From Prevotellaceae bacterium (GTDB lineage Bacteria > Bacteroidota > Bacteroidia > Bacteroidales > UBA932), in the NCBI GenBank assembly GCA_031270335.1, contig JAISXV010000035.1, positions 1 to 42,589 on the forward strand: a DNA stretch of 42,589 bases. Direction: 5' to 3'. A program made the translations under genes and the position numbers. Shown here piece by piece: positions 1-42,589 of the stretch. The notes under the pieces were generated by a model that was not told the DNA's origin, ran no database searches, and saw nothing but the letters and a program-made list of their open reading frames with translations. How positions within the stretch are numbered: the first letter of the stretch is position 1; the number at the start of each line of letters is the position of its first letter.

Positions 1-468
1 GAATATCTGTATCAGCAGCAACGTCAGGAAGTGGATATTATTCCGGAGATAATGGCGTCGATAATGCTTGTTGGAGAGGATGTTATCAGGGCGAATCAGT
101 CGTTTTACCCTTTGATATCGAAGCGGACAGAGATGCAAATTGTGAATCTCGAATTTGTTACGAAGGCGACATCGACTATAACCGGCATCCCTGTTGGCTT
201 TTTCGAAAAACACGACCTTAGAATCATTGCCGAACGCAATCTGGCATACATTGATTTGAGAAGACGGGAATGGCATTCGCTACGTCCGGCAAAAGCAATC
301 ACCGGCAACCTGATTAAAGGACTTGCCGGATTGCCCGAAGTAGGCGATCTGGAACAATTTGAATTACAAGATTTTATTTATTCAATCAAAGAAAATTCGA
401 AGCCGTTCATCTCAATTGACGAAATTGTCAGACTGCATAACTGCATGAAACTGTTGCTCGAAAGTTAA
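1..468 (+). CDS. hypothetical protein, 3' part of a gene that begins upstream of the window
   Basis: Frame 1 is open from base 1, with no stop before the listed ATG at 31, and ends at the stop at 466-468. No family was recognised from the translation. Confidence 0.5.
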   Translation, partial: EYLYQQQRQEVDIIPEIMASIMLVGEDVIRANQSFYPLISKRTEMQIVNLEFVTKATSTITGIPVGFFEKHDLRIIAERNLAYIDLRRREWHSLRPAKAITGNLIKGLAGLPEVGDLEQFELQDFIYSIKENSKPFISIDEIVRLHNCMKLLLES

Positions 469-504
469 ATGACTGTAAAATGTTTGATTGTTAGATAAAA
501 AGAT

Positions 505-1203
505 ATGATGCAGAAAATAATAAACAACATTCCGAACAGTTTGACTTCTGGAAATCTTTTTTGCGGATGTATCGCTACTGTGTTGGCTATCAAAGGAGAT
601 ATAACGACGGCAACATATTTCATTTTCGCCGCTGCAATATTTGATTTCTTCGACGGTTTTGTCGCCCGACTGTTGAAAGCGCAGTCGCCATTAGGACTTC
701 AACTTGATTCTCTGGCAGATATGGTGAGTTTTGGAGTGGCGCCCTCGGCGATTGTATATTACATTCTGTCGATATCGCAGATACACGTACTGCTTGAACT
801 GCCGGCGTTTACGCCGTATTTAGCCTTTTTTATCGCTGTGTTTTCGGCATTGCGGCTGGCGAAGTTCAATATCGACGAACGACAAAGCGCCGAATTTATC
901 GGGCTTCCTACTCCGGCAGCTACACTGTTTTTCTGCGGATTAACGTATTTCGAGATGTTTACCGTTACGGGATTTTATGTGTTGCTGGCGTCGATTCCGG
1001 TGTTTTGTTTCCTGATGGTGTGCGAGTTACCCATGTTTTCGCTGAAAATAAAGAAAAGTCCCGATTTTGTCAGGAAATACAGTTGGCAGTTACTGTTGTT
1101 ATTGTGCGCCCTCGTGTTTATCGTGGTCTGGCGTCTGAAAGGAATAAGCATAACGATAGCGATTTACATTTTATTTTCGATAATCAGGAACATTAAAAAA
1201 TAG
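505..1203 (+). CDS. pssA: CDP-diacylglycerol--serine O-phosphatidyltransferase
   Basis: 232-aa multi-pass membrane ORF carrying the CDP-alcohol phosphatidyltransferase signature DFFDGFVARLLKAQSPLGLQLDSLADMVSFG (D-x2-DG-x2-AR...G-x3-D-x3-D). Confidence 0.9.
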   Translation: MMQKIINNIPNSLTSGNLFCGCIATVLAIKGDITTATYFIFAAAIFDFFDGFVARLLKAQSPLGLQLDSLADMVSFGVAPSAIVYYILSISQIHVLLELPAFTPYLAFFIAVFSALRLAKFNIDERQSAEFIGLPTPAATLFFCGLTYFEMFTVTGFYVLLASIPVFCFLMVCELPMFSLKIKKSPDFVRKYSWQLLLLLCALVFIVVWRLKGISITIAIYILFSIIRNIKK

Positions 1204-1211
1204 ATACAGTT

Positions 1212-1670
1212 ATGGAAAAAGAATTGAAAGTGAACGCCATAAAAAACGGAACGGCAATAGACCGAATCCCGTCGAATGTTTTGTTTAAGGTAATCAACAT
1301 ATTAGGATTACAAAACTGCGAAAATCAGATAACGTTCGGCATGAATCTCGACAGTAAAAAATTGGGTAAAAAAGCCATTATAAAAGTGACCGACAGGTTT
1401 TTCACTTCCGACGAAGTGAACCGAATCGCCTTGATAGCGCCAATGGCAAAACTCAACATCATACGCGATTACGGAGTCGTGGAAAAACGTGAAGTCGAAG
1501 TTCCCGAAATAACGGAAAATATACTTAAATGTATTAATCCTAAGTGCATTACAAATCACGAAAATATCAAAACGAAGTTTCGAAAAGTGTCATCCGACCC
1601 GCTCGAAATGCAGTGTTGCTATTGCGAAAAACATATTGATCAGGAACATTTTGAGATAATTAATAATTAA
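1212..1670 (+). CDS. pyrI: aspartate carbamoyltransferase regulatory subunit
   Basis: 152 aa. N-terminal allosteric-domain sequence LKVNAIKNGTAIDRIP and C-terminal zinc-domain cysteines CINPKC...CCYCEK. Starts 9 nt after the pssA stop. Confidence 0.9.
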   Translation: MEKELKVNAIKNGTAIDRIPSNVLFKVINILGLQNCENQITFGMNLDSKKLGKKAIIKVTDRFFTSDEVNRIALIAPMAKLNIIRDYGVVEKREVEVPEITENILKCINPKCITNHENIKTKFRKVSSDPLEMQCCYCEKHIDQEHFEIINN

Positions 1671-1681
1671 AATAGAATTAT

Positions 1682-1883
1682 GATTTTTGATTTACGATCT
1701 TTGATTTACGATTTTTGATTTACGATTTTTGATTTACGATTTTTGATTTACCTTCAGGCGCAAGCAGCAATCTAAAGTCCAAAATCAACAATCTAAAATA
1801 GATTTGATTTACCTTCGGGCGCAAGCAGCAATCTAAAGTCTAAAATCTAAAATCTAAAGTCTAAAATCATCAATCTAAAATAG
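1682..1883. repeat. two tandem copies of a heptamer-array element (array, 35-nt core, array)
   Basis: Bases 1682-1751 are ten 7-bp units (GATTTTT/GATTTAC). The core GATTTACCTTC[A/G]GGCGCAAGCAGCAATCTAAAGTC occurs at 1745-1779 and again at 1806-1840 with one mismatch. TCTAAAG/TCTAAAA-type heptamers fill 1771-1798 and 1832-1880. Confidence 0.9.
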
Positions 1884-1889
1884 AAAAAA

Positions 1890-2570
1890 ATGGTAGGAAT
1901 TTATATAATATTTGGGATAATTGCTTTAGCAAGTTATATAGTCAGCATGACGTTGCAGAATAAGTTTAAAAAATATTCCGGCGTGGCGCTTGGGATGAGC
2001 GGTAAGGATGTTGCAGAGAGAATGTTACGCGACAATGGCATTCGTGATGTATCGGTGATTTCGGTCGAAGGTCATTTGACCGACCATTACAATCCGATGA
2101 ATAAGACGGTTAATTTGAGTCGAAGTGTATATTCAAGTCAAAACGTTGCAGCAGCGGCAGTTGCGGCTCATGAGTGCGGTCATGCCGTACAACATGCGAA
2201 AGCATATACATGGTTGACAATGCGCTCAAATTTAGTGCCGATAGTAAGCGTTTCGTCAAAATATCTTTCGTGGATATTGTTAGCGGGAATACTTACAGTT
2301 CAGATATTTCCGGCGATTTTATTGTTGGGAATAATTTTGTTTTCACTGACTACGCTGTTCAGTTTCATCACATTACCCGTCGAAATAAATGCAAGTCAAA
2401 GGGCAATTGCATGGCTGGAACAGCAAAATATTGTGGACTCACGTACGAAACCCGCTGCCAAAGACGCACTTAAATGGGCGGCATTGACTTATGTCGTCGC
2501 TGCTTTAGGTTCGCTGGCGACTTTGATTTACTACATTTTGATATTTTTAAGTTCACAACGAAGACGTTAA
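1890..2570 (+). CDS. zinc metallopeptidase (YugP-like, Zn_peptidase_2 family)
   Basis: 226 aa with hydrophobic N- and C-terminal segments and the HExxH zinc motif HECGHAVQH. Confidence 0.85.
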   Translation: MVGIYIIFGIIALASYIVSMTLQNKFKKYSGVALGMSGKDVAERMLRDNGIRDVSVISVEGHLTDHYNPMNKTVNLSRSVYSSQNVAAAAVAAHECGHAVQHAKAYTWLTMRSNLVPIVSVSSKYLSWILLAGILTVQIFPAILLLGIILFSLTTLFSFITLPVEINASQRAIAWLEQQNIVDSRTKPAAKDALKWAALTYVVAALGSLATLIYYILIFLSSQRRR

Positions 2571-2581
2571 TTTTTTTGATA

Positions 2582-3166
2582 ATGAGATATTTAATAATTT
2601 TAGCACATCCGAATCCTGAAAGTTTCAGCAGTTCGTTGATAAACGCCTTGCATGACCATTTAGTCAACGAAGGCAATGAAGTGAAAATCCGTAATTTATA
2701 CGCGATTGGATTTAATCCGGTGTTGAGCGCCGACGATTTTTCGTCGCTCGCCGACAATAAAACCCCGAAAGACATTGAGATAGAGCAGGAATATGTCAAG
2801 TGGTCAGACCATATCATATTTGCTTTTCCTGTGTGGTGGGGCGGTATGCCGGCGATGTTGAAGGGATATATCGACCGAGTTTTCTCCGAAGGGTTTGCTT
2901 ACGAGTATGTTGCCGAGGGGGTAAACGGATTGTTGTCGCCACGCAAAGGCTCAACAATCTGTTCTACCGGCGCTTATTCGGAAGAATACAAAACCGTTCA
3001 GGACGCGATGAAGGTGATTTCCGGAGAGGTGATTTTCGACTTTGTCGGGATAAAACCTTACAAACAACTGTTTTACGGAGGTGTGCCAAGCGTTTCGGAC
3101 GAAGTCCGAAAGTCGTATATCCAAAACGCGTTAAGAGAATTTTCGGATATTCTTATCGTAGAGTAA
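2582..3166 (+). CDS. NAD(P)H dehydrogenase (quinone)-like oxidoreductase, flavodoxin-like fold
   Basis: MRYLIILAHPNPESFSS is a typical Flavodoxin_2 family N-terminus. I chose the ATG at 2582 because the track start at 2474 would overlap the preceding gene by about 100 nt. Confidence 0.8.
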   Translation: MRYLIILAHPNPESFSSSLINALHDHLVNEGNEVKIRNLYAIGFNPVLSADDFSSLADNKTPKDIEIEQEYVKWSDHIIFAFPVWWGGMPAMLKGYIDRVFSEGFAYEYVAEGVNGLLSPRKGSTICSTGAYSEEYKTVQDAMKVISGEVIFDFVGIKPYKQLFYGGVPSVSDEVRKSYIQNALREFSDILIVE

Positions 3167-3950
3167 TTTTTGTTCCTTTGTTTGTGTTGTTTAGGTCGTT
3201 GTGCGATTTGATAACGACCTCTTTTACACCTTCGTTTAATGCTTTAAAAGCATTGTCAATTTTCGGAATCATGCCGGCGGCGATTACTCCGCTGGCTTTG
3301 AGTTTTTCGCAATTGACCGAATTAATCAGAGGAATCACTGAACTGTCGTCGTTGACGTTGGCAAGCAATCCCTGTTTTTCGAAACAGTAAATCAGCCTGA
3401 CCGAAACGCCGGCAGCAGATAACGCCGTAGCAATTGACTGAGCGACAGTGTCGGCATTGCAATTGAGTAAAATGCCATGCCGGTCGGCAGTTATTGAGCA
3501 AAACACAGGGACAAGTCCTGCGTTGATAAATGTCAACAGTCGCTCGGCGTTGATGCCATCGACGGGAATGTCGCCGACGAAACCGAAATCGACGGGACAG
3601 GGCGACCGCTTCACCGCTTCGATTATCCCAGCGTCGATGCCCGACAACCCGATTGCATCGCATCCGAGCGAGCGAAGTTGAGCCGTGAGGCTTTTGTTTA
3701 TCAAACCTGCATACACCATAGTCACGATTTCTATTGTTTGCGAATCGGTGACACGCCTGCCGTCTATCATTTTTGTCGGGACGTCGAGTTTGGCGGAGAT
3801 TCGAGTAGCAAGTTTGCCTCCACCGTGTACCAAAACCTTGTCGCCGGGTATAACAGCAAACTCTTGCAGAAAATATTTCAAATCCTCCGGACAATCAATG
3901 ACATTGCCGCCTATCTTGACAATTGTAATTTCAATATCGTTATATTCCAT
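3153..3950 (-). CDS. argB: acetylglutamate kinase
   Basis: Amino-acid kinase fold motifs: IVKIGGNVI, VLVHGGG and NCNADTVA. The track start at 3977 is a TTG that overlaps a -7 box, so the ATG at 3950 (MEYNDIE...) is preferred. Confidence 0.85.
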   Translation of the reverse strand: MEYNDIEITIVKIGGNVIDCPEDLKYFLQEFAVIPGDKVLVHGGGKLATRISAKLDVPTKMIDGRRVTDSQTIEIVTMVYAGLINKSLTAQLRSLGCDAIGLSGIDAGIIEAVKRSPCPVDFGFVGDIPVDGINAERLLTFINAGLVPVFCSITADRHGILLNCNADTVAQSIATALSAAGVSVRLIYCFEKQGLLANVNDDSSVIPLINSVNCEKLKASGVIAAGMIPKIDNAFKALNEGVKEVVIKSHNDLNNTNKGTKITLR

Positions 3951-3974
3951 ATCCTTTTTATTAAAAAAATTGTG

Positions 3975-3982
3975 CAAAATTA
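3975..3982 (-). promoter_or_regulatory. Bacteroidetes-type -7 promoter box TAATTTTG upstream of argB
   Basis: Matches the TAnnTTTG consensus, 25 nt upstream of the ATG at 3950. Confidence 0.45.
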
Positions 3983-3995
3983 ATGTTTTACCATA

Positions 3996-4670
3996 TTATT
4001 GTAACTCTTCTATTGCAAAGATTTCTTTAAAATATTGTAAAACAAGCAATTTAACTTTGTCAATATTTATTGTTTCACCTGTTTCTTTTGCCATTGAGGT
4101 AACGCCTTTATCGACAAAACCGCAAGGATTGATGTAATTGAAGCAGTCCAAATCGGTGTTTACGTTCAAGGCGAACCCGTGCATTGTGACGAATTGCGAA
4201 CATCTGAGACCGATAGCGCATATCTTGCGTGCCGATGAAGCACCTGCGTCAAGCCAAACGCCTGTTGCCTTTTCCTGACGTTCGCCTCGAAGTCCATATT
4301 CGGCAATTGTCCGGATTACAACCTCTTCCAGACGCCGAACATACTCTTTGACGCCTGTACGGAAATCGTTTAGACAAAAAATCGGATACACAACCAACTG
4401 TCCGGGACCGTGATAGGTGATGTCGCCGCCCCTGTCCACCTTGATAAATTCGACGCCTTTTACCGCAAGTTGAGCAATATTTATCAGCATGTTAGCCTGA
4501 TTTCCGTTCCTGCCGAGCGTATAAACGTGAGGATGTTCGACAAAAAGCAGATAATTTACACCTTCTTTACCTTCCGATTTTTCTTTCTTCAATTTCTCCA
4601 TCAGGAAACTCTGTTTTTGCCAGGCGTCCTGATAGTTCATAACTCCCAAATCAATATATTCTACTTTCAT
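3996..4670 (-). CDS. lipB: lipoyl(octanoyl) transferase
   Basis: 224 aa with the conserved RGGDITYHGPGQLVVYP motif. Lies immediately downstream of lipA on the same strand. Confidence 0.9.
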   Translation of the reverse strand: MKVEYIDLGVMNYQDAWQKQSFLMEKLKKEKSEGKEGVNYLLFVEHPHVYTLGRNGNQANMLINIAQLAVKGVEFIKVDRGGDITYHGPGQLVVYPIFCLNDFRTGVKEYVRRLEEVVIRTIAEYGLRGERQEKATGVWLDAGASSARKICAIGLRCSQFVTMHGFALNVNTDLDCFNYINPCGFVDKGVTSMAKETGETINIDKVKLLVLQYFKEIFAIEELQ

Positions 4671-4702
4671 TCCTTATATTCTACTTTATATTCTACTTTC
4701 AT
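4655..4702. repeat. triplicated 13-16 bp word TATATTCTACTTT(CAT) at the lipA/lipB junction
   Basis: Copies start at 4655, 4675 and 4687. The first contains the lipB start codon and the third encodes the last five codons of lipA. Confidence 0.85.
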
Positions 4703-5537
4703 TTTTCTTAACATGACGTTCGGCGTGATAACTGCTTCGTACCAAAGGAGCGCTTTCGACGTGAGCAAATCCTTTTTCTTTCGCAATCTGCTGATATTCG
4801 GCAAAAATTTCGGGATGTACGTATTCCACTACGGCGATATTGGCTTTCGACGGTTGAAGATACTGACCTACAGTCATTACCGAGCATCCGGCTTCACGGA
4901 GGTCATCCATTGTTTCGATGATTTCGTCGCGTGTTTCGCCAAGTCCAAGCATGATTCCCGACTTTGCGACAATGCCGTAATCCGCTATCTGCCTGACTAC
5001 TTCCAGCGAAACCTCGTAAGTCGCCCGGCTTCGTACGCTTTTCGACAGTCGCCGGACAGTTTCGAGATTATGCGACACAACTTCCGGATGTGCTTCCAAA
5101 ATCAAGCGTATCAACTCCTTCCGTCCCTGAAAATCCGGTATCAGGACTTCCATTGTCGTCGCCGAATTTTTCGCTTTGATGGCTTTGATAACTGCTACCC
5201 AGTGCGATGCGCCCAAATCGGGCAAATCGTCACGGTCAACCGAAGTAATCACAGCATGTTTCAGATGCAGCGAATTCACCGAATCGGCGACATTTTCAGG
5301 CTCTTTTGGGTCTAAAGGCGCCGGTCGTCCGGTTTTCACGTTACAGAATTTGCAGGAACGGGTACACAAGTCTCCGCAAATCATGAACGTCGCCGTCCCG
5401 CATCCCCAACACTCACTGCGATTGGGACATAACCCGCTTACGCAAATTGTATGCAGCTGATGTTTGCTCACCGCCGAAAGATTGTTTTGCGGCAACTTTA
5501 CTTTCAACCAGTCCGGTTTTCGTCTGTTAATCATCAT
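4686..5537 (-). CDS. lipA: lipoyl synthase
   Basis: 283 aa with the radical-SAM CxxxCxxC motif (CTRSCKFC) and the N-terminal auxiliary-cluster cysteines CPNRSECWG. Confidence 0.95.
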   Translation of the reverse strand: MMINRRKPDWLKVKLPQNNLSAVSKHQLHTICVSGLCPNRSECWGCGTATFMICGDLCTRSCKFCNVKTGRPAPLDPKEPENVADSVNSLHLKHAVITSVDRDDLPDLGASHWVAVIKAIKAKNSATTMEVLIPDFQGRKELIRLILEAHPEVVSHNLETVRRLSKSVRSRATYEVSLEVVRQIADYGIVAKSGIMLGLGETRDEIIETMDDLREAGCSVMTVGQYLQPSKANIAVVEYVHPEIFAEYQQIAKEKGFAHVESAPLVRSSYHAERHVKKNESRI

Positions 5538-5538
5538 G

Positions 5539-6063
5539 TTATTTGATTAATTGAAACATGATTTCGTCTTCCCGTCCGTTTGGCGTGAGATTCCAGCTTT
5601 TTTTGAGTCCGCACTTTTCGAATCCCACTTTTTCGAGACAGTTGACGCTTTTGTGATTATCCGCCGAAATATTGCAGTACAATACGCTAATATTCAAGAC
5701 TGCAAACGCATATTCAATCAACATGTTCAAGGCTTCGGACGCATAGCCTTTTTCGCGATTTTCGGGAGAATAAATCATAATTCCCAATCCTGCCCTTCTG
5801 TGAAGCGGGTTAAAATCAAACAAATCCACCGTTCCAACAGTTAGATACGCTCCGTTTTGTTTACAGTCGATCATCATACGTAACTGTTTGTTAGCAAAGA
5901 TGTCACCTTCCGAAAGAATGTATTTTTCGAGTTCGAACCGCGAATATGGCGTAATGCTTTCGCTGACAGTCCATACGTCGGGGTCGTTTTCCCAAAGATA
6001 CAGCAAATCAATGTCGGAGGGTTCTACTGCTCTGAGCCTTATCGTATCGCTTTCGAGTATCAT
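5539..6063 (-). CDS. GNAT family N-acetyltransferase (RimJ/RimL-like)
   Basis: 174 aa with an acetyltransferase core pattern (RRAGLGIMIYSPENREKGYASEAL). Tightly packed between the MBL hydrolase gene and lipA. Confidence 0.8.
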   Translation of the reverse strand: MILESDTIRLRAVEPSDIDLLYLWENDPDVWTVSESITPYSRFELEKYILSEGDIFANKQLRMMIDCKQNGAYLTVGTVDLFDFNPLHRRAGLGIMIYSPENREKGYASEALNMLIEYAFAVLNISVLYCNISADNHKSVNCLEKVGFEKCGLKKSWNLTPNGREDEIMFQLIK

Positions 6064-6695
6064 CCTGTAATAAACGGATTATGAAGCCTTTCCCAGCCTG
6101 TTTCCGTATCGGGACCGTGACCGCAATACACTTTTGTTTCGGCGGGGAGAGCAATCAGTGTTTCGAGACTTTCCATTATTTTGTCGTAATCGCCTCCGGG
6201 CAAGTCTGTTCGCCCGATGCTTCCGGCAAAGAGAGTGTCGCCGGCGATGAGAAAATGTCCGGTTTCGGAATAGAAACATACCGAGCCGGGAGAATGTCCG
6301 GGAGTTGTAATTACCTTTAATTCAGAGTTGCCAAACTTAATTGACTGTCCATTTTCGAGGAAATGCGAGGGCGGATAAGGCTGTTCCTCCGCAAATCCGA
6401 ACAGCGAAGCGCTCGCCCTGAAACGCTGGATATTTGCCAACTCGCCTTCCGACGCCCATAATTCTACTCCGTATTCGTTGATAACGAAATTGTTGCCAAA
6501 GATATGGTCGAAATGACAGTGCGTATTCAACAGTATTTTTGGAGTGAGTCCGCTGTCGGCGATAAACTGTTTTAATGCGTTTTTTTCCTGTGGTTTCTGA
6601 CAGCCCGGGTCAATTATCGCACATTCTTTTGTTTCGTCGTAAATGATATACGTATTTTCCTGCAATGGATTGAATATTAACTTTTTTATCTCCAT
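6060..6695 (-). CDS. MBL-fold metallo-hydrolase (glyoxalase II-like)
   Basis: 211 aa with the HxHxDH motif HCHFDH and a downstream TPGHSPGS histidine motif. Overlaps the next gene by 4 nt. Confidence 0.85.
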   Translation of the reverse strand: MEIKKLIFNPLQENTYIIYDETKECAIIDPGCQKPQEKNALKQFIADSGLTPKILLNTHCHFDHIFGNNFVINEYGVELWASEGELANIQRFRASASLFGFAEEQPYPPSHFLENGQSIKFGNSELKVITTPGHSPGSVCFYSETGHFLIAGDTLFAGSIGRTDLPGGDYDKIMESLETLIALPAETKVYCGHGPDTETGWERLHNPFITG

Positions 6696-6727
6696 TTTTT
6701 ATTATAAAAACATTTTTCTGTTGCCCG

Positions 6728-6735
6728 CAAATATA
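6728..6735 (-). promoter_or_regulatory. -7 promoter box TATATTTG for the MBL-GNAT-lipA-lipB transcription unit
   Basis: TAnnTTTG match 33 nt upstream of the start at 6695. Confidence 0.45.
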
Positions 6736-6899
6736 TGCAAAATATGTTGAATACAAATAATTTTCCTAAACTTGTTGATTGTTAGATATATCAAAAGTAA
6801 ATAATATTTTCGTATCAAAAAAATAAAATACATGCAACGTTTTTTCTACAAAAACCATCTATATATACAGTTACTAATAATTTAAAATGTATTGATTGT

Positions 6900-7391
6900 A
6901 TGAAACGATTTAAAAAAGCGCTATTGTTTATCTTCCTTGTATTTATTGCGATACAGGGCAGTTCAGGAGACGATTATGATTACTACGCTGTTTACATGGA
7001 CAGAGCAAATCTCGAAAAATCGGTCTTTTATCTCGAAACGGGTAAAGATATGAAAAATCCCGGAAAAATCTATTACAAACATCCATACCTTTTTGTTAAT
7101 GAGAAATATAAAGGCGTGCATGTTTTCGACAACACCGACCCTGCCAATCCTGTTAAAAAAGGATTCATAATAGCGCCGGGTTGCTTGGATATGGCTGTGA
7201 AAGACAACATTATCTATCTCGACAATGCTGTAGATCTGGTCAGTTTCGATTTAAGCGCAATGAAGGAAACGAAACGGATAACTAAGGTGTTTCCCGAACT
7301 TGCGCCTCCAAACGGACGCGTACTGTGGTATCCCGACTACGAGTATGACCGTCCTGAAAATCTTATCATTGTTGAATGGGCTAAACGTTAA
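6900..7391 (+). CDS. secreted hypothetical protein with LVIVD-like repeats
   Basis: Signal peptide MKRFKKALLFIFLVFIAIQG. LVIVD-type segments: YLFVNEKYKGVHVFDNTDPANPV and DNIIYLDNAVDLVSFDLS. Confidence 0.6.
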   Translation: MKRFKKALLFIFLVFIAIQGSSGDDYDYYAVYMDRANLEKSVFYLETGKDMKNPGKIYYKHPYLFVNEKYKGVHVFDNTDPANPVKKGFIIAPGCLDMAVKDNIIYLDNAVDLVSFDLSAMKETKRITKVFPELAPPNGRVLWYPDYEYDRPENLIIVEWAKR

Positions 7392-7405
7392 AAACAGTAT
7401 TTGAT

Positions 7406-8185
7406 ATGAAAAAGATATATAATTTATTGATTATAACAGTGATAGCGCTTACTGCTTCGTGTTCGCAGGAATCCGGTACCGGCAGTGACTCGAGCGGAAA
7501 TTATTCCGAAGGAAAGGGCGGTTCGATGGCTCGATTTTGTATCTTAGACGATATTCTTTTCACTGTTGACCAAAGCAGTTTGAATTCGTTCGATATTTCA
7601 GACCCTAAAAATCCTAATTTTCTTGAAGGCAGAACACAAAACCTGGAATTTGGTATAGAAACCATATTTCCAATGGATTCGTTATTGTTTATCGGTTCTC
7701 AAACCGGAATGCACATATTTCGTATTTCGGATCGCGGATTGCCTCAATATCTGTCCACTGCATCACATATTCTCAGTTGCGACCCGGTGGTGGCACAGGG
7801 AAATTATGCTTATGTAACGCTCAATTCCGCCAATGTCGGATGCGGACGAACATCTAATGTCCTGCAAATCTACGATATAACAGACATAAAACATCCTCTG
7901 TTTGTAGATGAAATTCAGGGATTCCGGTCGCCAATGGGTTTGGGAATCGACGGTAACAAACTGTTTATCTGCGATAAAGGATTGAAAGTGTATGATATCA
8001 CAAACGGAGCTTCGCCCGAATGGATAGACGACCTTTATTCTGCGGGCATATACGACCTCGCTGATGCTTACGACGTTATCCCGCTCGACGGACTGTTGAT
8101 GCTCATCGCTTCAAGCGGAATATATCAGTTGGATTATACAGGCGAATCATTGAAATTGTTAAGTAAAATTGAAGTAAAAAAATAA
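7406..8185 (+). CDS. LVIVD-repeat (beta-propeller-type) lipoprotein
   Basis: Lipobox LTASC. At least four LVIVD-like repeats, for example GNYAYVTLNS...VLQIYDITDIKHP and GNKLFICDKGLKVYDITNGASP. Confidence 0.7.
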   Translation: MKKIYNLLIITVIALTASCSQESGTGSDSSGNYSEGKGGSMARFCILDDILFTVDQSSLNSFDISDPKNPNFLEGRTQNLEFGIETIFPMDSLLFIGSQTGMHIFRISDRGLPQYLSTASHILSCDPVVAQGNYAYVTLNSANVGCGRTSNVLQIYDITDIKHPLFVDEIQGFRSPMGLGIDGNKLFICDKGLKVYDITNGASPEWIDDLYSAGIYDLADAYDVIPLDGLLMLIASSGIYQLDYTGESLKLLSKIEVKK

Positions 8186-8189
8186 GCGT

Positions 8190-8864
8190 ATGAATAAGAT
8201 ATTAAACGTTTTATTCGCTTTGTTAGCGATAGTGACTTTTCCGGCTCAAATTCAAGCTCAGGATGAAACGATTATAGACAAACTTCCTCATCAGAAAAAG
8301 AACTTTACAATCGCGTCACATCCGTTATATCATTTCAATAGCGGCGTAAGGTTAGATTTCGAAAAACGAATCAAAAATACGCCATCGTGGATTCAGTTAG
8401 GCATTTCAGGAAATTTTTTGGGGAAAAGAAACAATGAAAACAACTACTGGACTATAGCTTCGGGAGATGAATTTAGTTATCTTCGTGGAGGCGGTCTGGA
8501 ATTGAACTACAAATATTTTGTTAACAAAAAAGAATCCTTGTATTTTGCCGGCGGAGGCTCGCTGTTCCACTCTAACATCGAATACATGGGTGATTACTGG
8601 ATTTCATATATCGAAGACGGTTTAGTGTACCAGATAATCAAATACGGTAAAATAAACCAGAAAATCAATAAATTGGGAATCAATACTTATTTCGGATATC
8701 AATTACCAACCCCGACATTTCTTTTCGATATGTTTGTGGGACTTGGCTATCGGCACAGTTTCCGAAACAACGATACAGCTAAACTATTCGATGATTCCAT
8801 GATTTCATTAGGTTATACGGGTCTTGTCTTCATAACCGGTGTCAGATTTGGCGTTAAATTTTAA
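8190..8864 (+). CDS. putative outer-membrane beta-barrel protein
   Basis: Signal peptide, alternating aromatic/hydrophilic strands, and a C-terminal FGVKF ending typical of outer-membrane proteins. Starts 5 nt after the preceding gene. Confidence 0.55.
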   Translation: MNKILNVLFALLAIVTFPAQIQAQDETIIDKLPHQKKNFTIASHPLYHFNSGVRLDFEKRIKNTPSWIQLGISGNFLGKRNNENNYWTIASGDEFSYLRGGGLELNYKYFVNKKESLYFAGGGSLFHSNIEYMGDYWISYIEDGLVYQIIKYGKINQKINKLGINTYFGYQLPTPTFLFDMFVGLGYRHSFRNNDTAKLFDDSMISLGYTGLVFITGVRFGVKF

Positions 8865-8885
8865 ACACAAATGAAAAAAATCCTG

Positions 8886-8920
8886 AAAAGTCCTTCTCCA
8901 AAAAAGAAGGACTTTTTGTA
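8886..8920 (+). terminator. rho-independent terminator-like hairpin after the 8190..8864 gene
   Basis: AAGTCCTTCT, a 7-nt loop, then AGAAGGACTT, followed by TTTT. Confidence 0.6.
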
Positions 8921-8951
8921 TTTGTTGGCAATTTTTCCATGATTAGTATGT

Positions 8952-8977
8952 TTTCCTGACTTCGACAATGCGTCACC
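8952..8977. repeat. left copy of a 26-bp inverted repeat (TTTCCTGACTTCGACAATGCGTCACC)
   Basis: Exact reverse complement of 10822-10847. Followed at 9013-9030 by the perfect palindrome GACGCAAAATTTTGCGTC, part of which also recurs beside the right copy. Confidence 0.9.
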
Positions 8978-9092
8978 TTAAAAAATCCGATTCTCTGCGC
9001 AGGATGCGTAAAGACGCAAAATTTTGCGTCTCTACTACGTCAAGAAATGTATAACCATTATCATGGTGCGACGGGACGCACGGTGGTATGAA

Positions 9093-9125
9093 AAGGAGGA
9101 ACGGGAAATAATCCCGTTCCTCCTT
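9093..9125 (-). terminator. terminator-like hairpin after the riboswitch-controlled lipoprotein gene
   Basis: 14-bp stem AAGGAGGAACGGGA / TCCCGTTCCTCCTT with a 5-nt loop, about 25 nt downstream of the stop at 9148. A T-run follows on the minus strand. Confidence 0.6.
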
Positions 9126-9147
9126 CTCGATTTACAATTATCAACTG

Positions 9148-10461
9148 TTACTTGATTATCGGAACGACTGCTGCTCCAAAAGGTACGCCTGTTTTCAGGT
9201 CGAACTTTTCTTCAACATTTGTATCAAATGCTACAACATCTTGTCCTTGATTTGTCAGGTAAAAATCTCCGTTAAGCGGATTTACCGACACGCCGTACAC
9301 CATGAAAAATTCGTGTACTATATCGCTGATATTTTCCACTGCTTTAGTTTGCAGATTGATTTTGTTGATATAGTTTAAAACATAGTCATAATCGACGACA
9401 TAAATGAAATCCTTGGCGAGCGCTATTTTCGACGCCCTGATGTCAAGCGTAGTGACTGTCTTTTGTTCGGGATCCAACACGTGAAGATTCGTAGGAGCCG
9501 TTACTGTCCAATTTTCGTCGTACACGCTGGCAGTTGTGAAATAGATTTCGCCTGATGGCGTAGCCTCAATCATCATGGGATTTTGCGGTACATCAATGGA
9601 TTCCGTTTCTTCGAACGAGTTAATGTCCACTACGGAAATAGTATTTCCAGCACCCCATCCGGAGTTGCAGACATACAAATTATCGTTATAAAAACATATA
9701 CCTTCCGCATTATTTCCGCTCAAATCTGCTGTTCCGTCAATCTCCAACGAAGCTGTGTCAATACGAACGACGGATTGCGAATATGTGGTTACATACGCTT
9801 TGTTATCGTGGAAAATGACACGGCGCGGACTGTCAACTATTATTCGTGTTATCGACTCGCCTGTTTCGGAATTGATGACGTCAACATATCCTGCATCTGT
9901 GACAGTACAGTATAATTTGCTGCCATAGATAGCCAAATCATTAGCGCCGTTTCCAAGCGGCTTGCCATTCTTTTGAGTGTAATAGTTTTTGGTTGTCTCT
10001 CCTGTTTTTACATTGTAATAAGCAATGTCTGATGTGCCGGTACCCCAAGCGCCTTCGCTTAAAATGAACAATCCCACTGTTTCGAGCGCTTTGCTTTGGG
10101 TTACCTCAATTTCGACATCGGGAAGACCGTCGGCTTTGACAGTAATAACCGCTGTACGCGGTGTAGCGGCTGTGTTTTCGGCAACGGTAACTTCGACAGT
10201 TGCGTTGGAGTTGCCTAAGATTTTGGACACTGTTATCCATTCGGCATCAGCGCTGGAATTGCCCGAGGTTTTGGTTACCCAGTCGGCATCTTTTTCGATT
10301 ATCCAATCAGTATTGGATGTGATTGTAAATGATTTTGTCTCGCCACTGTGCAGAAATGACAGCGACGTTGGATCAACCTTTAGTTCCGGTACAAAATCAT
10401 CATCTTTTTTACATGCAACTAATGTAAGTGCAAGTACAAACAAAATAAAAATTTTCTTCAT
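9148..10461 (-). CDS. surface lipoprotein: N-terminal BACON domain plus YncE-like beta-propeller (candidate corrinoid-binding protein)
   Basis: Lipobox LVACKKDD. BACON-like segment LSFLHSGETKSFTITSNTDWII...ATVEVTV...RTAVITV. Propeller part GLFILSEGAWGTGTSDIAYYN...GANDLAIYGSKLY. Preceded by a cobalamin riboswitch. Confidence 0.8.
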   Translation of the reverse strand: MKKIFILFVLALTLVACKKDDDFVPELKVDPTSLSFLHSGETKSFTITSNTDWIIEKDADWVTKTSGNSSADAEWITVSKILGNSNATVEVTVAENTAATPRTAVITVKADGLPDVEIEVTQSKALETVGLFILSEGAWGTGTSDIAYYNVKTGETTKNYYTQKNGKPLGNGANDLAIYGSKLYCTVTDAGYVDVINSETGESITRIIVDSPRRVIFHDNKAYVTTYSQSVVRIDTASLEIDGTADLSGNNAEGICFYNDNLYVCNSGWGAGNTISVVDINSFEETESIDVPQNPMMIEATPSGEIYFTTASVYDENWTVTAPTNLHVLDPEQKTVTTLDIRASKIALAKDFIYVVDYDYVLNYINKINLQTKAVENISDIVHEFFMVYGVSVNPLNGDFYLTNQGQDVVAFDTNVEEKFDLKTGVPFGAAVVPIIK

Positions 10462-10544
10462 GTCTAAATATTATTTAAATTATTAATAAAAAATACATCT
10501 ACAAAGCTTTATACCTCGAAAGCTTGAAAAAACGGTGTAATGGC

Positions 10545-10715
10545 AGGTCTTCTGACTTACCCCATCCGGAAACGCCCTTCCCATTATTTTCGCTAAATAA
10601 CAGTGGCAAAAAGTGTTTGCTTCCGGACTATATCAGGGTTCACAGCAGCGGGTCTGTTCGGGATTTCCACCCGATTCCCTTTTATCGTCTGTTTTTGCAC
10701 AAAAACAAATGAACC
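10545..10715 (-). promoter_or_regulatory. cobalamin (B12) riboswitch
   Basis: The minus strand reads AAGGGAATCGGGTGGAAATCCCGAACAGACCCGCTGCTGTGAACCC (10636-10680), then the B12 box GCCACTG (10601-10607) and GGGAAGGGCG (10573-10582). These are the conserved core segments of the cobalamin riboswitch class, in the correct order and spacing. Confidence 0.85.
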
Positions 10716-10727
10716 TATTTACGGGCG

Positions 10728-10735
10728 CAAAGGTA
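10728..10735 (-). promoter_or_regulatory. -7 promoter box TACCTTTG driving the riboswitch leader
   Basis: TAnnTTTG match immediately upstream of the riboswitch. Confidence 0.5.
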
Positions 10736-10798
10736 AACAAAAATTAACAATTGCCAACTGATGATTGATAATGCACAAAAAAATCTACCCTTCGTTGA

Positions 10799-10847
10799 AT
10801 GAATTTTGCGTCACCGATTTGGGTGACGCATTGTCGAAGTCAGGAAA
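10799..10847. repeat. right copy of the 26-bp inverted repeat plus an adjacent hairpin
   Basis: Bases 10822-10847 are the exact reverse complement of 8952-8977. Bases 10808-10830 form the hairpin TGCGTCACC-GATTT-GGGTGACGCA. Confidence 0.9.
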
Positions 10848-11014
10848 GAACGCCGGCATTCAATTTTTCGGTGGCATATTACCGTCAGTAGTTATTACTA
10901 TTTTTTTTCGGAAAAGGGTTACTTTGCGGGATATAAGTTATTCAGTTTTCATTCTTTATATCATTGATTACAAGTCGTAAAAAATAATATTATATTGATA
11001 TTCGAAATATTTAC

Positions 11015-11022
11015 TACATTTG
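11015..11022 (+). promoter_or_regulatory. -7 promoter box TACATTTG upstream of lpxC/fabZ
   Basis: TAnnTTTG match 45 nt upstream of the start at 11067. Confidence 0.45.
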
Positions 11023-11066
11023 CGACTTTAAATATTAATTTTATTACATAATATTATTTAATTTTA

Positions 11067-12458
11067 ATGCGGAAACAACACACTTTAATATCTGAGATTA
11101 GATTAGAAGGCAAAGGGTTACATACAGGATTGGACGTTGAATTGACGATTTGTCCGGCACACGAAAATCACGGGATCAAATTTCAACGAATAGATTTACC
11201 CGAACAGCCTGTTATAGATGCTGTTGCTGATAATGTTACGGCAACGTCACGTGGAACGACTCTCGAAAAAGACGGAGTAAAAGTAACTACAATAGAGCAT
11301 CTTATGGCGTCGTTATGGGCGTTGGGTGTCGATAACGCTCTGATAAAAGTCAATGCGCCCGAAGCTCCGATACTTGACGGCAGCGCAATAAAATACGTTA
11401 ACGCAATCAACGAGGTGGGATTGCAGGAACAGGAAGCAGAATGTGTCTATTACACAATCAAGGAAAAAACAGTCTTCCGCGACGAAGAAACCGGCAAGGA
11501 AATAGTGATTTATCCTGACGACAAATTCAGCGTAAACGTAACTATCGACTTCAACTCCAAGGTGTTGAACACACAATCGGCGCGTCTGGAATCGCTGGAC
11601 AAGTTCGCTACGGAAATAGCGCCGTGTCGAACTTTCGTCTTTCTGCACGAGTTGGAAGCGCTGTTCAAAAACAATCTCATCAAAGGCGGAGATTTTGAAA
11701 ATGCGATAGTTATCGTCGAAAATACCTGCGACAAAAATGAATTGCAGCATCTGGCGGAACTGTTCAACAAACCGACGGTCGAACGCGTTCCCGAAGGTTA
11801 TCTCAACAATCTGAAATTGAGGTTTATCAACGAACCGGCAAGGCATAAACTCTTAGACCTCATCGGCGATTTGTCGCTCATCGGGTTCCGTATAAACGGA
11901 CGCGTCATTGCTTTCAAACCCGGACACCAGATAAATACCGAGACAGCCAGAGAGTTGCGTAAAACCATCAAACGGGAAAACCTCAAACCGATAGCCCCGA
12001 AATACGACCCCAACAAACCTCCGCAGTACGACGTTAAAGGAATCATGAGCATCTTGCCGCACCGTCCGCCGTTCCTGCTGGTTGACAGAATAATACTGAG
12101 GACTGAGGATTCCGTTGTCGGAATAAAAAATGTGACGATGAACGAGCCGTTCTTTGTCGGTCATTTTCCCGGAGAGCCAGTGATGCCGGGCGTTCTTCAG
12201 GTCGAAGCCATGGCGCAGGTTGGCGGAATCCTCGCTTTGGGAAATGTCGAAAATCCGGAAACGTATTCTACTTATTTCCTTAAAATCGACAAGGTTAAGT
12301 TTAAACGAAAAGTTGTTCCCGGCGACACTCTGATATTCAAACTCACTTTGCTTGAGCCGATTCGCAGAGGAATTGTCATAATGTTCGGACAGGTTTTTGT
12401 CGGCGACCAGCTTGCCGCCGAAGGTGAATTAACCGCTCAAATAGTGAAAAACAAGTAA
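11067..12458 (+). CDS. lpxC/fabZ: bifunctional UDP-3-O-acyl-GlcNAc deacetylase / 3-hydroxyacyl-ACP dehydratase
   Basis: 463 aa. N-terminal LpxC (GKGLHTGL..., TIEHLMASL, KPGHQINTE) fused to a C-terminal FabZ hotdog domain (LPHRPPFLLVDRI, FFVGHFPGEPVMPGVLQVEAMAQ). Confidence 0.95.
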   Translation: MRKQHTLISEIRLEGKGLHTGLDVELTICPAHENHGIKFQRIDLPEQPVIDAVADNVTATSRGTTLEKDGVKVTTIEHLMASLWALGVDNALIKVNAPEAPILDGSAIKYVNAINEVGLQEQEAECVYYTIKEKTVFRDEETGKEIVIYPDDKFSVNVTIDFNSKVLNTQSARLESLDKFATEIAPCRTFVFLHELEALFKNNLIKGGDFENAIVIVENTCDKNELQHLAELFNKPTVERVPEGYLNNLKLRFINEPARHKLLDLIGDLSLIGFRINGRVIAFKPGHQINTETARELRKTIKRENLKPIAPKYDPNKPPQYDVKGIMSILPHRPPFLLVDRIILRTEDSVVGIKNVTMNEPFFVGHFPGEPVMPGVLQVEAMAQVGGILALGNVENPETYSTYFLKIDKVKFKRKVVPGDTLIFKLTLLEPIRRGIVIMFGQVFVGDQLAAEGELTAQIVKNK

Positions 12459-12472
12459 TTAATATCAATTAT

Positions 12473-13267
12473 ATGAATTATATACACCCCAATGCAAAAA
12501 TAGGAAAAAATGTAACGGTCGGACCGTTTTCAAGTATTTCGGAACATGTCGAAATCGGCGACGGAACAAAAATAGAATCCAACGTAGTGATAATGGATTA
12601 TGTCAAAATCGGGAGCAATTGCCATATTTTTCCCGGAGCAGTCATCGGAGCGGTACCTCAGGACTTGAAGTTTAAAGGCGAAACATCGTGGGTCGAAATC
12701 GGCGATAACTGCGTTTTAAGAGAATGTGTAACAGTGAATCGCGGCACCGAAGCCAGCGGAAAAATGAAAACCAGTATAGGAAACAACTGCCTGATAATGT
12801 CGTATTCACACATTGCGCACGATTGTTTCATCGGCAATAATGTCGTTTTGTCGTCGTTCACCGGACTTGCCGGCGAAACCAACATCTACGATTACGCAAT
12901 ACTCGGTGGAAAGACAGGCACTCACCAGTTTACACGCATCGGAGCGCATGTGATGACAATGGGCGGCTCGCTCGTCGGCAAAGACATTCCGCCGTATATC
13001 ATTGCAGGTCATCTCCCTTTGTCGTACGGCGGCGTAAACAGAATCGGTCTCCGGCGCCGGGGATTTGCAACCCCTAAAATCGAAGAGATAAGTTCGATTT
13101 ACAAGACTATATATCAGAGTAATCTGAACACTACCGACGCATGTAACAAGGTCGAACAGGACTTTCCGCAAACAGAAGAACGCGACCTGATACTGAATTT
13201 TATCCGCTCGTCGAAACGGGGAATCATACGTCGCGACGCCAGTTCGGACGATTTAGACGAATTTTGA
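12473..13267 (+). CDS. lpxA: acyl-ACP--UDP-N-acetylglucosamine O-acyltransferase
   Basis: 264 aa with left-handed beta-helix hexapeptide repeats and the typical N-terminus IHPNAKIG. Directly follows lpxC/fabZ. Confidence 0.95.
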   Translation: MNYIHPNAKIGKNVTVGPFSSISEHVEIGDGTKIESNVVIMDYVKIGSNCHIFPGAVIGAVPQDLKFKGETSWVEIGDNCVLRECVTVNRGTEASGKMKTSIGNNCLIMSYSHIAHDCFIGNNVVLSSFTGLAGETNIYDYAILGGKTGTHQFTRIGAHVMTMGGSLVGKDIPPYIIAGHLPLSYGGVNRIGLRRRGFATPKIEEISSIYKTIYQSNLNTTDACNKVEQDFPQTEERDLILNFIRSSKRGIIRRDASSDDLDEF

Positions 13268-13276
13268 GATAAAATA

Positions 13277-14038
13277 ATGGATAATAATAAGATATTTGGA
13301 CTCCGTCCTGTTTTGGAAGCTCTCAAGGCGGGCAAATCGTTCGAGAAGATTCTGATTCGCGAGGGCGGAGGTTCCGATTTGCTCTATCAGATAATTGATT
13401 CGGCTAAAAAAAAGAATATTACGCTTGACAGAGTTCCTGCCGAAAGGCTCGATCGACTGTCGAAAAACGCTAATCATCAGGGAATAGTGGCGTTTTTGTC
13501 GTCCGTAGAATATTCAGACTTGGAAGATGTTCTGGAAAATATCCGGCTGGCAGGAAAAACGCCGTTTCTGCTTTTGTTGGACAAAATCACCGATGTACGT
13601 AACTTCGGAGCAATAGCCCGTACAGCCGAATGTGCAGGAATAGACGCAATTGTCGTGCCGGCGAAAAACGCCGCCCCGCTGAATGTCGATGCAATGAAAA
13701 CTTCGGCAGGCGCATTGAATTACGTCCCTGTCTGCAAAACGCCAAACCTGAGAACGGCTATCTATCTGATTAAAAACTACGACATAAAAATAATCGCAGC
13801 AACCGAAAAATCCGGACAAAACTATTTCGACGCCGATTTGTCGGGAGCTGTCGCAATCATTCTTGGTTCGGAAGAATCCGGTATTTCTGCTAACAATCTG
13901 GAACTTACCGACGAAACAGTGAAAATCCCGCTTCAGGGTAACATTGATTCGTTGAACGTTTCCGCCGCCGCCGCTGTGATTGCATTCGAATGTGTAAGGC
14001 AAAGGAGCGCATTAGTGGCAAATACTCTTAGTTCTTAG
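13277..14038 (+). CDS. rlmB: 23S rRNA (guanosine-2'-O)-methyltransferase, SpoU/TrmH family (RlmB-like)
   Basis: 253 aa. N-terminal substrate-binding part (IFGLRPVLEAL) and SpoU methylase motifs (NFGAIARTAECAG, ILGSEESGIS, IPLQGNIDSLNVSAAAAV). Confidence 0.85.
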   Translation: MDNNKIFGLRPVLEALKAGKSFEKILIREGGGSDLLYQIIDSAKKKNITLDRVPAERLDRLSKNANHQGIVAFLSSVEYSDLEDVLENIRLAGKTPFLLLLDKITDVRNFGAIARTAECAGIDAIVVPAKNAAPLNVDAMKTSAGALNYVPVCKTPNLRTAIYLIKNYDIKIIAATEKSGQNYFDADLSGAVAIILGSEESGISANNLELTDETVKIPLQGNIDSLNVSAAAAVIAFECVRQRSALVANTLSS

Positions 14039-14040
14039 TT
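14024..14040. repeat. heptamer-block repeat R1 (ACTCTTAGTTCTTAGTT)
   Basis: Identical 17-mer at 14291-14307 and a one-mismatch copy at 16925-16941. Contains the rlmB stop codon. Confidence 0.9.
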
Positions 14041-14108
14041 TTCAAGCCCGCAATGACGGACTCTTTCTCACAGAATCGCAACAGTTCTGTTTCTACGAGT
14101 GGAAACCA

Positions 14109-14137
14109 AACTCTTAACTCTTAGTTCTTAACTCTTT
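14109..14137. repeat. heptamer-block repeat R2 (AACTCTT AACTCTT AGTTCTT AACTCTT)
   Basis: Four 7-bp units of the same family as R1, R3 and R4. Confidence 0.85.
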
Positions 14138-14230
14138 CCAGTAGCCTACGATTACCATCCCATTCAATCTTATTTTCGACCCATAAAATAAGGTTACAGA
14201 TGTGGGGAATCATACGGGCTACTAAGGTGT
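14138..14230. other. candidate structured element (long imperfect hairpin) in the rlmB-lon spacer
   Basis: Outer stem AGTAGCC (14141-14147) / GGCTACT (14217-14223), secondary pairing TACGATT / AATCATA, and a perfect inner hairpin CTTATTTT-CGACCCAT-AAAATAAG. No ORF. Bounded by R2 and R3. Confidence 0.25.
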
Positions 14231-14286
14231 TTTTCAGGAAAATAAGGTTTCTTATTTAATCGCAAAAAAACATTTATTTCGCATCA

Positions 14287-14310
14287 CTTAACTCTTAGTT
14301 CTTAGTTTCC
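14287..14310. repeat. heptamer-block repeat R3 (CTTAACTCTTAGTTCTTAGTTTCC)
   Basis: Same family as R1. Its reverse complement encodes the last Lon codons and the stop (ETKN*). Confidence 0.9.
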
Positions 14311-16751
14311 AAGGCGATACTCAGGACTTCTTTCATTGTTGTTACATATTTAAAAGTAAGACCTTCGAGATATTCCTGTTTTATTTCTGCGATATTCTTT
14401 TTGTTGTCGGCAGAAAGGATTATTGTTGAGACTCCTGCACGTTTGGCAGCGAGTATCTTTTCTTTAACGCCGCCGACCGAAAGAACTTTTCCGCGGAGAG
14501 TTATTTCGCCGGTCATTGCGATACCTTTTTGCACCTTTCGACCTGTGAAAATCGAAGCAATAGACGTCAGCATTGTGATTCCGGCAGAAGGTCCGTCTTT
14601 TGGGATAGCGCCTTCGGGGACGTGAATGTGAACGTTTTTCTTTTCGAACATCTCTTCGTTGATGTTCAGAGAGGAAGCATGAGCCTTAATGTACTCCAGC
14701 GCTATTTTTGCCGATTCTTTCATCACATCGCCCAGATTTCCCGTGATTTGCAATGCTCCTTTTCCGGGGCTTATGCTTGCTTCGACAAAGAGAATTTCGC
14801 CGCCTGCTTCTGTCCAGGCGAGACCGGTTGTTACTCCCACAAAATTGTTCGAGCCGATTACATCTCTCTGGATTTTCGACGTCCCGAGAATCTTTTTCGC
14901 TTCCGCCGCCGATATCTTTTTCTTGAATTTTTCGCCGAATGCCAGAGCTTTGGCTCTGTTACGGATGATTTTTGCGATTTGCTTGTCAAGATTTCTGACG
15001 CCCGACTCGTGCGTATATTCGTCTATGATTGTTTCGATTGCCGAATCGTCGAACGAGAGTTGTTTCGGTTTAACGCCGTGAGCCTCCAACGCTTTGGGAA
15101 TCAAGTGACGTTTGGCGATTTCCAATTTTTCCTGACTGATATATCCTGTCAGGTTTATCATCTCCATTCTGTCGCGCAGGGCGGGATGTATGGTATCCAC
15201 ACGGTTTGCCGTTGTGATGAACATGACGCGCGACAAATCGTAGTCCAAATCGAGATAATTATCACGGAACGTAGAATTTTGTTCGGGGTCAAGCACTTCG
15301 AGCAGCGCCGACGAAGGGTCGCCTTTAAAATCGTTGCCAACCTTGTCGATTTCGTCCAGAATAATAACGGGATTCGAAGTTTTGCAACGGTTGATTGTCT
15401 GCACTATTCTGCCCGGCATTGCGCCGATATAAGTTCTTCGATGTCCCCGTATTTCGGCTTCGTCGTGCAATCCGCCCAGAGATATTCTGCCGAATTTACG
15501 ACCTAAAGCCCGCGCTACCGATTTGCCCAGCGAAGTTTTTCCCACGCCCGGAGGTCCGTGCAGGCAGATAATCGGCGATTTCAAATCGCCTTTGAGTTTT
15601 ATCACCGAAAGATATTCCAATATCCTCTCTTTGACCTCTTCCAGACCGAAATGGTCTTCGTCAAGGACGTCCTTAACCAGGTTGAGGTCAAGATTATCCT
15701 GCGAACATTCGTCCCACGGCAGGTCGGTCAGGATATCCAGATAATTCAACTGTACGGAAAATTCGCCTCCGAGAGGATTCATTTTCTCGAACTTATTCAG
15801 TTCTTTATCAAACGTATCCTTTACATATTGGGGCCACTTTTTCGACGAAGCTTTTTCAACAAGACGTTCGACTTCGCTATCAGTAGCATCGTTATCATTA
15901 CCAAGTTCGTTTTGTATTGTTTTGATTTGCTGATGAAGAAAATATTCGCGCTGTTGCTGGTCCATTTCCGACCGGACTTTCTGCTGAATATCGTTTTTGA
16001 TTTCCATCAGTTGAATTTCATGTCCGAGGAGTTCGACGAGTTTCAAAGCACGTTCTTTCAGTTCGCCGATTTCGAGTAATACCTGTCTGTCGTTGTGATT
16101 TTCGAACTCAATGTTTGCCGAAATAAAATTTATCAAAAGCTTGGGATTCTCGATGTTTCGTATTGCAAATGATGCTTCGGGCGGCATGTGCATCGAAAAA
16201 TTTATCATCTTTGATATCGAATCTTTCACAGCGCCAATGATAGCCTCGAAATCCTTGTCGGACTTCGGCGGTTCGACGTCGGTCAACATCCTGATGTATG
16301 CTGTAAAATACGGATCCTGCTGTACATAGTCGTCAACGACAAAACGTTGTATGCCCTGCAATAAGACCGTTACAGCGCCGTCGGGCATCTCGAAAATCTT
16401 CAATATCCGGGCAAGCGTACCGACACGGTACAAATCGCCGGCTTCGGGTTCTTCGATATTGGGATCCTTTTGCCCGACCGCGCCAATCATTCTTGATCCC
16501 GAATACGCTTCCCGAATCAACTTTATCGACTTGTCTCTGCCAACCGTTATCGGCATCACTACCAGCGGAAAAAGCACCGCATTACGTAAAACAAGCATCG
16601 GCAAAGGCATCGGCAACTCTTTTTCGGTAAAATTTTCCGAAGAATCCTCATTCAGTGGTATAAAACCAATATTTTCGCCCATAGCGCCTGCTATAAATAT
16701 TTTTCCTAACTTATCAAAAGCCATATAATCCTCCAACTGCCAAAATGACAT
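14295..16751 (-). CDS. lon: ATP-dependent endopeptidase La (Lon protease)
   Basis: 818 aa. LON N-domain, AAA+ Walker [10 protein letters not shown], and the protease serine motif [11 protein letters not shown]. Confidence 0.95.
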
Positions 16752-16915
16752 AATTTACTGTCAAAATAGCGTTATTTTTATTATTCATTCAAATATCCTT
16801 ATTCATAATCCATGTATCAACCGGCTTTTAATTAACATATTGTATTAAAAATGCCTTATTATACAGGTTATATCGCCAATTATATAACAACTTTCGTTCC
16901 AAACTAAAAACACCC

Positions 16916-16950
16916 CAACTCTTAACTTTTAGTTCTTAGTTCTTAACTTA
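16916..16950. repeat. heptamer-block repeat R4 (CAACTCTTAACTTTTAGTTCTTAGTTCTTAACTTA)
   Basis: Same family and orientation as R1-R3. Abuts the rluB stop codon at 16948-16950 and is preceded by CCCCAAC, which is related to the G-rich heptamers at 35751-35936. Confidence 0.9.
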
Positions 16951-18201
16951 CTCGTATGCTCCCATTTTCAACATTTCCACTTCTTTAGGAGTCAAAAGGC
17001 GGTAATCTCCGCGTCGTAAACCTTTTTTTGTAAGACCAGCAAAATAAACTCTGTCGAGTTTAACAACTTCATATCCAAGTTTTTCGAACATACGCCGGAT
17101 AACTCTGTTCCTGCCCGAATGTATCTCGACCCCCAGTTCGGCTTTGTTGGTGTCCGAAACGTGGATACTGTCCACAACAGCCGGTCCGTCTTCGAGTTCG
17201 ACGCCTTCGATCAAGGCTTTTAAATCGGCTTTGGCAACATTTTTGTCAAGCCGTACCTGATACACTTTCAACTTGTTATGCGAAGGATGAGTTAACTGTT
17301 TCGCCAAATCGCCGTCGTTGGTGAAAAGCAACACTCCGGTGGAGTTCCTGTCCAACCGTCCGACAGGGTAAACCCGTTCCTTACACGCTCCCTCAATCAG
17401 TTCCATGACTGTCTTTTTCGCATGAGGGTCGTCGGTCGTCGTGATGTAGTTTTTCGGCTTGTTCAAAAGGATATACGCCTTGTTTTCGCCTTTCAGACGC
17501 TCCTTATTGAAACGGACGTCGTCATCTCTCCTGACTTTCGTGCCTAACTCGGTAACTATCGTACCATTAACCGAAACAAGCCCCGCAGTGATATACTCGT
17601 CGGCTTCTCTGCGCGAACATACCCCCGAATTTGCTATAAACTTGTTCAGTCGCACCAATTCGTCTTTCTTTTTCTCCGGTTTTCGTACCGATTTTCTTTC
17701 CGGCTTGTCGGAATACGACCTGCTGCTGCGACGAGGTTTTTGTTCCCGTCGGTCGGAATAATTTTCTCTTTCCGATGATGTTGAATACTTGCGGGGACGT
17801 TTCTCCTGCGAATCTCTTTCAGGCTTGTCGGAATACGACCTGCTGCTGCGACGAGGTTTTTGTTCCCGCCGATCGGAATAATTTTCTCTTTCCGATGATG
17901 CTGAATACTTGCGAGGACGTTTCTCCTGCGAATCTTTTTCAGGCTTGTCGGAATACGACCTGCTGCTGCGACGAGGTTTTTGCTCCCGTCTTTCGGAATA
18001 ATTTTCTCTTTCCGAAGATGTTGAATACTTGCGAACTCGTCTGTCCGTCGAATATTTTTCCGGTTTATCGGAATATGACCTTCGACGAGGCGCTTGTTCG
18101 TTTTTATCACTGCTTTTTTCGGACCTGTTTTTTATTTCCCACACCGAACCGGCAGTTTTTTTCTCTGTTTTATCCCTCAAAGGGGCTTTCTCTTTTCCCA
18201 T
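16948..18201 (-). CDS. rluB: rRNA pseudouridine synthase (RluB/RsuA family) with a repetitive basic N-terminal extension
   Basis: S4 domain (LVRLNKFIANSGVCSRREADEYITAGLVSVNG) and catalytic motif GRLDRNSTGVLLFTNDG. About 180 N-terminal residues are Arg/Ser/Lys/Glu-rich repeats. Confidence 0.85.
   Translation of the reverse strand: MGKEKAPLRDKTEKKTAGSVWEIKNRSEKSSDKNEQAPRRRSYSDKPEKYSTDRRVRKYSTSSERENYSERREQKPRRSSRSYSDKPEKDSQEKRPRKYSASSERENYSDRREQKPRRSSRSYSDKPERDSQEKRPRKYSTSSERENYSDRREQKPRRSSRSYSDKPERKSVRKPEKKKDELVRLNKFIANSGVCSRREADEYITAGLVSVNGTIVTELGTKVRRDDDVRFNKERLKGENKAYILLNKPKNYITTTDDPHAKKTVMELIEGACKERVYPVGRLDRNSTGVLLFTNDGDLAKQLTHPSHNKLKVYQVRLDKNVAKADLKALIEGVELEDGPAVVDSIHVSDTNKAELGVEIHSGRNRVIRRMFEKLGYEVVKLDRVYFAGLTKKGLRRGDYRLLTPKEVEMLKMGAYE
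17701..18090. repeat. 120-bp tandem repeat, about 3.2 copies, inside the 5' part of rluB
   Basis: Units start at 17701, 17821 and 17941, with a degenerate partial unit from 18061, and align almost base for base. They encode the 40-aa repeat YSDRREQKPRRSSRSYSDKPE[KR]DSQEKRPRKYS[AT]SSEREN. Confidence 0.95.
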
Positions 18202-18257
18202 GTCTTTCTATGTTTTTCGCTATTTTATACTGACTGTAGTTATAAACAATCGAGGTG

Positions 18258-18265
18258 CAAACATA
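18258..18265 (-). promoter_or_regulatory. -7 promoter box TATGTTTG upstream of rluB
   Basis: TAnnTTTG match 57 nt upstream of the start at 18201. Confidence 0.4.
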
Positions 18266-18297
18266 GTTAAAATTATTGACAATGATTAAAAAATGAT

Positions 18298-18321
18298 TTC
18301 TGTAATTCTGTAATTCTGTAA
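18298..18321. repeat. (TTCTGTAA)x3 octamer tandem repeat
   Basis: Three perfect copies, ending 7 nt upstream of the atpA -7 box. Confidence 0.9.
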
Positions 18322-18328
18322 ATTATAC

Positions 18329-18336
18329 TACCTTTG
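18329..18336 (+). promoter_or_regulatory. -7 promoter box TACCTTTG upstream of atpA
   Basis: TAnnTTTG match 22 nt upstream of the start at 18359. Confidence 0.5.
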
Positions 18337-18358
18337 CACCCTGAAATAAAGAATAATT

Positions 18359-19948
18359 ATGGATGCAATTAAAGCAAGCGAAGTCTCTAATATCCTGAAA
18401 ATGCAGTTGGAAGGCGTCAGGACAAACATGGAATTTGACGAAATCGGCACTGTCTTAAACGTCGGCGACGGGGTTGCCCGTATATACGGACTGAATAAAG
18501 TACAATCGAACGAATTGATTCTTTTCGAGGATGGTTCACGAGGAATAGTACTCAATCTTGAAGAAGAAAACGTAGGAGCGGTATTACTCGGCTCTTCCGA
18601 AAAAATCAAGGAAGGAATGAGCGTCAAACGTACCAACGAAATAGCCTCCATTAAAGTTGGCGAAGGGCTTCTCGGACGAGTTGTCAATGCACTTGGCGAC
18701 CCTATCGACGGAAAAGGAATAATCGAAGGCGACCTGATAGAGTTACCGTTGGAACGAAAAGCGCCGGGAGTAATATTCCGGCAGCCGGTATCCACGCCTT
18801 TGCAGACAGGCATTAAAGCAATAGACGCAATGATTCCTATCGGACGGGGACAGAGAGAGTTAATCATCGGCGACCGTCAGACGGGTAAAACGGCAATCGC
18901 TATCGACACAATTCTCAATCAGAAATATAACTACGAAGCTGGCGATCCTGTTTATTGCATTTACGTCGCGATAGGTCAGAAAGGTTCGACAGTGGCAAAT
19001 ATCGTCAAAACCTTAGAAGAGCATGGAGCGATGAAATATACCGTCGTCGTTGTATCCACAGCCTCCGATCCTGCTGCTTTACAGTACTATTCGGCATACG
19101 CAGGCGCCACTATCGGCGAATTTTTCAGAGACACGGGACGACATTCGTTGATTGTCTTCGACGACCTCTCGAAACAGGCGGTCGCATACAGAGAAGTGTC
19201 GCTGGTTTTGCGACGACCTCCCGGACGGGAAGCCTTTCCGGGCGACATCTTTTATCTCCATTCCCGATTGCTCGAACGTGCAGCAAAAATCATAGCTTCC
19301 GACAGCGTCGCAAAGAGTATGAACGACCTTCCCGAAGCGTTAAAACCGTTAGTGAAAGGCGGAGGTTCAATGACCGCTTTGCCGATAATCGAAACTCAGG
19401 CAGGCGACGTATCGGCGTATATCCCGACCAACGTCATTTCGATAACCGACGGGCAGATATTCCTGGACGCCAATCTTTTCAACGCAGGAAACAGACCCGC
19501 TATCAACGTCGGAATTTCGGTTTCACGCGTTGGAGGAAACGCCCAGATAAAATCAATGAAAAAGGTTGCAGGAACATTGAAACTTGATCAGGCTCAGTTT
19601 CGGGAAATTGAAGCGTTTTCGAAGTTCGGGTCGGACATCGACGCTTCAACAAAGATGGTGTTAGACAAAGGCTTACGCAATGTCGAACTGCTAAAACAAC
19701 CTCAATATCAGCCTGTTCCTGTCGAAAAACAGATAGCGATAATCTTCTGCGGCATCAATAATCTCCTTTTGGGAATCACGCCCGACAAAGTGAAAGATTT
19801 TGAAAAACTGTTTTTCGAAATACTTGACACAAAATACAAAAAAGAAGTTATGGAAACATTGAAATCCGGCGAAATAAATAACGCCATAGCATTGAAAATC
19901 AAAGAAGTCGCAAATGATGTGATTCATACGATAAACAAATCGGCGTAA
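18359..19948 (+). CDS. atpA: F0F1 ATP synthase subunit alpha
   Basis: 529 aa with Walker A GDRQTGKT and the conserved segments [42 protein letters not shown] and ITDGQIFL. Confidence 0.95.
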
Positions 19949-21581
19949 CAGAATTTGTTTACGTCGAACAGTCCTTTATCGCAGATTTTCAGTTGAGGAA
20001 TCACGATAAGAGCCATAAACGACAGCGTCATAAACGGAGAAGTGAGCGGCGACCCGATTTGTTTGGCTTTCGTGTTCAGCCTTTCGTAATCGGACGCCAC
20101 ATTGTCGATGCTCTTGTCGCTGATAATTCCGGCAATCGGCAAAGGCAAGACGTCCACAATGCCGTCAACGCATACAGCGATACCGCCCGACACTTTAATC
20201 ACAGCGTTAATACACTCGACTATAGCCTCGTCGTTCACGCCCACGGCTATCAGATTGTGACTGTCGTGAGCGACCGTTCCGGCTAATGCTCCCTGTTTCA
20301 AACCGAATCCCTTAATGAAGCCGACCACAGGCTTCGAACCGGAAATATAACGGTTCAATACAACTATCTTCAAAACGTCTTCCTCGACAGACGAAATTAC
20401 ATCAAAACCCTTAACAATCGGTTTCATAACAATATTTTCGGTAAACAACTCCCTGTCAATAACTTTTATAACTCTTATATCCTTATCAGGCGTCGCTTTT
20501 ACACGAATATCTTCGACTGTAACGGGCGAGGCATGAAATTTGTTTTTAATCTCAATCTTCGGACGGTGTAAATTTACGCTCCCCCTACCCTGTCGTACGC
20601 CAATTTTCCAGAAATATATGTTTGCAGGATTTTAAATTCTGGCTTGATAGAATCGGTGATTATAAAATCAGCAGAATCGCCTTCTCTCAACAAACCCACC
20701 GGTATTCCGTAGTGAGCGACAGGATTCACGGCAACCGCTTTGAGCAGATTAAAGAAATTAATTCCTTTCGCGAGAGCCTTGTTTACTAACTTATTGATAT
20801 ATCCGTTTCGCAAATCGTCTGGATGCGAATCGTCTGTACACAGCATTACCGCCGAAGGATAACGGTCGATCAACGGATATAAAGCATCGAAATTTTTAAC
20901 GGCGCTTCCTTCCCTGATTAGAACTTTCATGCCGAGCGAAATCTTCTCTTCCGCCTCGCAGATATCCATACATTCGTGGTCTGTCGATATTCCAGCGGCG
21001 ATATATTTCTCCAGCGAAGTCCCCGAAAGACATGGTGCATGACCGTCAACGGGTTTATTCAGTCGTTTAGCCGCCTCGATTTTACCCATTATTTCCGCAT
21101 CACCGGCAATCACTCCCGGAAAATTCATCATCTCGGATAAATACCAGATATCCTCATTACGCAACAAAGCATTCACTTCATCGACGCCCAGCTTTGCTCC
21201 GGACGTCTCAAACGGCGCTGCAGGCACGCACGAAGGCGCTCCAAAGAAAAATTTAAACCCCGATTGTCGTCCGTTTTCGATAAAATATTCTACGCCATCG
21301 ACGCCAAGAACATTCGCAATCTCATGCGGGTCGCTTACCGTAGCGACAACGCCATGCGTTACAGCAGCTCGTGCAAACTCCGAAGGCATCAGCATACTGC
21401 TTTCGATATGCACATGCGAATCAATAAATCCGGGCATAATATAGCGTTCTTCGCAAACATCAATCTCCTCTATCCGTTCGATTTGTCCAAAAACATTAAC
21501 ATAAAGCCTGCCCTTGTATATCCTTTGCTCAAAAACATCTACAACATATCCGGTAATGGTATATGGCGTCAAAATATTCAT
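19924..21581 (-). pseudogene. ade: adenine deaminase interrupted by a frameshift in a G-run (or an assembly error)
   Basis: ORF 20574..21665 carries the amidohydrolase N-terminal part (PGFIDSHVHIESS, SDPHEIANV). ORF 19924..20448 carries the Adenine_deam_C part. The downstream frame is open back through 20449-20590 (NLHRPKIEIKNKFHASPVTVEDIRV...). The frames switch at CCCCC (20581-20585), and one extra G on the coding strand would fuse them. The likely start is the ATG at 21581 (MNILTPYTITGYVVDV). Confidence 0.8.
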
Positions 21582-21665
21582 AAACACCTCTTCTTTTACC
21601 TGAAAAGTCATCGGCGCAGTGTAAGGATTCGTTTTATTTATTATTACTCCCATATTTTTAACCAT

Positions 21666-21681
21666 TGTTCCACGTGGAACA
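21666..21681. promoter_or_regulatory. perfect 16-bp palindrome TGTTCCACGTGGAACA (copy 1), candidate operator
   Basis: Exact palindrome about 85 nt upstream of the ade start. An identical copy lies 45 bp away. Confidence 0.4.
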
Positions 21682-21706
21682 TTAATAATTAATATCGTTT
21701 TTAAAC

Positions 21707-21730
21707 AAAATGTTCCACGTGGAACATTTT
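21707..21730. promoter_or_regulatory. perfect 24-bp palindrome AAAATGTTCCACGTGGAACATTTT (copy 2), operator and/or bidirectional terminator
   Basis: Contains the same 16-mer as copy 1, has T-runs on both strands, and lies 11 nt downstream of the glycoside hydrolase stop at 21741. Confidence 0.4.
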
Positions 21731-21740
21731 GTTTTATTTT

Positions 21741-24683
21741 TTAATTCGCAATTAACACAATATTTACCGGTCCCGCCAGTCCTGATGGGCGCAATGGATG
21801 TTCTTTCGTAAACTTTCGGATATTTGTTTTCGTAAACCGTTTTTCTTCCGGCAGGAATTGATCGCCGATAAGACGGTTTTGCCAGAGGTTTACGACCTTT
21901 ATTTGCAACGTATTTTCGCCGTCATGAAGATATTCCGTAATATCCTGCGAAAACGGAGGTTGCCACCACACGCCTGCTGATTGTCCGTTGATGTGAACTT
22001 CGGCGAGATTATACAGTTCGCCGAGATCAAGATAGATGCGTTTGTTGCGACGCTGCCCGGCGGACAAATGGACGATAGTAGAGTATTCGGCTGCACCGGA
22101 GTAATATCGAATATCTTCGTCAGGATGTTCGTTCCAGAGGACGAGCTTGTCAAAACGAGTTTTTTCGGGAGCGCCCCAAGCAGTGTCGAAAGCGACATCC
22201 CAGCCAGATGTAACGGGAATCGTTTCTATTTCGGCGTTGAACGTATGCGTTTTATTATCAGATGAAGTCAGAGTCCAGTTGCCGGCGTGCACCATGAACA
22301 GTTTAGCGTCGTTAAGGGAAACAAATGGTTGCGTGTCGAAAGTATCCTGCGGTAATTCGGGAAACAGACTTTTCCCGTCCAGCAAGATATTTTCGTAATG
22401 CGCGTTCTGCGGTTTGCGGAACACGACAAACACTGAGCCGAACGGTTCGAGAAATAACGGAATCGTTGTCCGTCCTGCCTCCGTTTGATAGACGGGATAT
22501 TCGTTAACAGCGCCGGTTTCGGGATGCCAGAGTTCCGGCGTTCGCCCCTCTCCACGAAACGATACACGAAGATATTCCGGTCGTTCATTACGATTGACAA
22601 CGTAATATATTTCAGCGCTGTCGGTTGTACGATGAATATAATCAATCAGAGCGTCCGGCTTGCGACTTTCGTAAACAAAATCCGGAATAACGCCTTTTCG
22701 AAGCAAAGCTTCGCGAGTATTTTCTCCCGCTTGCAGATCGATTATCGTTGCGCCGGACTGTTGCATCGACTTAATTTTTTTCGCTGCTTCAGGCGATATA
22801 CCCTTATGTTTCGGCAGTACAAGAGCATGATAACTCATTCCATCAGGCAGATATATTTTTCCGCCGCTCACACTCATCCGGTCGAGGATAACCTCTGTAT
22901 TACAAACGTCATAATCGTATCCTTCGCCCAAATCGTCATTAACATGCTTCAACGGAACCTGATTCGGAACATTATCCCCATAATAATAACAGACGTCGCC
23001 AACAAACAAGCCCTGCGACAACATAAACGCAATACGGCTGTTCCATTCAATGAAAGCCGGAGCCTGTTGCCACCAGGTCACGTTTGGGTTAAAGTGCGTT
23101 CCGGCAAAATATTCGTTGCCGGGTTTACCGGCGTCTTTCGACGAATGAGAAAAAGTGTGTACAACAAGACGGTTAAGCCCTTCGCAATAAGCCCGATCAA
23201 GCGTCGGCTTCATATATGCAAAATCTTCTTCCCAATGCAAGCCGATACTCGTAGGACCCTCCGCCTGCACAAACCGGCGACCGTAAATATGCGCCGCCGA
23301 AGCAGGCTGTTTGATATAAATACGAGTTTGAGGCGAAACACGATGCGTCTTTGCCCGTATCCAAAATTCGCCCATCGGAATATCGTTTAATCCTTCGTTT
23401 TTCAGAGCGTCGATGGGAGCGGGATGCGGTCCGCCGCTTTCGGGATGAACGCCAAGACCGTCATTGTGAGCGCGGTCACGAAAGCGTTTGTAATGATTTT
23501 CCCATATCAAATCAGCTATTGTACGCCGAAAATCGTAGAGAAACTTATTAGATACATCACGACTTTCGATAATCCGTCCGGTAATCACCGGAAGATAGGG
23601 CAAAATATCATACCCGTGCGATTTTTTGAAGAACTGTTCAAAGCCGTTCGTCCAGTTTGTAGCGCCGAGTTCCCAGCTGTCGTCGTGGAGATATTTCAGA
23701 CTGTTGAGCTTCGCTTGTTGCACATCGCGGACAACAACAGCAGCAGTATTATCGTATTGCAAGTCGGTGGCATCGACGCTAAGATAGTCAATAGCAAGAC
23801 CGCCGCCGCCCGGACTGTGCGTCGATACCCGAATACCTGTTCCCGTATATCCGAACCGCATTATCAGATAACGACCTTCCGGCACATCCCAGACAATGTT
23901 TCCGCTGGCATCGACCTTGTCCGAAATATCAATCACATCGCCGATAAAAGCATGACAATCGCCTTCAGACGAGGGTTCGTCTTTGAGAAATATATCCCAA
24001 TCGCATCCTAATCCGTTGTCCGTGTGAGGTATATTGATAGAGTGTACCGCCTTGAGGCGAAAATTTTCCAGAGGTTTCACCGTATCGCATTGCGCTACAA
24101 GCCTCATGGCTATAACGGCAACGGGACGATAAAATGGAATATCATCAGCAGTTTTCAGCAAATTTTCCGGTAAAGGCAATTTCTCAGACAATGTTTTCGG
24201 TCCTTGTACTTCGAGTTCCGTCCACGTCAGTCTCTTCGCCGCATATTCCGGCGTCACCCATGGACCGCCGTCGTTCCATCCGCTACAGATGTTCATGCTG
24301 ATTTCTATTCCCAAACTGTCGGCGACACGACAAGCATAGAGAAACATCTCTCGCCATTCGGGCGACATAAACGTGTAACCTGCCGGAATTTGTTCTGTAA
24401 CAGTTCCATAAATTGTTCCGGCGGCGCATCCGGCGTCGAACAGCAAAGCTCCGTGAATACCTGCTTTTTTCATTTCAGTCAAGTCGGAGAGTATTCCTTC
24501 TTTCGAAATATTTCCGTCGAGCCACCACCAGAAAACACGAGGCTTGGCATAATCAGGCGGCACAGCAAAATCTGCTTCCAAATCGACGGATGAGGTATAG
24601 CCGGCATGTTCATAAAATGCCGGTTTATGCCCCGAAGTGCATCCGGCTACAATAATAACGATGTATAAAAATATCTTTTTCAT
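21741..24683 (-). CDS. glycoside hydrolase lipoprotein (GH106-like alpha-L-rhamnosidase family, tentative)
   Basis: 980 aa. Lipobox VAGCTS. N-terminal PRVFWWWLDGNISKEGILSDLTEMKKAGIHG is a pattern I associate with GH106-type enzymes. C-terminal jelly-roll segment LDLGELYNLAEVHINGQSAGVWW...LQIKVVNLWQNRLIGD. Confidence 0.6.
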   Translation of the reverse strand: MKKIFLYIVIIVAGCTSGHKPAFYEHAGYTSSVDLEADFAVPPDYAKPRVFWWWLDGNISKEGILSDLTEMKKAGIHGALLFDAGCAAGTIYGTVTEQIPAGYTFMSPEWREMFLYACRVADSLGIEISMNICSGWNDGGPWVTPEYAAKRLTWTELEVQGPKTLSEKLPLPENLLKTADDIPFYRPVAVIAMRLVAQCDTVKPLENFRLKAVHSINIPHTDNGLGCDWDIFLKDEPSSEGDCHAFIGDVIDISDKVDASGNIVWDVPEGRYLIMRFGYTGTGIRVSTHSPGGGGLAIDYLSVDATDLQYDNTAAVVVRDVQQAKLNSLKYLHDDSWELGATNWTNGFEQFFKKSHGYDILPYLPVITGRIIESRDVSNKFLYDFRRTIADLIWENHYKRFRDRAHNDGLGVHPESGGPHPAPIDALKNEGLNDIPMGEFWIRAKTHRVSPQTRIYIKQPASAAHIYGRRFVQAEGPTSIGLHWEEDFAYMKPTLDRAYCEGLNRLVVHTFSHSSKDAGKPGNEYFAGTHFNPNVTWWQQAPAFIEWNSRIAFMLSQGLFVGDVCYYYGDNVPNQVPLKHVNDDLGEGYDYDVCNTEVILDRMSVSGGKIYLPDGMSYHALVLPKHKGISPEAAKKIKSMQQSGATIIDLQAGENTREALLRKGVIPDFVYESRKPDALIDYIHRTTDSAEIYYVVNRNERPEYLRVSFRGEGRTPELWHPETGAVNEYPVYQTEAGRTTIPLFLEPFGSVFVVFRKPQNAHYENILLDGKSLFPELPQDTFDTQPFVSLNDAKLFMVHAGNWTLTSSDNKTHTFNAEIETIPVTSGWDVAFDTAWGAPEKTRFDKLVLWNEHPDEDIRYYSGAAEYSTIVHLSAGQRRNKRIYLDLGELYNLAEVHINGQSAGVWWQPPFSQDITEYLHDGENTLQIKVVNLWQNRLIGDQFLPEEKRFTKTNIRKFTKEHPLRPSGLAGPVNIVLIAN

Positions 24684-24686
24684 TGG

Positions 24687-26210
24687 TCATTGAATTTTTA
24701 CTCCACACATTTTTGTTTTATTCTCATAATTAATACTATTGCTGACAGTCACATAAATAGAATCTCCATTTAAGCGACAAGTAATCAATTCTGTATGAGG
24801 ACTTTCAATGTATCGCAAGCTGAGAGATAAAGTCTGTTCATCAGGCAAGTGATAACTCCCGTAAACTTTAAAAGGAGGAAATTCACTGAAAGCAGCAGGA
24901 TTGACCGCCAAATTGGGAGCCGGTTTGTTTGTTTCCCCTGCTAACCATTTTTCTTTTCCAAAATAAAACAAATAACCAAACCCGTTCAAAATGCAAGTAT
25001 CACCGGTTATGCGTAAGGAAAAAGGAATATTTTCTTCATTGTGAGAGAGACTGTAAATTTTTTCTCCCGTTAAATTAGTTTTCAGAGAGGAAGTAATGCC
25101 TTTTGGAGGATTTATTGCCAAGGAAGCCAATTTTTGATGCAAGGCGTTTACCGCATTTTCATCGGCAGGTAATGGCTGCGGATGCATAGCCGACAAGAGA
25201 TGTTCCCATATCAGATTGACTTCCTTTTGCATGTCGTACGCATTTGCCTGCACAACAATTACAGCGTCTTGTTCCGGCATCACAACAATGAGTTGTCCAT
25301 AAGCGCCATCGGCACGAAAAGCATTGTTCCGACATCGCCAAATTTGATAACAATAGCCTTGCGCCCAATCATCTGTTGCTCTTTTTTCAGGAGAGAGACC
25401 TGGATTTTGATAGATTTTAGCAGTCGTCGCTTCTTCAATCCACGATTCGGGTAACAATTGTTTCCCGTTCCATTTTCCTTTTTGCAGATAGAGTTGTCCT
25501 AATTTTGCCATATCTTCGGTATGTATTCGCAATCCCCATCCTCCTGTATTAATACCTTGTGGACAGATTTCCCATTCTGCCTCCCGGATAGCCAGAGGCT
25601 CCAGTAATCGGGGACGAAGATAATCCAAAAGCCTTTCGCCAGATACTTTTTGAACAATAGCCGACAGCATATAAGTAGCCATGGAATTATAAAAAAATTT
25701 CGTTCCAGGCTCATCTACAATCGGAGAAGCCAAAAAATCTTTTACCCATTGATTTCCATTACGTATTGGCTCGGGATTTTGTCCGGCTGTCATGCTAAGT
25801 AAATGTTTAACACATAATTGCGACAAATAAGGAGAAATAGAATCCGGCAATAAATCGGGGAAAAAAGTAATCACTTTATCATCGACGGATAACTTATTTT
25901 CGCTAACAGCAAAGCCAACAGCCGTAGAAGTAAAAGTCTTGCTTGTTGAATAAATGGTTTGCTTCAACTCAGGTTGATAGGGATTCCACCAACCTTCTGC
26001 AATTACTTTCCCATGTCGCAGGAAAATAAAACTGTGCCATTCTTCACCGCTTTGTTCTATAGCTTCTATAAAGTTCAAGATGGCTTGAGAAGAAATTCCT
26101 TCTTTTTCGGGAATACTTCGTTGGAATGAATCCGGATTCTTTATTTCCGAACAAGCACAGAAACACAAAAAAGAACAGTATATAAGCCCGATATTTACAA
26201 CTTGTTTCAT
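24687..26210 (-). CDS. serine hydrolase, beta-lactamase/transpeptidase-like (class C family)
   Basis: 507 aa with a lipoprotein signal (CFCACS) and the S-x-x-K motif in YSTSKTFTS. Ends 3 nt before the GH start. Confidence 0.8.
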   Translation of the reverse strand: MKQVVNIGLIYCSFLCFCACSEIKNPDSFQRSIPEKEGISSQAILNFIEAIEQSGEEWHSFIFLRHGKVIAEGWWNPYQPELKQTIYSTSKTFTSTAVGFAVSENKLSVDDKVITFFPDLLPDSISPYLSQLCVKHLLSMTAGQNPEPIRNGNQWVKDFLASPIVDEPGTKFFYNSMATYMLSAIVQKVSGERLLDYLRPRLLEPLAIREAEWEICPQGINTGGWGLRIHTEDMAKLGQLYLQKGKWNGKQLLPESWIEEATTAKIYQNPGLSPEKRATDDWAQGYCYQIWRCRNNAFRADGAYGQLIVVMPEQDAVIVVQANAYDMQKEVNLIWEHLLSAMHPQPLPADENAVNALHQKLASLAINPPKGITSSLKTNLTGEKIYSLSHNEENIPFSLRITGDTCILNGFGYLFYFGKEKWLAGETNKPAPNLAVNPAAFSEFPPFKVYGSYHLPDEQTLSLSLRYIESPHTELITCRLNGDSIYVTVSNSINYENKTKMCGVKIQ

Positions 26211-26255
26211 ATTATCATGTTATTAAAACCAAGTACAAAGGTAATAATTTTTTTA

Positions 26256-28124
26256 TTATCTACCAAAATAAACCAACAAAACCGAAATATCTGCCGGAGA
26301 GACGCCGGGAATACGTGCTGCCTGACCTATTGTTGCCGGTTTGATTTTCGAAAGTTTTTGGCGTGATTCTATTGATAAAGATTTTAGCCGTGAATAATCG
26401 AAATCTTTCGGAATAACGATTTCATTTAAACGTTTTATTTTATCGGCAGTTTGTTGTTCACGCTCAATATATCCTTCATACTTAATAAAAATTTCTACCG
26501 CCTCCAATATTTCTTCAGTCCGAAAATCTATCTCCCCTACCCTGCTCTGCAATTCGGGAACAAGCGAAATCAAATCCGATAATCCGACTTCCGGACGTAA
26601 CAGAATATCCGACAGTTTACGTGACTGCGTTATCAACGAAGAATTTACAGACGACAAAAAAGGATTAACTGCATCCGCCGCAACATTGTTACTTTTAATA
26701 AAATCACACAATTCGGCAAATTTTTGCTTCTTTCTCAAAAAATTATTGTAACGATCATTTTTAATCAACCCCAAATTGTATCCCAAAGTTGTCAAACGGA
26801 AATCGGCATTATCCTGACGCAACAAAATCCGGTACTCGGCACGCGAAGTAAACATCCGGTACGGTTCATCGACGCCTTTCATCACCAAATCGTCAATCAA
26901 CACGCCGATATACGCCTGTTCTCTGCCAAGCGTAACGGACGATTCGCCATTGATTTTCCGATGAGCGTTTATTCCAGCTATTAAACCCTGAGCAGCAGCC
27001 TCTTCATAACCTGTTGTTCCGTTGATTTGTCCCGCAAAAAAGAGGTTTTGAATCTTTTTTGTTTCCAGAGAATGATACAGTTGCACAGGCGGAAAATAAT
27101 CGTATTCAATAGCATATCCGGGACGAAAAAACTTTGCTTCTTCCAAACCTTTCACCTTGTGTAACGCCTTCAACTGAACATCCATAGGAAGCGACGACGA
27201 AAATCCATTAATATAATACTCGTTAGTATCAACGCCTTCGGGTTCGATAAACAGATGATGACTGTCCTTATCGGCGAAAGTCCTTATCTTGTCTTCAATA
27301 CTCGGACAATATCTCGGACCAACACCTTTTATAATTCCCGTAAAGAGTGGAGATTGCGAAAATCCTTCCTTCAAAATATCGTGAACTTCAACAGAAGTGT
27401 GGGTAATGTAACAACTTCGCTGCGGTAAAATAAATCCTTTGCCTGAAATATATGAAAAATGACCCTCGTCATCGCCTTTTTGCTTGTGCATAACCGAAAA
27501 ATCTATTGTCCTGCCATCGACACGCGCAGGAGTGCCGGTTTTCATTCTTCCCGCCTCAAATCCCAAAGCGACAAGTTGCTCGGTGATGCCATACGAAGCC
27601 AACTCCCCTACCCTGCCGCCACAAGTCTGTGACATTCCGACATGAATCAATCCATCAAGAAACGTACCAGCTGTCAAAATCACAGAACGAGCGCCAAACG
27701 AAGCCCCAAGAACAGTTTTAACGCCAACAACGCTACCATTTTCAATAATCAAGCCCAAAACCATGTCCTGCCAAAAAAACAGATTCGGCAAACTTTCGAG
27801 AATATTTCTCCATTCGACGGAAAAACGAAACCTGTCGCATTGAGAGCGAGGACTCCACATAGCCGGACCTTTCGAACGGTTTAACATCCGGAACTGTATC
27901 GACGAACGATCAGTTACTACAGCCGTATATCCTCCTAAAGCGTCTATCTCACGTACAATCTGCCCTTTAGCGATTCCGCCAATAGCCGGATTACACGACA
28001 TTGCCGCAAATTTAGTCATATCCGCAGTAATTAAAAGCGTCTGCGAACCCATGTTTGCGGCGGCAGCAGCGGCTTCGCATCCCGCATGTCCACCGCCAAT
28101 AACTATAATATCATAATTGGTCAT
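26256..28124 (-). CDS. mnmG: tRNA uridine-5-carboxymethylaminomethyl(34) synthesis enzyme MnmG (GidA)
   Basis: 622 aa with the FAD-binding N-terminus YDIIVIGGGHAGCEAA, plus GRMKTGTPARVD and the conserved C-terminal GVSPADISVLLVY. Confidence 0.95.
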   Translation of the reverse strand: MTNYDIIVIGGGHAGCEAAAAAANMGSQTLLITADMTKFAAMSCNPAIGGIAKGQIVREIDALGGYTAVVTDRSSIQFRMLNRSKGPAMWSPRSQCDRFRFSVEWRNILESLPNLFFWQDMVLGLIIENGSVVGVKTVLGASFGARSVILTAGTFLDGLIHVGMSQTCGGRVGELASYGITEQLVALGFEAGRMKTGTPARVDGRTIDFSVMHKQKGDDEGHFSYISGKGFILPQRSCYITHTSVEVHDILKEGFSQSPLFTGIIKGVGPRYCPSIEDKIRTFADKDSHHLFIEPEGVDTNEYYINGFSSSLPMDVQLKALHKVKGLEEAKFFRPGYAIEYDYFPPVQLYHSLETKKIQNLFFAGQINGTTGYEEAAAQGLIAGINAHRKINGESSVTLGREQAYIGVLIDDLVMKGVDEPYRMFTSRAEYRILLRQDNADFRLTTLGYNLGLIKNDRYNNFLRKKQKFAELCDFIKSNNVAADAVNPFLSSVNSSLITQSRKLSDILLRPEVGLSDLISLVPELQSRVGEIDFRTEEILEAVEIFIKYEGYIEREQQTADKIKRLNEIVIPKDFDYSRLKSLSIESRQKLSKIKPATIGQAARIPGVSPADISVLLVYFGR

Positions 28125-28512
28125 TTTATTCTTATCATATTTTAATTTATATATTTTTTATTCTTTTTTAAATATAATAAAATATTATATGCCGTGAATA
28201 TGTTGATAACTTATTTTATTAACAGTAACAACGTATCGAAATTGTTTTTATTAACATGTTATTAACATCTAAATTTTGCATATTGTCTTATTTTACTGAT
28301 TATTACTAATAATTATCCACGCTGTTCACAATGTTTACCTGTTGATAAAAAAATAGTTTTCAACAACTGTTAATTCTATAAAAACGGTTGAAAAAATTTT
28401 GATGAAAAATGAAAATTTTATTTTGAGAATACTTTTTCATTTCTGTATATACAAATTTTAGAATTAACATAATTTATTTTTCATAAATGATTAAAAAGTT
28501 ATTAACCGTTTT
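28125..28512. other. AT-rich spacer with clustered DnaA-box-like 9-mers (candidate oriC or DnaA-binding region)
   Basis: TTATCCACG at 28313-28321. TGTTGATAA (reverse complement TTATCAACA) at 28201-28209 and 28340-28348. TTTTCAACA at 28357-28365. TTATTAACA at 28217, 28249 and 28260. A nearly pure A/T stretch at 28131-28190. Adjacent to mnmG/gidA. Confidence 0.3.
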
Positions 28513-29958
28513 TTAACCGTTTCTTAACATATCCTTAACAACTTCTAACATTCCTTTTTCCTGAATATCAGTAAGATAATTTGCGACCTTATTTGCGAGA
28601 CCTTCAATTTCGTTAAGGTCTTCGCCCCAGATGAATCGAGCGGCAAGAACGCCTTTTGCAACCTCTTCCGCGGAACCTGTACTCCATAAAGAATGCAGTA
28701 AATCAACGATTTTTGGATCGTCCTGTACGACTATTTCGTCTGTTCCGCGTTTTCCGCCTTTGTAGTAAGTAATGATAGCCGCCAAACCTAATGTAAGTCC
28801 TTCAGGCAAAACGTTTTTCCGCTTGAGATATGTCTTCAAACCCGGCAAATCGCGGGTCTTGTATTTCGGAAAAGAGTTGAGCATGATGCTTGTTACGTTG
28901 TGTTTAACGAATGGGTTACGGAAACGGTCGAGTACGTCGTTGGCAAATTTTATCAGTTCGTCTTCCGGAAGATTCAAGGTTGGAAGCAATTCGTCGAACA
29001 TCACTTTGCAGACGTAAGCGCCGATTGTTGCATCTTCGACACATTCACGCACAGTGTTTAGCCCCGACAGATAACCCACAGGCGATAGAACGGTGTGCGG
29101 ACCATTTAATAACGTCACTTTCCGTTCGTGATAAGGTTCTTCGCTCGGAACAAACAGCACGTTCAATCCTGCTTTGTCGGCTGGAAACTCCTGTGCCACA
29201 GTTTCTGGCGCTTCGATTACCCACAAATGGAATATTTCGCCTTCGACTAACAGTTTATCGTCGAAACCCGTCTTTATGTTGATTTCACCGGCTGTTTCAC
29301 GTGGATATCCGGGTACAATCCGGTCAACCAGAGTGCTGTATATTGCACAGTGTTTGTTTACCCAGTTACTGAAATCTTTGTCCAAGTTCCAGTGTTCGAT
29401 GTATTTGTTGATGCATTCTTTAAGAACGCGTCCGTTTTCGAAAATCAGTTCGCAAGGGAAGATAATGAATCCTTTGTCTTCGGCGCCGTCGAATGTTTTG
29501 TAACGATGATGCAGCAGTTGAACGAGTTTCGCCGGATAACTGTTTGCGGGTTTGTCGTCGAATTTACATTCGGAATCGAAGGCTATTCCGGCTTCGGTGG
29601 TGTTCGAGATAACAAATCGCATATCAGGGTTTTCGGCGAGTTTCAGATATGCCTCGAATTGCGTATAAGGATTTATCCCGCGACTGACAACGTCGATAAG
29701 TTGAGTGTTATACACCGGCTCGCCTTTGTCAATGCCTTTCAGAATAAGATGATAAAGCCCATCCTGTGCGTTGAGGGTTTCGACCATGCCATTCGGTATT
29801 GGCTGAACTATCACAACACTGCTGTCGAAACCGGCTTTTTCGTTCATGTTCCAGACTATCCAGTCGATAAATGCACGCAAAAAATTTCCTTCTCCAAACT
29901 GTATGATACGTTCGGTATATTGCTTATTAGTAGTTGTTTGTCTATTTAATAATTTCAT
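28513..29958 (-). CDS. uxaB: tagaturonate reductase (altronate oxidoreductase), mannitol dehydrogenase family
   Basis: 481 aa. N-terminal IIQFGEGNFLRAFIDW Rossmann start and the mannitol-dehydrogenase C-terminal domain pattern, typical of UxaB. Confidence 0.8.
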   Translation of the reverse strand: MKLLNRQTTTNKQYTERIIQFGEGNFLRAFIDWIVWNMNEKAGFDSSVVIVQPIPNGMVETLNAQDGLYHLILKGIDKGEPVYNTQLIDVVSRGINPYTQFEAYLKLAENPDMRFVISNTTEAGIAFDSECKFDDKPANSYPAKLVQLLHHRYKTFDGAEDKGFIIFPCELIFENGRVLKECINKYIEHWNLDKDFSNWVNKHCAIYSTLVDRIVPGYPRETAGEINIKTGFDDKLLVEGEIFHLWVIEAPETVAQEFPADKAGLNVLFVPSEEPYHERKVTLLNGPHTVLSPVGYLSGLNTVRECVEDATIGAYVCKVMFDELLPTLNLPEDELIKFANDVLDRFRNPFVKHNVTSIMLNSFPKYKTRDLPGLKTYLKRKNVLPEGLTLGLAAIITYYKGGKRGTDEIVVQDDPKIVDLLHSLWSTGSAEEVAKGVLAARFIWGEDLNEIEGLANKVANYLTDIQEKGMLEVVKDMLRNG

Positions 29959-29992
29959 TGTAACTAATTAAAATTTCTTTAAAATACCGGGT

Positions 29993-30000
29993 CAAAAGTA
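29993..30000 (-). promoter_or_regulatory. -7 promoter box TACTTTTG upstream of uxaB
   Basis: TAnnTTTG match 35 nt upstream of the start at 29958. Confidence 0.45.
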
Positions 30001-30209
30001 TGAAATATTTTGCAAACCGGTCATGAAAGAGAATCCGGTAGATTTGGTATTTCTGAAATACAAATGCCCGGAGCGTCCCGAAAACAACGCTGGTGATATT
30101 AAGAAAAGTAATAAACGTTTTATATCTGAATAACAGTAATTTGCAAGTCCGTTTTTCGTATAGATGTAAAATTATTTCTGTTTTTTGCGTAATAAACGGG
30201 ACAAATGAT

Positions 30210-30217
30210 TACCTTTG
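30210..30217 (+). promoter_or_regulatory. -7 promoter box TACCTTTG upstream of the 30291 gene
   Basis: TAnnTTTG match 74 nt upstream of the start. Confidence 0.4.
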
Positions 30218-30290
30218 CAAAAATATTTGGAATGAAAGTCATCGGATAAATAATTGATAAAATTTATAACACCAATATAGCTGCATAAAA

Positions 30291-31001
30291 ATGAAACAAC
30301 ATGAACAGGTTATAGAAGTTATGAGGCAAAATGGAGGCTTTGCCACACTTGGTTTTCTTAACAAAATTGTAGATGTATCGGATTGGAGGACGAAAACCCC
30401 ATTTGCATCCATTAGAAGAATAGTTCAAAACGACCGGGTTTTCTTTAAAATAAAACCCGGTCTTTGGGCTTTAAAAGAATCCAAACTTGAAATCTTGAAA
30501 AAGTTTGAACTACAAAATTCTCCCCAAAAAGAACAAGATTTCTCGCACTCATATTTTCAAGGTTTGTTACTCGAAATTGGGCATCTAAGAGGATATAATA
30601 CTTACATTCCGGCACAAGATAAAAACAAATTATTCCTGAATAAAACTTTAGGAAGTGTTTCTACTTTAAATACGATTCTTGATTTTAGCTATCAGCACAT
30701 TACTAAAAGAGCCCAAACTATTGATGTTATATGGTTTAACGAGAGAAATCTACCAAATTCCTTTTTTGAAGTCGAACATTCAACAGATATGCAAAATTCG
30801 CTTCTCAAATTTAATGACCTTCAAGATTTTTATTCAAAATTTTATATACTGAGCGCTATTGCAAGAAAAAGAGAATTTGAACAAAAAATTTCATATTCTG
30901 CATTTAAAGATATTAAAGATAGAGTCAAGTTTATCGACTACGAATTTGTTTCAGCTTTACATACTAAAAGTTTTGAATTCGAAAAATTAGGAAAATTATA
31001 A
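30291..31001 (+). CDS. hypothetical protein: N-terminal HARE-HTH-like winged helix plus a C-terminal possible PD-(D/E)XK-type nuclease core
   Basis: 236 aa. The N-terminus EQVIEVMRQNGGFATLGFLNKIV...IRRIVQNDRVFFKIKPGLWALKE fits the winged-helix pattern that ends in F-x-[RK]-x(2,3)-G-x-W-x-L. The C-terminus has HSYFQGLLLEIGHLRGY...IDVIWFNERNLPNSFFEVEHSTD (Asp, then 13 residues, then E-x-E-H). Confidence 0.55.
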   Translation: MKQHEQVIEVMRQNGGFATLGFLNKIVDVSDWRTKTPFASIRRIVQNDRVFFKIKPGLWALKESKLEILKKFELQNSPQKEQDFSHSYFQGLLLEIGHLRGYNTYIPAQDKNKLFLNKTLGSVSTLNTILDFSYQHITKRAQTIDVIWFNERNLPNSFFEVEHSTDMQNSLLKFNDLQDFYSKFYILSAIARKREFEQKISYSAFKDIKDRVKFIDYEFVSALHTKSFEFEKLGKL

Positions 31002-31004
31002 ATT

Positions 31005-31193
31005 ATGGAAATATTTAAAATTGAAATTCGGGAACTTTTGTCAAGAACAATTGAAATTCAGGCAAATAATATTGAAGACGCAATCACTATTGCAAACAAA
31101 ATGTACAAGAAAGAAGAAATTGTTTTGGACTACAGTGATTTGATGTTACAAGAAATAATCCCTTCTGATTTAATTGAAGAGAATAATTATTGA
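31005..31193 (+). CDS. DpnD/PcfM-like small protein
   Basis: 62 aa. MEIFKIEIRELLSRTIEIQANNIEDAITIANKMYKKEEIVLDYSDL matches my recollection of the DpnD/PcfM family pattern (F-K-V-x-I-x-E...V-E-A-x-[ST]-x-E-E-A...Y-x-x-E-E-I-V-L-D). Starts 3 nt after the upstream stop. Confidence 0.6.
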   Translation: MEIFKIEIRELLSRTIEIQANNIEDAITIANKMYKKEEIVLDYSDLMLQEIIPSDLIEENNY

Positions 31194-31258
31194 TTATCTC
31201 TATCTTGACAAAAAAGGTGCTGAAATTGGTTAAAGTTCTTTTTTTACAATATTTGTTA

Positions 31259-31266
31259 TAATTTTG
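31259..31266 (+). promoter_or_regulatory. -7 promoter box TAATTTTG upstream of the tdh-like gene
   Basis: TAnnTTTG match 56 nt upstream of 31322. A hairpin with a T-run lies between this box and the start codon. Confidence 0.35.
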
Positions 31267-31277
31267 CGCAAAATTTT

Positions 31278-31303
31278 AAACGTCTATTAGATGGCGTTTT
31301 TTT
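31278..31303 (+). terminator. hairpin plus T-run, either terminator of the two-gene unit or leader attenuator of tdh
   Basis: AAACGTC, an 8-nt loop, GGCGTTT, then TTTT. It lies 85 nt after the stop at 31193 and 19 nt before the tdh start. Confidence 0.4.
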
Positions 31304-31321
31304 ATATAACAAGTTGTATAA

Positions 31322-32281
31322 ATGAAGAATATATTAATAATAGGTTCTACGGGACAGATAGGATCAGAACTTACAATGACGCTGAGAGCGAAATACGGAG
31401 ACTCAAATGTCGTTGCCGGATTTATCAAAGGAGCCGAACCTAAGGGAAAATTGCTCGAATCAGGACCCGCCGAAGAAGCCGATATCACAAACCCTGCTCA
31501 AATAACCGGAATTGTGAAAAAATATAAAATCGATACCATATATAATATGGCGGCTTTGCTTTCGGCGACGGCAGAAGCTAAACCTCAACTCGCATGGAAA
31601 ATAGGTGTAGAAGGGCTTTTCAATGTGTTGGAGATTGCCGGAGAAATGAAATGCGCAGTATTCACTCCGAGTTCGATAGGCGCTTTCGGAACCAATACGC
31701 CAAAAGATAACACGCCTCAAGATACCGTACAACGTCCTCAAACTATGTATGGCGTCACAAAAGTGACGGGCGAACTGCTTAGCGATTATTATTTTAAACG
31801 TTTTGGCGTCGATACGCGTTCGGTGCGTTATCCGGGGTTGATTTCGCATGTTACCGCTCCTGGCGGCGGAACTACCGATTATGCGGTAGAAATTTTCTAT
31901 TCGGCAGTGAAGGGCGAAGTGTTCAAATCGCCAATAGCAGCAGGGACGTTTATGGATATGATGTATATGCCCGACGCTCTGTCTGCTGCAATCAAACTCA
32001 TGGAAGCAGACCCGTCCAAACTCGTTCATCGTAATTCGTTCAACATCACTGCCATGAGTTTTGACCCCGAAATGTTGAAATCAACAATTCTCAAATATGT
32101 TCCCGATTTCAAAATGGAATATCAAATTGACCCTGTTCGTCAGGCAATTGCCGACAGTTGGCCCAACAGTTTAGACGATAGTTGCGCAAGAGAAGAATGG
32201 GGCTGGTCGCCTCAGTATAATCTTGATACAATGACTAAAAATATGTTGGAAGAACTGAATATTAAATATTTGATGAAATAA
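31322..32281 (+). CDS. tdh: NAD-dependent epimerase/dehydratase family protein, probable L-threonine 3-dehydrogenase
   Basis: 319 aa with the Rossmann motif IIGSTGQIGSEL and the catalytic YxxxK (YGVTK). Length and N-terminus resemble the short-chain, GalE-like TDH group. Confidence 0.7.
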   Translation: MKNILIIGSTGQIGSELTMTLRAKYGDSNVVAGFIKGAEPKGKLLESGPAEEADITNPAQITGIVKKYKIDTIYNMAALLSATAEAKPQLAWKIGVEGLFNVLEIAGEMKCAVFTPSSIGAFGTNTPKDNTPQDTVQRPQTMYGVTKVTGELLSDYYFKRFGVDTRSVRYPGLISHVTAPGGGTTDYAVEIFYSAVKGEVFKSPIAAGTFMDMMYMPDALSAAIKLMEADPSKLVHRNSFNITAMSFDPEMLKSTILKYVPDFKMEYQIDPVRQAIADSWPNSLDDSCAREEWGWSPQYNLDTMTKNMLEELNIKYLMK

Positions 32282-32330
32282 TAATAAAAGCGAACAATTA
32301 ATACATACCACCGTATCCTAACAAATATGC

Positions 32331-32363
32331 AAAGACCACAAAGTTTTTTTCTTTGTGGTCTTT
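32331..32363. terminator. bidirectional terminator-like hairpin between convergent genes
   Basis: 13-bp perfect stem AAAGACCACAAAG / CTTTGTGGTCTTT with a TTTTTTT loop. Confidence 0.6.
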
Positions 32364-32388
32364 GTGTCTTTATAGTACATTCAATTAA

Positions 32389-34299
32389 TTAGTACACCGT
32401 ATTTTGCGGGTCGAAATTAGCCCAGCCTGTGGTCCAGTTGCTGTCTTTGGTTTCGTTTGGACCGAAAGCGCCATGGTAGGCGACTTTTTCGAATCCTGAA
32501 GAAATTTTCGCGTTTGTCCAGTCTGCGCCCGTTGCGAGGGGACTGCCGGATGCAAGGTAGTAGTTACCGGACAATTTGAGGTCTGCAAGAGTGGCAGTAT
32601 GGTTTCCACCGCCAGAGCGGTTGAAATAATTGTCAATGAAACTACCGTCGTCATCCGGATTGAATACCGAAGACGATTTCCAGTATTGTGCATTTTGGAA
32701 ATTCTTTATTGTTCCGGCAAGATAGCAGTTGGCAATATTCAGTTTCCCGTCTGTAGCCCACTGTTGCGTGGTCGAACCTTTGTCGTTTTCGATGATGATA
32801 CCGATGGGGAAGGCTGTAATCACCGAATTGAAGATGTTCAACTGCGTGTTGCGGCGGAGGTGCAACCCCGCTTGGAAACGAGCGTCAACCGTGCTTCCGT
32901 TCACGCCGGCGCGATCGGTATAGTTTGCAGGGTCAGACACCGGTCCAAAAAGACTCACGTTGGCAAAGACGGCGCCGGTATAAGGTTCGATTGCCGAGCC
33001 TGCGGAATTATTGTCTGACTCAAAGCCGTTTGACGCCGACTTGTCGCCGATTTCGGGGTCGCGGATATCCAGAGCAAACTGTATTTTTCCGCTGAAACCG
33101 TTGTCGGTATCGAAATCATCGTCCCAGCCGTGATAAGCAATCAAATGATTAGCGTTCACTGTTCCGCCGAACCACTCGAAAGAATCGTCGCCCGAATGAG
33201 AAACTTGAACATACTCAACAACCGTAGCGTCGCCTACCGAGCCGAATGTGATACCGTTGATTTCGTTATCGGGAGAATACTCTATTCCGGCAAATTCCAC
33301 TCTTACGTATTTCAACGTTCCCGAATTGTCGTGCGGTTCGTTTCCGCCATGTTTCGAGCGCACGCCGCCTTCGATAGTCTGTTCGCCGGCGTTGTTGGGC
33401 GCTTTACCCAGCAGGATAAGACCTCCCCAGTCGCCCGGCTTGCGACTTCCGGTAGCCTGATTCGAAGTGAACACGATTGGAAGTTCAGCCGTTCCTTCAG
33501 CAATGATTTTGCCTCCGCGTTCGACAATCAAAGTCCCTTTGCTTGCCTTGTCGCCTCTGATGATTACTCCCGGTTCGATAGTCAAAGTCGTACCGCTCGT
33601 TACATACACAAATCCTTTAAGGATGTAAGTGTTAGGATACGTCAACGTCTGATTGCTTTTGATTTCATAAGCATCCGAGCCGTCGCCCAAATCCACAATG
33701 CCTGTAACCGTTACTTCGCATGTAGCCGTTTTGCCGTTTATGGCAGTAGCGGTAATGGTAGTTGTACCGACGGCTTTTGCCGTTATTTCTCCTGTCGAAA
33801 CGTTAATGTCGGCGACGTCCGTTGTACTGCTGGTCCATGTAACAGTTTTGTTGGTTGCATCTTGAGGCTCGACAGTTACCGTGAACGGCGTACTTTTTTC
33901 GCCTGCCTTAATGGTAAATTCAGCAGGAATAATTGTTACCGAAGTTACTTCTACAACGTTCTCTGCAACCGTTATTTTACATTCAGCTGTTTTACCGTTT
34001 GCAGTGGCTGTAATGATAGTTGTACCGACAGTTTTTGCCGTTACTTCTCTTGTCGAACCGTCAATGTCAGCGACCGCCGGCGCACTGCTGTTCCATGTAA
34101 CAGTTTTGTCGGTTGCATTTTGAGGCTCAATGGTTACCGTGAGTGGCGTACTTTTTTCGCCCACCTTAATAGAAAGTTCAGCAGGAGTAATCGTTATCGA
34201 AGTTACTTCTACAGAATCGTCGTCTTTTTGACAACTTGCGCATAATAAAACTACTGCGCTCAACAGGAATAAAATCCTTCTTAATTTAAAAATTCTCAT
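32389..34299 (-). CDS. surface lipoprotein with two tandem Big_2 Ig-like domains and a large C-terminal, possibly beta-helical, domain
   Basis: 636 aa. Lipobox LLCASC. Two ~85-aa Big_2-like repeats (VEVTS[IV]TI.PAE..IK.GEKSTP.TVT.EPQ.AT.KTVTW.SS...VA...). Lies 21 nt downstream of the TonB-dependent receptor gene. Confidence 0.75.
   Translation of the reverse strand: MRIFKLRRILFLLSAVVLLCASCQKDDDSVEVTSITITPAELSIKVGEKSTPLTVTIEPQNATDKTVTWNSSAPAVADIDGSTREVTAKTVGTTIITATANGKTAECKITVAENVVEVTSVTIIPAEFTIKAGEKSTPFTVTVEPQDATNKTVTWTSSTTDVADINVSTGEITAKAVGTTTITATAINGKTATCEVTVTGIVDLGDGSDAYEIKSNQTLTYPNTYILKGFVYVTSGTTLTIEPGVIIRGDKASKGTLIVERGGKIIAEGTAELPIVFTSNQATGSRKPGDWGGLILLGKAPNNAGEQTIEGGVRSKHGGNEPHDNSGTLKYVRVEFAGIEYSPDNEINGITFGSVGDATVVEYVQVSHSGDDSFEWFGGTVNANHLIAYHGWDDDFDTDNGFSGKIQFALDIRDPEIGDKSASNGFESDNNSAGSAIEPYTGAVFANVSLFGPVSDPANYTDRAGVNGSTVDARFQAGLHLRRNTQLNIFNSVITAFPIGIIIENDKGSTTQQWATDGKLNIANCYLAGTIKNFQNAQYWKSSSVFNPDDDGSFIDNYFNRSGGGNHTATLADLKLSGNYYLASGSPLATGADWTNAKISSGFEKVAYHGAFGPNETKDSNWTTGWANFDPQNTVY
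33700..34212. repeat. ~255-bp tandem duplication encoding the two Big_2 domains
   Basis: Residues 30-113 and 115-200 align throughout. By eye the DNA is roughly 85% identical between the two units. Confidence 0.85.
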
Positions 34300-34320
34300 T
34301 TCTTGATAGTTTATTAATAT

Positions 34321-37320
34321 TTAATATTTTATTGATACTCCAAGAGAAACAAACTGACCCTGATTGAATCGTTTTGTTGTCTGTTCACGTTTATATATTG
34401 CATTATCTTTTTCGAATTTCGGAAACTGTTTGAACACTATGTCTTCGGCGAGAATATCGCGGATGGAACACCTTAATTCGCAATGTTTGCCAATTGTCTT
34501 TATAATTGACAGATCAAGCATGTTGCGCGGCATTTCGTAAGAATCGGGAACCATGTTGTTGATAATTTGGTCGGGAACGTTAGATTTGCCGAGTCCGACA
34601 ATTCGTTTACCGATGCGGTTGTACAGCGCCGAAATATTCAGCCCCGCTTTTTCGGACGCATAATATATCCCCGCATTAATCACATAAGGCGACTGTCCCT
34701 GCATTGCGCGATCGGGTTCCGACACCACTTCGCCCGGCTCGAAATGTACCCGGCTCGAAATCAACGCAACGTTCATCGTCGCCGACAATGCCGGCAATCC
34801 TATAAAATCCAGTTTCTTACGTACATCAAGTTCTATTCCGCGACTGACTGCCTTACCTGCATTTTCGTAACTGTAACGCCACGAGCCGCCCATATCAATA
34901 AACGTCCATTCAATCGGATTCCGGAAATATTTGTAGAAAATACCCAGACTGACCGTTTCGCCCAGCGCCGGATAAAATTCGTATCGCAAATCTATGTTAT
35001 CAATCTTTGCCGTTTTCAGATTTTCGTTACCGCCGATTTCGCTGAACAAATCGAAATCGTAATACACCGAAGGCGACAACTCACGCAGTTCGGGACGATT
35101 AACCGAACGACCGTAAGCCGCTCTTAACTGATGCCGTTCCGAAAACCTGTACACAAGATTCACCGATGGAAGCCAGTCCAATTCATTGATAATCTTAGTA
35201 GTATCCAACGTTATAGCGGGGTTCATCGAACGGTCGTTTGTGAGTTTCGTGCGCCGGTTTTCGAAACGTACTCCGGCATAAATCGCCAGATTGTTTACAG
35301 GAATTTCGAAGACGGCATATCCGGCGGCGTGCAGCACATTTGCCGAATAGTTGTTGGTTTTCTTAGTAATCTCATCAACATACACCTTATCGGCGCCGAG
35401 ATACCGGTTATCAAACATCTCGGCGAACGGCAGCGACAAATAAGTTTGCCGTTCCTCGTACGACAGTTTGTTATAACGGTAAATAAACTCACGCATAGCA
35501 TAATCGCGGTCTTGATATTCCCCATAAAAACCTGTTTTTAAAGCAGAAAGAAATATATTGTCAAACGTATGTCTATAATTCAACGCAGCGGAAAATATAT
35601 TATCATAAAGATTATGGAAATATCTTGAAATATTATCGTTATGTGTTGTGACGAAAGGAATATCCTCTTCGTTTCCGATGCCGGCGTAATTGACGACAAT
35701 CCGACGGTCGGGTTCGTTCTTCGAAGCGAACGAATATCCGATATCCCAGGATAGGGTAGGGGAGTTGGGGTTTGGGGTATGGGCGTTGGGGTTTAGGGTT
35801 TGGGGATTAGGGGAGTTGGGGTTTAGGGTATGGGGATTAGGGTTTGGGGCATGGCTATCCCTATTGCCTAACCCCCATACCCTATCGCCTAACCCCCATA
35901 CCCTATTGCCTAAACCCCATACCCCATCTCCTAACTCATGCGTTCCCGAAAATTGTCCGCTGTAAATCAGTCGTGACGAATACTGTATTTCAGTCTGTTC
36001 ATAGTAATACATACTGCTGACATCCTTGATTCCTGTGCGTTTCGTTAAACGATTACGTCCGAGAATGTTGAGCAGATTTTTGAACTCAATGCGGTTCGAA
36101 GGATTAATGACAAACGACCAGTTGTGCAGGACGCCCAGCCGTGCATCGTTCGAAAACTGATTATCAACATAATCGTAGAGATAAACCGGAGTGTCTTCTG
36201 TATAATTATAGATACCGTAACGGGCGTTTTTCATTTTGTGTACACTCTTAAAAGTGTTGCTGTAATTGAGCGAAGTAAGATTGCCGACAGTCCGGTTGCT
36301 TTTCGTTTCGATTCGACGGGCGAGGGTCAGGAAAAACCGCTGGTCGGGAACGGGTATAATATTTCTAACTTTCCAGTTGGTGTTGAATCCTTCTTTGGTT
36401 AGACGGGTGATTTCATCGGGATTATTGACTGCGCCCAGATGTTCGGGAAAATCTTTTGACAAAGTACGCATATTGTTGTCGAATCCAAGGAAATCTGTCG
36501 CTCCGCCTTCCCCGATATGGAAGACGTCGAATTGCGTCGCAACATTGAATCCGGTAGTGTAACCGGCTTGGATACTGTTTTCGTCGGGTACGCTCTTGGA
36601 AGTGATTTTGACGAATCCGCCGGAGAAATCGCCGGGGATATCGGGCGATGGCGACTTGTAAACCATCAGATTGTCAATCTGACTGCCCGGCACGAGATCG
36701 AACGGAAAAGCTCGACTGTCGGTTTCGGTGCTTGGCGCCGTCATACCGTTAATCCACGCATTGTTGTAGCGTTGCGACAGCCCACGGACAATAATCAGCC
36801 GGTCGTCGATAATCGTTACGCCCGGCGCCCGACGAATAACTTCGGACGCAACTCTATCCGGACTTCGCGCTATCTGCGCCGCTGAAATACCGCTCGCAAC
36901 TTGCGGAAGCGTCTTGACAATCTGCATTATCGCATTTTCGGTATTACTCCTCTGACGGGCGCTGACAACAACCGCATCCATCACGATGTCTTCGCTTTCG
37001 ATGTAAATATCCATCACGGTATCGGACTGCAGGATTTCAAAATCCATTTCAAACGTCCTGTACGAAAGAGCAGAGACTTCCAATATATAACTTCCTGCGC
37101 TAAGATTCCGGATATTGTAATATCCTTCGACGTTGGTAGTTGCGCCCTTATCAGTGTTCTTAATCAACACTATAGCTCCCTCGACAGGGTTTGATGTTTC
37201 CGCATCGCGGACAATTCCCGAAATTTCTCTTGCTTCGGCGAAAAATCCCGAAACCAAAATCTGAAAAACCACAATCAATAACCTTGTCTTCAATTTGTTT
37301 TGCATAATCACTTTCATCAT
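34321..37320 (-). CDS. TonB-dependent receptor (carboxypeptidase-regulatory-like N-domain, plug, barrel), non-SusC type
   Basis: 999 aa. CarbopepD_reg-like segment ISGIVRDAETSNPVEGAIVLI...GYYNIRNLSAGSYILEVS. Plug region DRVASEVIRRAPGVTIIDDRLIIVRGLSQRYNN. C-terminal aromatic residue (IKY). No susD homologue downstream. Confidence 0.9.
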   Translation of the reverse strand: MMKVIMQNKLKTRLLIVVFQILVSGFFAEAREISGIVRDAETSNPVEGAIVLIKNTDKGATTNVEGYYNIRNLSAGSYILEVSALSYRTFEMDFEILQSDTVMDIYIESEDIVMDAVVVSARQRSNTENAIMQIVKTLPQVASGISAAQIARSPDRVASEVIRRAPGVTIIDDRLIIVRGLSQRYNNAWINGMTAPSTETDSRAFPFDLVPGSQIDNLMVYKSPSPDIPGDFSGGFVKITSKSVPDENSIQAGYTTGFNVATQFDVFHIGEGGATDFLGFDNNMRTLSKDFPEHLGAVNNPDEITRLTKEGFNTNWKVRNIIPVPDQRFFLTLARRIETKSNRTVGNLTSLNYSNTFKSVHKMKNARYGIYNYTEDTPVYLYDYVDNQFSNDARLGVLHNWSFVINPSNRIEFKNLLNILGRNRLTKRTGIKDVSSMYYYEQTEIQYSSRLIYSGQFSGTHELGDGVWGLGNRVWGLGDRVWGLGNRDSHAPNPNPHTLNPNSPNPQTLNPNAHTPNPNSPTLSWDIGYSFASKNEPDRRIVVNYAGIGNEEDIPFVTTHNDNISRYFHNLYDNIFSAALNYRHTFDNIFLSALKTGFYGEYQDRDYAMREFIYRYNKLSYEERQTYLSLPFAEMFDNRYLGADKVYVDEITKKTNNYSANVLHAAGYAVFEIPVNNLAIYAGVRFENRRTKLTNDRSMNPAITLDTTKIINELDWLPSVNLVYRFSERHQLRAAYGRSVNRPELRELSPSVYYDFDLFSEIGGNENLKTAKIDNIDLRYEFYPALGETVSLGIFYKYFRNPIEWTFIDMGGSWRYSYENAGKAVSRGIELDVRKKLDFIGLPALSATMNVALISSRVHFEPGEVVSEPDRAMQGQSPYVINAGIYYASEKAGLNISALYNRIGKRIVGLGKSNVPDQIINNMVPDSYEMPRNMLDLSIIKTIGKHCELRCSIRDILAEDIVFKQFPKFEKDNAIYKREQTTKRFNQGQFVSLGVSIKY
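35751..35936. repeat. G-rich/C-rich heptamer-array inverted repeat inserted in-frame in the TonB-dependent receptor gene
   Basis: Bases 35751-35853 are GGGTTTG/GGGTATG/GGGTTTA/GGGATTA-type units. Bases 35854-35936 are CCTAACC/CCCATAC/CCTATCG-type units. The arms are partly complementary, and both strands stay open. Confidence 0.9.
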
Positions 37321-37330
37321 TTTGACAACG

Positions 37331-37338
37331 CAAAAATA
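37331..37338 (-). promoter_or_regulatory. -7 promoter box TATTTTTG upstream of the TonB-dependent receptor
   Basis: TAnnTTTG match only 11 nt from the first ATG, which suggests a very short leader or a downstream start (the ATG at 37305). Confidence 0.35.
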
Positions 37339-37480
37339 AGGTGCGGTTATTACTAAACGGCTACAAAAAATTTACAATTATGCGAAATGTGTTATAGATT
37401 TTAGTTTTTTTATTGTGGTATTTTTTGTATTCGGTCGCGCCGATTTTATGACACGCTTTTGGAAATATAAAATTTAATGC

Positions 37481-37488
37481 TACCTTTG
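37481..37488 (+). promoter_or_regulatory. -7 promoter box TACCTTTG upstream of the metallophosphoesterase gene
   Basis: TAnnTTTG match 76 nt upstream of 37564. Confidence 0.45.
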
Positions 37489-37563
37489 CCATAAATTTTA
37501 AAGGAAAATGATATGAATGATTTTATTCAACAATATATAAAAATAATTAAAATTTAATATGAT

Positions 37564-38718
37564 ATGAGAATAAATTTTGTTTTTCTTTTTTGCTTATTAT
37601 CCTGTTACAGTATTGCACAGGAGATTAAAATCACGCATGGTCCATATATACAGAATATTGGCGAACATGAAGCCACTATTGTATGGACAACAGACAATGA
37701 CGCTATTTCGTGGATGGAACTTGCTCCGGCGGGCGACGATAGCTTTTACGCTAAAGAACGTACACAGTATTTCCAGACTAAAAATGGCAACCGCGTCGTC
37801 GGTAAATTACACACAATCACCATACCGGAACTCGAAAGGGGAACGGAATACCGTTACCGGATATTTTCGAGGGCGGTAATGGTTGATAAACTTACGTACG
37901 GGGATGTTGCTTCGACAAACGTATATGGAAAAAAGCCACTGCGTTTCACTACATTAGATCATCGAAAACCCGATATTTCATTCGTGATAATCAACGATAT
38001 ACACGGAAGAAATGACGATTTGACCGCATTAAGCAGAAATGTGAAATACGGCGCTACTGATTTGATGATTTTCAACGGTGACATGGCGGATTATATGAAC
38101 GATGAACAACAGTTCTTTTCGGCTTTCATGGACAAATCCGTAGAACTGTTTGCCGCTGAAGTCCCTGTGTTTTATGCACGAGGGAATCACGAAACGCGAG
38201 GTCTTTTTAATTGGTCTTTTTCCGACTATTTTCCGACTAACAGCGGCAAACCGTATTACTCTTTCCGACATGGTCCTGTTCATTTCATCGTGTTGGATTC
38301 CGGCGAAGACAAACCGGATTCGGACATCGAATATTACGGGCTGGCGCAGTTCGACGCTTATCGTACCGAAGAGCAGAAATGGCTGAAAAAAGAATTGCAA
38401 AGCGAATCTTTCCGCACAGCACCTTACAAAGTGGTAATCATGCATATCCCGCCGTTAGAGCCGGGCTGGCACGGAGCGCTCGACATACGAAGAAAATTTC
38501 TTCCTCTGCTAAACAACGTCGGCATTACGATCATGTTTTGCGGTGATACGCATCGATATCAATATGTTGAGCCTAATGCCGGTCTGCATGATTTTCCCAT
38601 ACTGATTAACGCTCATAATACTTCGCTGGAAGTAAAGGCAACAAAAAACGAAATGTCAATCAAACGAAAAGATACTTCGGGGAAGGAAATAAATGACTTT
38701 GTAATACAGGGAATGTAG
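37564..38718 (+). CDS. metallophosphoesterase (purple-acid-phosphatase-like), secreted
   Basis: 384 aa. Signal peptide. FN3-like PAP N-domain (ITHGPYIQNIGEHEATIVWTT). Calcineurin-like motifs INDIHG, GDMADY, GNHE and VIMHIPP. Confidence 0.85.
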   Translation: MRINFVFLFCLLSCYSIAQEIKITHGPYIQNIGEHEATIVWTTDNDAISWMELAPAGDDSFYAKERTQYFQTKNGNRVVGKLHTITIPELERGTEYRYRIFSRAVMVDKLTYGDVASTNVYGKKPLRFTTLDHRKPDISFVIINDIHGRNDDLTALSRNVKYGATDLMIFNGDMADYMNDEQQFFSAFMDKSVELFAAEVPVFYARGNHETRGLFNWSFSDYFPTNSGKPYYSFRHGPVHFIVLDSGEDKPDSDIEYYGLAQFDAYRTEEQKWLKKELQSESFRTAPYKVVIMHIPPLEPGWHGALDIRRKFLPLLNNVGITIMFCGDTHRYQYVEPNAGLHDFPILINAHNTSLEVKATKNEMSIKRKDTSGKEINDFVIQGM

Positions 38719-38726
38719 GAAATGAA

Positions 38727-39605
38727 ATGAAAAATTTAGTGATAATAAGCATTTTAAGTGTCGGCATGATATTTGTTGCCTGTACACAAAAATCAGAAAA
38801 CCACAAAAAAACTTCCTGGGAAATAGATAATCTGAAAGGTAAAGTTAAAAGTGTGCGATCGACAGGTTACACCGCGATAACAGACACTTTGGGGCAAATC
38901 GGGAAAGGAGAAATAATCGCAGTTGAATGGGGATTCAATAACACATTTCTGAAATACAATGAAAAAGGAAAATGGACTGAATATAACAGTTATGAGCCGG
39001 ATGGCAGTATAATCAGAAAAGAAGTTCAGGAATATGACAGTGAAGGATGCTCTGTTGCTCAATACATTTATAATCACGGTGTTTATGCTCAAAAAAAATT
39101 ATATGTACATGATGATAACGGAAATACCACCGAAGTACTGCGATATACCTCAACCGACACTTTAGTTTACCGTTCGGTTTACAAATACGATGATAAAGGA
39201 AATAATATTGAGGCAGCCGGCTATGTCGTTACAGGCTCTGCGGACAGTTTGGTGGGTACAACTGTAAATAAATACGACGAAAAGGGAAACTGTATCGAAA
39301 AAAGCAATTATAAAGCGCCATGGGATTTGGAAAATAAATCTTTGTACAAGTATGATAATGAAGGGAAAATGATTGAAAAAAACAATTATGATTCCAAAGA
39401 AAATCTAATCAATAAAACGATGTACAAATATAATGACGAAGGTTTTTTGACAGAAGTATGTGTTTATAATTCCGAAGACAAGTCAGATAAAAAAACATCG
39501 TATAAATACAGATACGATACAGTTGGTAATTGGATTGAAAAAATTGATTATGAATCAGATATTGCAGCTAAAATAGTTGAAAGACAAATAGAATATTATC
39601 AATAA
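38727..39605 (+). CDS. lipoprotein with YD/RHS-like repeats
   Basis: Lipobox FVACTQ. At least six repeats of about 25 aa with the form Y-K-Y-[DN]-x-x-G-x-x-[IT]-E (YKYDDKGNNIE, NKYDEKGNCIE, YKYDNEGKMIE, YKYNDEGFLTE, YRYDTVGNWIE). Confidence 0.6.
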   Translation: MKNLVIISILSVGMIFVACTQKSENHKKTSWEIDNLKGKVKSVRSTGYTAITDTLGQIGKGEIIAVEWGFNNTFLKYNEKGKWTEYNSYEPDGSIIRKEVQEYDSEGCSVAQYIYNHGVYAQKKLYVHDDNGNTTEVLRYTSTDTLVYRSVYKYDDKGNNIEAAGYVVTGSADSLVGTTVNKYDEKGNCIEKSNYKAPWDLENKSLYKYDNEGKMIEKNNYDSKENLINKTMYKYNDEGFLTEVCVYNSEDKSDKKTSYKYRYDTVGNWIEKIDYESDIAAKIVERQIEYYQ

Positions 39606-39622
39606 AAATTACAAGTAAAAAA

Positions 39623-40123
39623 ATGAGATACTTTTTAGTTATAACAATACTTTTTGTGCATATTGATTTATATTCTCAATCGACGTTTGGGGATTATCCT
39701 TATAATGTTGGCGATATAGCTTTCGATTCGGCGACAGATAATCCGGATTTTGAGGTGATTGACGAAAAAAAGGTACGTCCTTACGCAAAATGCAGCATGA
39801 TGATTGAAGGTGAACGTTACGGAGTAATAGAATATTTTGCGGAACATTTTAAACCAAAACCTGTAGAAAACGCAACAGGATATATCACTGTCAGGTTTAT
39901 GGTCAATCGTAAAGGACAAACCGACCGATTCAGGATGTACGAAATGGATAACAATTTTCAACAAACGACATTCGACAAAACGGTTTCCGGTAAAATCTTC
40001 GACCTTACCAAAAAACTGTCGGGATGGAAACCTCTCATCGACGACAAAGGTAATCAATACGATTATTATCAATATATTGTCTTCAAAATAAAAAACGGAT
40101 TGATTGAATATATACTCCCATGA
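39623..40123 (+). CDS. secreted hypothetical protein, possibly a TonB-C-like fold
   Basis: Signal peptide. The pattern GYITVRFMVNRKGQ...WKP...G...YQYIVFKI loosely resembles TonB C-terminal domains. Confidence 0.5.
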   Translation: MRYFLVITILFVHIDLYSQSTFGDYPYNVGDIAFDSATDNPDFEVIDEKKVRPYAKCSMMIEGERYGVIEYFAEHFKPKPVENATGYITVRFMVNRKGQTDRFRMYEMDNNFQQTTFDKTVSGKIFDLTKKLSGWKPLIDDKGNQYDYYQYIVFKIKNGLIEYILP

Positions 40124-40956
40124 AAAAAATTGTATTTGTTTTCATCTTTATTTTAATCGGAACAAACTGTTTCACTCAAATAAATTGCGACGCTGTTTTT
40201 GAAAAAGACAGTCCATGTCATCGCGCCTGCGAAATGTGTTACAATGACGCTAAAACTCAGGGACGAAGCGGAGTACAGGGTGCGCGGGAAAGTCAAATCA
40301 AATGTGATTCCGCTATTTCGCTTTGTCCGACATTCGCCGACGCATATTATATCAAAGCAATCCCATATCTCAAACGCGGCGAATTTTTGACATGGAAACC
40401 ACTTATCGACAAAGCTGTTGAGTATGACACTGTTGGATATATTGGATATCGCGGCGGCGCCCGTTTCATGTTTTTGCGTGATGGTGAAGGCGCAATAGCC
40501 GATATCGAACTGTTGAAAACGAAAACGGATATTATCGGCTCTATTTACAACGGCGATTATCATTTAAACTGTATTTTAGCGCTTTCGTACCGTGAAACCG
40601 GCGATACTCTGAAATGTATCGAAATATTGAAAAAACACATACAATCGGACAATTCCGGTTTTTTCGACCGTTATCATCTGGGTGTGACGCTGTTTCACGC
40701 TAAACGCTTCGACGAAGCAAAAGAAATATTGCATCAACAAATCAATATCTATCCGTTCGCCGACGCATATTACTATTTAGCATTAATATACAGCTATTTA
40801 TCCGACAAGCATAATGCGCTCGAATATATTCAGAAAGCTCACGTACAGTATATAAACGATATCACATTGCCCGGTTGGAACAGCTATATGGACTATCCGG
40901 ATAAAGTTTATTTAAAACAGATTGAAAATGAAATATTTTGTTTGCAAAAGGACTAA
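40120..40956 (+). CDS. secreted TPR-like repeat protein
   Basis: Signal peptide. TPR-like helices (ADAYYIKAIPYLKRGEF, FADAYYYLALIYSYLSDKHNALEYIQKA). The ATGA start/stop overlap with the upstream gene suggests translational coupling. Confidence 0.5.
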   Translation: MKKIVFVFIFILIGTNCFTQINCDAVFEKDSPCHRACEMCYNDAKTQGRSGVQGARESQIKCDSAISLCPTFADAYYIKAIPYLKRGEFLTWKPLIDKAVEYDTVGYIGYRGGARFMFLRDGEGAIADIELLKTKTDIIGSIYNGDYHLNCILALSYRETGDTLKCIEILKKHIQSDNSGFFDRYHLGVTLFHAKRFDEAKEILHQQINIYPFADAYYYLALIYSYLSDKHNALEYIQKAHVQYINDITLPGWNSYMDYPDKVYLKQIENEIFCLQKD

Positions 40957-40965
40957 AAAAAATAG

Positions 40966-40973
40966 TACTTTTG
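40966..40973 (+). promoter_or_regulatory. -7 promoter box TACTTTTG upstream of pdxA
   Basis: TAnnTTTG match, but 186 nt upstream of 41159, which would be an unusually long leader. Confidence 0.3.
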
Positions 40974-41158
40974 CAAACAAATTATGCAGGTATGAAAGAA
41001 ATGCACCCTAAAAAACGTGTTTTTTCGTTATTTTGTTGCTTCATATTTCGTTTATTGGTCATTATAAAACACTAAATTATATGCAATTATAAAATTATTG
41101 CTCAAATAAATAAAAATATTTGTATCTTTCGGCGTAAATTTATAGCATAATTGTACAG

Positions 41159-42217
41159 ATGAAAGAGAAAATACGAATAGGCATAACGCATGGCGATTTT
41201 AACGGAATAAACTATGAAGTAATAATGAAAACCTTCTCCGACACGGCGATAAACGAGTTTTTTATTCCCATTGTTTACGGCTCGTCGAAGGCTGCCGCAT
41301 ATTATAGAAAAGCTCTGGATATGGAGAATTTCGGTTTTAATGTTATCAACGATGCGGATGAGGCTAATGTTAAGAGAACAAATATTGTAAATGTTGCCGA
41401 CAATGTTAAGGTCGAGATAGGATTTCCTTCGCAACTTGCAGGGATATCGTCGATTAAAGCGCTGGATATGGCTGTGGGCGATTTGCAGTCGGGCAAGATA
41501 GACGCAGTAGTAACCTGTCCCGTAAATAAAGCCACTGTCCGTGCCGCATCGTCGAATTTTTCGGGTCACACCGAATATTTTGCTGACAAGTTTAGCGTTA
41601 AAGATTATGCGATGCTGATGGTTAACGAATTGATGCGAGTAGGTTTTGTTACCGGTCATGTTACTTTGGAAGAAGTTTTGAAAATTCTGAATAAGGATTT
41701 GATAATTAATAAACTGTCGCTTATCAACGAATCGCTTAAAAACGATTTTATGATTCGTGCGCCCCGGATTGCCGTTTTGTCGTTGAATCCTTATGGCGGC
41801 AACAGTGGTTTGATAAGCAGGGAAGAGGTCGAAATCATCTGTCCTGCAATCGAAGAGGCGAAACGAAACGGGATATATGCTTTCGGCGCATATTCGGCTG
41901 ACGATTTTTTTGCTGCGGGCGATTTCAGGAATTTCGACGCCGTACTTGCAATGTATTACGACCAGGGAATGATTCCTTTTAAATCAATAGGTTTGTTGGG
42001 TGGAGTAGCCTATACTGCCGGATTGCCGATTGTCAGGACTGCGCCCGTGCATGGAACGGATTACGAAATTGCCGGTAAAGGAATCGCTACGCCCGCATCG
42101 CTAAGAGACGCTTTATTCCTCGCAATGGAAATATACAGAAACAGAAAAACACAAGGCGAAATCAGTGCAAACCCTCTGAAAATTAGAACAAATCATCAGA
42201 GAAAAACTCTGGAGTAG
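41159..42217 (+). CDS. pdxA: 4-hydroxythreonine-4-phosphate dehydrogenase
   Basis: 352 aa with PdxA family motifs (GITHGDFNGINYEV, FSGHTEYFA, NPYGG, DQGMIPFK, RTAPVHGT). Confidence 0.9.
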   Translation: MKEKIRIGITHGDFNGINYEVIMKTFSDTAINEFFIPIVYGSSKAAAYYRKALDMENFGFNVINDADEANVKRTNIVNVADNVKVEIGFPSQLAGISSIKALDMAVGDLQSGKIDAVVTCPVNKATVRAASSNFSGHTEYFADKFSVKDYAMLMVNELMRVGFVTGHVTLEEVLKILNKDLIINKLSLINESLKNDFMIRAPRIAVLSLNPYGGNSGLISREEVEIICPAIEEAKRNGIYAFGAYSADDFFAAGDFRNFDAVLAMYYDQGMIPFKSIGLLGGVAYTAGLPIVRTAPVHGTDYEIAGKGIATPASLRDALFLAMEIYRNRKTQGEISANPLKIRTNHQRKTLE

Positions 42218-42299
42218 GGTAGGGGAGTAAAGTATATTATTGAAACGGGAAGTAATGATAGAGTGAATGCTCATTTTATTGGAAGTATCGTAGAAAAAA

Positions 42300-42589
42300 A
42301 TGATGAATAATGGAAATAAAATCATTATTTACATTACTGACGACGGCAAAACATCCGTCACTCTGATGGCAAAAGACGGTAATGTGTGGCTAAATCAAAA
42401 CATGCTTGCCGAACTTTTTGGCACCTCTGTGCCAAATATCAGCATGCATATATCCAATATATTACAAGACAAAGAATTGGATTCAAATTCAGTTATTAAG
42501 GATTACTTAACAACTGCCTCCGACGGCAAACAATACAATGTAACTTTCTACAGTTTGGATATGATTCTTGCTATTGGATTCAGAGTACG
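42300..42589 (+). CDS. RhuM family virulence-associated protein, 5' part that runs off the window
   Basis: An ORF absent from the track because it has no stop within the window. MMNNGNKIIIYITDDGKTSVTLMAKDGNVWLNQNMLAELFGTSVPNISMHISNILQDKELDSNSVIKDYLTTASDGKQYNVTFYSLDMILAIGFRV follows the RhuM N-terminal pattern (...W.L.tQ..mAeLF......I..Hl.NI..e.EL.......k........dGK.Y....YnLD.IisvGYRV). Confidence 0.7.
   Translation, partial: MMNNGNKIIIYITDDGKTSVTLMAKDGNVWLNQNMLAELFGTSVPNISMHISNILQDKELDSNSVIKDYLTTASDGKQYNVTFYSLDMILAIGFRV

Follow-up and report, generated by a model that had tools for sequence, protein, structure and literature searches.

A solitary winged-helix nuclease gene followed by dpnD in a Prevotellaceae genome, a putative reduced copy of a Dpn-like restriction-modification cassette

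The unit analysed here, which lies in a 42.6-kb stretch of Prevotellaceae DNA (the window), consists of a gene for a predicted winged-helix nuclease of the NmeDI_C family (gene 1) and, directly behind it, a shortened dpnD gene (gene 2). The explanation that we favour, and hold to be reasonably probable, is that the unit represents a 'Dpn-like' restriction-modification (R-M) cassette, of a horizontally mobile kind, in reduced and solitary form, and that its nuclease is methylation-sensitive and likely acts at GATC. The argument is built mainly on the partners that gene 1 keeps in other genomes, where intact homologues share operons with methylases of the DpnM/Dam type.

The two-gene unit and its setting

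Both predicted open reading frames (ORFs) are real, the spacer between them being 3 nt (TAA ATT ATG), and the unit forms a low-GC trough (26-33%, against 44-47% in the flanking genes) between housekeeping genes (Table 1). The original prediction had also assigned the unit its own -7 box and a terminal hairpin with a T-run. The box is present as a sequence, in that TACCTTTG fits the Bacteroidetes -7 consensus TAnnTTTG and has a TTTG 22 nt upstream, the candidate promoter sitting 74 nt ahead of the gene 1 ATG. The motif, however, is not rare in the window, where the scan returned 46 copies against 40 expected, so that the promoter is plausible but lacks statistical support; DNA comparison found a counterpart of this stretch in no homologous locus. 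The terminator scan placed the hairpin and T-run at 31278-31299, as one of 2 sites in the window against 0.5 expected, and the structure folds at -7 kcal/mol (z = -2.8).

Table 1. Features of the unit; nucleotide positions are those of the window, residues those of the gene 1 protein
Feature	Position	Strand	Description
Candidate Bacteroidetes-type promoter	30184-30217	+	TTTG 30184-30187, -7 box TACCTTTG 30210-30217; read from sequence and motif scan
Gene 1	30291-31001	+	236 aa ORF
Gene 1, winged helix	residues ~1-71		HARE-HTH-like
Gene 1, long helix	residues 78-99		
Gene 1, C-terminal domain			predicted restriction-endonuclease fold, NmeDI_C family (from profiles and models)
Gene 1, candidate active site			E95, D145, E160-x-E162, K173
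Gene 2	31005-31193	+	62 aa ORF, pI 4.2
Decayed 3' remnant of long-form dpnD, out of frame	31194-31270	+	frame 3 reads IIDYLYLDKKGAEIG where intact long forms have IIDYLYHDEEKHFDELG
Candidate intrinsic terminator	31278-31303	+	hairpin (7 bp, 8-nt loop) and T-run; terminator scan, folding

The reported lack of a methyltransferase was confirmed. Queries with D12 and N6_N4 methylases gave no match at E < 1e-4 in the 42.6-kb window, no methyltransferase family is among the 25 listed of the 66 Pfam families of the window, and a search for methylase remnants in the flanks of the unit (29959-30290 and 31194-31321) returned chance-level matches only. Similarity of the unit to other loci at the DNA level was limited to positions 30273-31163. 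No tRNA was found in the window, and the search for terminal repeats or target duplications around the unit gave just weak AT-rich matches. Among 80 metagenomic relatives of the neighbouring tdh-like gene (at most 77% identity) the empty-site test revealed no uxaB/mnmG synteny, and insertion was not demonstrable in that way. A defence island was rejected: the window is made up of housekeeping genes, and what its PADLOC matches to BrxL, DolB and IetA detect seem to be Lon and AAA proteins that cross-match these models.

Domains and families of the two proteins

AlphaFold2 modelled the gene 1 protein with a pLDDT of 96.5 (95.1 in a second model), and Foldseek matched the N-terminus to forkhead-type winged helices with a probability of 0.98, confirming, at the level of the predicted structure, a winged-helix fold. 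The HARE-HTH likeness of this region was below the Pfam cutoff (PF05066, E = 0.024, 15.5 bits against 25.9); UniRef labels one homologue, 78% identical, as 'HTH HARE-type domain-containing protein'. Domains of this kind have been described fused to endonucleases that are restriction enzymes of N6A-modifying R-M systems (PMC4738411). The precomputed Pfam tag PF27126 (NmeDI_C) is carried by gene 1 and by all 120 homologues listed of the 6,885 found, which, on profile evidence, places the C-terminal domain in the NmeDI_C family. Independent support comes from the PADLOC REase_II model (E = 2e-6, model positions 178-280 of 351).

In PD-(D/E)XK nucleases the core runs alpha-beta-beta-beta-alpha-beta, with conserved acidic residues expected on the first helix, where the second strand begins, and on the third strand. 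The modelled C-terminal domain agrees with this order of elements, as do E95, D145 and E160/E162 in their placing. Matches at the level of the fold were weak, linking the domain to the restriction-endonuclease-fold proteins YaeQ, Card1/Can2 and MUS81. Foldseek returned no significant neighbour (lowest E 0.026 with the full-length model, 0.12 with the isolated nuclease domain), so that the closest enzyme could not be named and none of the solved structures is near enough to bear out the geometry of the candidate active site, and comparison of gene 1 with solved structures by sequence, either as a single sequence or as a profile, gave noise only. The NmeDI_C tag, the REase_II match and the model support the reading of gene 1 as a winged helix joined to a probable PD-(D/E)XK-type nuclease. 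Of the 79 species-level homologues, 70 carry the signature H86 Q90 E95 D110 K111 D145 E160 E162 K173 unchanged, and dN/dS is 0.04-0.11, and gene 1 is, by these sequence measures, intact and under purifying selection. Its remoter plasmid-borne relatives are annotated 'type II restriction endonuclease', in plasmid neighbourhoods that were uninformative; a phage collection contained no homologue.

What did not survive was the proposal that gene 1 is a rearranged DpnI. The protein matches neither of the DpnI Pfam models (PF06044 and PF17726), hhalign comparison of the two profiles gave a probability of 0.13%, and DpnI (4esj/4kyw) is not among the 50 listed Foldseek matches of either search (full model or nuclease domain). 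Together with membership of NmeDI_C, these comparisons rule out a domain-swapped DpnI.

Gene 2, in contrast, proved to be what had been predicted. It matches PF14207 (DpnD-PcfM) over residues 4-44 with E = 1.7e-11 (44.4 bits, cutoff 25), a tag that all of its homologues carry, and these profile matches identify it as a true DpnD/PcfM protein. Alignments revealed that it is a long-form dpnD shortened by a 17-nt frameshifting deletion; the core that is left is constrained (dN/dS 0.13-0.16). Its closest relative (75% identity in amino acids, 80.6% in nucleotides) lies directly 3' of a genuine DpnI gene, as do seven DpnD genes in an independent sample of nine, and gene 2 itself is 3' of an NmeDI_C-family nuclease, not of DpnI. 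The suggested likeness to the pneumococcal Dpn cassette therefore holds on the DpnD side, where the nearest dpnD follows DpnI, but not on the side of gene 1. Similarly, the pairing of the two genes recurs in other genomes but is not obligatory: of 80 species-level loci, 11 have DpnD as the next gene after gene 1, and unrelated small ORFs hold the slot elsewhere. A small co-oriented ORF comes right after gene 1 at 60 of 79 loci, most commonly with a 4-nt overlap and with a median pI of 4.65, and at one locus (L075) DpnD is fused to a methylase. PADLOC gave no match for gene 2, and the literature on DpnD/PcfM function yielded nothing usable; to our knowledge the function of DpnD has had no explanation since the 1980s.

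Methylase partners and a shared cassette frame

The gene 1 family comprises about 6,900 proteins from many bacterial phyla and from archaea. In a census of 79-80 species-level homologous loci, in which methylases were sought within 2.5 kb, a full-length methylase adjoins gene 1 at 18 of 79 (23%) and at least a trace of one is seen at 48%. Some 20 further loci of the 79 contain methylase fragments only, and 42, the window included, have no methylase within this distance; intact copies that stand alone were seen in dozens of species, among them Capnocytophaga canis CcD38, Capnocytophaga sp. oral taxon 863 F0517 and Halobacterium hubeiense JI20-1. The pairing of a nuclease gene with an adjoining methylase gene that marks a Type II R-M system is absent from the window and present at 18 homologous loci, a linkage that does not agree with a Type IV enzyme, which would never be linked to a methylase of matching specificity.

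At nine loci (L013, L022, L038, L039, L046, L047, L067, L078 and L085) an intact gene 1 accompanies an intact D12 methylase (FxGxG and DPPY motifs); L039 is the locus of Ferruginibacter yonginensis CECT 8289. The two genes are 2-3 nt apart or overlap at seven of these, L078 has a gap of 32 nt, and in L085 the D12 gene lies 153 nt downstream. The nuclease homologues concerned include relatives 75% and 69% identical to the window protein, and all signature residues are kept. The best solved relative of the D12 partner is DpnM (2dpm, E = 3.8e-81), followed by the Dam enzymes of E. coli and T4, and the partner matches the NCBIfam 'dam' model. At other homologous loci the operon partner of gene 1 is an N6_N4 methylase, which is closest to CcrM (GANTC). 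An enzyme that depends on Gm6ATC, as DpnI does, cannot share a genome with a Dam-type GATC methylase, and in nine species gene 1 and the D12 gene are both intact; the gene 1 family is therefore unlikely to be DpnI-like in its methylation dependence, and the modification-dependent (Type IIM/IV) restriction originally proposed is contradicted.

The order of the full cassette is a DpnM/Dam-like D12 N6-adenine methylase, the nuclease, a small acidic ORF (often DpnD), sometimes an ORF of 71-73 aa, and an N6_N4 methylase. DpnD, the 71-73-aa ORF and the short form of the N6_N4 methylase, which also adjoins true DpnI, are homologous between cassettes of the gene 1 type and those of the DpnI type. In loci with DpnI as the nuclease the D12 gene is broken, being truncated in L096 and split in L098. 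The idea that the 71-73-aa ORF is a detached N-terminus of the methylase was rejected, as it constitutes a conserved family of its own.

Target, alternative explanations and related systems

The gene 1 family most likely represents a conventional methylation-sensitive Type II nuclease, which is probably GATC-specific. The winged helix would place the nuclease on DNA, and the NmeDI_C-type PD-(D/E)XK domain (E95, D145, E160-x-E162) would make the cut. The operons that gene 1 shares with intact Dam-like methylase genes lead us to expect that it cuts DNA without such methylation, the most likely target being unmethylated GATC, and the enzyme would be a functional analogue of DpnII, not of DpnI. 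From the window cassette both methylase genes are absent and DpnD is without its C-terminal extension; the nuclease gene is intact. We infer that the host tolerates it because a methylase encoded at another, unlinked place in its genome methylates GATC in trans, or else that the nuclease is held inactive. DpnD would be an accessory protein that accompanies GATC-system nucleases, DpnI as well as the gene 1 family, from a position on their 3' side.

It should be emphasized that several observations count against this explanation. GATC specificity is argued solely from the similarity of the methylase partner to DpnM and Dam, the N6_N4 partner is nearest to an enzyme of GANTC and in its short form stands beside true DpnI, and 42 of 79 loci are solitary with about 20 more holding fragments. 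Solitary copies are odd for a classical restriction nuclease because it would be lethal if unprotected. In favour of the explanation, the window contains five-fold fewer GATC sites than expected (34 against 191 +/- 12), and with the host flanks pooled GATC is the second most depleted four-base palindrome (0.55). CTAG and GGCC, however, are depleted more than GATC in the window, and the avoidance, which is real but not specific, was rejected as proof of specificity. The literature on GATC methylation in Capnocytophaga provided nothing usable.

The solitary pattern resembles the stand-alone pattern by which Type IV enzymes are flagged (PMC11037411). It could be argued that gene 1 is a Type IV-like nuclease directed against a modification other than that of GATC, such as modified cytosines, which would tolerate Dam-like methylases and could stand alone. 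Such an enzyme would square the intact D12 operons with the many solitary copies, and in one published view HARE-HTH more likely senses cytosine modifications (PMC11037411). We consider it improbable, however, as operons in which methylase and nuclease genes are stop/start-coupled recur from phylum to phylum and are the mark of cognate R-M pairs, the related NmeDI is a Type II enzyme of the conventional sort, and the reading of modified bases lacks direct support. Least probable of the alternatives is a modification-dependent (Type IIM/IV) analogue of DpnI, the winged helix of which would read Gm6ATC and which would act with DpnD and without a methylase. Prokaryotic winged-helix nuclease fusions are often 6mA-dependent, the rarity of adjacent methylases is a published criterion for this dependence (PMC11037411), and HARE-HTH has been proposed as a modified-base reader; moreover, most copies of gene 1 are solitary or lie beside broken methylase genes, and gene 1 holds the cassette slot of DpnI, 5' of DpnD. 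An intact Gm6ATC-dependent enzyme beside an intact DpnM-like methylase would nevertheless be suicidal, in each of nine species, the D12 gene is broken where the frame contains true DpnI, and gene 1 displays no homology to DpnI or to its winged helix.

Survival without a methylase could also be accounted for if the pair were a toxin-antitoxin-like or abortive-infection module in which the nuclease is the toxin and DpnD, or another small acidic protein, its inhibitor, a reading in keeping with the constraint on the gene 2 core (dN/dS 0.13-0.16), with its pI of 4.2 and with the small ORFs, of median pI 4.65, that follow gene 1 at 60 of 79 loci. Beside this very conserved nuclease, however, the slot is filled by seven or more families with no relationship to one another, which speaks against an inhibitor that is specific, and at 19 of the 79 loci there is no such ORF. 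DpnD also occurs 3' of the unrelated DpnI and, in L075, fused to a methylase, the window dpnD is partly decayed, and PADLOC does not recognize gene 2; we thus regard the module as distinctly improbable. More improbable still is that the window copy is a functionless R-M relic heading for loss. The missing methylases, the shortened dpnD and its decayed 3' remnant are what such a relic would look like, but the gene 1 ORF is full length, retains every conserved residue and has a dN/dS of 0.04-0.11, and intact solitary copies in dozens of species imply selection for the nuclease alone.

On the favoured reading, the unit in the window is ordinary restriction-modification debris. A broader proposal, which we put forward tentatively and think rather unlikely, is that the winged-helix/NmeDI_C nucleases form a large family, untouched by experiment, whose members routinely persist after their own methylases are lost; about half of the carrier species, bacterial and archaeal, have an intact solitary copy. 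The nucleases would then either 'free-ride' on resident Dam methylation or be subject to a safety mechanism not yet recognised, and DpnD would be a general modulator of GATC-directed nucleases, of DpnI as of the gene 1 family. Candidates for the safety mechanism would be DpnD and the other small acidic proteins whose genes replace one another directly behind that of the nuclease. We know of no characterised member of this strongly conserved family. DpnI and the gene-1-type nuclease interchange in one cassette frame, in which the state of the Dam-like gene tracks the type of nuclease, and the pneumococcal DpnI/DpnII picture is thereby extended to Bacteroidota and beyond. The association of DpnD with two unrelated GATC-system nucleases, and once by fusion with a methylase, narrows the hypotheses on its function. 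The locus also urges caution, as a winged helix, a nuclease and no local methylase at a single locus are a poor basis for assuming modification dependence.

The favoured reading, a reduced Dpn-like cassette, can be set against four known systems. M.NmeDI is a C5-cytosine methylase. Its partner R.NmeDI of Neisseria meningitidis, a characterised Type II enzyme of 351 aa that recognizes RCCGGY and cuts on both sides of it (PMC2095814), has a C-terminal nuclease domain of the same Pfam family as gene 1, and both proteins are modular, the cleavage domain coming after a part for recognition. The similarity is remote, however; the N-terminal part of R.NmeDI differs from the HARE-HTH-like winged helix of the 236-aa protein, and gene 1 homologues pair with N6-adenine methylases. 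DpnII of S. pneumoniae (dpnM, dpnA, dpnB) and the MboI-type GATC systems, which have two methylases, resemble the loci L046, L067 and L078, where a DpnM-like D12 and an N6_N4 methylase flank the nuclease, and the gene 1 family would share with DpnII the cutting of unmethylated GATC. The gene 1 nuclease itself is unrelated, with no match to PF04556. The order of methylase, nuclease, small ORF and methylase, which is reduced in the window to a form with neither methylase, is unlike that of MboI.

In the DpnI cassette of S. pneumoniae, dpnC (DpnI) is followed by dpnD and there is no methylase (PMC4471560). The window unit is similar in having a gene for a winged-helix nuclease of about 250 aa with dpnD immediately after it and no methylase, and the nearest relatives of gene 2 reside in genuine DpnI cassettes. 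In contrast, the domain order of gene 1 is the opposite of that in DpnI, to which it has no detectable homology, and DpnI needs Gm6ATC, whereas the gene 1 family coexists with Dam-like methylases. Finally, the winged-helix fusion endonucleases described by Helbrecht et al. 2024 as 6mA-dependent Type IV systems (PMC11037411) also combine a winged helix with a nuclease domain and often stand alone. The set tested there was without HARE-HTH and NmeDI_C fusions, and methylase linkage was 13%, against 23% (full-length and adjacent) or 48% (at least a trace) in the gene 1 family.

Layout of the unit and predicted structure of its nuclease

The two open reading frames and the spacer between them are exactly as the original prediction described them, and a terminator scan recovered the hairpin and T-run placed at the end of the unit (folding energy -7 kcal/mol, z = -2.8). 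The motif proposed as a -7 box (TACCTTTG) is also present, but its role as promoter of the unit is plausible but unproven, as a motif scan found 46 copies of TAnnTTTG in the window against 40 expected. Local composition, which had been proposed as a check, places the unit in a GC trough (26-33% versus 44-47% for the flanking genes). The remaining genes are housekeeping genes (GidA, PdxA, LpxC/FabZ, Lon and ATP synthase among others), and the window lacks defence-island character; no tRNA was found in its 42,589 nt and, as predicted, no methyltransferase.

Features of the unit between uxaB and the tdh-like gene
Feature	Position	Strand	Description
Gene 1	30291-31001	+	236-aa ORF
Gene 2	31005-31193	+	62-aa ORF, 3 nt after gene 1
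TAnnTTTG motif, TACCTTTG	30210-30217		Candidate promoter; TTTG 22 nt 5' of the motif
Hairpin and T-run	31278-31299		Terminator scan match

Gene 1 gave only sub-threshold matches to the local set of Pfam models (HARE-HTH, E = 0.024). The PADLOC 'Type II restriction enzyme' model matches residues 86-183 (E = 2e-6). A precomputed Pfam tag, PF27126 (NmeDI_C in the neighbourhood tables), is attached to each of the 120 homologues listed out of 6,885 found. The characterised Type II enzyme NmeDI recognizes RCCGGY and cleaves the DNA some way off to either side (PMC2095814), implying a separable cleavage domain. In a highly confident AlphaFold2 model from 68 diverse homologues (pLDDT 96.5, pTM 0.92), residues 1-71 form a winged helix that matches forkhead domains in Foldseek (probability 0.98), and in residues 78-236 the secondary structure runs alpha-beta-beta-beta-alpha-beta, as in the restriction-endonuclease fold, in support of both the N-terminal winged helix and the C-terminal nuclease-like core that had been proposed. 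Modelled separately, the C-terminal domain (pLDDT 95.1) had no significant PDB neighbour in Foldseek; its weak top matches (YaeQ, VC1899/Card1/Can2, MUS81, FAAP24 and Bax1) are all of this fold. The conserved acidic residues, E95 in helix 1, D145 at the start of strand 2 and E160-x-E162 in strand 3, fit a predicted variant of the PD-(D/E)XK motif, and their pattern is similar to that of BamHI (D...ExE). Of 79 species-level homologues, 70 carry the nine-residue signature HQEDKDEEK unchanged. No homology to DpnI was detected when the gene 1 family profile was aligned with six DpnI proteins (hhalign probability 0.13%), and the suggestion that gene 1 is the DpnI component with its domains reversed is not supported.

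Methylase partners and probable methylation sensitivity

A search covering a single genome for each species identified 80 loci encoding gene 1 homologues (identity 52-78%) in Bacteroidota, Ignavibacteriota, Chloroflexota, Patescibacteria, Planctomycetota, Nitrospirota, Armatimonadota, Firmicutes and archaea. The homologues have a GC content of 25-31%, even where that of the host is 39-46%, and are under strong purifying selection (dN/dS 0.04-0.11, with dS saturated), which together fit a functional gene that is spreading horizontally. A solitary full-length homologue (49% identity), annotated 'hypothetical protein' and with no annotated methylase in its vicinity, lies on the Halobacterium hubeiense plasmid pSTJ001 (L182, 244995-245723). 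At L035:3229-4924 the homologue is directly followed by a 302-aa paralogue (E = 1.5e-18 against the window protein). Proteins of 300-430 aa (P0128, P0135, P0196, P0203, P0220, P0267 and those of the plasmid loci L183 and L184) combine an NmeDI_C-like C-terminal domain with different N-terminal parts; the plasmid examples are annotated 'type II restriction endonuclease', with no adjacent methylase in the PLSDB gene table, which is incomplete.

Clustering of the adjoining ORFs followed by Pfam annotation revealed two recurrent methylase partners. A D12-class N6-adenine methylase lies directly upstream, frequently with overlapping stop and start codons; its best solved relative is DpnM (E = 3.8e-81), which methylates GATC in the pneumococcal DpnII system, followed by E. 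coli Dam and T4 Dam, and it matches the NCBIfam 'dam' model. The N6_N4 methylase, upstream or downstream, most closely resembles CcrM, with enzymes named DpnA next in similarity. In full cassettes (for example L046, L067 and L078) the order is D12 methylase, gene 1, small ORF, N6_N4 methylase. Among 79 loci, at least one full-length methylase is present in 18, only fragments in about 20, and none within 2.5 kb in 42, as in the window.

Ten loci (L021, L032, L049, L050, L061, L069, L076, L077, L079 and L084) retain just an N-terminal N6_N4 fragment of about 40-110 aa upstream of gene 1, with DPPY present in the ORFs inspected. The fragments abut the gene 1 start or lie within about 240 nt of it, except in L079 (625 nt, opposite strand), and the pattern extends to distant phyla (Patescibacteria, Nitrospirota, Elusimicrobiota and Caldisericota). 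One possibility is that deletions spared the promoter and translational coupling. Proteins with DUF6996, DUF6997 or DUF7226, none matching NCBIfam, also recur near gene 1 (L015, L021, L026, L028, L032, L036, L038 and L039), downstream except in L028 (upstream, opposite strand).

It could be argued that gene 1, like DpnI, cleaves methylated DNA, as would follow from modification-dependent restriction, one of the functions considered in the original prediction. Methylase relics are uninformative here because DpnI cassettes contain them too; the discriminating observation is thus an intact D12 gene (both FxGxG and DPPY) alongside an intact gene 1 (full signature). Nine species have both (L013, L022, L038, L046, L047, L067, L078, L085 and L039, the isolate Ferruginibacter yonginensis), and among their nucleases are relatives sharing 75% and 69% identity with the window protein. 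The two genes overlap or are 2-3 nt apart in seven of the nine, the gap being 32 nt in L078, whereas in L085 D12 is 153 nt downstream; no further neighbour is common to the nine loci. In both DpnI cassettes that still hold D12 sequence, by contrast, the gene is truncated or split. As a Gm6ATC-dependent nuclease is incompatible with a neighbouring DpnM-like methylase, the DpnI-like reading fails. A Type IV enzyme directed at a modification unrelated to GATC methylation would account both for the D12 operons and for the abundance of solitary copies; it has no positive support, however. The preferred reading is therefore that the family comprises conventional, methylation-sensitive Type II nucleases, with GATC the most likely predicted target. 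This is in agreement with the statement that HARE-HTH occurs in fusions with endonucleases that act as the restriction enzymes of N6A-modifying R-M systems (PMC4738411). The window holds five-fold fewer GATC sites than expected (34 versus 191 +/- 12; 175 expected in the comparison of palindromes), and in the pooled host flanks GATC ranks second among 4-mer palindromes for depletion (0.55). It should be emphasized, however, that this is only compatible with GATC specificity, as CTAG (0 versus 27) and GGCC (2 versus 112) are more depleted in the window; CGCG stands at 64 versus 164. The host lineage appears subject to several restriction pressures, such as a GGCC-specific system.

The slot after gene 1 and the cassette frame

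Gene 2 is, as predicted, a firm member of the DpnD/PcfM family (PF14207, E = 1.7e-11, exceeding the gathering score). The co-location of the two genes recurs: with an iterated HMM search, 11 of the 80 species proved to have a DpnD-like ORF immediately 3' of gene 1, among them one archaeon (L059) and one member of the Firmicutes (L072). The pairing is not obligatory, however, since unrelated small ORFs occupy the slot elsewhere. A small co-oriented ORF directly follows gene 1 in 60 of 79 loci (L009-L088), most commonly with a 4-nt overlap; these mostly acidic products (median pI 4.65) fall into seven or more families with no relation to one another (DpnD, one with the sequence 'MKKFIILTPEG...', and clusters c4, c5, c7, c9 and c13). 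In L075 (6600-7694) an intact N6_N4 methylase (DPPY and FAGSST) carries a DpnD domain fused to its N-terminus, 0.9 kb 3' of the gene 1 homologue.

When nine DpnD genes were sampled independently of gene 1, seven followed a genuine DpnI (PF06044 and PF17726) and two a gene 1 homologue. Indeed, the nearest relative of gene 2 (75% amino-acid and 80.6% nucleotide identity) is the dpnD of a cassette, L089, whose DpnI matches PDB 4esj (E = 1.6e-91). In the DpnI-type cassette L098 the order is D12 (two broken ORFs), DpnI, DpnD, a 71-aa ORF and N6_N4 methylase; in L001 and L009, the closest relatives of the window, it is an N-terminal D12 relic, gene 1, DpnD, a 72-aa ORF and N6_N4 methylase. The 71-73-aa ORFs after DpnD (L001:6888-7106, L005:6887-7108 and L098:2167-2382) share 47-59% identity across the two types, the L001 copy having no Pfam match, and the short-form N6_N4 methylases are homologous between them. 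In gene order and sequence, DpnI-type and gene-1-type cassettes have one common frame.

The window's copy and known systems

DNA similarity between the window and other loci is limited to 30273-31163. When the region after gene 2 was aligned with long-form dpnD genes, a 17-nt deletion emerged in the window; the resulting frameshift produces the stop codon at 31191-31193, beyond which decaying dpnD sequence is recognisable to about 31270. Searches around the unit turned up neither a methylase remnant nor terminal repeats. Together these features point to a minimal cassette remnant comprising an intact nuclease gene and a DpnD core. Within the decayed dpnD sequence, 56 nt 5' of the tdh-like ATG, a -7-box-like TAATTTTG and a 12/12-nt palindrome occupy 31256-31279. 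The tdh-like promoter may thus be located in cassette-derived DNA, in which case the 'terminator' hairpin would fall in the 5' leader of that gene.

That the remnant is dead is unlikely, as its nuclease gene is intact, constrained and recurs as a solitary gene elsewhere. A toxin-inhibitor module of gene 1 and the downstream small protein is weakened by the unrelated families of the downstream ORFs, their absence from about a quarter of loci, the association of DpnD with DpnI and with a methylase, and the partial decay of dpnD in the window itself. Should gene 1 cut unmethylated GATC, the host would have to rely on an unlinked gene for GATC methylation or hold the enzyme inactive. The observation behind the original prediction is thus confirmed and its interpretation partly supported.

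In the literature searched we found no report of a frame common to DpnI and gene 1 cassettes, of Dam-gene integrity tracking nuclease type, or of a large fraction of solitary intact gene 1-type nucleases; that the latter are self-sufficient enzymes with DpnD-type modulators is doubtful. The association of HARE-HTH with restriction nucleases in N6A systems, the nuclease domain family and the DpnD family are already catalogued.

Follow-up and report, generated by a model that had tools for sequence, protein, structure and literature searches.

A TonB-dependent receptor gene in the window (the whole stretch of DNA that was analyzed, 42,589 nt or 42.6 kb) carries an in-frame insert which is best explained as an intragenic pair of inverted short-tandem-repeat arrays, a heptanucleotide simple-sequence-repeat phenomenon, and not as a transposed copy of a mobile element; this reading is given a probability of roughly 60%. 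The insert would most likely be a neutral, tolerated passenger rather than an adaptation. Positions given here are those of the window.

34321..37320, - strand: intact TonB-dependent receptor gene, 999 aa (ORF, Pfam, Foldseek)
35751-35936, viewed on the + strand: repeat block of 186 nt, G-rich ∼7-nt array followed by its C-rich inverse
35859..35937, - strand: 5' arm in the coding sense (TRF, direct repeats, autocorrelation)
35850..35858, no strand assigned: hairpin apex (loop), CATGGCTAT on the + strand, unpaired in the DNA and RNA minimum-free-energy structures
35751..35853, - strand: 3' arm in the coding sense (TRF, direct repeats, autocorrelation, quadruplex motifs)
35767..35925, - strand: net extra sequence compared with orthologues, residues 466-518 (60- and 120-sequence protein alignments, and a DNA alignment that covered the window, L001, L002 and L125)
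1678-1881: second hairpin-type heptamer element, intergenic

The repeat block lies in frame in an intact receptor gene

CarboxypepD_reg-like, Plug and 22-strand-type barrel domains could be identified in the host protein (Pfam PF13715, PF07715 and PF00593), and its best Foldseek matches were solved TonB-dependent transporters (E ∼1e-25). Plug domain, C-terminal beta-barrel and terminal aromatic residue, which together characterize TonB-dependent receptors, were all found, the C-terminus (...SIKY) having the aromatic final residue. Judged from sequence comparison, the gene is constrained by purifying selection (dN/dS of 0.16-0.18 against the relatives L001 and L002).

As had been claimed in a preliminary description of this DNA, the block lies in frame in the 999-aa receptor ORF and keeps the reading frame, and it is translated into GVWGLGN/RVWGLGD repeats followed by a PNP/HT-rich tract. 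Exactly one frame per strand is open across the block, and the other four contain 3-8 stops (6-8 in the remaining two frames of the coding strand). The opposite-strand ORF at 35690-35965, which had also been pointed out, does exist and is the mirror image that a palindrome predicts; as a real gene it was rejected for this reason.

In the AlphaFold model of the receptor (pTM 0.74) the insert has a pLDDT below 50, which predicts disorder. A sequence search against solved structures aligned the N-terminal domains alone, and the barrel topology could not be mapped residue by residue. Strand parity of the model places the insert in a short periplasmic turn, and the extracellular loop considered earlier was given up. 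The product would be a disordered tether of ∼54 residues, Gly/Trp-rich and then Pro/Asn-rich, hanging from this turn. That a periplasmic turn is the site at which the beta-barrel tolerates a large disordered insertion is unexpected.

Anatomy and folding of the insert

The position and sequence of the block were found exactly as first described, and the G-rich array followed by its C-rich inverse was recovered by both TRF and inverted-repeat analysis. The inverted repeats have arms of 42-62 nt with a complementarity of 72-79%; in the arm pair quoted earlier (35826-35842 and 35866-35882), 15 of the 17 positions pair.

On the coding strand the 5' arm is rich in G, and on the + strand in C. It is built from 3.7 copies of a superunit of 21 nt, each comprising three heptamer-like units (TRF, 35859-35935: period 21, 3.7 copies, 87% matches), and encodes the peptide ELGD GVWGLGN RVWGLGD RVWGLGN RD. 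The direct repeats in this arm (family D2) are 91% identical at a spacing of 21 nt, and its autocorrelation was 0.81 at 21 nt and 0.80 at 42 nt, compared with 0.59 at 7 nt.

In the 3' arm the + (template) strand is the G-rich one and the mRNA is rich in C; this arm encodes APNPNPHTLNPNSPNPQTLNPNAHTPNPNSPTLS. It contains ∼12 units of 6-8 nt, including GGGGTTT, GGGGTAT, GGGTTTA, GGGATTA and GGGGAGTT; GGGGTTTA also belongs to the unit vocabulary of the insert. At 35765-35849 TRF detected 11.9 copies of a 7-nt period, and at 35768-35842 it detected 2.6 copies of a 30-nt period; since period-7 matches within the tract reached only 70-72%, the units are heterogeneous. An internal 51-nt duplication (family D1, 35757-35803 versus 35808-35854) is 85% identical, and the autocorrelation of this arm peaked at 51 nt (0.77). 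A four-unit G-rich heptamer pattern had its sole match in the window at the insert, where chance would give none. An Rfam scan of the window returned no family at the insert, its single match being a cobalamin riboswitch.

The insert folds far better than expected from its composition. As DNA it reached -52.1 kcal/mol compared with -35.0 ± 3.5 kcal/mol for 200 dinucleotide-shuffled controls, none of which folded as well (z -4.9), and as RNA in the mRNA sense -106 kcal/mol (z -7.0). The G-quadruplex potential noted earlier was borne out: three canonical motifs (G3+ tracts with loops of 1-7 nt) are predicted in the G-arm of the + strand at 35754-35835 and none elsewhere in the window. The strand that carries them is the template strand of the receptor gene, and together with the mRNA hairpin they may lower or modulate receptor expression. 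The idea of an intrinsic terminator was dropped, as the hairpin is not followed by a U-run in the mRNA sense.

The insert is a derived, lineage-specific addition to the receptor

In the protein alignments, the segment is missing in 117 of the 119 orthologues listed (120 sequences with the host protein, out of ∼3,000 matches for the receptor family), and an extra stretch of 53-54 residues in all but one of them. The segment is therefore not an ancestral domain, which together with its low pLDDT agrees with the earlier description of a lineage-specific palindromic insert instead of an evolved domain. The DNA alignment showed that the insert replaces ancestral turn codons rather than cleanly interrupting them, the codons that border the net extra sequence standing in place of a turn with the consensus D-L-S-x-x-x-x (DLSPSGT in P0006).

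Relatives differ in the length of the site, as had been expected, and in the copy number of the units. L001 (85% nt identity, dS 0.53) has a short homologous version whose left and right borders match the window and which contains far fewer units, while L002, as distant from the window as L001, keeps the ancestral turn; the site measures 189 nt in the window, 57 nt in L001 and 27 nt in L002. The L001 allele gave no folding signal (z +0.5). The internal copies of the insert are 85-91% identical, which makes them younger than the split between the lineage of the window and these relatives.

At the identical receptor site, the more distant L125 (57% aa identity) carries inverted arrays of 9-nt units, with an additional direct array in the neighboring periplasmic turn. 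Its closest relatives (∼76%) are without any insert, and by sequence comparison the L125 array arose independently of the insert in the window. The peptide encoded at the site differs among the window, L001 and L125 and is not conserved. A profile-based metagenome scan recovered 80 orthologous loci, all at ≤60% identity, with an insert in none of the 43 in which the site could be located by motif, and no close relative was recovered from metagenomes when the two receptor flanks were searched as one protein.

These relatives bear on whether the insert is real. Repeat-rich reads, for example from telomere-like eukaryotic DNA, might have been misjoined into the gene, or the units miscounted, in a contig that seems to be of metagenome type, and repeats of this kind are difficult for short-read assemblers; two contigs with a low coding density (L003 and L004) do carry TTTAGGG- and TTTGGGG-like arrays. 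An assembly artefact is nevertheless very improbable, as the gene runs on exactly and in frame through both flanks, L001 has the short homologous version at the same site in an independent assembly and L125 the same architecture in a third. An origin from eukaryotic telomere repeats was dropped in view of the mixed units and the homologous short allele. The exact number of units in the insert could still be wrong.

A function kept by selection was also weighed: a phase- or length-variable contingency locus that switches or tunes the receptor (for instance against phages that use it), an mRNA hairpin or quadruplex with a regulatory effect, or a periplasmic tether that binds a partner. TonB-dependent receptors are common phage receptors, and since a 7-nt unit does not amount to whole codons, a slip by one unit would switch the gene off. 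The very stable mRNA hairpin, the quadruplex motifs found only here and on the template strand, and the gain of arrays at the same turn on two occasions could also be explained in this way. However, the heterogeneity of the units disfavors single-unit slippage, all recent duplications (21 and 51 nt) are in frame, the predicted disordered and periplasmic location argues against an antigenic role, and the peptide was not kept among the three loci. Moreover, Rehm et al. (PMC4692102) looked at analogous repeats and detected no role in regulation or phase variation. A selected function is thus considered improbable.

Search for further copies

A further explanation is that a mobile palindromic element, small, non-autonomous and of a MITE-, REP- or RPE-like type with arms built from heptamer arrays, landed in frame and later changed its length. 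Heptamer-armed hairpins could indeed be observed in the window and in related loci. The window contains three heptamer-array loci including the insert, with different units at each, and one of them is the intergenic element at 1678-1881, in which autocorrelation peaked at 14, 28 and 42 nt in the left arm (1678-1751) and at 21 nt in the other (1830-1881). Across 1.1 Mb of related Bacteroidales loci, no short tandem repeat is commoner than heptamer arrays. One of these loci (L173) carries four dispersed elements with the layout (CAGTTGA)n, core, (ACTGTCA)n, three of which have one conserved core in common while the fourth has part of it inverted, and another (L196) has a heptamer-armed hairpin element directly 3' of the orthologous receptor gene. 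In addition, two lineages acquired arrays at one and the same receptor turn, which could mean target preference, and in-frame palindromic insertions of Rickettsia palindromic elements (RPEs) are documented (PMC10969869).

Against a mobile element, no second copy of the insert was found in the window, the 42.6 kb of this genome that the search covered, only chance-level matches of 12-16 nt. Among 1.84 billion fully scanned protein representatives the insert peptide was found in no recognizable protein, all 59 matches being short ORFs over arrays, and among 5.8 billion word-indexed proteins five spurious ORFs and no genuine protein were matched. Direct repeats indicative of a target-site duplication were absent from the insert borders in the DNA alignment, and the loop of the insert is without the conserved GC-rich core of the dispersed Bacteroidales elements. 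The units in the two lineages are unrelated (7 versus 9 nt), and the L001 allele has common borders yet no fold. Insertion of a mobile element is therefore regarded as unlikely.

Short exact matches to the left end of the insert at 27599-27614 and 42215-42228 were judged to be chance or undecidable. Gene calls on two contigs that bear the spurious word-index ORFs were sparse and unannotated. With the insert peptide of L125 as query, the word-indexed search gave no match and missed even P0075 itself, and the index thus seems blind to such low-complexity words.

Comparison with known repeat families

Among known repeats, the insert comes closest to heptanucleotide simple-sequence repeats, which often form inverted pairs and are quadruplex-prone, and it is an unusual intragenic variant of them. 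G-rich heptanucleotide repeats, partly arranged as convergent inverted pairs (70-75 per Xanthomonas genome), were described in Xanthomonas (GGGAATC) and Nostoc (GGGGAYT), and 89-93% of these repeats are intergenic, with an under-representation in coding regions (Rehm et al., 2015; PMC4692102). The insert is likewise built head-to-tail from heterogeneous units of ∼7 nt, each with a G3-4 tract, contains canonical quadruplex motifs, varies in copy number between related genomes and pairs a G-rich array with a nearby opposite-strand array that gives stem-loop potential. In contrast to these repeats it lies wholly within a gene, in frame and over ∼186 nt, with another unit vocabulary and in a Bacteroidales host. 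The Xanthomonas and Nostoc heptamers reportedly belong to the class of long simple-sequence repeats (Mrazek et al., 2007).

TAACTGA heptamer arrays were reported in Beggiatoaceae, cyanobacteria and five Bacteroidetes (MacGregor, 2015; PMC4679880). The earlier statement that no equivalent is known in Bacteroidota needs qualifying for heptamer arrays as such; for an in-frame inverted pair inside a receptor gene, no report was found. Cyanobacterial short tandemly repeated repetitive (STRR) heptamers and the TAACTGA arrays resemble the insert in being heptamers near gene ends, with a sporadic spread that includes Bacteroidetes and an occasional overlap with ORFs. Most of them are short direct arrays between genes, and a single heptamer dominates in each family, whereas the insert is an inverted pair of mixed units with 21- and 51-nt superperiods within coding sequence. 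In heterocystous cyanobacteria, one helix of RNase P RNA is longer owing to STRR arrays.

The likeness to RPEs proposed in the preliminary description could be upheld in part. Like RPEs, the insert is a palindromic block of 100-200 bp, in frame, at a permissive place in a functional gene. However, RPEs form families of dispersed similar copies with a conserved peptide in unrelated host proteins, neither of which was found for the insert in the window or in the protein searches, and the insert is internally tandem-repeated while RPEs are not. Given that no second copy was found in the window and no protein carrier in the searches, and that the insert has neither target-site duplication nor conserved core, the comparison is valid for the outcome, an in-frame palindrome, and not for the mechanism. 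With REP/BIME/MITE-type hairpins, represented by the elements in L173, in L196 and at 1678-1881, the insert shares the order of arm, loop and inverse arm and the heptamer-built arms; the dispersed Bacteroidales hairpins are intergenic with a GC-rich core (conserved in the three L173 copies), which the insert does not have. Nor do its borders show the target-site duplication and clean empty sites that, along with terminal inverted repeats, characterize MITEs.

Origin and consequences of the insert

For the preferred reading, growth of inverted arrays in place, the seed would have been a short G-run or C-run in the codons of the short periplasmic turn. Each arm could then have been lengthened by replication slippage or unequal recombination. 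Slippage is also the cause proposed for the heptamers that the summary in PMC4679880 names as the most abundant long simple-sequence repeats, and coding regions are there said to favor repeat units in multiples of 3. Single 7-nt steps would lead into the stop-rich frames, and the steps that survived would be multiples of 3, such as the 21-nt superunits and the 51-nt duplication, which would give rise to the observed higher-order periods. The dominant internal periods (21, 42 and 51 nt) all correspond to whole codons, as fits in-situ growth under reading-frame selection, an argument that rests on two arms and has a chance of ∼1 in 9 of arising at random. Of the intergenic arms, the one at 1678-1751 has the other set of peaks given above, but the one at 1830-1881 likewise peaks at 21 nt, which counts against the argument.

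Border-adjacent units look similar to the ancestral codons (TCCCC in CTC TCC CCG compared with AAC TCC CC, and GAT TTT TCG ACA compared with GATTTCCCC and CCGACT), similarities that are short and could be due to chance. Slippage accounts for the growth of the arms and not for their being inverse complements, which needs an assumed, hypothetical template-switch or fold-back step. It is also odd for random mutation filtered by tolerance that two events fell on a single turn while the long extracellular loops, where insertions should be tolerated best, received none.

A strongly biased or directed process in some Bacteroidales that plants hairpin-forming inverted arrays into the codons of short periplasmic turns in this receptor family is a doubtful alternative. 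It would comprise at least two independent events, with 7-nt and 9-nt units, and a spread to the neighboring turn in one lineage; the agent could be an undescribed template-switch mutation mechanism or a heptamer-armed mobile element with target preference. If true, such a process would be a route, different from that of RPEs, through which DNA repeats of a selfish or structural kind give rise to new stretches of protein.

Under the preferred reading of in-place growth, a kind of array that is normally intergenic entered a constrained gene, grew to 186 nt and is translated. The 7-nt and 9-nt cases at one turn form a natural experiment on the tolerance of a beta-barrel for large disordered insertions, and both bear on the origin of inverted repeat arrays, which is unexplained even in Xanthomonas and cyanobacteria with their abundance of such arrays. 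Inserts of this type mark strain-level length polymorphisms and can mislead gene callers, through mirror ORFs, as well as assemblers. Entry into coding sequence appears workable provided that growth proceeds in frame-preserving steps. In-frame single arrays were also observed in genuine cyanobacterial genes, namely a KAS-like gene of Nostoc (L068) and a LeuA/CimA-like gene (L124), and the matches listed in the genome-contig repeat scan were mostly cyanobacterial.

Structure of the element and its host gene

The block at 35751-35936 agreed in sequence with its preliminary description as an array of G-rich heptamers followed by the C-rich counterpart within a TonB-dependent receptor gene. It comprises the following features:

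34321-37320, minus strand: host ORF of 999 aa, which contains the block
35751 to about 35853, + strand: G-rich arm of 6-8-nt units (GGGGTTT, GGGGTAT, GGGCGTT, GGGTTTA, GGGATTA, GGGGAGTT)
35850-35858, + strand: short apex CATGGCTAT between the G-rich and C-rich arrays
after the apex, up to 35936, + strand: C-rich array, the second arm

Tandem Repeats Finder resolved the first arm at period 7 (11.9 copies) and period 30 (2.6 copies) and the second at period 21 (3.7 copies, 87% matches), and inverted arms of 42-62 nt with 72-79% complementarity were identified by a repeat finder. The folding energy of the block was -52.1 kcal/mol as single-stranded DNA (dinucleotide shuffles -35.0 ± 3.5, z -4.9) and -106 kcal/mol in the mRNA sense (z -7.0). 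Within the window, a pattern of four G-rich heptamer units matched at this block only, with no match expected by chance. The repeat hairpin is confirmed, far above chance. The suspected G-quadruplex potential was also found, as three canonical motifs in the arm on the + strand (the gene's template strand); there are no others in the 42.6 kb.

Across the block one frame is open on each strand, and the remaining four contain 3-8 stops. On the opposite strand, the open frame noted earlier (35690-35965) is indeed present; it was rejected as a gene, since a palindrome is expected to give such a mirror image.

The host protein contains CarboxypepD_reg-like, Plug and TonB-dependent receptor barrel domains, and the top structural matches of its AlphaFold model (109 sequences, pTM 0.74) were solved TonB-dependent transporters. 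Its dN/dS of 0.16-0.18, at a dS of about 0.53 compared with two relatives, indicates purifying selection on the receptor gene, not the decay of a pseudogene. The receptor gene is followed by a gene for a protein with a Big_2 domain and, at its N-terminus, what may be a lipoprotein signal; a Big_2 neighbor is also found in the compared locus L002.

The insert is absent from most orthologues

The query was aligned first with 59 and later with 119 orthologues, which have 53-85% identity and are labeled in their source records as Prevotellaceae, Dysgonamonadaceae, Tannerella and similar MAGs. In these alignments, residues 466-518 were found in the query alone, as had been expected of an insert that is not an evolved domain. 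Judged from these alignments, the insert is no ancestral domain. Every other aligned orthologue but P0047 has a turn of seven residues, of the HDLSPSGTLTW type. This exception, encoded at locus L001 (GCA_031297505.1; gene DNA identity 85%), has a short version of the insert, ELGNRGNSHTSIPNSQTLS, and the site measures 189 nt in the window, 57 nt in L001 and 27 nt in its ancestral form. On both sides, the borders of L001 align with those of the window (left, GAGTTAGG; right, CCCCAACTCCC...CCCTGTCCTGG), and L002, which is as distant as L001 (nucleotide identity 87% and 85% in two aligned segments), has the plain ancestral turn. The homologous borders and the ancestral turn of L002 together indicate that the element predates the split between the window and L001, and that a large change in length has occurred since. 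The short L001 allele folds no better than its shuffles (z +0.5).

P0075, an orthologue with 57% identity to the query from locus L125 of a separate ENA assembly, has an insert of 37 residues at the very turn that holds the window's insert; its nearest relatives (about 76% identity) are all without any insert. The DNA of this insert is a near-perfect hairpin of inverted 9-nt-unit arrays, (GGGGAAANN) x4.9 followed by (TTCCCCGAC) x6.4, with a fold z-score of -9. About 210 nt downstream in the same receptor gene, a second in-frame array, this time direct, (TTCCCCTAT) x4.7 (1842-1883, ENA ERZ27257293 k141_1397658), encodes NSPISPTSPISPISP in place of the ancestral QLGKNIKP, at the next connection of the same parity.

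The array unit beside the 3' border resembles the ancestral codons in both lineages. In the window, the border unit AAC TCC CC shares TCCCC with the L002 codons CTC TCC CCG. At the first L125 site, GATTTCCCC and CCGACT match the codons GAT TTT TCG ACA of locus L206, and at the second, TCC CCG ACT matches AAA CCG ACA of locus L207 (ancestral CCG ACA versus array unit CCGACT). Because the matches are short, this resemblance is suggestive only.

Probable placement of the insert in a periplasmic turn

In the AlphaFold model, residues 467-516 have a pLDDT below 50 and are flanked by confident long strands at 437-462 and 522-547. Beyond the insert site, the connections alternate between long and short in the DSSP string:

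Long connections: 548-559, 616-657, 742-770, 860-878, 911-931
Short connections: 586-592, 676-677, 726-729, 783-788, 838-841, 890-893, 944-946

Since the final strand has to end on the periplasmic side, the long set would be extracellular and the short set periplasmic. The insert site and the second L125 site have the parity of the short set, and counting from the plug domain gave the same result. The strand count is 24, not 22; dropping two strands would alter the parity only if one were removed before the site and one after it. By this parity the insert very probably lies in a periplasmic turn and not in the extracellular loop expected earlier, which makes an antigenic role unlikely. The second L125 array would sit in the neighboring periplasmic turn. 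That what appears to be the same periplasmic turn gained inverted arrays twice is, together with the origin of the inverse arms, the chief source of interest.

Mobile copy or local growth

The element had been likened to the Rickettsia palindromic elements (RPEs), which are dispersed families encoding conserved peptides (PMC10969869), and it could be a copy of a mobile family. The likeness is one of outcome only, and the RPE-defining tests run here came out against it. In the window there is no other copy of the element, only 12-16-nt matches. No target-site duplication was found at its borders, where the ancestral turn is replaced and not cleanly interrupted. The loop is without the GC-rich core of dispersed Bacteroidales hairpins. 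When the 63-residue insert was searched in a full HMMER pass against 1.84 billion representative proteins, none of the 59 hits was a recognizable protein with the insert peptide; all were short ORFs over (GGGGTTT)n-type arrays. Word-indexed searches, a weak method for such sequence, likewise returned no protein carrying the insert.

Two of the short matches are exact copies from the left end of the element (AGGGTAGGGGAGTTGG): 16 nt at 27599-27614 (-), inside a coding region, and 14 nt at 42215-42228 (+), where ORF 41159-42217 ends. Both may be due to chance or represent isolated two-unit seeds.

Internal copies of the arrays are 85-91% identical and are therefore younger than the lineage-separating dS of 0.53. 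Autocorrelation was strongest at 21 and 42 nt for one arm and at 51 nt for the other, each a multiple of 3; in the left arm of an intergenic array (1678-1751) the peaks fall at 14, 28 and 42 nt. As a slip of one heptamer would lead to frames with 6-8 stops, growth would persist only by frame-preserving steps, and the 9-nt unit of L125 is frame-neutral by construction. This evidence for local growth comes from two arms only, and the multiple-of-3 argument is weakened by the intergenic arm 1830-1881, which also peaks at 21 nt. A further weak point is that slippage leaves the origin of the inverse-complement arm unaccounted for. With a probability of roughly 60%, the element is an intragenic in-frame heptanucleotide repeat that expanded at its present site and persists as a tolerated, disordered appendage in the periplasm.

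Heptamer arrays in other genomes

G-rich heptamer repeats of 2-26 units have been described in Xanthomonas and Nostoc; 89-93% are intergenic, convergent inverted pairs number 70-75 per Xanthomonas genome, quadruplexes form in vitro, length varies among close species and a function was not identified (Rehm et al., 2015, PMC4692102). TAACTGA heptamer arrays occur in Beggiatoaceae, cyanobacteria and five Bacteroidetes (MacGregor, 2015, PMC4679880). As summarized there, Mrazek et al. (2007) found long simple-sequence repeats to be most often heptanucleotides, proposed polymerase slippage as the cause and noted that coding regions favor multiple-of-three units. In a limited literature search, no published report of an in-frame inverted pair of heptamer arrays within a receptor gene was found.

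Bacteroidales are rich in heptamer arrays: across 1.1 Mb of orthologous loci from this order, the most frequent short tandem period was 7. Locus L173 contains four dispersed hairpins of the form (CAGTTGA)n-core-(ACTGTCA)n (1799-1925, 6997-7100, 8973-9088, 15873-15981), with one conserved GC-rich core, TAGGCTTCGCGTCCGGTATACAAATCGGCTGGAAGCCGA, common to three of the four copies and partly present, inverted, in the fourth. In L196 and L184, the orthologous receptor gene has an array directly behind its stop codon:

L196, 2725-2853: heptamer-array hairpin element
L184, 3549-3581, 6217-6256, 7052-7084, 12746-12779: heptamer arrays

The dispersed heptamer-stem hairpins of Bacteroidales contigs look like an undescribed REP-like family.

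Among the matches listed from species-representative genomes, G-rich heptamer arrays occurred mostly in filamentous cyanobacteria, and also in Planctomycetes and several Bacteroidota. An inverted partner lay within 400 nt of 11 of these 129 arrays, and five of the 129 were inside long open frames, two of them clearly real genes with single in-frame arrays. These two G-rich arrays are translated within a KAS-like (beta-ketoacyl synthase-like) gene of a Nostoc sp. P12588 MAG (L068, 5787-5813; GHGAWGMGHG) and a LeuA/CimA-like gene (L124, 4431-4457; PMPNAPCPMPHAPSP). Long mixed G-rich heptamer arrays of GGGATTA, GGGGTTT, GGGGATA and GGCAATA were found in other Bacteroidota:

L070, 4100-4400: Subsaximicrobium wynnwilliamsii
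L071, 590-690: Capnocytophaga MAG
L072, 7050-7140: Flavihumibacter MAG

They include one inverted (GGTAATA)n-loop-(TATACCC)n hairpin, and all appear to be intergenic.

Other repeats and features of the window

An intergenic inverted heptamer element of hairpin type lies at 1678-1881, flanked by ORFs 1212-1670 and 1890-2570, which run in the same direction. The element is made up of (TTACGATTTTTGAT) x5.3, the core ACCTTCAGGCGCAAGCAGC and then AATCTAA/AGTCTAA arrays, with a 61-nt internal duplication repeating the core and a DNA fold z-score of only -2.0. Three direct AACTCTT/AGTTCTT arrays (14025-14041, 14109-14136, 14288-14310) share one intergenic region, the outer two extending over the stops of two convergent ORFs, 13277-14038 (+) and 14295-16751 (-). 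Inside ORF 16948-18201 (-), a 120-nt tandem repeat (17695-18081; 3.2 copies, 91% matches) stays in frame and corresponds to a protein repeat of 40 residues. Upstream of ORF 9148-10461 (-), at 10525-10733 (-), lies a cobalamin riboswitch (Rfam RF00174, 84.9 bits).
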